NCBI GenBank assembly: GCA_902472555.1 | Contig: CABROF010000013.1 | Coordinates: 1-38,505 of the forward strand | DNA length: 38,505 nucleotides | Direction of reading: 5' to 3' | Source: an uncultured Oscillospiraceae bacterium | Lineage (GTDB): Bacteria; Bacillota; Clostridia; UBA1212; UBA1255 | Part shown: piece after piece, positions 1-38,505 of the stretch | Layout of the letters: every line of letters begins with the position of its first letter | Position numbering within the stretch: the stretch's first letter is position 1 | Notes under the pieces: generated by a model | Database searches by the model: none | Told to the model about the DNA's origin: nothing | The model's input: the letters and a program-made list of their open reading frames with translations, nothing else | Position numbers and translations under genes: made by a program

Positions 1-257
1 CCTCCCGTCTGGACCTCCTCCGGCGCAGGCAGCCAATGAAAGACAGCCTGCGCCCGCGCGCTTCCGGAAAACAGGAGCGTTAGCGGGTGTCCCGCAGGTA
101 GCAGCCGCGCCGTTTCAGCAGAGAGTTGCTCACCGGGCACGCAGACCGTCAGGAATTCTGCAGCCGCCGCAGCGGCAAATCGATACGGTACATGAGGCGG
201 AATCACCGCAATATCATATAAATTCAGCATCCGTTCCGCACGCTCCGTTTTTAGCAT
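1..257 (-). CDS. hypothetical protein, 5' portion only (the gene continues beyond the window start)
   Basis: A minus-strand reading frame is open from an ATG at 257 (MLKTERAERMLNLYDIAVIPPHVPYRF...) to position 1 with no stop, and is closed upstream at 342-344. Its GC-rich composition matches the backbone genes. I could not recognise a family, and the RBS is weak (aaaGGGtatgcgATG). Confidence 0.3.
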   Translation of the reverse strand, partial: MLKTERAERMLNLYDIAVIPPHVPYRFAAAAAAEFLTVCVPGEQLSAETARLLPAGHPLTLLFSGSARAQAVFHWLPAPEEVQTG

Positions 258-507
258 CGCATACCCTTTGGAAATCAAAAAAAATCTGCATTCATATTCA
301 ATTTGGAAATCTGTTCCTTTTTCTCCCACAGCTGCTCCTGATCATATGCATATTTTCACATTTTATATACGAATCATAGCGCACAGATACGTAAATGTCA
401 AATCTCATGTATTTTTAATGTACTTTTTGTATCTATTAAGAACATCTGAAATGCGAATATAATGAAATTGCTACAGCAACATGAAAAAATGATGAAGGAG
501 GACGTCT

Positions 508-2544
508 ATGAAAAAACTTTTGGCTCTATTTCTATGTTGCGGTTTATGCAGTGCTGCCGGCTGTACAGGCAGTTCCATTCAGCCGGGGCAGTCCGGTAAT
601 ACGTCAGGAGGTAAAACAATGGAAGAATATGAAACCTATATCAATCATCCCGCGCAGTTTCCCATATCCTTTACATACGACAAGACCGTATATCAAGGGT
701 TCGGAGAAGAATTCCGCGAGATCGGCAGAGAACAAAAGGCCGCGCAAAACGGAACAAATACAATCCTTACATTTGCTCACGAAAAAAGCGGAACGCAATT
801 TGTCGTCAACGCCTGTGTCTACGAAGATTACAGTGCGTATGAATGGACAGTCTCTATCACCAATACCGGTGATCAGAATACCGGGGTTTTTGAAAATATC
901 AACGGCGCGGATATGACATTTGTCGGTAAAGATCCCTGCCTGAAGGGAATCAACGGCGATCTCGGCGATATGTACGCGCCGTATGCCGTTGCGTTAAAAG
1001 ATAATAGCGTTACAAAGGAATCTACCTCCGGGCGGCCTACCCACGGAAACTTTCCATATTTTAATTTAGAATATGGAAGCGGCGGGACCTTTATCGCTGT
1101 GGGCTGGCCGGGCTGCTGGCGCGCCAGCTTTGAAAACAAGGGAAACGAAACACGTTTTACAGGCGGACAGCATACGGTCAGCACCTATCTGGCACCCGGA
1201 GAAACGATCCGCACGCCTTTGATGATGTTCTTAAAATATGAAGGCCGTGATGAGGTGAAAGCCATGAACCTGTGGCGCCGCTGGTTTATCGACTGTAATA
1301 TGCGCAAAATCAACGGAGAGAATTTTGAACCGGTATTTGCAGCCTCCACGATGTCTCAAGGCATGAACACAAAAAGCATGCTTCGGATCGTCAATTCCTA
1401 CAAAAATCACGGAATTTCTTTAGATTACCTGTGGATGGATGCCGGCTGGTATACCAATGCGGCAGGAGAAACATGCAGCTGGCCGGAAACAGGAAGTCTG
1501 AATGTGAATACGGAAATGTTTCCGGACCGATTTGCAGAAATCAGTCAGGCCATGGCCGAGCAGGGCGGTAAAACGATGCTTTGGTTTGAGCCGGAGGTTA
1601 TCCGTCTGAATAAAGATGCATTTCTTGCAGGCAACCCTGATTTCAGCGCGGATTGGATGCTGGGCATTGCATTTCCCGGCACATGGCTGGAGGGGCAGCT
1701 GGTAGACTTAGGAAACGAAGCATGCAGAGCATGGCTGATCGAAAAAATCTCAAAGGTGATGGATGACGGACACATTGCAATGTACCGCCAGGATTTTAAC
1801 GTAGATCCTGCTCCCGTATGGGCCGCAAACGATGATGTCTCCCGCAGCGGCTTTACGGAAAACCAATATGTGCAGGGGTATCTCGCCTTCTGGGATGCAT
1901 TGCTTGAGAAATATCCGGACATGATGATCGACTCTTGTGCTTCCGGCGGCGGTAGAAACGACTTAGAAACGCTGCGCCGTGCAGTGCCGCTTCATTTCAG
2001 TGATTTCTGGGACGGCAACACCGGCGGATTCGATGAACGGCAGGCTGCCATGCAATCCCTGATCCAATGGATTCCGTATATCAAGCTGGAGAAAAATACC
2101 GGCGTGGAAAGTACTCTCTATCATCTGCGTTCCTGCTATGCGCCTTGGATCAATGCCAATATCGCGGTAATGGATAAAGATGCGCCTTGGGATATTCTCG
2201 CTCAGGTCCGCCAGGAATGGGAACATATTCAGCAATTTTTCTATGCAGATTACTACCCGCTCACACAATGGAGCAAAAGCAGCGAAGCATGGCGGGGCTG
2301 GGAGTTTTTCGATCCGGCACAGGATGCAGGCTACGGTCAGCTATTCCGTCCCGCCAACTGCTCTGTAGGAGAAATGACAATCAAGCTGTACGGACTTTCT
2401 GCTGATAAACAGTATCATATAAAAGATTTTGACGGTCTGCTTGATGTGACAGCCGACGGAAAGGCACTTATGGCAGAAGGAATCCGGATTGCCATGCCGG
2501 AGTCCTCATATAGTATCGTATTTTGCATAGATCCGGTAAAATAA
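508..2544 (+). CDS. secreted lipoprotein glycoside hydrolase, clan GH-D / GH36-like (alpha-galactosidase family)
   Basis: There is a strong RBS (gaAGGAGGacgtctATG). The N-terminus is a lipoprotein signal (MKKLLALFLCCGLCSAAGC, lipobox LCSAAGC). The motif C-A-S-G-G-G-R-N-D resembles the GH36 CxSGGGR-D motif that carries the acid/base Asp, and DYLWMDAGWY resembles the nucleophile-region motif. The length of 678 aa fits. The family assignment comes from motif recall only. Confidence 0.5.
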   Translation: MKKLLALFLCCGLCSAAGCTGSSIQPGQSGNTSGGKTMEEYETYINHPAQFPISFTYDKTVYQGFGEEFREIGREQKAAQNGTNTILTFAHEKSGTQFVVNACVYEDYSAYEWTVSITNTGDQNTGVFENINGADMTFVGKDPCLKGINGDLGDMYAPYAVALKDNSVTKESTSGRPTHGNFPYFNLEYGSGGTFIAVGWPGCWRASFENKGNETRFTGGQHTVSTYLAPGETIRTPLMMFLKYEGRDEVKAMNLWRRWFIDCNMRKINGENFEPVFAASTMSQGMNTKSMLRIVNSYKNHGISLDYLWMDAGWYTNAAGETCSWPETGSLNVNTEMFPDRFAEISQAMAEQGGKTMLWFEPEVIRLNKDAFLAGNPDFSADWMLGIAFPGTWLEGQLVDLGNEACRAWLIEKISKVMDDGHIAMYRQDFNVDPAPVWAANDDVSRSGFTENQYVQGYLAFWDALLEKYPDMMIDSCASGGGRNDLETLRRAVPLHFSDFWDGNTGGFDERQAAMQSLIQWIPYIKLEKNTGVESTLYHLRSCYAPWINANIAVMDKDAPWDILAQVRQEWEHIQQFFYADYYPLTQWSKSSEAWRGWEFFDPAQDAGYGQLFRPANCSVGEMTIKLYGLSADKQYHIKDFDGLLDVTADGKALMAEGIRIAMPESSYSIVFCIDPVK

Positions 2545-2578
2545 CTGAAAAACAAAATAAAAACAGGAGGTAACAAAA

Positions 2579-3910
2579 ATGAAAAAGTATGGTGCAGTCA
2601 TATGTGTACTCGTTTTACTGTGCACGGCGGCAGGTATGTTCCTGTCGTCGGCGGACAGCGGCAGCATATATTTGACAGAATTGGAGCCGAAGACGTACCA
2701 AGTAGACGGAGAAATCCATACGGACAAAACGTATCTCGGACTTGCCATCACAGTAGGAGGCAAGGAATACGGCCATGGGATCTCCGTCCATCCTCTGGCA
2801 GATGGCCCCGCGGAAGTGGTATATGATATCGAAGGGCTCGGGTATCGGACCTTTTACGCAGTGGGCGGCAAGGATAAAACCGCAGGTGCGGCTGTAGGCG
2901 GAGATGACGGAATCAAGGATACCGCCATCAGCATGGAGGTCTGGGCGGACGGTGTAAAGAAGGCGGAAAGCGGCGTTCTGAAATATCCGGAAACATATAC
3001 CTTTCAGGTTGACATTGCCGGCGCAAAGGAATTGAAATTAGTCGTTACAGACGGCGGCGACGGTATTTACTGTGATGCAACTTCCTGGGCCAATGCCGTT
3101 TTGTCAAAACAGGCGGTCTCTGAGGAGATTACATTTCCCGAGGAAACGAACAGCACGCCGGTCCCGACTGTACTTGCAACACCTGATCCTGCCCTGAAGG
3201 ATCAGGAAAAGGTATTTATCAGCGATATGGATTGGATCACCAGCAGTATTTATGAGAACGGCGAGGTTGGTGATTACGCCCACAGGGATGAAAATGTGGC
3301 CGGAGAAGAGCTGTGGATCAACGGCGTATATTTTGAAAAGGGCGTCTGCCTGCATGCGGTGCCGGCCGGCGAGGCTTATATCGATATTAATATTGAAGGA
3401 CTGGGCTTTACCACCTTTGCCGCGTATGCGGGAATTAGCGAAACCATGCAGTACGATATTACCATGGCTACCGTACAGTTTATCGTATATGCCGATGGTA
3501 CGGAAAAAGCGAGAAGCGAGATTATGGGACTGACGGACGAGGCGGTATTGCTGACCGCAGATGTTACGGATGCAAAGGTGCTTCGCCTGGCAATCACAAA
3601 CGGCGGCGACGGCATCAGCGGCGATTGGGGGACCTTTGCCGGCGCGGTAATTGCAAAAACAAATCAAATCGATGAAATCTTCGCAACTCCCGTTCCCACG
3701 CAAACGCCTGCCGCTACGCAGACGCCTGCAAAAGTGCCGGAAAGCACATCTCCTGCCGCTGTAAAAACAGCATCCCCTGCCTCAGAAGACAGCAGAAATG
3801 ATGCAGACGCCGGACTGCCCGCATGGGCAATCGGGCTGATCATTGCAGCCGTACTCGCAGCTGCCGCCGTTATAATTCTGGTGGTTATAAAAAAGAAAAA
3901 ATCATCCTGA
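2579..3910 (+). CDS. cell-surface carbohydrate-binding protein: signal peptide, 2 NPCBM-like modules, Pro/Thr-rich linker, C-terminal TM anchor with KKKK tail
   Basis: The RBS is acAGGAGGtaacaaaaATG. The N-terminus is a signal peptide. There are two modules, each ending in the NPCBM-type motif (LKLVVTDGGDGIYCDATSWANAVL and LRLAITNGGDGISGDWGTFAGAVI), and the second starts with a canonical LSDMDW-like FISDMDW. The C-terminus is PT-rich, followed by the hydrophobic helix AIGLIIAAVLAAAAVIILVVI and then KKKKSS. Confidence 0.6.
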   Translation: MKKYGAVICVLVLLCTAAGMFLSSADSGSIYLTELEPKTYQVDGEIHTDKTYLGLAITVGGKEYGHGISVHPLADGPAEVVYDIEGLGYRTFYAVGGKDKTAGAAVGGDDGIKDTAISMEVWADGVKKAESGVLKYPETYTFQVDIAGAKELKLVVTDGGDGIYCDATSWANAVLSKQAVSEEITFPEETNSTPVPTVLATPDPALKDQEKVFISDMDWITSSIYENGEVGDYAHRDENVAGEELWINGVYFEKGVCLHAVPAGEAYIDINIEGLGFTTFAAYAGISETMQYDITMATVQFIVYADGTEKARSEIMGLTDEAVLLTADVTDAKVLRLAITNGGDGISGDWGTFAGAVIAKTNQIDEIFATPVPTQTPAATQTPAKVPESTSPAAVKTASPASEDSRNDADAGLPAWAIGLIIAAVLAAAAVIILVVIKKKKSS

Positions 3911-3941
3911 ACAGGAATGGTATGAAAGGAGCATATAATCT

Positions 3942-5681
3942 ATGAAAATGAAAATACGGCATACGTTTTTCCCAACCTTTGCATGCTTCCTTTGCCTCGG
4001 GCTCATTTGTTTTTTCTTAATGCAAGCTGCGCCCATGCCCGCAGCTCTGGCCGACAGCCCGTCAGCAGCAGAGCGCGTCTATTTAAGCGACCTGCCGCTG
4101 AAAAGCAGCACGGTGCCAGACGGGGATCAGGTTTATATCGATACCACCTGGGCCGGCGGAAAAATCACGGTGGGCAATGCCGTGTACGATAAAGGGATTT
4201 CCATGCATCCCGTCTCTCCGGAAAAACCGGCGGAGGCAGTCTACGATATTTCCGGACTCGGTTATACGCGCTTTACCGCTGCTGCCGGAAAGGACAAGAG
4301 CGCAGGCCGGGATGTGGGAGGCGATGCCGGGATTCAAGACACGCAGACAGGCTTTGAGGTGTATGTGGACGGCGTGAAGAAAGCAGAAAGCGGCAATCTC
4401 CCGTACCCGCTTGCCTATCTGGTGGACATTGATATCACCAACGCAAAGGAATTAAAGCTGGTGGTTACAGACGGCGGCGACGGGCTTTTCTGCGATGCTT
4501 CTTCCTTTGCGGATGCCATACTTACTAAAGAGCCGGACCTGAATGCAGATCGAACGTATCTCAGCAGCCTGAGTCCCGTGCGCACGGTTGTGCCGGACGG
4601 GGATTCCCTCTATTGTGATACAACCTGGAGCGGCAGTAAAATTACCGTGGGCACCATGGTATATGAAAAGGGGATTTCCATGCATCCGGTTTCCGGAGAA
4701 GCTCCGGCCGAAGCCGTGTACAATATCGGCGGCGCAGGCTATACGCGCTTTACCGCCATTGTAGGCAAAGACCGAAGCGCAGGCGCACAGGCGGGGCAGG
4801 ATCTGATCTATAAAACCCAGGCAGGCTTTGAGGTATGGGTAGACGGTGTAAAAAAAGCGGAAAGCGGCAATCTCCCATACCCATATATCTATGCCTTTGA
4901 CGTGGACCTTACCGGGGCGCAGGAATTAAAGCTGGTGGTCACGGACGGCGGCGACGGGCTTTTCTGTGATGCCTCTTCATTTGCAGATGCCGCTTTATGG
5001 AAAGAGGGGACTGCCGAGGCGGACAGCATTTCTCTGAATTCCCTGAAAGAAATAAGCTTTGACGTGGACGGCGGCACTCTTTATCAGGATACCACCTGGC
5101 TTTCCCAAAAAATTGCCGTAGGCCGGCGCGTATACGAAAAAGGGATTTCCATGGCGCCGAAAGCCGATTCTCCCGCAGAGGTCGTATATAATATAGAAAA
5201 TTTAGGTTACACCACCTTTACTGCTACCGTAGGAAAGGATCGGACCGCCGGGCTTCAGCTTCCGAACGGAGACGATGGAATTATCGGCAGCCGCGTAGCG
5301 TTTGAAGTATATGTAGACGGTGTAAAAAAGGCGGAGAGCGGCATTTTACCGTATCCCTGTACCTACCGCTTCTGTGTTGATGTGACGGGTGCGAAAACGT
5401 TAAAGCTGGTGGTCACGGACGGCGGCGACGGCATTTTCTGCGACACGTCCTCCTATGCAGATCCCGTACTCTCTAAGCAAACGCCTGCTTCTGCGGACCC
5501 GGAACAGACGCAGCCCACAGAGCCGGCCAATCCTGTCAGCGGCGACGCCGCGCTTCTGACCGCCGCAGCGGCTCTGTGCCTTTGCCTGACTGCACCGCGG
5601 ATCTTCAGAAAAACGCAGACATTCCACAGCGCAGCTTTAAAGGCATGTATATATACCGGAAAAGCCCGGGGTCTGCCGTAA
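3942..5681 (+). CDS. cell-surface carbohydrate-binding protein with 3 tandem NPCBM-like modules and a C-terminal hydrophobic anchor
   Basis: The RBS is AAGGAGcatataatctATG, followed by a signal peptide. There are three ~160-aa modules, each with ...GISMHPV..AEAVY.I.G.GYTRFTA..GKD....VYVDGVKKAESG...ELKLVVTDGGDGLFCDASSFADA.L. After them comes a PT/acidic linker and then a hydrophobic stretch with a basic tail. Confidence 0.6.
   Translation: MKMKIRHTFFPTFACFLCLGLICFFLMQAAPMPAALADSPSAAERVYLSDLPLKSSTVPDGDQVYIDTTWAGGKITVGNAVYDKGISMHPVSPEKPAEAVYDISGLGYTRFTAAAGKDKSAGRDVGGDAGIQDTQTGFEVYVDGVKKAESGNLPYPLAYLVDIDITNAKELKLVVTDGGDGLFCDASSFADAILTKEPDLNADRTYLSSLSPVRTVVPDGDSLYCDTTWSGSKITVGTMVYEKGISMHPVSGEAPAEAVYNIGGAGYTRFTAIVGKDRSAGAQAGQDLIYKTQAGFEVWVDGVKKAESGNLPYPYIYAFDVDLTGAQELKLVVTDGGDGLFCDASSFADAALWKEGTAEADSISLNSLKEISFDVDGGTLYQDTTWLSQKIAVGRRVYEKGISMAPKADSPAEVVYNIENLGYTTFTATVGKDRTAGLQLPNGDDGIIGSRVAFEVYVDGVKKAESGILPYPCTYRFCVDVTGAKTLKLVVTDGGDGIFCDTSSYADPVLSKQTPASADPEQTQPTEPANPVSGDAALLTAAAALCLCLTAPRIFRKTQTFHSAALKACIYTGKARGLP
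4068..5480 (+). repeat. three tandem ~480-bp intragenic direct repeats (the NPCBM module units), highly similar at the DNA level
   Basis: For example, aattaaagctggtggttacagacggcggcgacgggcttttctgcgatgc at about 4448 is almost identical to the stretches at about 4926 and about 5403. A related copy lies at about 3033 in the upstream paralog. Confidence 0.6.
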
Positions 5682-5782
5682 CGGAAAAAGACCCCGGCAA
5701 ACAAAAAAACAGCGGCATGATAATCAGCAAATAATATCGAGCAGAATGATCAATTTTACTACAGACTGACGACTTCAGCCGG

Positions 5783-5827
5783 AAAGACCGAGATAATGCC
5801 GTAAAGAGGCTGTATCCGGTCTTTTTC
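5783..5827 (+). terminator. putative rho-independent terminator after the NPCBM gene pair
   Basis: The arm aaagaccg (5783-5790) pairs with cggtcttt (5817-5824) and is followed by ttttc. The loop is long (26 nt), so this is only moderately convincing. Confidence 0.35.
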
Positions 5828-5931
5828 AATTTATTAATAAAAGAATTCTTTTGTCAGGATAAATAAAAACAGAGTTTCCAATGCATACTTGACTTGCATA
5901 GATATATTTGCATTTTGAAAGGGTGGCAAAT

Positions 5932-6947
5932 ATGTTTGAAAAAGTCAAACGGTTCTTTCAGAAAAAAACGCGGCATTGAAACAGCTCCGTCTTCCAAAAT
6001 AAATTCTCCATTTCCGCCTCTCTGCAGGAAAATATCCGCCTGTTCGATGAGTTATTTGCAGATGTCGATATCATGCTGTCCCGGCAGTTTGAAAATGCGC
6101 TGCAGCCTGCCATTAAATTCTGTATTTATTACAGCGATGGCGTTACCGATCCGATTCTAATCAATGAACATATCATAAAACCACTGACGCTGCTGGGTCG
6201 TCTGACACCGGTTCCCACTCTATTCGCGCAGGTCAGGGATCATGCGGTGACGACAAATGATGTAAAAGAATGCACGGATGTCACTGAAATCATATCCGGC
6301 ATCACATACGGAGACACGGTATTCTTTATAGAAGGCAGTGAAAAGGCACTTTTGTTCAGCAGCAAGAAATTTTCCCTGCGTTCCTCAACAGAGCCTGAAG
6401 GAGAACGGGTGCTCAGCGGCCCGCGGGAAGGGTTTACGGAAGGGTTTATGAATAATCTTTCCATGATCCGGCGCAGGCTGCGGACCAATGAACTGAAAAT
6501 CAGGCTGCTGACCATGGGACGTCTGACGCAGACAACAGTCTGTGTCGCCTGTATTGACAATTCGGAACAAGAATTGAATCTATTATGTCTTTTCTGTTTA
6601 TTCTTTCGGGGATCTCAAAGGTATCTGTTTCATTGACCGTCGAAACAAAGGCTGTACAAAATATATTTTTTCTGAAGGATTGCCAACCGCTCCTGCTGTC
6701 TGTAGGCTTTTTTACCGCGGCTCTTTCTGTAACCGTATTTGAGAGTATTATGCAGATGTTCACCTTTATGCTGTATTACCCCATCTATGCGTTCCCGTTT
6801 CAGACTCTCATTTCATTGGTCCTCTGGAGTGTAATTGAAATCAAAGTGCGAAAACAAAAGCGCCCTGTCACCACATGCTGGAAAAACAACACGGCCGGGG
6901 AAGGAAGCCTTACGTTGACTAAAATGCCGAAAACCACAAAAATATAA
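5932..6947 (+). pseudogene. GerA-family spore germination receptor A-subunit, disrupted by a nonsense codon, a frameshift and a deletion
   Basis: The frame starts MFEKVKRFFQKKTRH, hits an in-frame TGA at 5977-5979, and then continues in the same frame with GerA-type N-terminal signatures (SLQENIRLFDELFADVDIMLSRQFEN ... IRRRLRTNELKI ... GRLTQTTVCVACIDN). There is no alternative in-frame start between the TGA and these motifs. Reading shifts to another frame at about 6585-6640. The membrane domain is truncated, with about 1.0 kb total versus about 1.5 kb expected. Confidence 0.55.
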
Positions 6948-7068
6948 TGATATGCGGTTTTGGGCTGTTTCTTTTTGCACTCCTTCCGAAATCAGAATTG
7001 CGCCGGATGGTCCCGCGTGGTAAAATACTTGCCAGTTCACATATTCTTTATTAGGAGGTTTGATCACA

Positions 7069-7793
7069 TGAAAGAGGTTGCCCTACAATTATATTCAATC
7101 GGCGGAGAAACCGCCTCAGATTTCTACGGCGCGCTTTGCCGTACCGCGGAGGCCGGCTTTACCGGCGTGGAATTTGCAGGCTATGGCGGAAATTCCGCCG
7201 CGCAGATGAAAAAATGGCTGGATGAATGGAAGCTCACCCCCCTCAGCACCCATACCAATGTATTTGAGAATCTGGATCAACAGCTGGAATACCTCCAAGC
7301 GCTCGGCGTAAAAAATATCGTGCTTCCCCATGCGCCTTTTGAATCAGAGGAACAAGTGCTGAAGCTGGCGGAATCCATGAATCAGATAGGGGAAAAATGC
7401 CTGTCTGCCGGAATTCAGCTGAGCTATCATAATCATGCTCACGAGTTCCGGAAAAATGACAGCGGAACATGGCTCCTGGACATTTTCTACGATCACACGG
7501 ACCCGAAACTCGTCGGCATGCAGCTGGATGTCTGCTGGGCGACTGTAGGCGGCGCGGATCCGGTGGCCTATCTGGCAAAATACCGCAGCCGCATCCATAC
7601 GGTACATATGAAAGAGGTTCTGACCATCTCTCCTTATGCCGGAACTGCAATCGGAGACGGCATCGTGAACTTCAAAGGGATATACGATTTGCTGGGTGAC
7701 AGCGCCGCTTATATTGTGGAGCAGGAAGCCATTTCAACCATGGATACCTGGACCGCTCTGCGCAAAAGCGTCGATTATCTGAAAAAGCTTTAA
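7069..7793 (+). CDS. sugar phosphate isomerase/epimerase (xylose-isomerase-like TIM barrel family)
   Basis: The RBS is ttAGGAGGtttgatcacATG. The sequence MKEVALQLYSIGGE...GFTGVEF...HNHAHEF...EQE is typical of this family. The ORF-track start at 6960 has no RBS. Confidence 0.7.
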
Positions 7794-7818
7794 GACCGAA
7801 CTCCGGGAATCCGGCAGT

Positions 7819-7855
7819 CACGGCGCGCGGAACGGTCCGCCGCCGTGATTTTTTA
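7819..7855 (+). terminator. rho-independent terminator
   Basis: A GC-rich hairpin (cacggcgcgcgg...ccgccgccgtg) is followed by atttttta, 26 nt after the stop codon. Confidence 0.6.
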
Positions 7856-8024
7856 TGTTCCTGCGTTTTAAGCACATTCCGCGCATACCGCCCCGCATAT
7901 TTCCCGGGAAATAAAACTTCTTCTTTCCAAGTGCGATGTGAGATGCTATGATAGTATGCACTTCGCACTATCGGATATCTCCTGTGACACCGCAAGGCTC
8001 GCACTCCCATTCTAAAGAAAAGGG

Positions 8025-8831
8025 ATGATTGGCTTGTTCAACGGAATGCTTGACTTGGCAATTGCAGATGGAGACCAAACATTTTTAGATTTATTCGGCA
8101 GCTACGTTTCCAATACAAAGAATTGGAATCTGCTCGCCGCGGTAAGCAGCGGAGAGCAGGTGCTTCCGCTGCTTCGGAGAAAGAAACCGGCCGTCCTGAT
8201 TATGGATATCGTGCTTCCCGGGATCGACGGGTTCGGCGTCCTGAAGGCAATTCAGAATGAACAGATGATAAAGCCCGTGATTATCATTGCCTCAGCAATG
8301 GGCCGGGATTTTTACACACGGACGGCAATGGAATTGGGCGCAGATTATTACATTCTGAAGCCGCTGGATTTTGGAATTCTGCTGGAACGCGCCCGTGAAT
8401 TGGCGCAAAAAGCATACAATAAAAATATCGGAGCCTACCGCTTCGATCCGCAGAACAGTCTGATCCGGGAGGATGGCGGTCTCCGGCAGGATGTCACCAG
8501 ACTGCTGCATGATATCGGAATTCCGGCGCATCTTTCCGGTTATCAGTATCTAAGAGATGCAGTCTGCATGGTGATTGAGGAGCCTGCACTTTTATATAAA
8601 ATGACGAAGCAGGTCTACCCCGTATTGGCCGATAAAAACGGAAAGTCCCCGGCCAGTGTAGAAAAAGCGATCCGGACCGCAATTGAGATTGCCTGGATGC
8701 GCGGAAAAACCGACCTGCTCGACGAGCTGTTCGGCTTTACGGTGAATTCGCAGAAGGGAAAACCAACCAATACGGAATTTATTGCTATGCTTGCAGACCG
8801 CTTCCATATCAACGATCATGCAGTATATTGA
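8025..8831 (+). CDS. spo0A: sporulation master regulator Spo0A (response regulator with Spo0A-specific C-terminal DNA-binding domain)
   Basis: The C-terminal domain closely matches the Spo0A_C signature (YLRDAVCMVIEEPALLYKMTKQVYPVLADKNGKSPASVEKAIRTAIEIAWMRG...GKPTNTEFIAMLADR). The N-terminal receiver has the phospho-acceptor Asp (LIMDIVLPGIDG) and a conserved Lys (ILKP). The start could instead be at 8046. Confidence 0.85.
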   Translation: MIGLFNGMLDLAIADGDQTFLDLFGSYVSNTKNWNLLAAVSSGEQVLPLLRRKKPAVLIMDIVLPGIDGFGVLKAIQNEQMIKPVIIIASAMGRDFYTRTAMELGADYYILKPLDFGILLERARELAQKAYNKNIGAYRFDPQNSLIREDGGLRQDVTRLLHDIGIPAHLSGYQYLRDAVCMVIEEPALLYKMTKQVYPVLADKNGKSPASVEKAIRTAIEIAWMRGKTDLLDELFGFTVNSQKGKPTNTEFIAMLADRFHINDHAVY

Positions 8832-8842
8832 TTGATCCGGAA

Positions 8843-10018
8843 TCAAAAACCGCTGTCCACCTGTATGACGCAGCAGTATCGGCTATCCTTTTCCTTCAGG
8901 CGGACAGTGATCTGATCCACTGCCTCCTTCCGGCGTTCCGCGGACATATCACAAGGCACCACCAGATCAAAGATCAGATTGATCCGATTCTCACCGTCTG
9001 TTATGCGGAAATCATGGATTGTAAAGGCAGGATCCACTGTCCTCACTATGTCCTCTACCATGGTCTTCAGCTGATTTGTGCGCCGGCAGTTTACGGAGAT
9101 CGGATCCATATGGATCACAAGCGTCAGACCAAGTGCATGATTTACACGCTGCTCTGCTTCATCGATTACTTCGTGTATATATACGATGTCCGCATCATCC
9201 GGGACCTCTGCATGTACAGAGGCAAAAATACGGCCCGGACCATAGTCGTGCACCATCAGATCATGTATGCCTACAATGCCGTCGCTTTCCAGAATCATCC
9301 GGTTCATCTCCCGGACCAGCAGCGGGTCAGGCGGATTGCCCAGCAGCAGCCCCACTACATCCTTTGCAATGCCGATTCCATTTACCACAATCAGAACGGA
9401 TACTGCAAGCCCCATTACGCCGTCCACCGGGAAATCCACAAAGTTACCGATCACAGCAGATATAATGACCACTGCCGTGGCCACCACATCGTTGATACTG
9501 TCGGAAGAAGCGGCCCGCAGGACACTTGAATGGATCTGCCTGCCCATATAGCGGTTATAGCAGAACATCCAAAGCTTGATCAGGAGCGATAAGGCTAAAA
9601 CAATCGTCAGGAGCAAACTGAACTGTACAGGCTCCGGGTCCAAAATTTTGCCGACAGACGTTTTAAACAATTCAAAGCCCACCAAGATAATGATAAACGA
9701 AACAATCAGCGACGAGATATATTCCATTCTGCCGTGGCCGAAGGGATGCTCCTTATCCGGACGCCGATTGCTCATTTTGGCACCGATAATCGCAATCAGC
9801 GAAGATCCCATATCCGACAGGTTATTAAAGGCATCGGAAAATACCGCAATGCTGTTCATCAATGTACCGATGGTGAGCTTGATGATAAATAATACGATAT
9901 TGCAGATTACCCCGAGAACCCCGGCCAGGACGCAGTAACGTTCCCGGACAGTCCGGTCCTCTGTATTTTGATAGTCTTTTATAAAGGTTCTGATCAGTCC
10001 TTTGATCATTCCATTCAC
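8843..10018 (-). CDS. cation diffusion facilitator (CDF) family metal efflux transporter
   Basis: It has the HPFGHGR(M)E motif, six TM segments and a C-terminal cytoplasmic domain. The start may be the ATG at 10009, which has better RBS spacing. It is convergent with spo0A. Confidence 0.8.
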   Translation of the reverse strand: MNGMIKGLIRTFIKDYQNTEDRTVRERYCVLAGVLGVICNIVLFIIKLTIGTLMNSIAVFSDAFNNLSDMGSSLIAIIGAKMSNRRPDKEHPFGHGRMEYISSLIVSFIIILVGFELFKTSVGKILDPEPVQFSLLLTIVLALSLLIKLWMFCYNRYMGRQIHSSVLRAASSDSINDVVATAVVIISAVIGNFVDFPVDGVMGLAVSVLIVVNGIGIAKDVVGLLLGNPPDPLLVREMNRMILESDGIVGIHDLMVHDYGPGRIFASVHAEVPDDADIVYIHEVIDEAEQRVNHALGLTLVIHMDPISVNCRRTNQLKTMVEDIVRTVDPAFTIHDFRITDGENRINLIFDLVVPCDMSAERRKEAVDQITVRLKEKDSRYCCVIQVDSGF

Positions 10019-10041
10019 CTTTTGCGCTGCCTTTCTTCTGA

Positions 10042-10659
10042 TTATCGGCTGATGATCCGTTTGATAACCTTCAGCCGGGCAAATTCTTCGCGCTCCTTTT
10101 CCTCAAGCGCGGCGGATATCTCCGCAATCAACCCAGTATAGCGCGGGATCATAATATTTTTCAGGGCATTTGCACGCGTCTGCGTTTTCATGACATTTTG
10201 CTGAAGTCTTTTTACACCGGAGCGCACCTCCGCAAGCTTGAGCGTGAGATCACGCACGCGGATAAAATGATGGCGCGCCTCATCCAAAGAAAGATTCGTT
10301 TGATATAAGCTCATGCTGGGGCGGATCCGCACCTCTCCCGTAGCGCGGACCATAGGAATCTCCACTCCCATAACGCTGTAAAATTTAATATCGATATCAT
10401 GTACCTCCGGAATACTGGCGGCAAGGGCCCCCACCCGGTCAATGCCCATGGTAATATTCGCCTCACGCAGCGCCGCATAAGCAGACGAAAACGTATCCGA
10501 AATCTCACTTTTAAGCGCATTCTCCTTCTCTGTAAGCTGAGACAATTCTCGCAGCAGCAGTTTGCGCTTGCGGTCCAGGAGATCATACCCCATAGCCGCC
10601 ATTTTCAAACTGTTTTTCGCGCTCATCAAATTTCCTTTTGTCGGTGTTCTGCCAGCCAT
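10042..10659 (-). CDS. atpD: V/A-type ATP synthase subunit D
   Basis: The sequence MAGRTPTKGNLMSAKNSLKMAAMGYDLLDRKRKLL is the subunit D signature. It is the last gene of the operon. Confidence 0.85.
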   Translation of the reverse strand: MAGRTPTKGNLMSAKNSLKMAAMGYDLLDRKRKLLLRELSQLTEKENALKSEISDTFSSAYAALREANITMGIDRVGALAASIPEVHDIDIKFYSVMGVEIPMVRATGEVRIRPSMSLYQTNLSLDEARHHFIRVRDLTLKLAEVRSGVKRLQQNVMKTQTRANALKNIMIPRYTGLIAEISAALEEKEREEFARLKVIKRIISR

Positions 10660-10708
10660 GTAATCCCTCCCGGCCGTGTCATGATCATATCATTCATGTC
10701 GGCGCTTC

Positions 10709-12079
10709 TCAGCGCTTTAAATATTTTTGTACCAGCTCCGGAGACAGTCTGTCGAGCTGCTGCTCTCCTAAAATGTTCAGCAGCTTCCACCCCAGATTCA
10801 GGGTCTCCTCAATACTGCGGTTCTCTTCATAATCCTGTGACAGAAATTGCTCCTCAAAGCTTCTTCCGAATTCCATATAGCGGCGGTCGGTTTCGCTGAG
10901 CTCTTCCTCTCCGATCACCGATGCCAGCGCCCGAACCTCCTGTACTTTTGAATATGCGGAGAAGAGCTGATTTGCCACAGGTGCATGGTCCTCCCGGGTA
11001 TAGCCTTCTCCAATGCCGTCCTTCATTAAACGGGACAGGGAAGGTAAAATGCTCACAGGCGGGTATACGCCTTTTTGATGCAGGCTTCTGTCCAGCACGA
11101 TCTGACCTTCGGTAATATAACCGGTTAAATCCGGAATGGGGTGATTAATATCATCATTCGGCATAGTTAAAATCGGAATCTGTGTAATCGATCCTTTCCT
11201 GTCCTTCAGCATACCGGCCCGTTCAAAAATAGATGCTAAATCGCTGTACAGGTATCCGGGGTACCCCTTTCTGCTGGGAATCTCCCCTCGGGAAGAGGAT
11301 ATCTCCCGCAGCGCCTCACAATACGCCGTCATGTCCGTCAGGATCACCAATACATGATAGTCCTTCTCAAAAGCCAGATATTCCGCGGCCGCAAGGGCGC
11401 AGCGCGGTGTAAAGATTCGCTCCACCGCCGGATCATTCGTCAGATTCAGATACATCACGACATGATTCAGCACGCCGCTGTCTGCAAAGGAGTTCCGGAA
11501 AAATTCCGCCACCTCATGCTTGACGCCGATTGCGGCAAACACAACGGCAAAACGATCCTCTGTGCTGGCTAAACCGGCTTGACGTACGATCTGTGCAGCC
11601 AATTTGTCATGAGGCAGACCGTTTCCGGAAAAAACGGGAAGCTTTTGGCCCCGGATCAGCGTCATGAGGGCATCTACGCTGGAAATTCCGGTCTGGATAT
11701 AATCCCGCGGATATTTCCGCGCGATGGGATTCATCGGCATACCGTTCACATCGTATTTTACTTCTGAATATACAGGTCCCAGCCCGTCAGCCGGTCGGCC
11801 GGCGCCGTCAAACATTCTGCCGAGGATTTCTTCTGAAAGACTCAGCAGCAGCGGATGTCCCAAAAAACGCGTAGTGGAAGAGCCCAATGCCATGCCTCTT
11901 GTTCCTTCAAAAACCTGGATGGCAGCAACACCCTGACTGACATCCACAACATTTCCCAAGCGCATGCTGCCATCGTGCATATGAATCTCCACCAGTTCAT
12001 CATATGCCACATTTTCAATGCCCTCCAGGACGATCAGCGGTCCGTTGATCCGTTTGATCCCCGTATATTCGATAATCAT
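10709..12079 (-). CDS. atpB: V/A-type ATP synthase subunit B (non-catalytic)
   Basis: 456 aa, starting [20 protein letters not shown], with conserved alpha/beta-family core motifs. Confidence 0.9.
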
Positions 12080-12172
12080 ATGCTTCCTCCCACTTTCCCA
12101 TCGATTGAAATCTTCCGCACACCTGCCGCAGCAATTTCCGGAAAAATCGTGCCTCCTGCGGACCGGCGGTGC

Positions 12173-14005
12173 TTATGACTCCTGCCGCACACGGTCGTAC
12201 TCTCGCTTCAGCTCCCGCAGTCCGGTCTCAAATTTTGTCCGCATTTCTGAAAATGCCGACAGATTATCATTCGGTATCGTATATTTCATGGAAATACATT
12301 CTTCAAAATATCCTTTCTCCCGGATTACGGAGACCGGGATGCCGGACTTGACGAGTTCCTCACTTTTGTCGTATAAGAATAAAATCAGAGAAATCATGCC
12401 GTACTGTTTTTTCAGCGGTACAAAAGTATCCACCGGATGAAATGCGTTTTGCTGCAGGAACCCGGCACGTATCACCCTGCCGATTTCCAATACCAGCTTC
12501 TGGTCCTCTGGCATAACATCCGCCCCCACCAGCTTTACGATCTCCATCAGATCATTTTCCTCCTGCAGCAGCTTTGCCGTCCTGGCCCGATCCGTCAAAA
12601 AGCCTCTTCCGAGCTTCTCTACATACCATTTTTCCATGTCTCCCACGTATTCGCTGTAGCTGGTCAGCCAATGGATCGCAGGATAATGTCTGGAATACGC
12701 CAGCTCGCGGTCAAGTCCCCAGAAGCAGCGGACAAAGCGTTTTGTATTCTGTGTAACCGGCTCGGAGAAATCTCCGCCCTGGGGAGAGACGGCACCAATA
12801 ATCGAAACACTTCCGACACTTCCGTTATAGCTCACAGCACGGCCTGCCCGGCCGTAAAATTCAGACAGCCGCGAGGGCAGATATGCAGGAAAGCCTTCCT
12901 CTGCAGGCATCTCCTCCAAGCGTCCCGATATTTCCCGCAGCGCCTCAGCCCACCGAGAGGTGGAATCCGCCATAATCGCTACATCGTAGCCCATATCCCG
13001 ATAATACTCCGCAAGCGTAATTCCCGTATAAATAGAGGCCTCTCTGGCAGCCACCGGCATGTTGGAGGTGTTTGCGATCAAAACCGTCCGTTCCATCAGT
13101 GATCGTCCGGACCGCGGATCCTTCAGCTTTGGAAAATCCTCCAGGACCTCCGTCATTTCATTTCCACGCTCGCCGCAGCCGATATATACGATAATATCCG
13201 CATCACACCACTGGGCAAGCTGATGCTGCGTCATTGTCTTTCCGGTTCCGAAGCTGCCGGGGATTGCCGCCGTGCCGCCCCGTGCCAAAGGAAATAACGT
13301 ATCGATGACACGCTGTCCGGTAATCAGCGGTTCGTCGCTGCTCAGCCTTTTTTCAATGGGCCGCGGAATTCTTACAGGCCATTCGTGCGTCATCGTAACC
13401 GCTGCCGTGCTGCCGTCCTCCAGGCGGATTTTAGCAAGGATGTCATGAATCGTATAATCACCTTCCGGTACAATCTCCGCTATGATTCCCGATTTTCCGC
13501 CGCTCCCAGGCGTTTTCCTGTCGCCGAACAAATTGAGGGGAACCATGATACGGTGCCTGACCGATCCTGTTTCCGGCACTTCTCCTATGACAGTCAGCGG
13601 TCCGGCGGCTTCTCCCGCCTGTTTCAGCGGCTGAAAGTGCCATTTTCTCTCTCCGTCCAGCTTTTCACAGTTCTGTCCTTTTGAGATAAAGTCCCCGCTC
13701 AGCCCGTAAAGCGTTTTCAGCGGCCTCTGGATCCCGTCAAAAATATTTCCGATGATGCCGGGTGCCAGAGTGACGGTCAAGGGATGGCCGGTGGATATCA
13801 CAGGTTCGCCCGGATGCAGGCCGGAGGTACTCTCATAGACCTGTACCGTAGCCTCTTCCCCGTCGATGCTGATGACCTCTCCCACCAATTTCAAATCACC
13901 TGCCAGCACCACATCCTGTACGGCAATATCCGCCTTTCCCTTTGCTTTTACAACCGGACCGTTGATTCTCGATATCTGTTTATAATCCTTATTGCTCTGC
14001 AGCAC
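12173..14005 (-). CDS. atpA: V/A-type ATP synthase subunit A (catalytic)
   Basis: 610 aa, with a Walker A site (GPFGSGKT-like GSFGTGKT) and the A-subunit non-homologous insert. Confidence 0.9.
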   Translation of the reverse strand: MLQSNKDYKQISRINGPVVKAKGKADIAVQDVVLAGDLKLVGEVISIDGEEATVQVYESTSGLHPGEPVISTGHPLTVTLAPGIIGNIFDGIQRPLKTLYGLSGDFISKGQNCEKLDGERKWHFQPLKQAGEAAGPLTVIGEVPETGSVRHRIMVPLNLFGDRKTPGSGGKSGIIAEIVPEGDYTIHDILAKIRLEDGSTAAVTMTHEWPVRIPRPIEKRLSSDEPLITGQRVIDTLFPLARGGTAAIPGSFGTGKTMTQHQLAQWCDADIIVYIGCGERGNEMTEVLEDFPKLKDPRSGRSLMERTVLIANTSNMPVAAREASIYTGITLAEYYRDMGYDVAIMADSTSRWAEALREISGRLEEMPAEEGFPAYLPSRLSEFYGRAGRAVSYNGSVGSVSIIGAVSPQGGDFSEPVTQNTKRFVRCFWGLDRELAYSRHYPAIHWLTSYSEYVGDMEKWYVEKLGRGFLTDRARTAKLLQEENDLMEIVKLVGADVMPEDQKLVLEIGRVIRAGFLQQNAFHPVDTFVPLKKQYGMISLILFLYDKSEELVKSGIPVSVIREKGYFEECISMKYTIPNDNLSAFSEMRTKFETGLRELKREYDRVRQES

Positions 14006-14017
14006 TGTTTCTCACTC

Positions 14018-14650
14018 CTATTTCAGGGACAAATTGCTCCAAGACAGAAATTCTTCCTTTTCCCGCAGCACATCCGAACGCATAGAGTTGTCGATTACTT
14101 TTCCGTATTCCGGGATCTCCACGCGGCAGCCGCCGATCAGATCTTCTGCAGCTGTTTCAATCATAACAGAGGCCCACATAAAAACACGCTCCGCCAGTCC
14201 CTGCACCATTTGCTTCCGCTGTGCGAAATCCTGTGCGGTCAGCAGAATTTTAACCTTTCCCTGGCGGTCTCCGAGATGCACCGCCGCCATTTTGAGCGCA
14301 GCCTCCGCCCGTTTTGTAAAATATACATCATATTCCGGGGTTTCCGTAAATGCCCGGAGTTTTTCCGTGAGCTCTGCAAATACGGAATCAATAATCTCGT
14401 TGCGCACATGGACCAGATGTGTCTGTCCTTTGTTCTTTGCCGCGGAAACAATAGACCGCGCCTCTTTTTTGACGTCCTCCATGCCCTTTAAGTACAGTTC
14501 TCTGGCCTCCGCCTCATACTGCTTCGCCGCCTCCCGGAGTACCTCTGCCGTTTTTGCATCGATCTCCGCCAGCATCGCATCCCGGTCCTGCGCGGCACGA
14601 TTAATCACGGTCCGCTCAAAGTTTCTTAATTTCACCTCAATGGAACTCAT
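14018..14650 (-). CDS. atpE: V/A-type ATP synthase subunit E
   Basis: About 210 aa with a coiled-coil N-terminus. Its ATGA start overlaps the subunit F stop. Confidence 0.75.
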   Translation of the reverse strand: MSSIEVKLRNFERTVINRAAQDRDAMLAEIDAKTAEVLREAAKQYEAEARELYLKGMEDVKKEARSIVSAAKNKGQTHLVHVRNEIIDSVFAELTEKLRAFTETPEYDVYFTKRAEAALKMAAVHLGDRQGKVKILLTAQDFAQRKQMVQGLAERVFMWASVMIETAAEDLIGGCRVEIPEYGKVIDNSMRSDVLREKEEFLSWSNLSLK

Positions 14651-14940
14651 TTCTGCGCCTCCTCCTTCCCTGCCGCCGGCTGCAAAATCCCCCTGCCCGG
14701 TATCGTAACGACCAGCGGAAGCTTCTTATCCTTCAGCCTTTCATGCAGTGAACCGGCGGCCATCTCGTATATTTTTTCCGTCAGCAGCAAAATACCGATC
14801 TCTCCATCCGCCAGCACCCTTTTCAGGCAATTCTCCAGCGCGGCCTCATCCCGGACAATCTCGCCTACAACACCGGCAAGCCGAAGTCCCGTGACAGTAT
14901 CGTTGTTATCGCTGATCAGAAACATTTTCATTACGGACAC
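14647..14940 (-). CDS. atpF: V/A-type ATP synthase subunit F
   Basis: 97 aa, with MKMFLISDNNDTVTGLRLAGV matching the subunit F family pattern. Confidence 0.75.
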   Translation of the reverse strand: MSVMKMFLISDNNDTVTGLRLAGVVGEIVRDEAALENCLKRVLADGEIGILLLTEKIYEMAAGSLHERLKDKKLPLVVTIPGRGILQPAAGKEEAQK

Positions 14941-15012
14941 CCCCTTTTCACGCGAGCATCGAACACGGCCGGAACAAATTGCCGGCGCATAGAAAAAGCG
15001 CTGCTCGTCTGC

Positions 15013-15474
15013 TCAGACTTTGTTCAAAATCATAATGGAAATAATCAGGCCGTATATTGCGATACCCTCCGCAAGGCCGACAAAAATCAAGGTTTTACCC
15101 AGCAGCTTGGAATCCTCGCTGATAGCCCCCAGCGCAGCGGAGCCGGCTACAGCCACCGCAATTCCGGCACCGATGGTGGCAAGGCCGGTGGAAAGCGCCG
15201 CAGCCAGATACGCCATGCCATCCCCACTTGACGAATCAGACGCGGTCTCCGTACCCGCCCCAGGCGATCCCGCTTCTCCGGAAGCAAATGCCATGCCGGA
15301 AAACAGCACGATCGAAGCAACCAAAATTAAGCTTGCCATCAGCGCCATATTCATTTTCAACGCTGTCTTCAGGTAACGGTTAGATCCCTTTCTTTCAACG
15401 ATGCGTTTGGAAAAAATTCCGACGAGCACTGTCACGGCAATTACGAATACCATAATTCCTACTATAAATTCCAT
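15013..15474 (-). CDS. atpK: V/A-type ATP synthase subunit K (proteolipid/c-subunit) with an atypical N-terminal extension
   Basis: The C-terminal hairpin GLATIGAGIAVAVAGSAALGAI...FVGLAEGIAIYGLIISIMIL carries the essential Glu. The N-terminal 86 aa form a non-homologous TM hairpin plus a Ser/Gly/Asp-rich linker. The classical single-hairpin start would be Met87 at 15216. Confidence 0.7.
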   Translation of the reverse strand: MEFIVGIMVFVIAVTVLVGIFSKRIVERKGSNRYLKTALKMNMALMASLILVASIVLFSGMAFASGEAGSPGAGTETASDSSSGDGMAYLAAALSTGLATIGAGIAVAVAGSAALGAISEDSKLLGKTLIFVGLAEGIAIYGLIISIMILNKV

Positions 15475-15573
15475 GACCTCAAATCCTCCTTAAAATATTC
15501 TGCCGGTCCCTTCCGGCGGGAAGCAGTCTCAAAATCAATTTATTTACGCGGCTTTCGCCGCAGGTAGACCGTT

Positions 15574-17487
15574 TTATTTTTCGGCCTTCTGAATCGGAAC
15601 ATAGGCTCTGCCTTCTCCGGAATAAAACCGGCTGAACAATTCATAGTAAACGAGCCGCAGGCCCTGAATGCCCACAATCAGGCCCTCCAAGCATATGATC
15701 AGCACATTTCCGATGATCATCACCACAATTCTGCCGGCCCCGCTGGCCATTTCGGACAGAATCAGCACTGCCATAGACAGACCGACGTGATTGATTGCAA
15801 ACGCGCTCAGACGCACGAAGGAGATTGTATTGCTGGCAAAGCTGAGGAGCATATCCACCATTTCAAAAATCGTCTCAATAAAAAAGCTTCCTTTTTCCTT
15901 CGGCAGAATATGTTCTTTTCTGTGGATCAGATTCTCCAGGGGATGCTTGAAAAAAATCAGCAGGAAAGGAATCAGCAGCAGGACCGCCAGCACGCCGGCG
16001 GATACCCATAGGCTGCCGTTCAGAAGGAATCCCACGATCGTGCCGATAATCACGATGTAAAAGATCATGCCCGCAAGACCGTTTCTGTCAAACAGCACAC
16101 GGCCGGCATCCTTTGCCTTGATGCCATTTGCGATATTCAGTACCATACCGAACAGCAGCAAAACCACCCCAAAGCCGATGCCGAGGATCAGCATGGTGTT
16201 GATATTTGCACTTTCAATGGGATTCATAAACAGCGGCTTAATAATATCCTCGTAAGAAAAAATACTGCCGTAAAGGAATCCGAAAATGACAGCCGAAATA
16301 CCTCCGCCGGTAAAGACGCCGCCCAGCGGCGATTTTCTGCGCATCAAAATAATTCCGGCGATCAGAAAAATAAGCCCCTGTCCTACATCTCCGAACATAA
16401 ATCCCGTAATAAAGCAATAAATAAACGCAATAAACGGCGTTGGATCGATTTCATCATAGGACGGCAGCCCGTACATGGTGACCACGGTCTCAAACGGCCT
16501 GAAAATCGCGTTATTTTTCAGTTTTGTCGGCGGGGTGGACGCGGACGGCAGGTTGTCATTGTCTACAATGGCAATGACATTGGGATCCTTATCGATCAAG
16601 GGCTGCATCTTTTTCAGCACCTGGGACGGAATCCAGCCCACGATATAAAAAGATTCCCGATTAAACGCCACGTATTTCCGAATTTCATATACCTGGTCCC
16701 GCTCCTCTAAAAGCCGGCAGAGCTGCTTCAGAAGCGTCTGATGATCAGAAGCATACGCCGCAATCGCGCCTGCCAGCTGTACGGATCTTGCTGTTTTTTC
16801 ATTGATCTCGTCATTGATCTGCGCGCTGATTTCCTTCGGCGTACCGTTCAAATTATCCGGGATCCGGATCCGTTCGAATTGAAGGCTGTTGAATAGTCCG
16901 TCTACCTTTACTTCAAATTCCGAAGGCATAATATACAGTAGATATTCATATTCCTTGTCTTCCGAAACGTTCATCATAATAACATCCAGGCTTTCCAGGT
17001 ACAGGCTCAGCCTTTCATAATTGCGCCGCGGAAGCCTGCCGAAGCGTATTTTAAAGAACCGCAGATCAAACAATCCCGACAGGTCGGCGTCAATATTCCC
17101 GATCTGCGCAAGCTGCGCCATCAGATGCCTGCGCTCTGCAATTTCATCGTCAATTGTCCGTTTTTCGTTCTGATAAAAAGCAAAGCCCTCCTCAAGCTTT
17201 CGGAGCCGTTCGCCGATTTCATCAAAGCTCCACTCCCGCATTTTAGCCGGTATGGGTACCTGTGTATCTTTGATGTTCAGTCCCTGCATAATGTCGCCGC
17301 AGCGGCGTCTGAGCTCCGTACATGGGTTAGAACCTTTATATGCATACAACCCGCGTACATTCGTCAGCGCACTCATGGCAAACTCAGGCTGCATACCGAA
17401 GTCTTCCGTCATATACTTGTTGATGAATTCATCCAGATACTCTTTGTTGCCCACAAAGTTGACATAGGTCATTTTTTCAATTGCCAT
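15574..17487 (-). CDS. atpI: V/A-type ATP synthase subunit I (membrane stator a-subunit homolog)
   Basis: 637 aa, with a soluble N-terminal half and a multi-TM C-terminal half that includes the conserved Arg region. Confidence 0.85.
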   Translation of the reverse strand: MAIEKMTYVNFVGNKEYLDEFINKYMTEDFGMQPEFAMSALTNVRGLYAYKGSNPCTELRRRCGDIMQGLNIKDTQVPIPAKMREWSFDEIGERLRKLEEGFAFYQNEKRTIDDEIAERRHLMAQLAQIGNIDADLSGLFDLRFFKIRFGRLPRRNYERLSLYLESLDVIMMNVSEDKEYEYLLYIMPSEFEVKVDGLFNSLQFERIRIPDNLNGTPKEISAQINDEINEKTARSVQLAGAIAAYASDHQTLLKQLCRLLEERDQVYEIRKYVAFNRESFYIVGWIPSQVLKKMQPLIDKDPNVIAIVDNDNLPSASTPPTKLKNNAIFRPFETVVTMYGLPSYDEIDPTPFIAFIYCFITGFMFGDVGQGLIFLIAGIILMRRKSPLGGVFTGGGISAVIFGFLYGSIFSYEDIIKPLFMNPIESANINTMLILGIGFGVVLLLFGMVLNIANGIKAKDAGRVLFDRNGLAGMIFYIVIIGTIVGFLLNGSLWVSAGVLAVLLLIPFLLIFFKHPLENLIHRKEHILPKEKGSFFIETIFEMVDMLLSFASNTISFVRLSAFAINHVGLSMAVLILSEMASGAGRIVVMIIGNVLIICLEGLIVGIQGLRLVYYELFSRFYSGEGRAYVPIQKAEK

Positions 17488-18526
17488 AATCCACCCCCGT
17501 GATCAGGTATCGTCTGATTTCAGACGGTCCGATCCGATACCGAACCCCCTCTACAATCGTAATGATATTCCGGATATCGATTTCTTTCAGATAAAGATAT
17601 GCCGCAATCGTCGTAAAATTATAAGCGCTGCGGCGGATCTGCCGCATATACATACGGCATAAATAGTCTGTCACCCGCCGGTCCCATTCCACATCCCTGC
17701 TGTTTGCAAACAGCCTGCTGTAGCGCGTTTCCGCAACCACGCGCTCAAAATCCGCAACAGAGCTGTCCGCAAGGCGCAGCAGCTGCTCCTTTCTGATTTT
17801 ATACTTGTTCGGCACCAAATGGCGCAGCGTTTCTTCTTTTGAAAAATGATAGTATTTCTTATAGCGGTATGTCCAAAGAATGTTCTGCGCATCAATCTCG
17901 GAGCCCCAAAAATTTTCAGCTGCCTTCAGGTCGGTTCCGGATAAATATTTCTTGGCGCCCTCTTTCAACCGCCGGAAATAATATTCATCCAGCGCTTCCT
18001 CCATATCGAAGGTACTGATGTCCTCGCGCAATACCAGCGGCGTCAATACCTGATCGTATCCCGTGCCGCGCAGCGCTTCCAACAGCTGCATAAAATGCTT
18101 TGCTTCCAAACAGCGAAACAGGTCAAACTGCCTGCTGTAGGAAAGGTCCATCTGCAGCACCTGGCTCGGCACCGGAATTCCTGTATAAATACTGCGGATG
18201 ATTCGTTTCAGGATGTCGATTTCCACCCGTGCCATCAGCAGCGCCATCATTTTCTTTTCCTTGGCGCCTAACATCGCAGACAATTTTTTCGCGTCAACAA
18301 TCAGCGCCGCATGAAATGCGTTCTCCAGGCTGCTCCGGTGTACGGAAGCCTCCGAAATATCCTTCAGCGTTTCTGCATAACCGCCGTTCTCCTTCAGCCA
18401 GCGCACAATGTCGCCCACTCTGGACATGGACATCAGCAGTTCATAATTCTCTGCTGTCAGCAGCCTGCCGTACATCCCGCGCATTTTTGTAATAACCGCA
18501 CTGTAGCTTAAAATTGTGGCTGCCAA
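17477..18526 (-). CDS. atpC: V/A-type ATP synthase subunit C (d-subunit homolog)
   Basis: I place the start at TTG 18526, preceded by GGGAGG 8 nt upstream. This gives MAATILSYSAVITKMRGMYGRLL, which matches the family N-terminus. The ORF-track ATG at 18640 lies 43 nt inside the upstream gene. Confidence 0.7.
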   Translation of the reverse strand: MAATILSYSAVITKMRGMYGRLLTAENYELLMSMSRVGDIVRWLKENGGYAETLKDISEASVHRSSLENAFHAALIVDAKKLSAMLGAKEKKMMALLMARVEIDILKRIIRSIYTGIPVPSQVLQMDLSYSRQFDLFRCLEAKHFMQLLEALRGTGYDQVLTPLVLREDISTFDMEEALDEYYFRRLKEGAKKYLSGTDLKAAENFWGSEIDAQNILWTYRYKKYYHFSKEETLRHLVPNKYKIRKEQLLRLADSSVADFERVVAETRYSRLFANSRDVEWDRRVTDYLCRMYMRQIRRSAYNFTTIAAYLYLKEIDIRNIITIVEGVRYRIGPSEIRRYLITGVDYGN

Positions 18527-18597
18527 ATGCTCCACCTCCCGAATAAACACAGCTTCCCTTCCAAGGAAAATGATAAATCGTCGAATGCAGTTTTCCT

Positions 18598-18912
18598 TTA
18601 TTCCGCAGAAATAATACGCTGATATAAGGCTTCTATCCATTCTGCCCGTTTTGTTTTTTCAAACCGCTCCATTGCCTCGATTTTTGACTGTGCGTGCTGC
18701 AGATGTGCCTTTGCGTCTGCGTCCGCTTTATTCAGGACCTGATTGCGTTCGGACTCTAAATGCTTTTGTTCTCTTGTTTCAATCGTCTGTCTCAGCTGTT
18801 CCTTGCTTTTCACAATCATTTCGTCCAGACCGTCCCGCTTTTCTTCTGCTTCCCGCATGATATCGCGGGATCTGTATTCAATTTCAAAGATCTTTGTGAT
18901 GATTGCATCCAT
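18598..18912 (-). CDS. V/A-type ATP synthase small peripheral-stalk subunit (G/H-like), first gene of the operon
   Basis: 104 aa, highly charged coiled coil (EAEEKRDGLDEMIVKSKEQLRQTIETREQKHLESERNQVL...). Its position at the head of the operon supports the call. Confidence 0.55.
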   Translation of the reverse strand: MDAIITKIFEIEYRSRDIMREAEEKRDGLDEMIVKSKEQLRQTIETREQKHLESERNQVLNKADADAKAHLQHAQSKIEAMERFEKTKRAEWIEALYQRIISAE

Positions 18913-18989
18913 CCAATCTCACCCTCCATATCCGCGGCACGGCATATTCCGCGCAAATCATGTTTGTTTTTCCTTAATAGGATATGCAT

Positions 18990-19022
18990 AAAAAAGGTTA
19001 ACGGACCGCCGATCCGTTAACC
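18990..19022 (-). terminator. rho-independent terminator of the flotillin gene (minus strand)
   Basis: A perfect 10-bp inverted repeat (ggttaacgga / tccgttaacc) with a 7-nt loop is followed, on the minus strand, by a T6 run (the A run at 18990-18995 on the plus strand). Confidence 0.7.
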
Positions 19023-19109
19023 TTCATTGTACTCCAATTATTTTGAAACATCAATTGCAAAAATTATTTCCGGTATTTTAATAAAAAACTATATTCCGGA
19101 AGGGGGCTC

Positions 19110-20516
19110 TTATGCCTCCTGCTTTTCTGCGTGTTCTGCCCGTTCCGTGTCTTTTGTTTCCTTTCCCAAAAATTCGGGCAGCTCCATACCGGCCATTTTA
19201 AACATCTCATTCATCGGCGGAACAGACTTCATGATTGAGGACAGGAAGTGAGACGTGGTGGAGGCACCGTCCTTTCCGCCCATGCTGTCCCAGACCGTAA
19301 TCTTGTCAATCTTCAGATTTTTAACTGCCTCTACCTGAATCTTGATCAGGTCCTCCATCTTATCGGCAAGAATCAGCTTCACAGCGTGATCGGCATCTCC
19401 GCCCGCAGCCTTTACGATTTCCGTCAAACCATCGGCCTGCTTTGTCAGCAGTTCCTGCACGCCTCGGGCCTGCGCTTCCATTTTTGCATAAATGGCATCC
19501 GCCTCCCCTTTTGCTTTCCTGCGAATTTGCTCAGCCTCAGCCTCAGCCTGAATTTCGATCTTTTGTTTTTCAATTTCGGCCTGGACAATGGCATCTGCCT
19601 CCAAAGTCGCCTTCTCTTTAAGCGCACGGGTTTCTTCTGCGTTTTTCTCTGCAACATACGCTTCCTGCAGGGCGTTGGCGGATTGGACCTTCTCCGCTGC
19701 TGTAGCGCGCCGCAGCGCTTCCGCTTCCCGTTCCCTTCTCAAAGCATCAGAATCCGCAATCTGAATTTTGACCTCATTTTCGCCTTCGATAGCCGTTGCA
19801 TCCGCCTGCGCTACGGCTATACGCTGGTCACGGCGGGCATTCGCTTCACCGATAGACCCGTCTCTTTCCTTTTCTGCGACACTCTTTTTCGCATCATTGA
19901 TCGCACGTGCCGCTGCTTCTTTTCCGAGGGCTTCAATATACCCGGATTCATCCGTAATATCCGTGATATTGACGTTGATCAGACGCAGGCCGATTTTTTT
20001 CATTTCTGTTTCGACGTTTGTGGATACCGCCTCCAGAAATTTATCCCGGTCCGTATTGATTTCCTCAATATCCATAGTTGCAATAATCAGACGCAGCTGT
20101 CCGAAAATAATATCCTTTGCCAGTTCCTGTACCTCGGCAAGCTTCATGCCCAGCAAACGTTCCGCAGCATTCTGCATAACACCGGGTTCCGTTGAAATAC
20201 CTACCGTGAAGCTGGACGGAACATCGATTCTGATATTCTGCCGGCACAGTGCATTTTTCAGGGGCACATTAATGGAAATAGGGGTTAAGTCCAGATACTG
20301 ATAGGACTGCAGAATCGGAACAATAAAGGCCGCTCCTCCGTGAATACATCTTGCCGACTTCGCGGTACCGTCCTTTTTATTTCCGATATGGCCGTAAATT
20401 ACCATAATTTTGTCGGACGGGCACTTTCGGATCCGACCCGCAAAAAATATGCAAATTCCCAAAAAAACAACCGCAATTGCTACCACTAAAAAAATCCATT
20501 CTCCCACAATCAGCAC
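19110..20516 (-). CDS. flotillin-like SPFH/band-7 protein
   Basis: The N-terminus is a TM helix. It is followed by an SPFH domain and a long Ala/Glu-rich coiled coil containing the EAE repeats (EAEALRR...IEIQAEAEAEQIRRKA). Confidence 0.8.
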   Translation of the reverse strand: MLIVGEWIFLVVAIAVVFLGICIFFAGRIRKCPSDKIMVIYGHIGNKKDGTAKSARCIHGGAAFIVPILQSYQYLDLTPISINVPLKNALCRQNIRIDVPSSFTVGISTEPGVMQNAAERLLGMKLAEVQELAKDIIFGQLRLIIATMDIEEINTDRDKFLEAVSTNVETEMKKIGLRLINVNITDITDESGYIEALGKEAAARAINDAKKSVAEKERDGSIGEANARRDQRIAVAQADATAIEGENEVKIQIADSDALRREREAEALRRATAAEKVQSANALQEAYVAEKNAEETRALKEKATLEADAIVQAEIEKQKIEIQAEAEAEQIRRKAKGEADAIYAKMEAQARGVQELLTKQADGLTEIVKAAGGDADHAVKLILADKMEDLIKIQVEAVKNLKIDKITVWDSMGGKDGASTTSHFLSSIMKSVPPMNEMFKMAGMELPEFLGKETKDTERAEHAEKQEA

Positions 20517-20609
20517 TCCTCTCCCGATTTTATGATTTTGCGCCGGCGCTGCGGCAGATAAAACCGTACCGCCGGCCTGGTATATATACTTGCTCCGCCC
20601 GCATGATAT

Positions 20610-21285
20610 TTACTGCAGCTTCTCAACTACCAGCGTGTCGGGCGGAATTACATCCGTTACACGGACCGCGCTTCCCGTAGGTAATTTATCATCGCCGTAT
20701 GTAATTGCATCATATTCCCGCAGACGTTCCTGTACAATCACGCTGACCTTTCCCCTCCCGTTTCCCTGCGGCGGTACGGACAGGTAAACAGACCCCGTTG
20801 CTCCGATGGCATTTCTAATATAGATGTTTCCGTTTGACTGGATCCGCATGGAGGCCTGCATAAGCTTTGCGATGATCAGCATTGTCGCAATTCCCACCGC
20901 AAGCGCAATGCCGAGAGCCAGATAAGAATTCAGTTCCGTTTTGAGCAAAACAATCGCCGTCCACCCGCCGATTGCAAAGAAGGACAGAATTCCTCTCATA
21001 GAAAAGATCCTGAGCCCCTGTGTATCGAATCCGGTTACGCCGCCCTGATCAGGGATCCCGTCACCGTCATAAACGCCGTCAAAGCCGTCAGTGCCCCCGC
21101 TATCTGCGGAAAACCCGTCGCTGAGTTCACTGATATCGCCGAATCCGCCGGCCTCCGCATCTGCTCCGCCTCCGATACCGAACAGAGATAAAATCAACTG
21201 CAGCGCCAGGATCAGTGTAGATGTCGAAGCTAAAATGTACAGTACCTTCATGGCCGTATCAAGTTCATTCCACCAATCCATCATG
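20610..21285 (-). CDS. NfeD-family membrane protein (flotillin partner)
   Basis: I place the start at the ATGATG at 21285, with GGAGG 5 nt upstream. It has TM helices and a C-terminal OB-fold segment (GATGSVYLSVPPQGNGRGKVSVIVQ). It sits directly upstream of the flotillin gene. Confidence 0.7.
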
Positions 21286-21392
21286 CAACCTCCGTCAAAG
21301 TGAATTTTATTTACGTGCAAAGTATACACCCTGCACGCGGAAGAGTCAATACATGGACAATCCTCTTTTGAAAATATTTTCTCCCTTTTTCT

Positions 21393-21442
21393 CTTGCATT
21401 TTGTGCGTAACTATTATATACTGTAGGTGAATTTTTTTCACC
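21393..21442 (+). promoter_or_regulatory. sigma-A type promoter followed by a palindromic operator for the XRE regulator
   Basis: The -35 is TTGCAT (21393-98), the spacer is 17 nt, and the -10 is TATACT (21416-21). A perfect palindrome GGTGAAA-tttt-TTTCACC (21425-21442) lies between the -10 and the RBS. Confidence 0.45.
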
Positions 21443-21457
21443 ACGGAGTTGATTGAA

Positions 21458-22219
21458 ATGAACAGAGAGTGCAAAACGGGCCGCGGGGGACAGGAGCCGT
21501 CCCTCGGCACAAAGATCAAAGAGGCAAGAATCGCAAAGCAGCTGACACAAAGTGAACTCGTGGGAGACTTTATCACGCGGAATATGCTGAGCAAGATCGA
21601 AAATGATGCCGCAGCGCCGTCCTTGAAGACGCTGGAATATTTATCAGCGCGGCTGGATGTCCCCCTGTCCTATTTTATGTCCTCCATGGTGGCAGAGCCC
21701 GAGAAAATGCTTCCTGACTATTCGTCATATTCAAATCAGGAGATCGGCCAATTTGCAGACAGGCTGACACGCTTCATAGAAACCGGTTCCTCAGACCGAA
21801 ACGAGCTGCGCTCTATTCTGTCAGGCTTCGAGGCTGCCGCGGATGAACCCTCCGCAGAAAGCATATTCTGCGAAAAAGCGGCGCAATATTATATGGAAAG
21901 AGATATGGAGGAGGCGCTGCCCTATCTTTTATTTCTGAAAGCGCGCTGTCTCATCTCTTCCGGTAAAAATACGTGGAAAGCCGCGCTGTACGGCGGGCTG
22001 GTATATCTGTGTCAAAAGGATTATGTGTCCGCCGAGCTTCTGCTGCTGCAGGCCTCCGAGGAATGTCCGGACAAAAAAACAGCCTGTTATATTTATTCTG
22101 CTTTGGAAAAATGCAGCGTCGCGCGGGATGATTATAAATCCGCTTACCGCTACTCGCATCTGAAGCAGGCTATAGGGTATGCAAGCGCAGAAAAGGATAT
22201 CCCGAAAAGCGGCAATTGA
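21458..22219 (+). CDS. XRE-family HTH transcriptional regulator with a C-terminal helical (TPR-like) domain
   Basis: GGAG lies 9 nt upstream of the ATG at 21458. The HTH_XRE stretch is LGTKIKEARIAKQLTQSELVGDFITRNMLSKIENDAAAPSLKTLEYLSARLDV. The ORF-track TTG at 21449 abuts the RBS directly. Confidence 0.7.
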   Translation: MNRECKTGRGGQEPSLGTKIKEARIAKQLTQSELVGDFITRNMLSKIENDAAAPSLKTLEYLSARLDVPLSYFMSSMVAEPEKMLPDYSSYSNQEIGQFADRLTRFIETGSSDRNELRSILSGFEAAADEPSAESIFCEKAAQYYMERDMEEALPYLLFLKARCLISSGKNTWKAALYGGLVYLCQKDYVSAELLLLQASEECPDKKTACYIYSALEKCSVARDDYKSAYRYSHLKQAIGYASAEKDIPKSGN

Positions 22220-22225
22220 AAGAGT

Positions 22226-22930
22226 TTAAGCCCTCCAGAGTTCGCTGCTGCTGACGGAAACGCCCGATGCACCGGCATTGAGCGCATTGATCATATCATT
22301 TTTTTCTGAAATCATGCCGCCGCAGATGACGGGTACACTAAGCTGCGAGGTCAACGCGGTAATCGCCTTGGGAATCAGCGCCGGCATAACCTCTACAAAA
22401 TCCGGAGAAGAGGCTTCGATCAGCTTAACGCCGCTTTTAATAGAAGAGGAATCAATCAAAAAAATACGCTGGATCGTCAGCAGGCGGCAGGCGGCGGCAT
22501 GTTTAAGCGGTGTACTTTTTGTGCTGATAATACCAGTTATGGCCGTATGCTCCGCCATAAACCGGAGCCCCGCCGGATCTTTTCCGATTCCATCAATCAA
22601 ATCCAGATGCACAAAAACGAAGCGGCCTGCCTCTGCAAGCTTTGTAATCACGGGAATATACGCAAACAGGTCCCCCTCGACAAGAAAAACCACCTGAACA
22701 GATGTTTTCAGCACAATCTCCGCTGACTCCGGGCTGCGGACCGCCGCAATCACCGGATTTTCCTCCAACGCACCTCTTACCTTCCCGGAAACAGCCTTTA
22801 TATTCCGGTTCCTATCCGAAGAACATGCTGTCCGCCCTTTTTCCGTATGAATCCTGGTGACGGTTTGTTTTTCGTGCGCCTCAGATTCCTGCGGCTGCCT
22901 GCGCGCGCACGTTTGCTGCTTCTGATTCAC
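22226..22930 (-). CDS. glpP: glycerol-3-phosphate-responsive antiterminator GlpP family protein (with an N-terminal extension)
   Basis: The core ENPVIAAV ... VICGGMISEKNDMINALNAGASGVSVSSSELW matches the G3P-antiterminator family. The first ~45 residues are extra and low-complexity, so the true start may be internal. It is the last gene downstream of the G3P dehydrogenase genes. Confidence 0.55.
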   Translation of the reverse strand: MNQKQQTCARRQPQESEAHEKQTVTRIHTEKGRTACSSDRNRNIKAVSGKVRGALEENPVIAAVRSPESAEIVLKTSVQVVFLVEGDLFAYIPVITKLAEAGRFVFVHLDLIDGIGKDPAGLRFMAEHTAITGIISTKSTPLKHAAACRLLTIQRIFLIDSSSIKSGVKLIEASSPDFVEVMPALIPKAITALTSQLSVPVICGGMISEKNDMINALNAGASGVSVSSSELWRA

Positions 22931-23136
22931 GTACTGTCCCCCTTTATCCGGTTGTCCCTTTATCCGTTTATGCGCCCGGAGACGGAGAGGAGACTGGGAC
23001 CCGGTTGGCCGTATCGCCTGTATCGCCTGTCAGGCAGCGAAAAACGTTGTTTGGTTTATTGTATAGCAGCCCTCCGCAGAATGCAAGCGACCCCGGCCTG
23101 CCGGGGGCTGACAAGGACGCCTGCGTACAGACTGCC

Positions 23137-23556
23137 TTATGAAAAAGCAGTCTCCTCTGAGGCAAAGGCTGCGGAGGCTGCAATGACGGCGGGGCCTGTA
23201 TCTGCAATATTCCGAATCAGGACGTCGCCCGCCTTTACAGGCAGCGGAATTGTATTTTCCCTTGTGTAACGGCGGATTTCCTCCAGTACGGCAAAAATCC
23301 GCGTTTTCGGAACGGGTCTTTCGGTGCGCACCGGAAGGCGCAGACGGTCAGCGCCGGACAGCGGAATCGTTGTGGTGACGATGCGGGCAGGACGCGTCAT
23401 TTCCTCCTCTGCATAGGACTGTCCTCTTGCACAATGATTTCCGCGCACAAAAATACTGCCGTCTGCTGCCCGTACCGCCTGCAGCGCACAGCCGCGCGGA
23501 CATAAAATGCAGATATACGCACTATTATTTTCATTCATGTCCATTATGTCCATCAT
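23137..23556 (-). CDS. DUF1667-type small Cys-containing protein (third subunit of the clostridial GlpA-like dehydrogenase gene set)
   Basis: The sequence ICILCPRGCALQAV...GNHCARGQ matches the DUF1667 pattern. Several ATGs are candidate starts. Confidence 0.55.
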   Translation of the reverse strand: MMDIMDMNENNSAYICILCPRGCALQAVRAADGSIFVRGNHCARGQSYAEEEMTRPARIVTTTIPLSGADRLRLPVRTERPVPKTRIFAVLEEIRRYTRENTIPLPVKAGDVLIRNIADTGPAVIAASAAFASEETAFS

Positions 23557-24928
23557 CCCCCTTTTCCTCCTGCCGGATTTCGGCCGCTTCTATTACGATG
23601 GACCGTGCTTTCAGCACCTGTTCCGCCTGCTCCGCCGAAATGCGCAAACGGATCATCTCGCTGGGCACGGCCCGCACCAAATTCAGCGCAGCAATTACCG
23701 CGCCGTCAGCCTTCAGGCAAATCCGACACGTCTGCAGCGGCCGGATCACACGGCAGTACAGTATGAGTTCCTCTACCCGTGCAATACGCTGCGGCACAAC
23801 ATACCGCACCCCCTCCCCGACATTTACCATTATAAACTTCCCCTGAGGTAAATTTTCAAAATTCATGTTTTTTTCTTTTGTTAAAAGCGTTTTCAGGCTC
23901 TCTTTCCCGTGCGCTTCAGATAAATGTACAGGGTGCGTATTGATTGCTTCGCGTACGGTACGGGCCGCAGCTTTTCCGGCTTCGACGCTTTCTTCGCTGA
24001 CATAGTCTACGATATCATGAACATGCAGTACATTGCCGCATGCATAAATGCCGGGAACAGAGGTTTCGCGTCCTGCGGAAACCATCGGGCCGCCGGTAGC
24101 AGAATCCAGCAGAATCCCCGCGCTGCGGCTTAGTTCATTTTCCGGAATCAGGCCCACAGAGAGCAGCAGCGTATCACAAGAGACAACGGTCTCGGTTCCT
24201 TGAATCGGCACGCCCTTCTCATCTACCGAAGCAATGGTGACCCCTGTCAGATAGTCCGTCCCGTGAATATCAACCACAGTGGTCCGGAGCTTCAGGGGAA
24301 TCTCATAATCCCGCAGGCACTGCTGAATATTTCGTGCCAGACCGGCGGAATACGGCAGCAGCTCACATACCATTTTCACCTGAGCGCCCTCCCACAGCAT
24401 TCTGCGGGCCATAATCAGTCCAATATCACCGGACCCCAGCACCACAACCTCTTTTCCGGGCAGCACCCCCATCATATTCACCATTTTCTGTGCCAGCCCG
24501 GCAGTATAAATGCCTTTTGGCGGGCGCGTACCCGGAATGCGGATATTCCCCCGCGTCCGTTCCCGGCAGCCCATAGCCAGAATTACGGCTTTTGCCCGGA
24601 TCACACAAACTCCCGTATCCGGAGAAATACAATAAACCTCCTTTTGCGGCGTCACCTCCAGCGCCATGCACTGCAGCATCACCGCAATGCCGCGGGCCGC
24701 CACAGCCGCGATATCCCGCTCCGCGTACTCCGGCCCGGTAAGTTCCTCCCGGTAGCGCCGAAGGCCAAACCCATTATGAATGCATTGCTGTAAAATGCCG
24801 CCCAGGCGGCAGTCGCGCTCCAGAATCACAATCCGCCCCGCGCCTTCATCGTAGCACGCACAGGCCGCGGCCATCCCGGCAGGACCGCCTCCCACTACCA
24901 CAACATCATACTCCAAGGTTTTCATCAT
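23531..24928 (-). CDS. FAD/NAD(P)-binding pyridine-nucleotide-disulfide-type oxidoreductase (second gene of the G3P dehydrogenase set)
   Basis: There are two dinucleotide-binding motifs: YDVVVVGGGPAGMAAA and VVVLGSGDIGLIMA. It overlaps the upstream gene by 23 nt. Confidence 0.7.
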   Translation of the reverse strand: MMKTLEYDVVVVGGGPAGMAAACACYDEGAGRIVILERDCRLGGILQQCIHNGFGLRRYREELTGPEYAERDIAAVAARGIAVMLQCMALEVTPQKEVYCISPDTGVCVIRAKAVILAMGCRERTRGNIRIPGTRPPKGIYTAGLAQKMVNMMGVLPGKEVVVLGSGDIGLIMARRMLWEGAQVKMVCELLPYSAGLARNIQQCLRDYEIPLKLRTTVVDIHGTDYLTGVTIASVDEKGVPIQGTETVVSCDTLLLSVGLIPENELSRSAGILLDSATGGPMVSAGRETSVPGIYACGNVLHVHDIVDYVSEESVEAGKAAARTVREAINTHPVHLSEAHGKESLKTLLTKEKNMNFENLPQGKFIMVNVGEGVRYVVPQRIARVEELILYCRVIRPLQTCRICLKADGAVIAALNLVRAVPSEMIRLRISAEQAEQVLKARSIVIEAAEIRQEEKGDDGHNGHE

Positions 24929-26369
24929 AATCGCTCTGATTCCTCCTCTGCATATTTTCCCGGGCCCCGCCGCTGGCGTATTTCCGGATCAATTCCTCTA
25001 CATAAGGCCGGCAGAAGCCCCCCTGGCACCGTCCGAGACCGGCCCTGCATCTGCGTTTTACCCAATCCACATCAGGCTGCGCATACCGGAACAACGCTGC
25101 GGACCGAATCGCCATAAGAATCTGCCCTTCTGTCACAGTCTCGCAGCGGCAGATGATTTTTGCAAAATGCCGGTCTTCCTCCGCAAGACGGCTGCGCTGC
25201 TGCCAGTCCATTGCCGCAAAATCCGGAATGCCGCGCCTTGTCAGCACTGGGCGGCTTTTCGGCTGCAGCGGAAGCTGCGCATCGATCAAATTTGTCAGCA
25301 TCTCCGCAATCGCCGGGGCAGCAGTCAGACCGGGAGAACAGATTCCGGCAGTATACAGAAAGCCCGGCAGTACATCGGAGCCGCGGATGATAAAGTCAGA
25401 ACCCACAACGGGCCGGATTCCCGCAAAAGCAGTGATGCTGCCTCCGGACGGCAATTCCGGACAGCTTTTCCGCGCCTTTTGTAAAATGTCCGCCATTCCC
25501 GCAGCAGTCGTATTGACGGTACGTTCGGTCACCGGGTCGCTGCTCGGACCGATCAGCAGGTTTCCCTCTGCGGTAGGCGTAACCAATACCCCCTTCCCCG
25601 CCTTTGTGGGCGGCTGAAAAATGACGGAACGCACAAAATTTCCATATATTTTGTCGTATAAAATGTACTCGCCCTTCCGATAGGTCTCGGCAACAGGCTC
25701 CGCACCGGCCATGCGGTTGATTTGTCCGGCAGACAAGCCGGCGCAGTTTACAACGAGACGCGCAGTAAATAATTTCGTGCTGCAGTCCGGCTCCGTTCCC
25801 CCCGCCTCCACGGTAAACAGGCCGCCGGGTTCGCGGCAAATAGCCCGCACTTCATGAGATAGATAAATATCAGCTCCGTTTTCCGCCGCATTTTCCGCAA
25901 AAGCAACAGCCGCCTCATAGGGGGAGATCACACCGGCTTCCGGCGCATACAGCGCACCGACAGCGGATACGGCAGGCTCCATTTTCCGCAGCGCCTCCTG
26001 AGAAAGCACCTGCAGTCCCCGTACACCGTTTTGTTCGCCTCTTTCTAAAAGCACCCGGAGCGTATTCAGATCCTCCTGATCAAATGCCAGTACAAGAGAA
26101 CCGATTTTCCGGAACGGGATGCTGAGATCTTTGCACAATGCCGGATACATGGCGCAGCCCTTTACATTCAAAGCCGCCATCAGCGTGCCGGGCTGCGCAT
26201 CGTAGCCGGCATGGATGATCCCGGAATTCGCGCCGGACGTACTGCGCGCAAAATCCCGTCGCGCCTCCAGCAGGGCAATCCGTACCCGGTAAAATGACAG
26301 GGCCCGGGCAAGGGCGGTTCCCACGATGCCGCCGCCGACAATCAGAATATCATACGCTTGTTTCTCCAT
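24906..26369 (-). CDS. FAD-dependent glycerol-3-phosphate dehydrogenase-like oxidoreductase (GlpA/LhgO family) with a C-terminal Cys-rich, BFD-like domain
   Basis: I place the start at ATG 26369 (MEKQAYDILIVGGGIVGTALAR is the FAD-binding stretch), with GGAAGG upstream. The C-terminus has CRCETVTEGQI...C..GLGRCQGGFC. The ORF-track start at 26417 lies inside the leader hairpin. Confidence 0.7.
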   Translation of the reverse strand: MEKQAYDILIVGGGIVGTALARALSFYRVRIALLEARRDFARSTSGANSGIIHAGYDAQPGTLMAALNVKGCAMYPALCKDLSIPFRKIGSLVLAFDQEDLNTLRVLLERGEQNGVRGLQVLSQEALRKMEPAVSAVGALYAPEAGVISPYEAAVAFAENAAENGADIYLSHEVRAICREPGGLFTVEAGGTEPDCSTKLFTARLVVNCAGLSAGQINRMAGAEPVAETYRKGEYILYDKIYGNFVRSVIFQPPTKAGKGVLVTPTAEGNLLIGPSSDPVTERTVNTTAAGMADILQKARKSCPELPSGGSITAFAGIRPVVGSDFIIRGSDVLPGFLYTAGICSPGLTAAPAIAEMLTNLIDAQLPLQPKSRPVLTRRGIPDFAAMDWQQRSRLAEEDRHFAKIICRCETVTEGQILMAIRSAALFRYAQPDVDWVKRRCRAGLGRCQGGFCRPYVEELIRKYASGGARENMQRRNQSDYDENLGV

Positions 26370-26398
26370 AGAATCGTTTTCCTTCCTATTTTTCCGCT

Positions 26399-26446
26399 GA
26401 AAAAAAGAGAGCCGCAAAAACCCTTATCGGGTCTTCGCGGCTCTCT
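26399..26446 (-). terminator. intrinsic terminator in the 5' leader of the G3P dehydrogenase operon (a candidate GlpP-controlled attenuator)
   Basis: On the minus strand, a 10-bp perfect stem (agagagccgc / gcggctctct) with a 21-nt loop is followed by T7. It lies about 30 nt upstream of the start codon and downstream of the promoter. Confidence 0.6.
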
Positions 26447-26542
26447 CCTCTCGGCCAAACCATATAACATACACTATTCAAGATCTACCATACGCAAGGC
26501 CTCCGGTATTGTGTTCGTTCGGCAGCATATGGCTGTATTGCT

Positions 26543-26571
26543 ACTATAACACCTTTCCCTTTCAGTGTCAA
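26543..26571 (-). promoter_or_regulatory. sigma-A promoter of the G3P dehydrogenase operon
   Basis: On the minus strand, TTGACA (26571-26566) is followed by a 17-nt spacer and TATAGT (26548-26543). Confidence 0.55.
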
Positions 26572-26719
26572 CGGCAGAATGAACCGTGGCTTTAGAGGAC
26601 CGCTTTCTGGACTTTACATAAAATTGGGTATTGAACATACCACTTCATAGTAAAATGAAAAGCAGAACCCGACTTTAAAAATCGTATTCTACTTTTCCTT
26701 TATTTTTAGTGGCAATTAA

Positions 26720-28435
26720 TTATTCAGTTATTTTTCTTCTTCCTATTGCGCAAATACCCGTTATAGCAATTAAAATCATAACGTATGTAATAACTTGCTG
26801 TCCAACATCTCCTGAATCAGGATTTTTCCCCGAAGCAGTGTCTGCCGCGCTCAGCGTTCCATAGTAATCCGTTTCAGTACCTACAATGCCAATATTTATT
26901 GCAGCAGATGCTTCCGTGTTCATTTTGCCATCTTTATATAAATGTGCATATTCAGATGTACCAGCTACACCATAAATACCAACCGCATTGTCAGTCTCTG
27001 TGATATTCTCTATAAGGAGTAAATATTCACCGGCAGTAATATCATTTTCAAATGTAAAATACAAATCGTGACTATCATAGAAATCTACAAAATCCACTGT
27101 TGCAAGGACTTCACCTTTAATGGACGCAAGATATGAGCCCTGCCAAGCATACAAAGACCATCTCAAGCTACCCACGTTATCGCTCCAGCTTGGGCATTTA
27201 ATGCTGATTTTATCAAAAGGCATACCTGTAGAAAACTGAATCGCATAACTGGAGGCAATCTGCAGAGGTATAGATTCTGCTGCAGTATCATAAAAAGGAA
27301 CGCGCTGCACGATTTTCTCAACAATCTCAAATCCACCATCATCATACTTTTCAAAAAGAATTCCACCATAAAAATCAACTAAAACCTCTGTGCCTGCCAT
27401 AAAGCATTCCACATATGCAGTTTCATCCTTTGTTTTAAGCTGCATTAAATTAGCCTTATCCCACTCTGGAGAAACAACTTCAAATACAATAATATATTCT
27501 CCCGCCGGCTGTGCTGACGAAAAGCTGTAACTGCTTTCGAGCCTTTTAGATTGTTCACTGCCACTGCTTACATCAAATGTGACAGAAGTCTGTGCAGCAC
27601 CTGATGTTGAAGTTTCGTAATCTTTATTCCATTTATATAAAGACGCTTTTAATGTAACTGTATCTTCCACATAAAAGCCCAGCATTCCACCTGTAAAAGA
27701 AGATTCAGCTTTAAATCTTACTGCAAAATCATCAAAAGAATGTTTCTCGTTTTTACTATTGAAATACTCCCAGAATAGATAGTCATTTGAATGAATATCT
27801 ATTATTTCAGAGGAAAATGTAATTCTCTCATTTACCAGTGGTTTAAAGCCGCCCGCACCCACATTCTCAAACATAATACCGCCGAAGAAATCAACATCAA
27901 CTAAATTGCCGGCAACATAACAATCCACATGATTGCTCAAGTTGTTAGATTTTAACTGTATAACAGCACCCTCTGGATTATTTACTTCAAATACTGCAAC
28001 ATACTCCCCCGCCGGCTGTGCTGATGGAAAAGTATAACCAGCGTCTATACGTATATTGCCAGCCTCACCGGATACAGGCTGAAATGATGCCGTTGCCTTA
28101 GGGGCAGCGTTAACTGAAGTTGCATAATCTGTATTCCACTGGTGTAATCTTACATTTATTTGTGTCGAGTTTCCCTCCACATACAGGGCCATCATACCTC
28201 CCACAAAAGATGATCCCGCCTTGAATCGCACTGCAAAGCTTGGAAACGTTCTGTCTGAAGGCTCGCTTCCAGTAGCCATCCAAGCATCAAAATACGGCCA
28301 ATATACATCACCTTTTCCGGAAGAGAATGTTACAAGTCCGTTTTCGGCCGAAACACTCATTCCAAAGCACGAAACAGTCACAATAAAAATTAAGACTGCT
28401 ATAGCCGTTAATTTACACTTACTACTTTTGTTCAT
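26720..28435 (-). CDS. cell-surface protein: signal peptide, three tandem copies of an uncharacterised ~110-aa module, C-terminal TM anchor
   Basis: I place the start at ATG 28435, with GAGGTGG upstream. The ORF-track start is GTG 28444. The repeated module contains FAVRFKA.SSF.GGM...YVE......L..WN.DY.TS....P......AQPAGEY..VFEV. The C-terminus is VITYVMILIAITGICAIGRRKITE. Confidence 0.65.
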   Translation of the reverse strand: MNKSSKCKLTAIAVLIFIVTVSCFGMSVSAENGLVTFSSGKGDVYWPYFDAWMATGSEPSDRTFPSFAVRFKAGSSFVGGMMALYVEGNSTQINVRLHQWNTDYATSVNAAPKATASFQPVSGEAGNIRIDAGYTFPSAQPAGEYVAVFEVNNPEGAVIQLKSNNLSNHVDCYVAGNLVDVDFFGGIMFENVGAGGFKPLVNERITFSSEIIDIHSNDYLFWEYFNSKNEKHSFDDFAVRFKAESSFTGGMLGFYVEDTVTLKASLYKWNKDYETSTSGAAQTSVTFDVSSGSEQSKRLESSYSFSSAQPAGEYIIVFEVVSPEWDKANLMQLKTKDETAYVECFMAGTEVLVDFYGGILFEKYDDGGFEIVEKIVQRVPFYDTAAESIPLQIASSYAIQFSTGMPFDKISIKCPSWSDNVGSLRWSLYAWQGSYLASIKGEVLATVDFVDFYDSHDLYFTFENDITAGEYLLLIENITETDNAVGIYGVAGTSEYAHLYKDGKMNTEASAAINIGIVGTETDYYGTLSAADTASGKNPDSGDVGQQVITYVMILIAITGICAIGRRKITE

Positions 28436-28934
28436 ATAACCCACCTCTGATTATTATAATTTGGCAAAAGCCATATCGTTCTTTATTTAAAATTTTATAC
28501 ATTTACAAAAAGTGCGCCAGTCACAAAACGGGTAAGTTCATTAAATTTTACTGAATAATTCAGTCTGTAGAGTATCCGGCAAAATTGAACGCGCAAAATA
28601 CTTACGAATAAAATATGCAAGCGTATATCTCCGGGCATGAAAAAGCTGTGAATTCTTTTGTCTCCATACAAAGCGGTTTCGGGGAGCCGCCAGCACATAG
28701 CTTTTCAAAAGCAACAGCCGGGCAATGGACAAATCTGCATTTAACATGATAATGTGTATTGTCGGACAAAATAACGTGCACTAAAACAAGGGCGCCAACT
28801 TAACGCCTCTACAGCGCTATGTTCTATGAAGAATATTTCTGCAGACTACTGGCATATTCTTTGTATTAAGTCTTACTGGCCTCCCTTTTATTTATGACAG
28901 GCATTCATTGTTCTGCCTTTTCAAGAAATCCATT

Positions 28935-29984
28935 TTATAAAGACCTCCTGTTTTTTTTCCGATATTCAAGGGGGGACATACCATACGCATTACGAAAAAG
29001 TCTGTAAAAATATTCATCGGACTGATAACCTACGTTTAACGCAATATCATTTACCTGCAATTCCGTATTTTTCAGCAGCATACATGCCTTTTGCAATCTA
29101 ATTTCACGGACAAAATCAACCAGACTTTTCTGAAGTGATTTACGAAGGATTCTCCTGATACTGGATTCAGAAAGGTGAAATTCCTCTACCAAGTCATTCA
29201 TCGATATATTGGAATAATGTACTTGGATATATCGTATCATATTTTCTTGCTTTTGTATTTCATCTGAATCTATTTTAAAATAAATTTTATCCGGCTTCTG
29301 TCTGAACATCAAACAAAAAATGACTCTCATCAAATTTTCCATAATATGCGGACAGTAATCCTGTTGGCGAATTGATTCCGAAAATAAGGTATATAACAAG
29401 GTTTCCAGTTCTGTCTCACCTTCTGTATGAAAACATATTACATTGTCTAATCTGCCAAAGTAGTAATTTTGATAAAAAAAGTCAGAAAGTTCTGCCTCTT
29501 GCTGGAATACATCAAAAAATGTTTCCTGAAATGTACTTTTTCTCACTAAAATATTCAGGACAATTGAAGTATCATCAAAAACTCCCAAAGAATGATACAT
29601 ACCCGGCGCAATAATGCACATATCTCCCCTTTTCATACGTATGGGATAGCCTGCAACCATATTTTCGCAGCAACCGGATAATACATACACAATTTCAAAA
29701 AAAGTATGCGTATGACAAAATAACGGATTATATCTGCAATGTTTTCTGACTGAGACATTGTTATTCTGGGAACCCAGCATCAGCTCCGATAAACAGGTTC
29801 CATCTTTCAAATCTATCATCTCCGGAATCCATACGTTCAAGGGTTGAAAAGGATCCTTTTTAAGCCGATCAGCAATTTCATATATGATTGCTTCATTTCC
29901 CGTAGCATTATAATAGTAGTTACGATAAAACAACTCGTCATCATCAAATGGAGAATAATATTTAAGAAGATCCTCACGAGTCAT
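28935..29984 (-). CDS. AraC-family transcriptional regulator (cupin sensor domain plus AraC HTH)
   Basis: The C-terminal AraC HTH is IRRILRKSLQKSLVDFVREIRLQKACMLL...YFYRLFRNAYGMSPLEYR. The N-terminal region is cupin-like. Confidence 0.8.
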   Translation of the reverse strand: MTREDLLKYYSPFDDDELFYRNYYYNATGNEAIIYEIADRLKKDPFQPLNVWIPEMIDLKDGTCLSELMLGSQNNNVSVRKHCRYNPLFCHTHTFFEIVYVLSGCCENMVAGYPIRMKRGDMCIIAPGMYHSLGVFDDTSIVLNILVRKSTFQETFFDVFQQEAELSDFFYQNYYFGRLDNVICFHTEGETELETLLYTLFSESIRQQDYCPHIMENLMRVIFCLMFRQKPDKIYFKIDSDEIQKQENMIRYIQVHYSNISMNDLVEEFHLSESSIRRILRKSLQKSLVDFVREIRLQKACMLLKNTELQVNDIALNVGYQSDEYFYRLFRNAYGMSPLEYRKKNRRSL

Positions 29985-30048
29985 TCAGGCAGTCCCCTTT
30001 TCTGTCATTTCTTTACAACTCACCATATCCCCAAAGTTTACACACCAA

Positions 30049-32595
30049 TTATACCTTCTTTTTCTTAGATTTACTATGGATCATAATTCCTGCGCTGCCA
30101 ATACCCGCAGCAAGGATACCGCCTCCGATAACCCAAGGCAATACTTCGTTATCTTTGTTCTCATCTCTAATGACCGACGGATTACCTGCTATAAACTGGT
30201 ATTTGTATCTGCCTCCCGGTGCTACATCACCGTGAACATAGAAATCCATTATGTCCCCTTCTGCTTGCATATGATCGGACCATTTAAAATTTAATATAAA
30301 GTCTCCGTTGCTTACTCCCAACATTACCCGCGGTATTTGAATCTGAATGCGGTTTCCAGATGCGCGGTACTGCACTTTGCCAACAGAGGTCCAATCCCAC
30401 CCGCCGTTAGAAGCCTCTAATGTAGTTATCGTATCACCTTCAGGCGTTTGGCGATTTACTACATATTGGAAGCTCTCCCAATTTTCAGTATTCGATATGC
30501 TTTCACCGTTAGCATAAACAACTTCAATAAAAAGTCTCATCCATGCAGGATCTGTGTAAGAAGTAATCGCTTCTGCTGTTTCAGCCATAAATGTTACATA
30601 TTCTTCATCATAGGCAACTTTCGCAAGCACAATATCATTACGCCCTGTTTCATCTTCATAAATCATATATTCGCCAGTCTCCGCATTTTTATATCCGCGG
30701 CAAGCTCTGTCAAATGTGTCGCCTGCGTATGACTCAAAAGCATGCGATACATTTGTCCACTGATCTTCCGCAGAATCCAAATCAATAGAAATAATGTCTG
30801 TTTGTGCGGTCACAGCATCTGTACCTTTGAATTTTCTAATATATGACACCATCTGATAATAATAATAATCCTTCATTTCTCCTGCCGACGGTTCAATATC
30901 TCGGCTTCTGTTATCAGTAAAATTATCAATAAATGCATTTGAAACGCCCCAGAAGTCTTCATATCTGCCTGCTGTCCATTCATTCCACCCGGTGATAAAT
31001 ACAAATTCCGGGTCTATTTCCAATACACGTTCCCACTCAGCAGCAAAATATGCTCCGTAGAATTTGGCATTTTCACGTGTATCATAACAATTCTCTACCG
31101 GCATATAATCTCTGGAGAAAACGGTATCAACTTGATTGCTGAAAGCAGTCAAATGCGTTTCTTTACACCAGTTATGTGAAACAGATACCGCCATCTGCTC
31201 AGGAGTTCCGTCACGATTGTAGTTCACAATTTGTGGATATGCCGCTATCCAGTTCCAAAGCTGGTAGCCTTCTTGAAAAAACTTATCTGTGTTGGCTAAT
31301 ACCAAAGGATTTCCGTCATGATCTTGAACCAGAACATGATCCTCTGACTGCGCATGATTGATTACTCTATATTGGAAAAATTCAATGATCTCCTGATCCG
31401 TAGGATCAAGGCTATATAATTCTCCCGGATAAGCCAGAATTAGTGGTTTTCCCTTCCAGTAAAACCATAAATCCTTGTATAATTCTTGTGAATATATATT
31501 TTCATACAGTGTACGAAGCTGAGTTGCTGCAGCCTTAAAATCAAACATGGGAAGCATAAAAGCAACGTGAGGGGTTTTTACTCCGTCAGCGCGGGCTTCA
31601 GCCCAGCATTTCATGAGTGCAAGTGCATCTGCCAAGAATGTTTCCTCTCCGTTTGTATTATCAAAAAACACTACATCAACCTGTGCATCTGCCAGAAGCT
31701 CTGCCTGACGGCGGAGCACCCACTCATCAGAAGTTCTATAGTAACCCCATATCGGTTCGTCCCAAAAATAAGTAGCCGCATTGCCCCATCTCAGATCATT
31801 GTAGTTATTAATTTCTATATCGTCATACCGGTCAAGAATATCAGAAACATTCATAAACCCATTATTAACATGCATTGAAGTGCTGTGCCATGTGTGAAAA
31901 AATAATCCCACATACTTACCTTCACGTTTCGTATTTGTATATGAAACCTCTACTTGACGATTTAACCCATCGGTCACAGCCCAAGTGTCTGACGATGTTA
32001 CGTATTCATTCCGATTATCAGAAATAGCCTCGAGCTTTCCCGTTTGTTCTAAATTTAAGCGTACACGTATATTCCCACCTCGCGGGGAAGTGTTAAAATA
32101 TGTTCTTGTATTTTCTAATGCCGGTGAGACAAGCTCCAGCTTAACACCATTTTTCGAGTCATCAAGAACTAACACATATTCTCCTGCAAGCAAGGCTGCG
32201 CCACCAGAATCTACGCAGGAAAGCGCAACCCAGCTATCTTCCGAAAATCCACTTAACTCTTTTGCTATTACAGGATGTGCCGTAACTGTTTTGGAAAAGT
32301 TACCATTCCATCTATAAACAGATGCTGTCATTTCCGGCACTCCTTTAGCTGCCACAGAATCAATATAGATTTCTATTGATTTTATAGCTGCCGTAACCTT
32401 AAATTGAATAGCATATTGTTGGCCGGAAAGAGATACCGCACGATCCATGCTTGATAATTCGTTATATAATGCCAATTGTTCTGAAGCAGCATATACACAT
32501 TGACCTTCTATTCCCGACAATGTTAACATGGATACGGATGACATTGTAAACATTACGCATAATATTTTACTCATATACTTTCTGATTCTGCTCAT
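30049..32595 (-). CDS. large anchored surface enzyme: signal peptide, N-terminal copy of the shared uncharacterised module, TIM-barrel glycoside-hydrolase-like core, C-terminal beta-rich region, TM anchor with KSKKKKV tail
   Basis: N-terminal signal peptide. YRWNGNFSKTV...LLAGEYVLVLDD aligns with the module in the neighbouring proteins. The core (FFHTWH..., ADAQVDVVFFDNTNGEETF, ITGWNEWTAG) resembles TIM-barrel GH-like families. The C-terminus is VIGGGILAAGIGSAGIMIHSKSKKKKV. Confidence 0.55.
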   Translation of the reverse strand: MSRIRKYMSKILCVMFTMSSVSMLTLSGIEGQCVYAASEQLALYNELSSMDRAVSLSGQQYAIQFKVTAAIKSIEIYIDSVAAKGVPEMTASVYRWNGNFSKTVTAHPVIAKELSGFSEDSWVALSCVDSGGAALLAGEYVLVLDDSKNGVKLELVSPALENTRTYFNTSPRGGNIRVRLNLEQTGKLEAISDNRNEYVTSSDTWAVTDGLNRQVEVSYTNTKREGKYVGLFFHTWHSTSMHVNNGFMNVSDILDRYDDIEINNYNDLRWGNAATYFWDEPIWGYYRTSDEWVLRRQAELLADAQVDVVFFDNTNGEETFLADALALMKCWAEARADGVKTPHVAFMLPMFDFKAAATQLRTLYENIYSQELYKDLWFYWKGKPLILAYPGELYSLDPTDQEIIEFFQYRVINHAQSEDHVLVQDHDGNPLVLANTDKFFQEGYQLWNWIAAYPQIVNYNRDGTPEQMAVSVSHNWCKETHLTAFSNQVDTVFSRDYMPVENCYDTRENAKFYGAYFAAEWERVLEIDPEFVFITGWNEWTAGRYEDFWGVSNAFIDNFTDNRSRDIEPSAGEMKDYYYYQMVSYIRKFKGTDAVTAQTDIISIDLDSAEDQWTNVSHAFESYAGDTFDRACRGYKNAETGEYMIYEDETGRNDIVLAKVAYDEEYVTFMAETAEAITSYTDPAWMRLFIEVVYANGESISNTENWESFQYVVNRQTPEGDTITTLEASNGGWDWTSVGKVQYRASGNRIQIQIPRVMLGVSNGDFILNFKWSDHMQAEGDIMDFYVHGDVAPGGRYKYQFIAGNPSVIRDENKDNEVLPWVIGGGILAAGIGSAGIMIHSKSKKKKV

Positions 32596-32632
32596 ATGCT
32601 ATTCCCTCACAAAATAAAGTTATTAATAGATT

Positions 32633-33385
32633 TTATTCTATACCCGAATCTGAGATCGGTCCATACAGGTTGGCAGGCGTTTTACTGTAGAAAACAGTTG
32701 TAACAATCGAAACGCCTTCCCATATTTCTTCATCCAGATAAGCTCTTGTATATTCAAAATCTTTTTCCAAGTAATATACGCCTGAATTGTGCAATGCTTT
32801 TGCGGATCGATAATATGCAAGCAAAACATATTCACCTGCCGGTAATTCTACACCGTCTTCAAATACAACCTTCGCACACGCTCCATCTTTCCAGCCTTCA
32901 GTAGAAACCTCTACAACTGGATCTCCCCAAACAGTGTTAAAATAATCTTCTTTCCATTCATATATAAAATAGTCAACAGAGTATCCATCAGTTTTTGTCC
33001 ATGTAGGGGAATGGAAGCCAATACCGTAAAACGGCGCAGTTGCACAAAATTGTAACGCAATTTCAAGTCCGGTACCGCACTGCGCTTTTAGTATAGACAG
33101 ATCAACTTCAGAATTAAAAGGAACCTCAATCCCTTCTTCAGAGATTATACCACCTGAGTAATCCGGCCTTTCTGTCGGAGTAGGTGTGGCTGTAGGTTCG
33201 ATGGTTGCCGTCGCTTCAGCAGTTGCAGGTAATGGACTTGAACCCACCCCGCCGGTAGGCTGAGTTGACGCTGTTGCGAATGATCCTGTCGGGGTCGTGA
33301 CCTTATCATTATCTGACTGACAACCTGACAGCAAAAAACAACCTGTCATAATGAGTGTTAAAAGTATTGCCGTAAACTTCTTCAT
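32633..33385 (-). CDS. lipoprotein with a Thr/Pro-rich linker and one copy of the shared uncharacterised module
   Basis: I place the start at ATG 33385, with AAGGAG 7 nt upstream. The sequence MKKFTAILLTLIMTGCFLLSGC has a lipobox. The module appears as IYEWKEDYFNTV...LPAGEYVLLAYY. Confidence 0.65.
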   Translation of the reverse strand: MKKFTAILLTLIMTGCFLLSGCQSDNDKVTTPTGSFATASTQPTGGVGSSPLPATAEATATIEPTATPTPTERPDYSGGIISEEGIEVPFNSEVDLSILKAQCGTGLEIALQFCATAPFYGIGFHSPTWTKTDGYSVDYFIYEWKEDYFNTVWGDPVVEVSTEGWKDGACAKVVFEDGVELPAGEYVLLAYYRSAKALHNSGVYYLEKDFEYTRAYLDEEIWEGVSIVTTVFYSKTPANLYGPISDSGIE

Positions 33386-33582
33386 TATAAACTCCTTTCT
33401 CTGCTCGCCCAAAAATAAATTTTTGACAAGGCTTCATTTAATTAATTCACTTATATTTTATCAATATAAATTTTAAAAAAAATAAATATTTCACTCAAAA
33501 AGTATAGATACCTACTGAACTTTTCAGTCAGCATTGGTGCCACTTTAACTATTACCTTTCAGGAATTCTACTTTCCTTTATG

Positions 33583-33888
33583 TTACAAAAACGGTCCCTG
33601 CGGAAAACTTGAAGACCGGAGAAATGGCCTCCCGGTTCTGTCTCCAGCATTTTTAGCGTCTTTACTTCCGTTGGCGCCCGATAAATCGTCTTTAGATTCC
33701 CACAGATACGCCTCCATCTCAGCCTCCGGTATTTCCTTGATCGTTCCGCCAAGAAGATCCTTCAGGGCACTCCGGATATTCTGTGTGCGTTTGATGCCAT
33801 ACGTCTCAAAAAGCCCGCGGATAATGTTACAGTTTCCCGGCCATGCGTGTATAGAAAATATATTGACATTTTTAAAAAATACGATATA
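33583..33888 (-). pseudogene. start-less ORF remnant of unknown family
   Basis: About 100 codons are open on the minus strand with a protein-like composition (...HAWPGNCNIIRGLFETYGIKRTQNIRSALKDLLGGTIKEIPEAEMEAYLWESKDD...), but there is no start codon or RBS. It lies in AT-rich intergenic DNA. Confidence 0.25.
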
Positions 33889-33956
33889 TTAATTAACAGA
33901 TTATTGCGTGTATGTCTTAAATGTTTGTCTGTCGATCAAGATAGAAGGTTTGTAGT

Positions 33957-34133
33957 ATGAGAAAATTAATTTTATGTATTATCTTAACTCTTATTTCTGT
34001 CTCTTTATCATTAGTTGTATGTCTTGCTGCCTATAATGACCCCAGCCCTCTGCCGGGATATTGGAATTTTACCGCAAACAGAACCTATACGGTTAACGGG
34101 AATATGGATGTCTATTATTATTTCAGTTGTTAA
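33957..34133 (+). CDS. small (58-aa) signal-peptide or membrane-anchored protein
   Basis: GAAGG lies 8 nt upstream of the ATG. The sequence is MRKLILCIILTLISVSLSLVVCLAAYNDPSPLPGYWNFTANRTYTVNGNMDVYYYFSC. It is below the 60-aa cut-off of the ORF track and sits directly upstream of the decayed ABC cluster. Confidence 0.4.
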   Translation: MRKLILCIILTLISVSLSLVVCLAAYNDPSPLPGYWNFTANRTYTVNGNMDVYYYFSC

Positions 34134-34232
34134 TTTCAGCTGTGATACAAGACCTTAAACTTTTATTAAATTCCATATGATTCACGCAATGATAAAAGGT
34201 CGGCAGACAAACATTTTCCGGGAGGGATTTTT

Positions 34233-35341
34233 TTGAAGCTTTTAAAGCTGGTATTTATAAACTTCAAACAAAGTTTTACTTCTTTTCATTCTATATTGAT
34301 TATATTTATGATCGAAAGTATCATTTCAGGAGTTTCATTTATTTTTTGTACGGAAATATTATGCCGTATATGAATCAAGATTACAGCAGCTATTTTTCTT
34401 ATAAAACCTGCGCCGTAATGTTAACGCCAAAGCACCGCAGCTTTGATGCGTCCTATATTGAAAAAATCTATCATTCTGTGTCCGCATACCCTATTTGTGA
34501 TATTGTTTTTATTTCTGATCAGACCTGTACATATACAGCAGCGGATTTCAGTATGAATTTGCAGCTTTGCGGGACGTATACAAACAGAATCGATACACAC
34601 ACATACAAGATATCGGGCCGGCAGTACTTCAGAGACAAAGAAATCATGAATAAAGAGAAAGTTGCCTACATCCCCTGCGTATATATGCAGGAAATGTCTG
34701 AAAGCGTGCAGTACAAAAACGAAAATTTATCCGTAGTCGGCGTTTATTCAAGTGAAAGTTCATCCTACTGCTATATTCCTACGCCTTTATTGATTGAACT
34801 TTCTCCTGAAATTCTGCAAATAAATTTTATATTTGAGGATCCGCTGTCCGCGCAGGAGTTTCGTCAGTTCACATCAGATTTTTCTCAAATAGAGGATATT
34901 TCATATATCGAGATGGTAAACTCAGAAAAAAGAGAAATAAATTTACAGTATTCTATAATTGAAATCGTGCTGCTGGGCATACTCTTTTGTATTTCTATGG
35001 TCTCGTTTATCTATTTTATGAAATATATTGATGATAAAAATCGCTATATTTCTGTAATATACATGTTATCCGGCGCCGCAAAAGAACGAATTGCCGAAAT
35101 TTTATTATTGCAAAAGCTATTTACCATTTTATTGATCAGCGGGGCAAGTATTATGATACATGCAATTCTGCAGAAAGCAGTTTTTGCAAAAATCAACTTT
35201 TTATCAAATATTTATTACTCGGCCCTCGACTATATGATTATTTTTCTTTTTATGATACTGCTGTCCGTATTTACTATGCTTCCGCAGCTTATTTCATTCA
35301 TGCGAAGGCCGATCAATACAAGTAAAACGCGTAGCTGCTAA
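34233..35341 (+). pseudogene. FtsX-family ABC transporter permease, frameshifted
   Basis: There is a TTG start with GGGAGGG upstream. The N-terminal TM1 (MKLLKLVFINFKQSFTSFHSILIIFMIESIISGVSFIF) stops at 34371-73. The rest of the protein continues in another frame from 34346, and the frame break is at a T-run around 34341-34347. Confidence 0.55.
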
Positions 35342-35436
35342 AGGAGGTGAGGCGGTGCAGGCAGCATCTTTCACATAGAAAAATTTTTTGGCTAAGCCGG
35401 CCGAAGCGCAAACTTGCGAAAGGATGAATATTTATA

Positions 35437-36244
35437 ATGAAATTTATAAAACTGTGTCTGAAATTTTATAAAAGAGTCCGGCTTCCCGCGCTGCTTCTGA
35501 TGACCGTTCTATTCATTGCACAGTTGGTATTTGTCTATTTTACGGGCATATACCGTTACTGCATCTATACCGAACAGAAGCTGACGGATGCACATATCGA
35601 TCAATCCGTGTATGTAATGTATATGAATAATCCATTCGATGTGATCTACGCGGGTGAAACGTTAAAGCTGCAAAATCAGATTAAGACTATGCCCGGCGTC
35701 AAGGATATTTTAGCCTATAAACGTTTTTTAGGAAGCACTTATCAGGGTACCGGGCAAGGAATTCTATTTTACAATGACTCTTTTCTGTCTTTTTTCACTA
35801 TGGATGAATACGGGACAGAGGTCTTTTCCGATACCGGCTTAGATCATAACCGCGTCCAGTGTATCGCGGTTGGCCCGTTATCTGACAGTGACCGCCGCCG
35901 TATCCTTTCTATGTATGGCAATTCTGTTTGTTCATAAAAAGATGGAGGACTTTGCCGTATACTATTTGTGCGGCTGCAGCAGAAGAAAAAGTTACGCGGT
36001 TATGGTCTGTTCACTGTCCTTTATCGGTTTCGCCGCCGGCCTGATAAGCAGTGCTGTTACCGCTTTTTATCCGTATTTAGGCAGAAAATATGGTTTCTAT
36101 ATTTTATACAGTATCATTGATCGAAAAAGCCTTTTATTTATTTTAGGCTACTTCGGTCTTGTTCTGTTAATATCGCTGCTGGTTCCGTTTTTATTGTATC
36201 GGAAAAAAACGACGATAGAACTGAAAAGGAGATTTGAATCATGA
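35437..36244 (+). pseudogene. second FtsX-family ABC permease, frameshifted, and probably shortened
   Basis: The N-terminal part (35437-35937; MKFIKLCLKFYKRVRLPALLLMTVLF...) and the C-terminal FtsX-like part (35870-36244) are in different frames and overlap. Confidence 0.5.
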
Positions 36245-36596
36245 TTGAAATTACACAGCTCAATAAATATTATACGGTAAACCGCAGACGGAATGATCTG
36301 CGTACAGTCCCCCGCGAAGGAACAAAATACCATGTACTGAAGGATCTTTCTCTAACTGTCCGGAAGGGCAGCGTCAGCGGGTAGCGATCGCCAGAAGTAT
36401 TGTGAATCATCCTTCTGTGGTTCTGGCAGATGAACCTACCGGCGCTTTGGATACGCAGACAGCGAAGCAGATTATGGAACTGCTTCGATCATTAAATGAC
36501 AGCGGTATTACAATTATTATTGTAACGCATGACCCTTTGGTTGCAGACTGCTGCCGTACCGTAGCCGAAATCTCAGACGGTATTCTCTCGCAATAA
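36241..36596 (+). pseudogene. ABC transporter ATP-binding protein remnant (Walker A / Q-loop region deleted, 1-nt insertion in the signature motif)
   Basis: AAGGAG plus an ATG overlaps the upstream stop (ATGA). The frame reads MIEITQLNKYY...VLKDLSL and then jumps directly to ctgtccggaAgggcagcgtcagcgg, which is LSGGQRQR with one extra A. The rest follows in another frame: [24 protein letters not shown]...IIIVTHD (Walker B and H-loop). Confidence 0.6.
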
Positions 36597-36847
36597 CATA
36601 TTCGTTTTTCTGATCAATCTTTGCAGCCGCCTCCCGAATATACGGGCCGCGCTGTCCCGCGGATAAACCTACATATCGCGGATAGACCTACACATATAGA
36701 ATGCCGATGTTCAGCGGATGAAATTTCCTGTCAGCAGCAGGCGGTGGCCGGCCAAAATCAGATTTTACGCCGCGCCTCTCCGCAGAGTGATAAAAGGCAA
36801 TAAAGGGTCCCTCCCTTATTTCGCCTATTTGATCAATAAAGATCGGC

Positions 36848-38335
36848 TTAACCCTCGCGGTATTCACCACAAACCGCCTCTGTCCCGCATTCGATAAAAT
36901 ATTTGCGGATAAAATATGCGGGCGTACAGCTCCAGGCGTGGCAGTAGCTGTTAATCCGATGGGATTGATACGGGGAAGCCTCCGGATCCTCCGGTATGTA
37001 TACCTCCCAGAAGCAATCCGCGCCCATTTCCGCCATCCCGCCCCAATAGGCGCAGACGGTCCGCATGGCTTCCTCCATTTTTCCGCATGCAATTAGGGCC
37101 TCTATATAAAAATGCATAGTATATGGGGTTACGGTCCGGATTGCCTCCCTGCAGTTCTGCAGATTGTCTATAACCTCTGCATTTTCATCGCGGGTCAGGA
37201 TCCCGGCCAGAATCATCCAAATCTGCGACGCCCAGGAAACCTGCTGCGACGGCCCGCTGACAAACAGCCTGCGCTTCTCGTCATACAGCCCCCTTGCCGC
37301 CTCAGACAGGCGCCGGATATATCCGCGCAAAGCCGCGGCCCGGCCTTCATCTCCTATGATCTCCGCCAGCCGCAGCGCTTTTTTCAGCATTGCCACCGCG
37401 GTACCCTGGGCCGCAGCCGTTTTATCCAACGCATCGCACCAATCAATAAAATAATATTTGGGCTGCACCAAGCCCTGTTCGTCCGCCGCTTCCGCGGCAA
37501 TCTCGGCCTGACGGTAGGCCGTAGGCCAAAGCTCCTGCAGCAGCGGCAGATCGTGGGCATATTCGTAGCAGTCATACAGTACGCCGATAAAAAACAGCGC
37601 GTAGTCATGCAGAACCCATGCCTGATTTTTCAGCATCGGCTCATGATATACCGCAGAACTCAAGCCGCCGTTGGGATACGGCAGACCGGCAAACAGGTAC
37701 AGACAGCGTTTTACCAGATCATAATTGCGGTAGGTATAAAAATTTGTTTTTGCCTGCAGATATAAATCTCCCAGCCACAGGCGCCTGTCGCGCTTGGGCC
37801 CGTCCTCGAAAACCGACTGCATACAGTTGCGTAGTGTGCGCAGCGCAATGGTATCGATGTGCACCAGCAGCAGGTCAGTGCCCTCCGGCAGCGGCTCCAG
37901 CCGTGTCTCATCTGCGGAAGTAACCGCAACGCAATAAGCCTGCTCATAACGCACGCGGTATGCGGTATTTCCGGGAAATGTAATTTTTACGTACCGGAAC
38001 GCATAACGCCGCGGCAGGACGATTTCCCCGGAAAAATAGTCGAGACAAATGGTCTCCTTCTGTATCCAGGTACTGCTCAGGCCGCCGGTATAGGTATAAT
38101 CGTCTAATTCAAAAGGCATTTCCGCAAATAAAAGCTCCACTACCAGCGGGGAGTCCGGCGTTTGATCCGCTGCCACGGACAAATGAAAGCTGCCCACCAG
38201 ATGCGTGCCGAAATCCAAGGTAAAATGATCTCCGCTGCGCATATACCGCCCGATGGGTTCGGTTTCTGACAGCGGAAAATACTTTTTTTCAAACAGCCGC
38301 GGCTTCAGCGTCCGCGCTTTTTCCAAAAAATCCAT
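36848..38335 (-). CDS. GH78-like six-hairpin glycoside hydrolase (alpha-L-rhamnosidase-type catalytic domain); 5' end uncertain
   Basis: The motif KRDRRLWLGD matches the GH78 R-E/D-R-x-x-W-x-G-D catalytic motif, with an N-terminal beta-sandwich and a C-terminal (alpha/alpha)6 region. The frame stays open upstream through TTG 38491 to the window edge, so the true start may lie beyond 38505. Met at 38335 is the first ATG. Confidence 0.5.
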   Translation of the reverse strand: MDFLEKARTLKPRLFEKKYFPLSETEPIGRYMRSGDHFTLDFGTHLVGSFHLSVAADQTPDSPLVVELLFAEMPFELDDYTYTGGLSSTWIQKETICLDYFSGEIVLPRRYAFRYVKITFPGNTAYRVRYEQAYCVAVTSADETRLEPLPEGTDLLLVHIDTIALRTLRNCMQSVFEDGPKRDRRLWLGDLYLQAKTNFYTYRNYDLVKRCLYLFAGLPYPNGGLSSAVYHEPMLKNQAWVLHDYALFFIGVLYDCYEYAHDLPLLQELWPTAYRQAEIAAEAADEQGLVQPKYYFIDWCDALDKTAAAQGTAVAMLKKALRLAEIIGDEGRAAALRGYIRRLSEAARGLYDEKRRLFVSGPSQQVSWASQIWMILAGILTRDENAEVIDNLQNCREAIRTVTPYTMHFYIEALIACGKMEEAMRTVCAYWGGMAEMGADCFWEVYIPEDPEASPYQSHRINSYCHAWSCTPAYFIRKYFIECGTEAVCGEYREG

Positions 38336-38505
38336 TCCTGTAAAATTGCTCCCATCTTTCGTCTGTATTCCAATGATATTATAAAATACAGGCTTTTTAA
38401 TTTTTCTGCGGCAGGCTCCGTAAAGCCCGGTCCCGCAGTTTTCGCAGTTTCTGCAGTTTCCGAAATATCCGCAAGTCCGCAATGTCCGCAATCGCAGAAG
38501 CCGCA

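Follow-up and report, generated by a model that had tools for sequence, protein, structure and literature searches.

The stretch of DNA analysed here (the window, 38,505 nt from an uncultured Oscillospiraceae bacterium) carries what is, as predicted from its sequence, a four-gene glycerol-3-phosphate (G3P) dehydrogenase operon with a terminator in the leader that is overlapped by a GlpP-type RNA element. All of the parts claimed by an earlier sequence-only reading were located at the coordinates it had given, and three of its details were corrected. The features, in order of transcription, are the following.

26543..26571, minus strand: sigma-A-type promoter, with a -35 hexamer TTGACA at 26571-26566, a 17-nt spacer ending TG-n and a -10 hexamer TATAGT at 26548-26543
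26370..26536, minus strand: untranslated leader of about 167 nt, with the start site assumed about 7 nt past the -10 hexamer
26487..26533, minus strand: 5'-proximal leader hairpin, from the predicted fold of the leader
26438..26457, minus strand: putative GlpP-binding antiterminator element, with helix P1 pairing UGGC (26457-26454) with GCCG (26441-26438)
26400..26445, minus strand: intrinsic terminator, with stem 26445-26429/26423-26407, loop GAUAA 26428-26424 and U7 26406-26400
24906..26369, minus strand: predicted G3P dehydrogenase catalytic subunit, GlpTk type; PF01266 (DAO) 3e-68, PF04324 (Fer2_BFD) 8e-10
23531..24928, minus strand: NOX-like FAD/NAD(P) oxidoreductase subunit (Pyr_redox_2); PF07992 1e-27
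23137..23556, minus strand: DUF1667 ("MOX") small Cys-rich subunit; PF07892 1e-23
22931..23136, minus strand: DUF1667-glpP spacer, 206 nt
22226..22930, minus strand: glpP, predicted G3P-responsive antiterminator of 234 aa; PF04309 1e-57 over residues 60-232

The promoter, previously read as TTGACA-17-TATAGT, matched 11 of 12 positions in a promoter scan, with TG preceding the -10 hexamer, and was the top-scoring site in the 8 kb between 21000 and 29000. Both hexamers were invariant in a strain variant (L004) and in the closest relative of the window locus (L001, 66-75% identical), and the spacer between them varied. No CcpA cre site was seen on inspection of the promoter and leader by eye. A close GTDB representative of the source organism is absent, and a scan of genome contigs with the GlpA-like protein as single query returned no confirmed relative. 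The genes glpK and glpF, noted earlier as not adjacent to the operon, are absent from the entire 38.5-kb window, as is glpD (tblastn E > 0.9; Pfam scans), and glpT and ugp genes are likewise absent from it. Because no source of G3P is encoded in the window, the description of the operon as "self-contained" was retained for its regulation and dropped otherwise.

The first enzyme had been described as a GlpA-like FAD dehydrogenase with a Cys-rich C-terminus. It does combine a DAO domain with a BFD-like [2Fe-2S] domain, but it is not a canonical GlpA. Its scores against TIGR03377 (121 bits, cut-off 553) and NF008313 (113, cut-off 425) fell below the GlpA cut-offs and neither glpB nor glpC is among the genes downstream, so a canonical anaerobic GlpABC was rejected. 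The best NCBIfam match was the type 2 G3P oxidase NF033460 (283 bits, under the cut-off of 460) and the closest solved structure was Mycoplasma GlpO (4x9m, 3e-53); a type 2 G3P oxidase of the Mycoplasma GlpO type was rejected on the sub-threshold score and because that type is without the BFD domain and partner subunits. The FAD/NAD oxidoreductase and DUF1667 assignments of the next two genes were borne out by their PF07992 and PF07892 matches. The NOX-like gene overlaps its predecessor by 23 nt and the DUF1667 gene overlaps the NOX-like gene by 26 nt. Thioredoxin reductases were the nearest solved structures to the NOX-like subunit. The order of the three genes is conserved in about 90 loci, and the enzyme annotation of the operon was corrected to the GlpTk-NOX-DUF1667 type.

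By this comparison, the three enzymes correspond to the GlpTk-NOX-MOX type of G3P dehydrogenase described in the literature, and its activity is predicted for them. The likeness is one of domains and gene order: both have, in the same order, a DAO-fold G3P dehydrogenase with a Cys-containing BFD-like C-terminus, a NOX subunit and a DUF1667 subunit. As defined in PMC11962113 and bioRxiv 10.1101/2024.02.29.582781, the type is that of Thermococcus kodakarensis, is also found in Thermotoga maritima as well as in Clostridium perfringens, and occurs as a single fused protein in Giardia and Entamoeba. The window cluster differs from these systems in being linked to glpP, not to glpK or a transporter.

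The last gene gave a full match to the G3P-antiterminator HMM, covering profile positions 1-173 of 173 at 194.7 bits (cut-off 27), and resembled the solved family structures 3kts (3e-28) and 1vkf (2e-12). A mismatch with this HMM had been named earlier as grounds for refutation, and that ground thus fell away. The core of the predicted structure has alternating strands and helices with pLDDT > 90. Alignment supported GTG 22930 as the start codon, with a good Shine-Dalgarno sequence, AAAGGGGGA, at 22945-22937. This start gives the protein an N-terminal extension that had been called atypical, and indeed most of 104 homologues, at 186-196 aa, align to no more than the final ~76% of the query. 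The extension (residues 1-50, 22930-22781) is basic, with a pI of 10.2 against 5.9 for the core, and would be mostly disordered according to the predicted structure, in which residues 1-36 have a pLDDT of about 50 and a helix spans residues 37-57. It is partly conserved in L001, where conserved residues show synonymous changes. A single alternative standard start lies in frame, TTG 22768; it was rejected because the protein would then lack a conserved N-terminal helix (xxFLxxLxxxP), and because residues upstream of it are conserved in L001 through synonymous changes. The extension of ~45-50 aa thus looks real and lineage-specific, as judged from these alignments.

We then considered the leader, which was estimated earlier at ~165 nt and measures about 167 nt from the assumed start near 26536 to ATG 26369. 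It folded at -67.3 kcal/mol (z = -5.9), and none of 200 shuffles was as good. The sequence of the 5'-proximal hairpin is not conserved, and folding placed a different small hairpin at the same position in L001; a role in mRNA stabilisation is possible. The terminator was confirmed as a strong hairpin followed by T7, but folding gave a stem of 17 bp rather than the 10 bp first described, with about -29.5 to -32.4 kcal/mol for the hairpin alone. Its distance of ~30 nt was found to apply to the ATG and not to the ribosome-binding site, since the T-tract ends 12 nt before the Shine-Dalgarno sequence of the first gene (AGGAAGG, 26387-26381). The terminator is retained in L001, where substitutions preserve pairing, including a C-G to U-A change. 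A simple consensus terminator scan did not list the leader hairpin, and folding was used instead; pairing of the purine-rich 5' flank with the T-tract is one possible reason why the scan passed over it. Rfam searches of the leader gave no family, whether the gathering cut-off or E<=10 was applied, with only chance-level miRNA and snoRNA matches, and the corresponding leaders of seven related loci gave no family either. A known riboswitch or catalogued leader family was therefore rejected.

The foot of the terminator coincides with half of the putative GlpP-binding element, UGGC-C-GAGA-GGA-GAGAG-CCG. Its loop consists of box 1 (GAGA, 26452-26449), the spacer GGA and box 2 (GAGAG, 26445-26441), and box 2 together with the 3' strand of P1 forms the base of the terminator stem, accounting for the lowest 8 nt of the 5' arm. 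A binding element shared with Bacillus glp leaders had been proposed as something to look for, and the same element is present in the Bacillus subtilis glpD 5'UTR as GGUC-CU-GAGA-UGAG-GAGA-GACC (sequence in PMC9604022, Table S4), where its 3' half is again the foot of the terminator stem. Placed behind other promoters, that 5'UTR imposes GlpP- and glycerol-dependent control (PMC9604022). P1 alone was worth -1.9 kcal/mol against -32.4 kcal/mol for the terminator, so a protein would be needed to favour P1. The sole change within the element in the strain variant L004 lies in the inter-box spacer (GGA to AGA). L001 retains the element with pairing-preserving changes, in a leader about 60 nt shorter in which nothing but the GAGA element and the terminator is preserved.

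The GAGA-N2-5-GAG feature was defined in this analysis from the B. subtilis glpD 5'UTR and ~75 glpP-adjacent leaders, and the leader scan was run motif-first with a descriptor comprising the two boxes, a closing helix, and an overlapping hairpin with a T-run. In 2.35 Mb around glpP genes plus the window, the descriptor matched 75 times; reversed sequence gave 10 matches and dinucleotide-shuffled sequence 9. The window held exactly one match, in the leader, and no second match anywhere. Matches preceded glpD, glpF-glpK, GlpA-like trios and ugp-type transporters, and under the strict descriptor the element was found in leaders adjoining glpP in 42 of 82 related sequence sets. P1 covaries: 93% of cells were paired, with lower values in slid controls, and there were 27 double-sided changes compared with 6.4 +/- 1.9 in shuffles (0/500). 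A flexible-geometry partner-shuffle test of P1 gave 72% against 50 +/- 3%. At metagenomic GlpA-like loci, the 350 nt upstream contained the motif in 14 of 16 with glpP and in 20 of 60 without it, the latter meaning no glpP in the fetched stretch (Fisher p = 1e-4).

Covariance models gave results that depended on the leaders used to train them. R1 and R2, built from Bacillaceae and Paenibacillaceae leaders including flanks and dominated by one Bacillaceae leader type, did not return the window element among matches at E<=10 (5.6 bits). R3, built from 14 leaders with trimmed flanks and with the window and L001 left out, scored the leader element above everything else in the window, at 16.3 bits with a modest and roughly calibrated E-value (E~0.02); the pattern that first yielded its seed leaders is one that the window fits too. 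Over 0.88 Mb with default filters, R3 gave 14 matches, seven of them with E < 0.1; a motif so short is at the detection limit of covariance models. The window element appears to be a divergent sub-type, with a 3-nt spacer, a GGC/GCC helix and different flanks. For pattern scanning with GlpP, an alignment of 7 sequences worked and a 14-sequence version was too diverse. A literature search with coverage that lay outside the primary papers of 1991-1998 found no published description of a GlpP RNA motif.

The co-occurrence of the motif with glpP, the element shared with B. subtilis and the covariation together make GlpP-dependent antitermination well supported on comparative grounds. We consider it probable that the operon is G3P-inducible under protein-mediated GlpP antitermination, with glpP co-transcribed in a positive feedback. 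Transcription would start at the strong sigma-A promoter and by default stop at the 17-bp terminator and U7, which end 30 nt ahead of the first start codon. G3P-bound GlpP would bind the nascent leader at the UGGC/GCCG stem-loop with its GAGA-GGA-GAGAG boxes. Since the bound 3' strand and GAGAG box make up the bottom 8 nt of the terminator 5' arm, binding would block closure of the stem beside the U-tract; the remaining 9-bp upper hairpin would end 8-9 nt short of the U-tract and RNA polymerase would read through. Read-through would yield a GlpTk-NOX-DUF1667 flavoprotein complex oxidising G3P to DHAP and also glpP, the last gene of the transcript, so that basal GlpP meeting G3P would amplify its own synthesis. 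The operon would then belong to a known control system and be unremarkable within it but for one point: the gene for the regulator is part of the operon that the regulator apparently controls.

The feedback loop requires that glpP lack a separate promoter, as we infer for the window, and the arrangement recurs. In six or more other lineages glpP also lies after the DUF1667 gene, which makes positive feedback plausible: the trio-then-glpP order with the motif upstream of the trio was found in L001, L022, L057, L149, L155 and L159, and L024 has the same order in a locus cut off at its 5' end. In L033 (Bacillota), glpP is last in a glpD-glpF-glpK-glpP cluster, and in the Thermotogae locus L083 it follows glpK. 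A second account keeps the same attenuator and has glpP expressed constitutively from a weak promoter in the spacer, with feedback adding only a boost on induction. The 206-nt spacer, which contains the tandem repeats CAGGCGATA x2 and CGGATAAAGGG x2, is unusually long compared with 37-58 nt in L001, L022, L024 and L057, and holds a promoter-like TTGCAT-17-TACAAT (8/12); the spacers of L149 and L155 (90-170 nt) contain a -10-like TATAAT, that of L155 also a hairpin, and B. subtilis glpP is listed as a separate operon (PMC10573289). Against this, the candidate in the window has a -35 match of only 3/6 and is below the scan threshold, and scans called no promoter or terminator on the minus strand of the spacer. 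Neither an intrinsic terminator nor a second GlpP element was seen there by eye or by folding, so read-through of the operon would reach glpP anyway, and in L001 the spacer is only 47 nt, so that glpP must be co-transcribed. We regard a separate glpP promoter as rather unlikely, although because a weak one may lie in the spacer the feedback loop may not be obligatory.

It is improbable that the terminator is conditional under some other control, a riboswitch or another RNA-binding protein, with GlpP acting elsewhere. GlpP binding to the leader is a prediction, the Bacillaceae-trained models scored the window element poorly, and the motif was present at those 20 of 60 GlpA-like loci with no glpP in the fetched stretch; such loci may nevertheless carry glpP beyond the 6 kb covered. 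A riboswitch would sit poorly with the Rfam result, which was negative even at E up to 10, and with the stretch between the 5' hairpin and the terminator, which is short and without a conserved complex fold. The reduced L001 leader argues in the same direction, and the element matches the GlpP-controlled glpD leader and co-occurs with glpP. Still less probable, to the point of being nearly negligible, is a reading in which the promoter is a chance match, there is no attenuation, and the hairpin is an insulator or the terminator of the upstream gene (26720..28444). No clear terminator directly follows that gene and the operon start site is assumed, but the hairpin lies ~275 nt past its stop codon and downstream of an 11/12 promoter. 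Moreover, the upstream gene in L001 is an unrelated methyltransferase, and promoter, element and hairpin still precede the glpA-like gene; in many loci the same element lies between glpP and a glpA-like gene, or before glpD or glpF.

Within the preferred reading of GlpP-mediated antitermination, the element may have a wider meaning. It was seen across Bacillales, Clostridia and Thermotogae, and we suggest tentatively, with the balance somewhat against it, that a GAGA-N2-5-GAG loop on a closing helix of 3-6 bp, overlapping the terminator foot, is a general, uncatalogued GlpP-family recognition element, here wired for feedback and held in part by the basic disordered tail of GlpP.

The system is closest to B. 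subtilis GlpP and its glpD leader (also glpFK and glpTQ), with which it shares a PF04309 regulator, G3P oxidation as the regulated function, a sigma-A promoter, a long hairpin and U-tract before the first gene, and a GAGA-N3-4-GAGA(G) loop closed by 4 bp of helix, with the terminator arm starting at the 3' strand of that helix. In B. subtilis, however, glpP forms its own operon (PMC10573289), the enzyme is the aerobic GlpD, the box spacer is 4 nt and P1 is GGUC/GACC; in the window, the regulated operon ends with glpP, the enzyme is the predicted GlpTk-NOX-DUF1667 complex, the box spacer is 3 nt, P1 is GGC/GCC and GlpP bears the additional ~45-50 N-terminal residues. The same oxidoreductase trio also adjoins a G3P-responsive antiterminator in clostridial glp clusters such as that of Pseudoclostridium thermosuccinogenes (CDQ83_RS11600-11610; PMC7282089), and it lies beside glpP in many metagenomic and MAG loci. 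In P. thermosuccinogenes glpP is upstream and glpK downstream, in contrast to the window, where glpP comes after the trio and a kinase or facilitator gene is absent from the vicinity.

The placement of an antiterminator gene behind the terminator that it relieves produces positive autoregulation and needs basal read-through, and is known from E. coli bglG (bglGFB) and B. subtilis sacY (sacXY), both encoded behind their own target terminators. The predicted logic in the window is the same, and the RNA target overlaps the terminator 5' arm as the RAT element does. The components differ: a GlpP barrel fold in place of a CAT/PRD protein, G3P in place of PTS phosphorylation, and a different RNA element.

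For the window, the results attribute a regulatory logic to the operon of this uncultured, spore-forming member of the Bacillota, and point to G3P as its likely inducer. The comparison also offers a concrete candidate RNA target for GlpP, namely two GAGA boxes and a covarying helix over the terminator foot, for which Rfam has no family. Such a motif would permit prediction of GlpP regulons from sequence; a Thermotoga regulon study described the GlpP regulon as not yet analysed by comparative genomics (PMC3750489). It could also aid users of the glpD leader as a portable glycerol switch. In the Bacillaceae loci covered, ugp-type transporters, HAD phosphatases and large secreted proteins appear to fall within GlpP regulons.

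We used profile matches to assign the four genes of the operon, which were as the sequence-only reading had described them. These genes and the features of their leader were as follows.

26571..26543, minus strand: promoter TTGACA-17-TATAGT, 11/12 positions, with TG before the -10
26536 (start assumed near here) to ATG 26369, minus strand: leader of ~167 nt
26533-26487, minus strand: 5'-proximal leader hairpin, from folding
26445-26429 paired with 26423-26407, minus strand: 17-bp core stem of the long leader hairpin, loop GAUAA
26406-26400, minus strand: T-tract, seven T's directly 3' of the long hairpin
26387-26381, minus strand: SD AGGAAGG; the T-tract ends 12 nt upstream of the SD and 30 nt upstream of the ATG
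26369..24906, minus strand: gene with DAO and BFD-like [2Fe-2S] domains
24928..23531, minus strand: Pyr_redox_2 gene
23556..23137, minus strand: DUF1667 gene
23136-22931, minus strand: 206-nt spacer between the DUF1667 gene and glpP
22930..22226, minus strand: glpP (PF04309, G3P_antiterm)

The three enzyme genes overlapped by 23 nt (first and second) and 26 nt (second and third). The DAO+BFD protein fell under the cut-off of every NCBIfam equivalog, including type 2 G3P oxidase (283 bits, cut-off 460) and GlpA (121 bits, cut-off 553), and its nearest solved structure was the Mycoplasma G3P oxidase 4x9m. In gene order and domains the trio matches the GlpTk family, described for Thermococcus kodakarensis, Thermotoga maritima and Clostridium perfringens, in which a G3PDH with a Cys-containing C-terminus is followed by a NOX-like flavoprotein and a DUF1667/'MOX' protein; in vitro, the three proteins from Thermococcus assemble into a complex (PMC11962113; bioRxiv 10.1101/2024.02.29.582781). 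The same trio adjoins a GlpP gene in Pseudoclostridium thermosuccinogenes (PMC7282089) and was found again in about 90 loci fetched here. The first enzyme, previously called GlpA-like, is an FAD dehydrogenase of GlpTk type, with a Cys-containing C-terminus. As that reading had noted for the adjacent genes, glpF and glpK were absent; no sequence resembling glpK, glpF or glpD was detected anywhere in the 38.5-kb window.

The claimed sigma-A promoter was the top promoter-like site across 21000-29000 in a promoter scan. Folding of the leader, a check that the sequence-only reading had suggested, gave -67.3 kcal/mol compared to -42.7 +/- 4.2 for shuffles (z = -5.9), dominated by the 5'-proximal hairpin and the long T-tailed hairpin, which by itself folded at -32.4 kcal/mol. 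The hairpin and T7 tract of the proposed terminator were therefore present, with a stem of 17 bp, not 10 bp, and the distance of about 30 nt was correct when measured to the ATG rather than to the SD. With the enzyme type, these are three small corrections to an observation that was otherwise confirmed. The long hairpin was absent from the output of a simple terminator scan, one possibility being that its purine-rich 5' flank is also able to pair with the T-tract. A 98-99%-identical strain variant (L004, 80-301, aligned to window 26366-26580) carried leader SNPs that interrupted the U-tract, from CTCTTTTTTT in the window to CTCTCTTTTT, and termination there could be weaker as a result.

Placed behind unrelated promoters, the B. 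subtilis glpD 5'UTR makes expression inducible by glycerol in a GlpP-dependent manner; it reads ...GGUC CU GAGA UGAG GAGA GACC ACAGCACC..., with a terminator 5' arm of GAGACCACAG... (PMC9604022). The window leader reads UGGC C GAGA GGA GAGAG CCG CGAAGACCC..., with a terminator 5' arm of GAGAGCCGCG.... In both leaders a 4-bp helix, P1, closes a loop holding two GAGA boxes, and the foot of the terminator is made of the P1 3' strand and the second box; an element in common with Bacillus leaders, which the earlier reading had proposed to look for, was thus found. A strict descriptor requiring two boxes, P1 and an overlapping hairpin with a T-run was run over 80 glpP loci from genomes, the closest relative locus (L001) and the window (2.35 Mb), and gave 75 matches compared to 10 in reversed and 9 in dinucleotide-shuffled sequence. 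The single match in the window lay in the operon leader. Matches elsewhere preceded glpD, glpF-glpK, GlpA-like trios, ugp-type transporters and HAD phosphatases, and no Rfam family matched the window leader or the related-locus leaders examined. Examples of the element, which was seen at about 70 other places, were:

L033:3371-3405
L033:5273-5309
L061:9384-9418
L029:1024-1058
L027:7881-7915, minus strand
L073:14966-15000, minus strand

In loci of Bacillaceae and Paenibacillaceae the element also preceded genes of two protein families, one of membrane proteins (~220 aa) and one of secreted proteins (~1000 aa). Its occurrence ahead of genes beyond glpD and glpFK suggests that the GlpP regulon is wider than those two targets. 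According to one regulon study, comparative analysis of this regulon had not been carried out (PMC3750489). In one locus (L093) the interval separating glpP from the GlpA-like gene contained two elements in tandem, 5766-5799 and 5858-5891, and a terminator hairpin of its own accompanied each.

P1 varied in sequence among leaders (GGGU/ACCC, GGUC/GACC, UAGGC/GCCUA, CAAGGA/UCCUUG, UACC/GGUA, UGUG/CACA and others). When 44 distinct sequences were aligned with guidance from a model, 93% of P1 cells were paired and 27 double-sided changes were counted compared to 6.4 +/- 1.9 after shuffling (0/500 shuffles had as many, and all slid controls were lower). A partner-shuffle test allowing the same flexible geometry gave 72% compared to 50 +/- 3%. 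Two covariance models built with flanks included and with one Bacillaceae leader type dominant (R1, R2) did not detect the window element (5.6 bits). A third (R3), built from 14 leaders with flanks trimmed and with the window and L001 left out, ranked the element at 26435-26460 first across the whole window (16.3 bits, E about 0.02). Among 80 metagenomic loci fetched by the GlpA-like protein, a selection independent of glpP, the element lay <=350 nt upstream of the GlpA-like gene in 14/16 loci with glpP in the fetched stretch and in 20/60 without it (p = 1e-4); in the two exceptions among the 16 it lay farther upstream, ahead of glpP-glpK or glpF. The L001 locus, whose four proteins are 56-75% identical to those of the window, retained both promoter hexamers, the terminator and the element (UGGC-GAGA-UAUA-GAGAG-CCG) in a leader otherwise about 60 nt shorter, with pairing-preserving changes including C-G to U-A. 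The sole change inside the element of L004 was in the inter-box spacer (GGA to AGA). This comparative evidence supports the leader as a putative GlpP target and its reading as an antitermination site.

At -1.9 kcal/mol by itself, P1 is far weaker than the terminator, and the RNA alone would therefore terminate. We propose that G3P-bound GlpP would clamp the GAGA loop and P1, making the lowest 8 nt of the terminator 5' arm unavailable. The hairpin that could still form (-11.3 kcal/mol) would end 8-9 nt before the U-tract, a gap that should abolish termination. The RAT element of the BglG/SacY systems follows the same logic. We infer GlpP binding, G3P dependence and read-through at the window leader from these features.

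Neither an intrinsic terminator nor a called promoter was seen between the DUF1667 gene and glpP, so read-through transcripts should include glpP, which would create positive feedback. The spacer carried TTGCAT-17-TACAAT (8/12), which could be a source of basal GlpP. Its other features were a GC-rich hairpin (CCCCGG-CAGG-CCGGGG) and two sequences, CAGGCGATA and CGGATAAAGGG, each present as a direct repeat of two tandem copies. At 206 nt the spacer was longer than the 37-58 nt before glpP in the closest relatives. The complete order of element, trio and glpP was found in L001, L022, L057, L149, L155 and L159; L024, cut off at its 5' end, showed the trio followed by glpP. A Caldalkalibacillus locus (L033) had a glpD-glpF-glpK-glpP cluster, thus with glpP at its end, and glpK was followed by glpP in a locus from Thermotogae (L083). 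This recurrence indicates that a downstream glpP is common. The arrangement differs from that in B. subtilis, whose glpP is catalogued as an operon of its own (PMC10573289).

The window GlpP has an atypical N-terminal extension, as previously pointed out; the length of most homologues is 186-196 aa, and their N-terminus lies about 10 residues ahead of the PVIAAVR motif. The only standard in-frame start codons were GTG 22930, with an SD (AAAGGGGGA) six nt upstream, and TTG 22768, which would lose the conserved N-terminal helix. The GlpP of L001 was likewise extended, from an ATG with GGAGGA ahead, and the two extensions have R-I-x-T-E-K-x-R in common with four synonymous third-position differences, indicating that the extension is translated and favouring, with the SD and the helix, GTG 22930. 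Residues 1-50 are basic (pI 10.2 compared to 5.9 in the core), and in an AlphaFold model residues 1-36 had low confidence, 37-57 formed a long helix and the core was confident. A role of this basic extension in RNA binding is speculation.

The window operon is a new member of the known GlpP-antitermination systems, with the regulator gene within the regulated operon and a lineage-specific basic tail on GlpP. The most useful by-product of the analysis is the covarying RNA motif, derived from sequence comparison, that it makes explicit for targets of GlpP. No description of this motif was found in Rfam or among the papers searched; the original papers of 1991-1998, which lay outside that search, may contain one.

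No close relative of the host was found among GTDB representatives, where the best GlpP matches were Clostridia MAGs (~48% identity). The window neighbours (a V-type ATPase operon, flotillin and NfeD-like genes, Spo0A, glycosidases and regulators) mark the host as a spore-forming member of the Bacillota. Samples that contain the contig include SRR25546001 and ERR14040098. An XRE-family HTH gene (256 aa, HTH_3; 21449-22219, plus strand) is convergent with glpP, a pairing retained in all strain variants (L004-L009); the stop codons are 6 nt apart with no terminator seen between them, and so the transcripts may collide or overlap. The gene upstream of the operon (26720-28444, minus strand) encodes a 574-aa protein whose N-terminus resembles a signal peptide and whose C-terminus carries a hydrophobic anchor; an internal repeat containing ...AGEY..VFEV... 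occurs three times, and the protein had 0 matches in Pfam and NCBIfam. ORFs of 848 aa (30049-32595, minus), 259 aa (32633-33412, minus) and 331 aa (34346-35341, plus) had no Pfam match and were flanked by an AraC-family regulator and a GH78 rhamnosidase. The match of a 187-aa ORF (6073-6636, plus strand) to the GerA germination-protein profile, which has 466 positions, was confined to positions 16-177; this ORF may be a pseudogene or part of a broken gene.

Follow-up and report, generated by a model that had tools for sequence, protein, structure and literature searches.

An unnamed module shared by three neighbouring proteins of an uncultured Oscillospiraceae bacterium travels with an unnamed GH99-like enzyme family and is probably a new sugar-binding module

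Most Clostridia of the rumen and hindgut have not been cultured, and a large part of their glycan-degrading machinery goes by the annotation "hypothetical". In this work, we present the analysis of one such locus, situated in a window of 38,505 nucleotides (the whole stretch of DNA analysed, contig CABROF010000013.1). Several described systems resemble it in part. With the SusE/F-like surface glycan-binding proteins of Bacteroidota it shares the display of lipid-anchored beta-sandwiches, encoded beside the glycosidase that they would serve and under a regulator of the sugar type; however, there is no homology, the host here is a gut or rumen member of Clostridia, and the low-GC island that holds the locus has neither a SusC/D pair nor a transporter. 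Carbohydrate-binding modules (CBMs) of families 6, 35, 36 and 32, together with the CBM-like N-terminal domains found in CE2 and CE20-type esterases, are beta-jelly-rolls, like the module described below, but show no detectable sequence relationship to it (identity at most 14%). Glycoside hydrolase family GH99 has in common with the enzyme-like protein of the locus, and with its family, a (beta/alpha)8 barrel and an ...ITxxNEW... strand motif, to which this family adds a conserved C-terminal beta-sandwich and an N-terminal module.

A lipoprotein, an anchored enzyme, a multivalent protein and an AraC regulator were reported to lie together in the initial annotation, and all these ORFs are present as described, on the minus strand. 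The multivalent protein p574 occupies an ORF at 26720..28444, the called gene starting from the ATG at 28435 (571 aa), and consists of a signal peptide, three modules, a C-terminal transmembrane helix and an RRK tail. The regulator (28935..29984), with a cupin sensor domain and HTH_18, belongs to the AraC family as proposed, matching Pfam HTH_18 PF12833 (5.9e-21), HTH_AraC PF00165 (1.4e-14) and AraC_binding PF02311 (4.2e-6). Next to it is the gene of p848 (30049..32595), a membrane-tethered enzyme-like protein of 848 aa, composed of a signal peptide, a module, the core, a C-terminal beta-sandwich, a C-terminal transmembrane helix and a Lys-rich tail. The C-terminal ends, ...GKNPDSGDVGQQVITYVMILIAITGICAIGRRKITE in p574 and ...VLPWVIGGGILAAGIGSAGIMIHSKSKKKKV in p848, each a hydrophobic helix with a basic tail, are read as transmembrane anchors; upon reading of both sequences, the LPXTG motif of a sortase anchor was found in neither. 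The lipoprotein p259 (32633..33385; the ATG at 33385 gives 250 aa, and the ORF at its longest is 32633-33412 on the same strand) contains a signal peptide, a Thr/Pro/Ala-rich linker of ~60 aa and one module, and is identical to P0001. Its lipobox L-S-G-C (...FLLSGC/QSDN), read from the sequence, fits the pattern [LVI][ASTVI][GAS]C; in orthologues P0003-P0005 AG or SG precedes the Cys, and the Cys followed by K/Q-S-D is conserved.

The initial annotation had placed the shared module three times in p574, once at the N-terminus of p848 and once in the lipoprotein, and an independent profile, built solely from 58 module copies of other organisms, recovered all five copies and no other ORF of the window. 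Independent-HMM E-values were 2e-8, 3.6e-8 and 2.5e-25 for p574 copies A (27830..28345, aa 34-205), B (27290..27829, aa 206-385) and C (26810..27289, aa 386-545), 5.7e-31 for the p848 N-terminal module (31996..32487, aa 37-200) and 1.3e-16 for the lipoprotein module (32636..33142, aa 91-259 when the 259-aa form is numbered); all five lie on the minus strand. In pairwise BLASTP of the five segments, copies A and B share 43% identity (E 5e-44), copy C and the lipoprotein module 26% (E 7e-7), and the p848 and lipoprotein modules 26% (E 1e-3). The other pairs are weak (E 0.1-10), yet their register is unchanged. Such values could by themselves be taken for similarity due to chance or composition, without a shared domain, but to this explanation we assign virtually no probability: it is already refuted, because the independent profile detects all five copies, while homologous copies elsewhere number in hundreds and in two confident AlphaFold models the module comes out all-beta, its strands in a similar order. 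The five copies are thus confirmed as one genuine, recurrent, unannotated domain.

Exhaustive HMMER search of 1.84 billion representatives placed the module family at 839 clusters (50% identity, E<=1e-3), and at 486 clusters under the stricter threshold of E<=1e-10. Carrier proteins contain from one to nine copies, combined with CBM6, CBM35, F5/8 type C (CBM32), GH20, GH97 and GH116-like domains, as well as with dockerin, SLH and T9SS tail domains. Most often the module is partnered with the core of p848, which is likewise unannotated, and one or two copies were found in 113 of 120 p848 homologues. As is expected of a CBM, the module is a discrete fold appended to carbohydrate-active enzymes, the fusions being those with the GH99-like core, GH20, GH97 and GH116-like domains; it is found with dockerin too. 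Certain proteins are made of 2-9 copies alone, some with a dockerin besides, and one protein of Pseudobacteroides cellulosolvens has two modules and a dockerin.

That the module could not be matched to any known family, as had been stated, held in the HMM searches: the window proteins carrying it belong to no family in Pfam-A, NCBIfam or PHROGs (p574 and p259 each having none in Pfam or NCBIfam), and profile searches of PDB sequences gave no match to the module. No name for any family member was found in the sources searched, nor any publication on a member. One might still suspect a highly divergent member of a described family, for example of the CBM6/35/32-type galactose-binding-like domains or of DUF5126 (PF17166, the Eb-like domain in SusE-like proteins), which we regard as very improbable. 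No copy in the window matches CBM6 PF03422, CBM35 PF16990 or F5/8 type C PF00754 even at E<=1, and the same three were absent at E<=1 for 71 diverse copies, among the 25 families listed of a total of 32; within that same range DUF5126 was absent too, and no weak Pfam match was consistent across the 71 copies. CBM6, CBM35 and F5/8 type C do adjoin the module elsewhere, as separate domains. The DUF5126 lead was not upheld, the window proteins being unmatched and the single-domain score staying below the gathering value of 27 bits. Taken singly, modules of the P0131/P0144 subfamily score 12.5-15.2 bits (E 0.02-0.14) over profile positions 3-46 of 104 only, less than half of the model, and the whole-protein scores are weak matches summed over 4-9 repeats, a summing that inflates unrelated families as well. 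Furthermore, DUF5126 is a beta-barrel of ~93 aa with a monobody-like structure (PMC8211771), which does not fit a jelly roll of 125-165 aa.

This length, with a profile of 128 positions and an AlphaFold model of 168 aa, corrects the initial annotation, in which a shared module was rightly recognised but given as about 100 aa. The (L/Q)PAGEY motif had been taken for its terminus, wrongly, because in the AlphaFold models three or four further strands of the same sandwich come after it. The predicted fold is a jelly-roll beta-sandwich, as in most CBMs (lipoprotein module model m6dd75acda404, pLDDT 85.6). The expectation of a CBM-like fold is supported in this general form. The nearest structural neighbours in Foldseek were viral jelly rolls and PHR domains instead of CBMs, and no PDB match reached E<=1e-3. 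For the jelly-roll CBMs, that of BT0996-C (PDB 7zvo) included, the Foldseek E-values were all above 1e-3. The jelly rolls of phi812 DUF4815 protein (9euf), PBCV-1 P1v1 (8h2i) and Bxb1 gp29 (9d93) are 8-12% identical. Neither a PHROG match nor a tblastn match in phage genomes was found for the module, and its context, instead of that of a phage baseplate, tail-tip or capsid jelly roll, is a glycan-utilisation-like cluster on a chromosome.

Of the AGEY letters, only G and Y are the same in all 71 diverse copies; F, Y, W and E recur in 90% or more of them. The top-conserved residues (F, Y-x-W, G-E-Y) map to strands and to the strand-to-helix turn and have the look of a protein core, so that an aromatic binding platform conserved in the family was not identified. 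Such core-like conservation, as well as the generic jelly rolls among the closest folds, would suit a structural accessory or spacer ("X module"), which steadies or orients the barrel and projects the proteins off the membrane without a ligand of its own. The p848 model agrees with this, as its block-mean pLDDT is 90-98 over aa 41-230, with no low-confidence linker before the core, and its pTM is 0.88. We nevertheless consider the spacer function unlikely, as a support domain of one enzyme would not be expected alone on the flexible stalk of a lipoprotein, or in proteins of just 2-9 copies, some with a dockerin; the module is also found with several unrelated GH families, and its distinct subtypes hold fixed positions.

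Subtypes became apparent from long-form enzymes of ~1150 aa, which have a first (distal) and a second (core-proximal) module in one chain. The lipoprotein module scored 51 bits against the first-module profile and 29 against the second, p574 copy C scored 126 bits against the first, and the p848 module 83 bits against the second. By this profile match the lipoprotein module and copy C are of the distal type and the p848 module of the core-proximal one. In the related loci L005, L006, L007/8, L013, L015 and L017 the gene immediately upstream of that of the enzyme encodes a small single-module protein, and AraC comes after the enzyme in L005 and L006, as in the window; in L005 a two-module protein is located after AraC. 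The tight conservation of the lipoprotein-enzyme gene pair (37-nt gap in the window) and the fusion of both subtypes in long-form enzymes, a classical hint of physical interaction, may speak for protein-protein assembly, in which the lipoprotein, p848 and p574 would dock via their modules in the manner of cohesin-type scaffolding. We rate this as a decidedly improbable role.

The core of p848 (about aa 205-600) is a (beta/alpha)8 barrel, and the C-terminal beta-sandwich comprises about aa 625-805 (AlphaFold pLDDT 90.1 for the whole model). The protein itself was present as the initial annotation had it, but as an "enzyme" it is unannotated, with no Pfam, NCBIfam or PDB sequence match, and resembles GH99/GH71 by fold alone. 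We found 333 homologues, and in GTDB species representatives the family is encoded at 575 loci or more. CBM6 or dockerin domains are present in some of the homologues. Foldseek against PDB put GH99 first (E 3.5e-7, 12% identity) and GH71 next, with 4ad1 and many GH99 chains at E 3.5e-7 to 1e-5 and target TM-scores of 0.5-0.6. Pfam GH99 (PF16317) did not match p848 even at E<=1, let alone at the gathering threshold; 2 of 10 homologues reach 15.9-17 bits against the cut-off of 33, and in 3 of 10 the sub-threshold Pfam GH99/WbsX matches sit at the GWNEW motif. We describe the core as an unnamed family of extracytoplasmic TIM barrels, distantly like GH99/GH71/WbsX.

In BxGH99 the catalytic carboxylates are three residues apart, E333 being the base and E336 the acid (PMC6055899). 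Residue E539 is invariant in 74 p848 homologues and position +3 is A542, nearly invariant. In the only sequence alignment obtained, a weak one with MANEA (E 0.33), ITSFNEWHEG pairs with ITGWNEWVAG, so that NEWHEG of MANEA corresponds to NEWTAG of p848 and to NEWVAG in the consensus of the family, and the GH99 carboxylate pair was not found. The family thus seems to lack the second catalytic Glu of GH99, having Ala instead, and for this reason hydrolase activity of p848 is itself an assumption.

Since an unnamed module travels with an unnamed GH99-like enzyme family, we think it probable, with confidence of a middling degree, that this is a new CBM-like module family serving a new glycosidase-like family, and that the function of the module is most likely non-catalytic glycan recognition. 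The homology of the copies, their novelty relative to the libraries searched, the predicted fold, the domain architectures, the synteny and the topology signals are results of the analysis; that the module binds a glycan, which glycan this would be, that p848 is a hydrolase and how the genes are regulated we infer. The core-proximal module of p848, predicted to pack rigidly on the barrel, would probably extend or position the substrate-binding surface. The lipoprotein would show one distal-type module on a long flexible Thr/Pro-rich stalk, and p574 would present three modules from its C-terminal membrane anchor, both acting as surface glycan-binding proteins which catch the same polymer at the cell surface. 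A breakdown product may cause AraC to turn on the lipoprotein-enzyme-regulator operon, and the cytoplasmic GH78-like six-hairpin protein, which accompanies the enzyme in related loci and in the window, may finish the imported product.

Going further, the module and the p848 core could tentatively be regarded as two new CAZy-type families acting as a pair, a proposal to which we give a somewhat less than even chance. The CBM family would then comprise two or more positional subtypes, the core-proximal and the distal among them, and the GH family, on a GH99/GH71-like barrel, would retain a single carboxylate of the GH99 pair, the first, and so use different catalytic machinery. On this proposal the pair occurs widely in Clostridia of ruminants and the gut and is present in Bacteroidota too, and its substrate is possibly a rhamnose-containing or alpha-linked polymer, a guess made because the GH78-like partner recurs (L006, L007/8, L009/10, L014). 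Two annotation gaps are linked here, a module family of ~840 clusters and an enzyme family, both unnamed in Pfam-A, NCBIfam and PHROGs. Should the module bind and the core cleave a glycan, both would be new CAZy families, hundreds of genomes from the gut and rumen could be annotated better, and a specificity not yet described, or a variation on the unusual mechanism of GH99, might emerge. In conceptual terms the gain is modest, as new families of CBMs and GHs turn up regularly; the practical one is a short, well-defined set of expression constructs.

The whole module cluster lies, together with broken FtsX-type and ABC-ATPase genes, in a low-GC island (26450..36500, approximate limits from GC composition). 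Composition profiles gave a GC of 0.33-0.46 for the island and 0.54-0.59 for flanking genes, the right edge being gradual (0.45-0.49 over about 36200-36800); per-gene GC was compared between L001 and the orthologous contig L005, uniformly 0.35-0.42. This island of ~10 kb was probably acquired horizontally. A Gram-positive polysaccharide-utilisation locus had been suggested. A regulator, an enzyme-like protein and putative binders are in place, but the island has no sugar transporter, only the broken FtsX-type and ABC-ATPase genes, and thus is a partial polysaccharide-utilisation-like cluster at best. In L007 a sugar ABC importer (one SBP_bac_8 gene and two BPD_transp_1 genes) lies downstream. 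The intact GH78-like gene of the window is outside the island. Between AraC and p574 a decayed remnant of a GH78-like 3' end was found (28583..28713, minus strand), which matches the last ~40 aa of GH78-like proteins and contains a stop as well as a change of frame (tblastn E about 1e-3, in a tiny database). A 45-nt direct repeat links the remnant (28595-28639) with the 3' end of the intact gene (36896-36940) at 80% identity, and L006 has an intact GH78-like gene where the window has the remnant.

The module proposed in the initial annotation to be common to three neighbouring proteins proved to be real. These proteins are p574 (ORF 26720-28444, minus strand), the enzyme-like p848 (ORF 30049-32595, minus strand) and a lipoprotein (ORF 32633-33412, minus strand, its 250-aa form starting from 33385). 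BLASTP aligned copies A and B of p574 with 43% identity (E 5e-44), copy C with the lipoprotein module with 26% identity (E 7e-7) and the p848 N-terminus with the lipoprotein module also with 26% identity (E 1e-3), while the remaining pairs among the five segments were weak, yet in register. An independent profile, built from 58 module copies of other organisms, recovered all five copies: p574 aa 69-178 (2e-8), 238-350 (3.6e-8) and 398-508 (2.5e-25), p848 aa 58-179 (5.7e-31) and lipoprotein aa 117-228 (1.3e-16), in agreement with the earlier count of three copies in p574, one at the N-terminus of p848 and one in the lipoprotein. Among six-frame ORFs of the window the same profile gave no match beyond these three proteins. 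A chance similarity of proteins sharing no domain is refuted by these matches, and its probability may be regarded as negligible. The extent of the module had been underestimated: its size is 125-165 aa instead of about 100, and the AGEY strand does not end it, as three or four further strands come after it in the AlphaFold models. In a wider alignment of 71 diverse copies the G and Y of AGEY never vary, and the F, Y, W and E of the module are conserved in at least 90%.

The earlier failure to match the module to any family was upheld by database searches, since no named family was found in Pfam-A, NCBIfam, PHROGs or PDB sequences. Scans of p574, p848 and the lipoprotein with the first three collections gave nothing, 71 module copies scanned singly against Pfam at E<=1 agreed on no weak family, and PDB sequence searches with module profiles A1 and A3 gave chance-level matches only. 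A weak link recurred to one named family only, DUF5126, the Eb-like beta-barrel (about 93 aa) of SusE-like proteins (PMC8211771), which reached above-threshold whole-protein Pfam scores in two distant multi-copy proteins, P0131 (nine copies) and P0144 (four copies). Single modules scored no higher than 12.5-15.2 bits, and their matches covered no more than positions 3-46 of the 104-position profile; the whole-protein scores are thus weak partial matches summed over 4-9 repeats, and unrelated families were likewise inflated in the same repeat proteins. We rejected DUF5126 as a partial, repeat-inflated match of different fold and fold size, its scores being probably an artefact of repetition, and it is very improbable that the module is a hidden member of a known family. 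Literature on GH99-like families, WbsX as a hydrolase, new rumen CBMs and the accessions of named carriers yielded nothing relevant.

AlphaFold modelled the lipoprotein module, from the 71-copy alignment, as an all-beta sandwich with two short helices (pLDDT 85.6, pTM 0.83), and a similar all-beta arrangement was predicted for p848 aa 40-182. The structural neighbours, with their scores, were the phage phi812 baseplate DUF4815 protein (12.5), PBCV-1 P1v1 (12.1), Bxb1 gp29 (10.1), PHR domains of BTBD2 (3no8) and MYCBP2 (3gbw, 3hwj) (8.2-9.6), N-terminal CBM-like domains of acetylxylan and PVA esterases (9.3), the Cwp84 lectin-like domain (9.0), the CBM of BT0996-C (8.9) and CBM35/15/36/8/32/6-type modules (6.5-7.7). 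Identity to each of them was at most 14% and Foldseek returned no PDB chain at E<=1e-3, which points to a new sequence family on a common, predicted jelly-roll scaffold; such a scaffold would be compatible with a CBM and is not diagnostic of one.

When 1.84 billion cluster representatives were searched exhaustively with HMMER, the module was detected in 839 clusters at E<=1e-3 and in 486 at E<=1e-10. Exhaustive searching was needed, as a word-indexed homologue search with the five-copy profile turned up no more than 10 proteins and left the copies on enzymes undetected. Among the 143 proteins newly listed in the top 150, 67 have one copy, 50 two, 20 three, five four and one nine; a p848-like core is also present in 39 of the 143. 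Elsewhere the module accompanies F5/8 type C, CBM6, CBM35, GH20, GH97, GH116-like, PKD, SLH, dockerin and T9SS tail domains. Two carriers come from cultured bacteria, Pseudobacteroides cellulosolvens (WP_050753782.1, two modules and a dockerin) and Paenibacillus sp. (WP_187102261.1, two modules with PKD, F5/8 type C, a GH116-like region and SLH), and the names of both proteins derive from domains other than the module.

For subtype assignment, profiles of the first (distal) and second (core-proximal) modules of long-form enzymes of about 1150 aa were scored on the window copies. p574 copy C (126 against 43 bits) and the lipoprotein module (51 against 29 bits) scored higher with the distal profile, the p848 N-terminal module (37 against 83 bits) with the core-proximal one. 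The distal-profile scores indicate that the separate lipoprotein is the likely counterpart of a module fused to the enzyme elsewhere, and this fusion/fission link would imply that lipoprotein and enzyme act on the same thing.

The word-indexed search gave 333 homologues of p848, nearly all "hypothetical" and mostly from rumen or gut Clostridia MAGs, some of them with CBM6 or dockerin; 113 of the 120 listed carry one or two modules. At least 575 loci with a p848 core were found in a GTDB scan, which beyond Clostridia included Dyadobacter, Prevotellaceae, Parabacteroides and Thermoguttaceae; many of these are core-only forms, and among 100 core ORFs 45 carry a module. The AlphaFold model of p848 (pLDDT 90.1, pTM 0.88) consists of the module, a (beta/alpha)8 barrel and a C-terminal beta-sandwich. 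Foldseek against PDB placed GH99 endo-alpha-mannosidases on top (E 3.5e-7, 12% identity, target TM-score 0.5-0.6) and GH71 next, and PDB sequence searches with p848 and enzyme profile A2 gave chance-level matches only. Sub-threshold Pfam GH99/WbsX matches appeared in 3 of 10 homologues, exactly at the GWNEW motif, which in p848 reads GWNEWTAGRY (aa 535-545; family consensus GWNEWVAGRF). In a weak alignment with human MANEA (E 0.33), ITSFNEWHEG was paired with ITGWNEWVAG, the invariant E539 aligned to the GH99 general base, and the position of the GH99 catalytic acid (+3) was occupied by Ala, A542 being nearly invariant; the roles of these two GH99 residues have been described (PMC6055899). Invariance extends to many further acidic residues (D307, D312, E466, D557, D566 and E568), so that the catalytic machinery of the p848 family may differ from that of GH99. 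The Foldseek, Pfam and MANEA evidence thus describes a core which is alike to GH99 in its predicted fold, yet does not group with GH99 in the membership tests, and we regard it as a putative new enzyme family, GH99-like by fold only.

The C-terminal beta-sandwich of p848 (window 30181-30723, aa about 625-805) is conserved in the enzyme family and gave no Pfam match; its invariant positions are W706, GG..W (731-735), FKW.D (770-774), Y786, G789, AP (792-793) and R796. Tandem arrays of two or three paralogous p848-like cores per locus (L038, L058, L081, L083, L063, L087, L090) span Clostridia and Bacteroidota (Dyadobacter, Agriterribacter), which suggests sub-functionalised enzyme sets.

The AraC-family regulator (28935-29984, minus strand) had been assigned correctly, on solid evidence (HTH_18 5.9e-21, AraC_binding). 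Intergenic gaps are 37 nt between lipoprotein and p848, 64 nt between p848 and AraC and 490 nt between AraC and p574. A terminator-like hairpin 3' of AraC (28807-28791) is a pattern match only, from a scan whose terminator-like sites were no more numerous than in shuffled controls. As read from the sequence, the lipoprotein has a signal peptide ending with the lipobox LSGC, its Cys kept in three orthologues, and then about 60 aa of Thr/Pro/Ala-rich linker. Both p848 and p574 start with a signal peptide and end in a hydrophobic helix with a basic tail, and neither contains an LPXTG motif. By these topology signals all three proteins are predicted to be extracytoplasmic and membrane-tethered. 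The C-terminus of p574 (window 26720-26810) contains the sorting-like signal GKNPDSGDVGQQ, then a hydrophobic helix, then RRKITE. This arrangement is similar to the tripartite signals of sortase type, but LPXTG is absent from it, NPDSG being a candidate non-canonical sorting motif.

In related loci of other contigs and genomes the enzyme is immediately preceded by a small protein with one module (L005, L006, L007/8, L013, L015, L017), the enzyme being 75% (L005), 60% (L006) or about 50% (L007/8) identical to p848. AraC comes after the enzyme in two of them (L005, L006), and L005 has in turn a two-module protein comparable to p574 after AraC. L006, L007/8, L009/10 and L014 encode a six-hairpin protein of GH78-like type after the enzyme or AraC, and L007 also has a sugar ABC importer. 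This enzyme/GH78-like pairing recurs in the same organism just beyond the high-coordinate end of the window, where a second enzyme paralogue, P0020 (2268-4796 of the longer contig L001; 842 aa with its own module, 57% identical to p848, native GC 0.52), is encoded directly upstream of the GH78-like gene (36848-38491) whose end falls in the window.

The observation of a shared module was therefore confirmed, and its interpretation as glycan-binding was partly supported; we favour, with some confidence, a putative glycan-binding domain. The lipoprotein, whose single module sits on a long stalk, and the three-module p574 would capture a polymeric glycan at the surface of the cell; p848 would cleave it, aided by its rigidly attached proximal module, AraC would sense a product and a cytoplasmic GH78-like enzyme would process imported material. 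Against glycan binding count the conserved module residues, which look structural, and the absence of a flexible linker in p848; that the module is a purely structural accessory domain we hold to be unlikely. The best structural neighbours of the modelled fold are not CBMs, and the island harbouring the cluster has no transporter, which are further points against glycan binding; a protein-protein assembly domain appears less probable still. As a sequence family the module is new, of a kind already familiar, the accessory jelly-roll module, and it is coupled to a new putative enzyme family. The finding is useful and testable, and would be of little surprise to a CAZyme specialist.

The whole cluster is part of an island of low GC, about 10 kb long (about 26450-36500; GC 0.33-0.46 versus 0.54-0.59 of flanking genes). 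The contig of the orthologous cluster L005 has a uniformly low GC of 0.35-0.42, its DnaE gene included, which suggests, as the simplest reading, that the island was acquired horizontally from a lower-GC Clostridia lineage. Rfam and tRNA scans detected no tRNA or RNA element at its borders, and neither an integrase nor flanking repeats were found. A mobile-element origin was rejected, as the island had no DNA match to plasmids, tblastn of the module had no match to phage and long flanking repeats were missing. On its plus strand follow an FtsX-like permease ORF (34346-35341), two more (35437-35937 and 35870-36244) that a frameshift seems to have separated from a single gene, and an ABC ATPase gene in two pieces (36241-36384 and 36402-36596) without Walker A region. 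They appear to be pseudogenes, and of an exporter of the MacB/FtsX type rather than of a sugar importer. Between AraC and p574 there is a decayed GH78-like remnant of the last 40 or so codons (28583-28713, minus strand), with a stop and a frame change in its tblastn matches to GH78-like proteins and a 45-nt repeat of 80% identity to the 3' end of the intact GH78-like gene (36896-36940). An intact GH78-like gene occupies the position of this remnant after AraC in L006.
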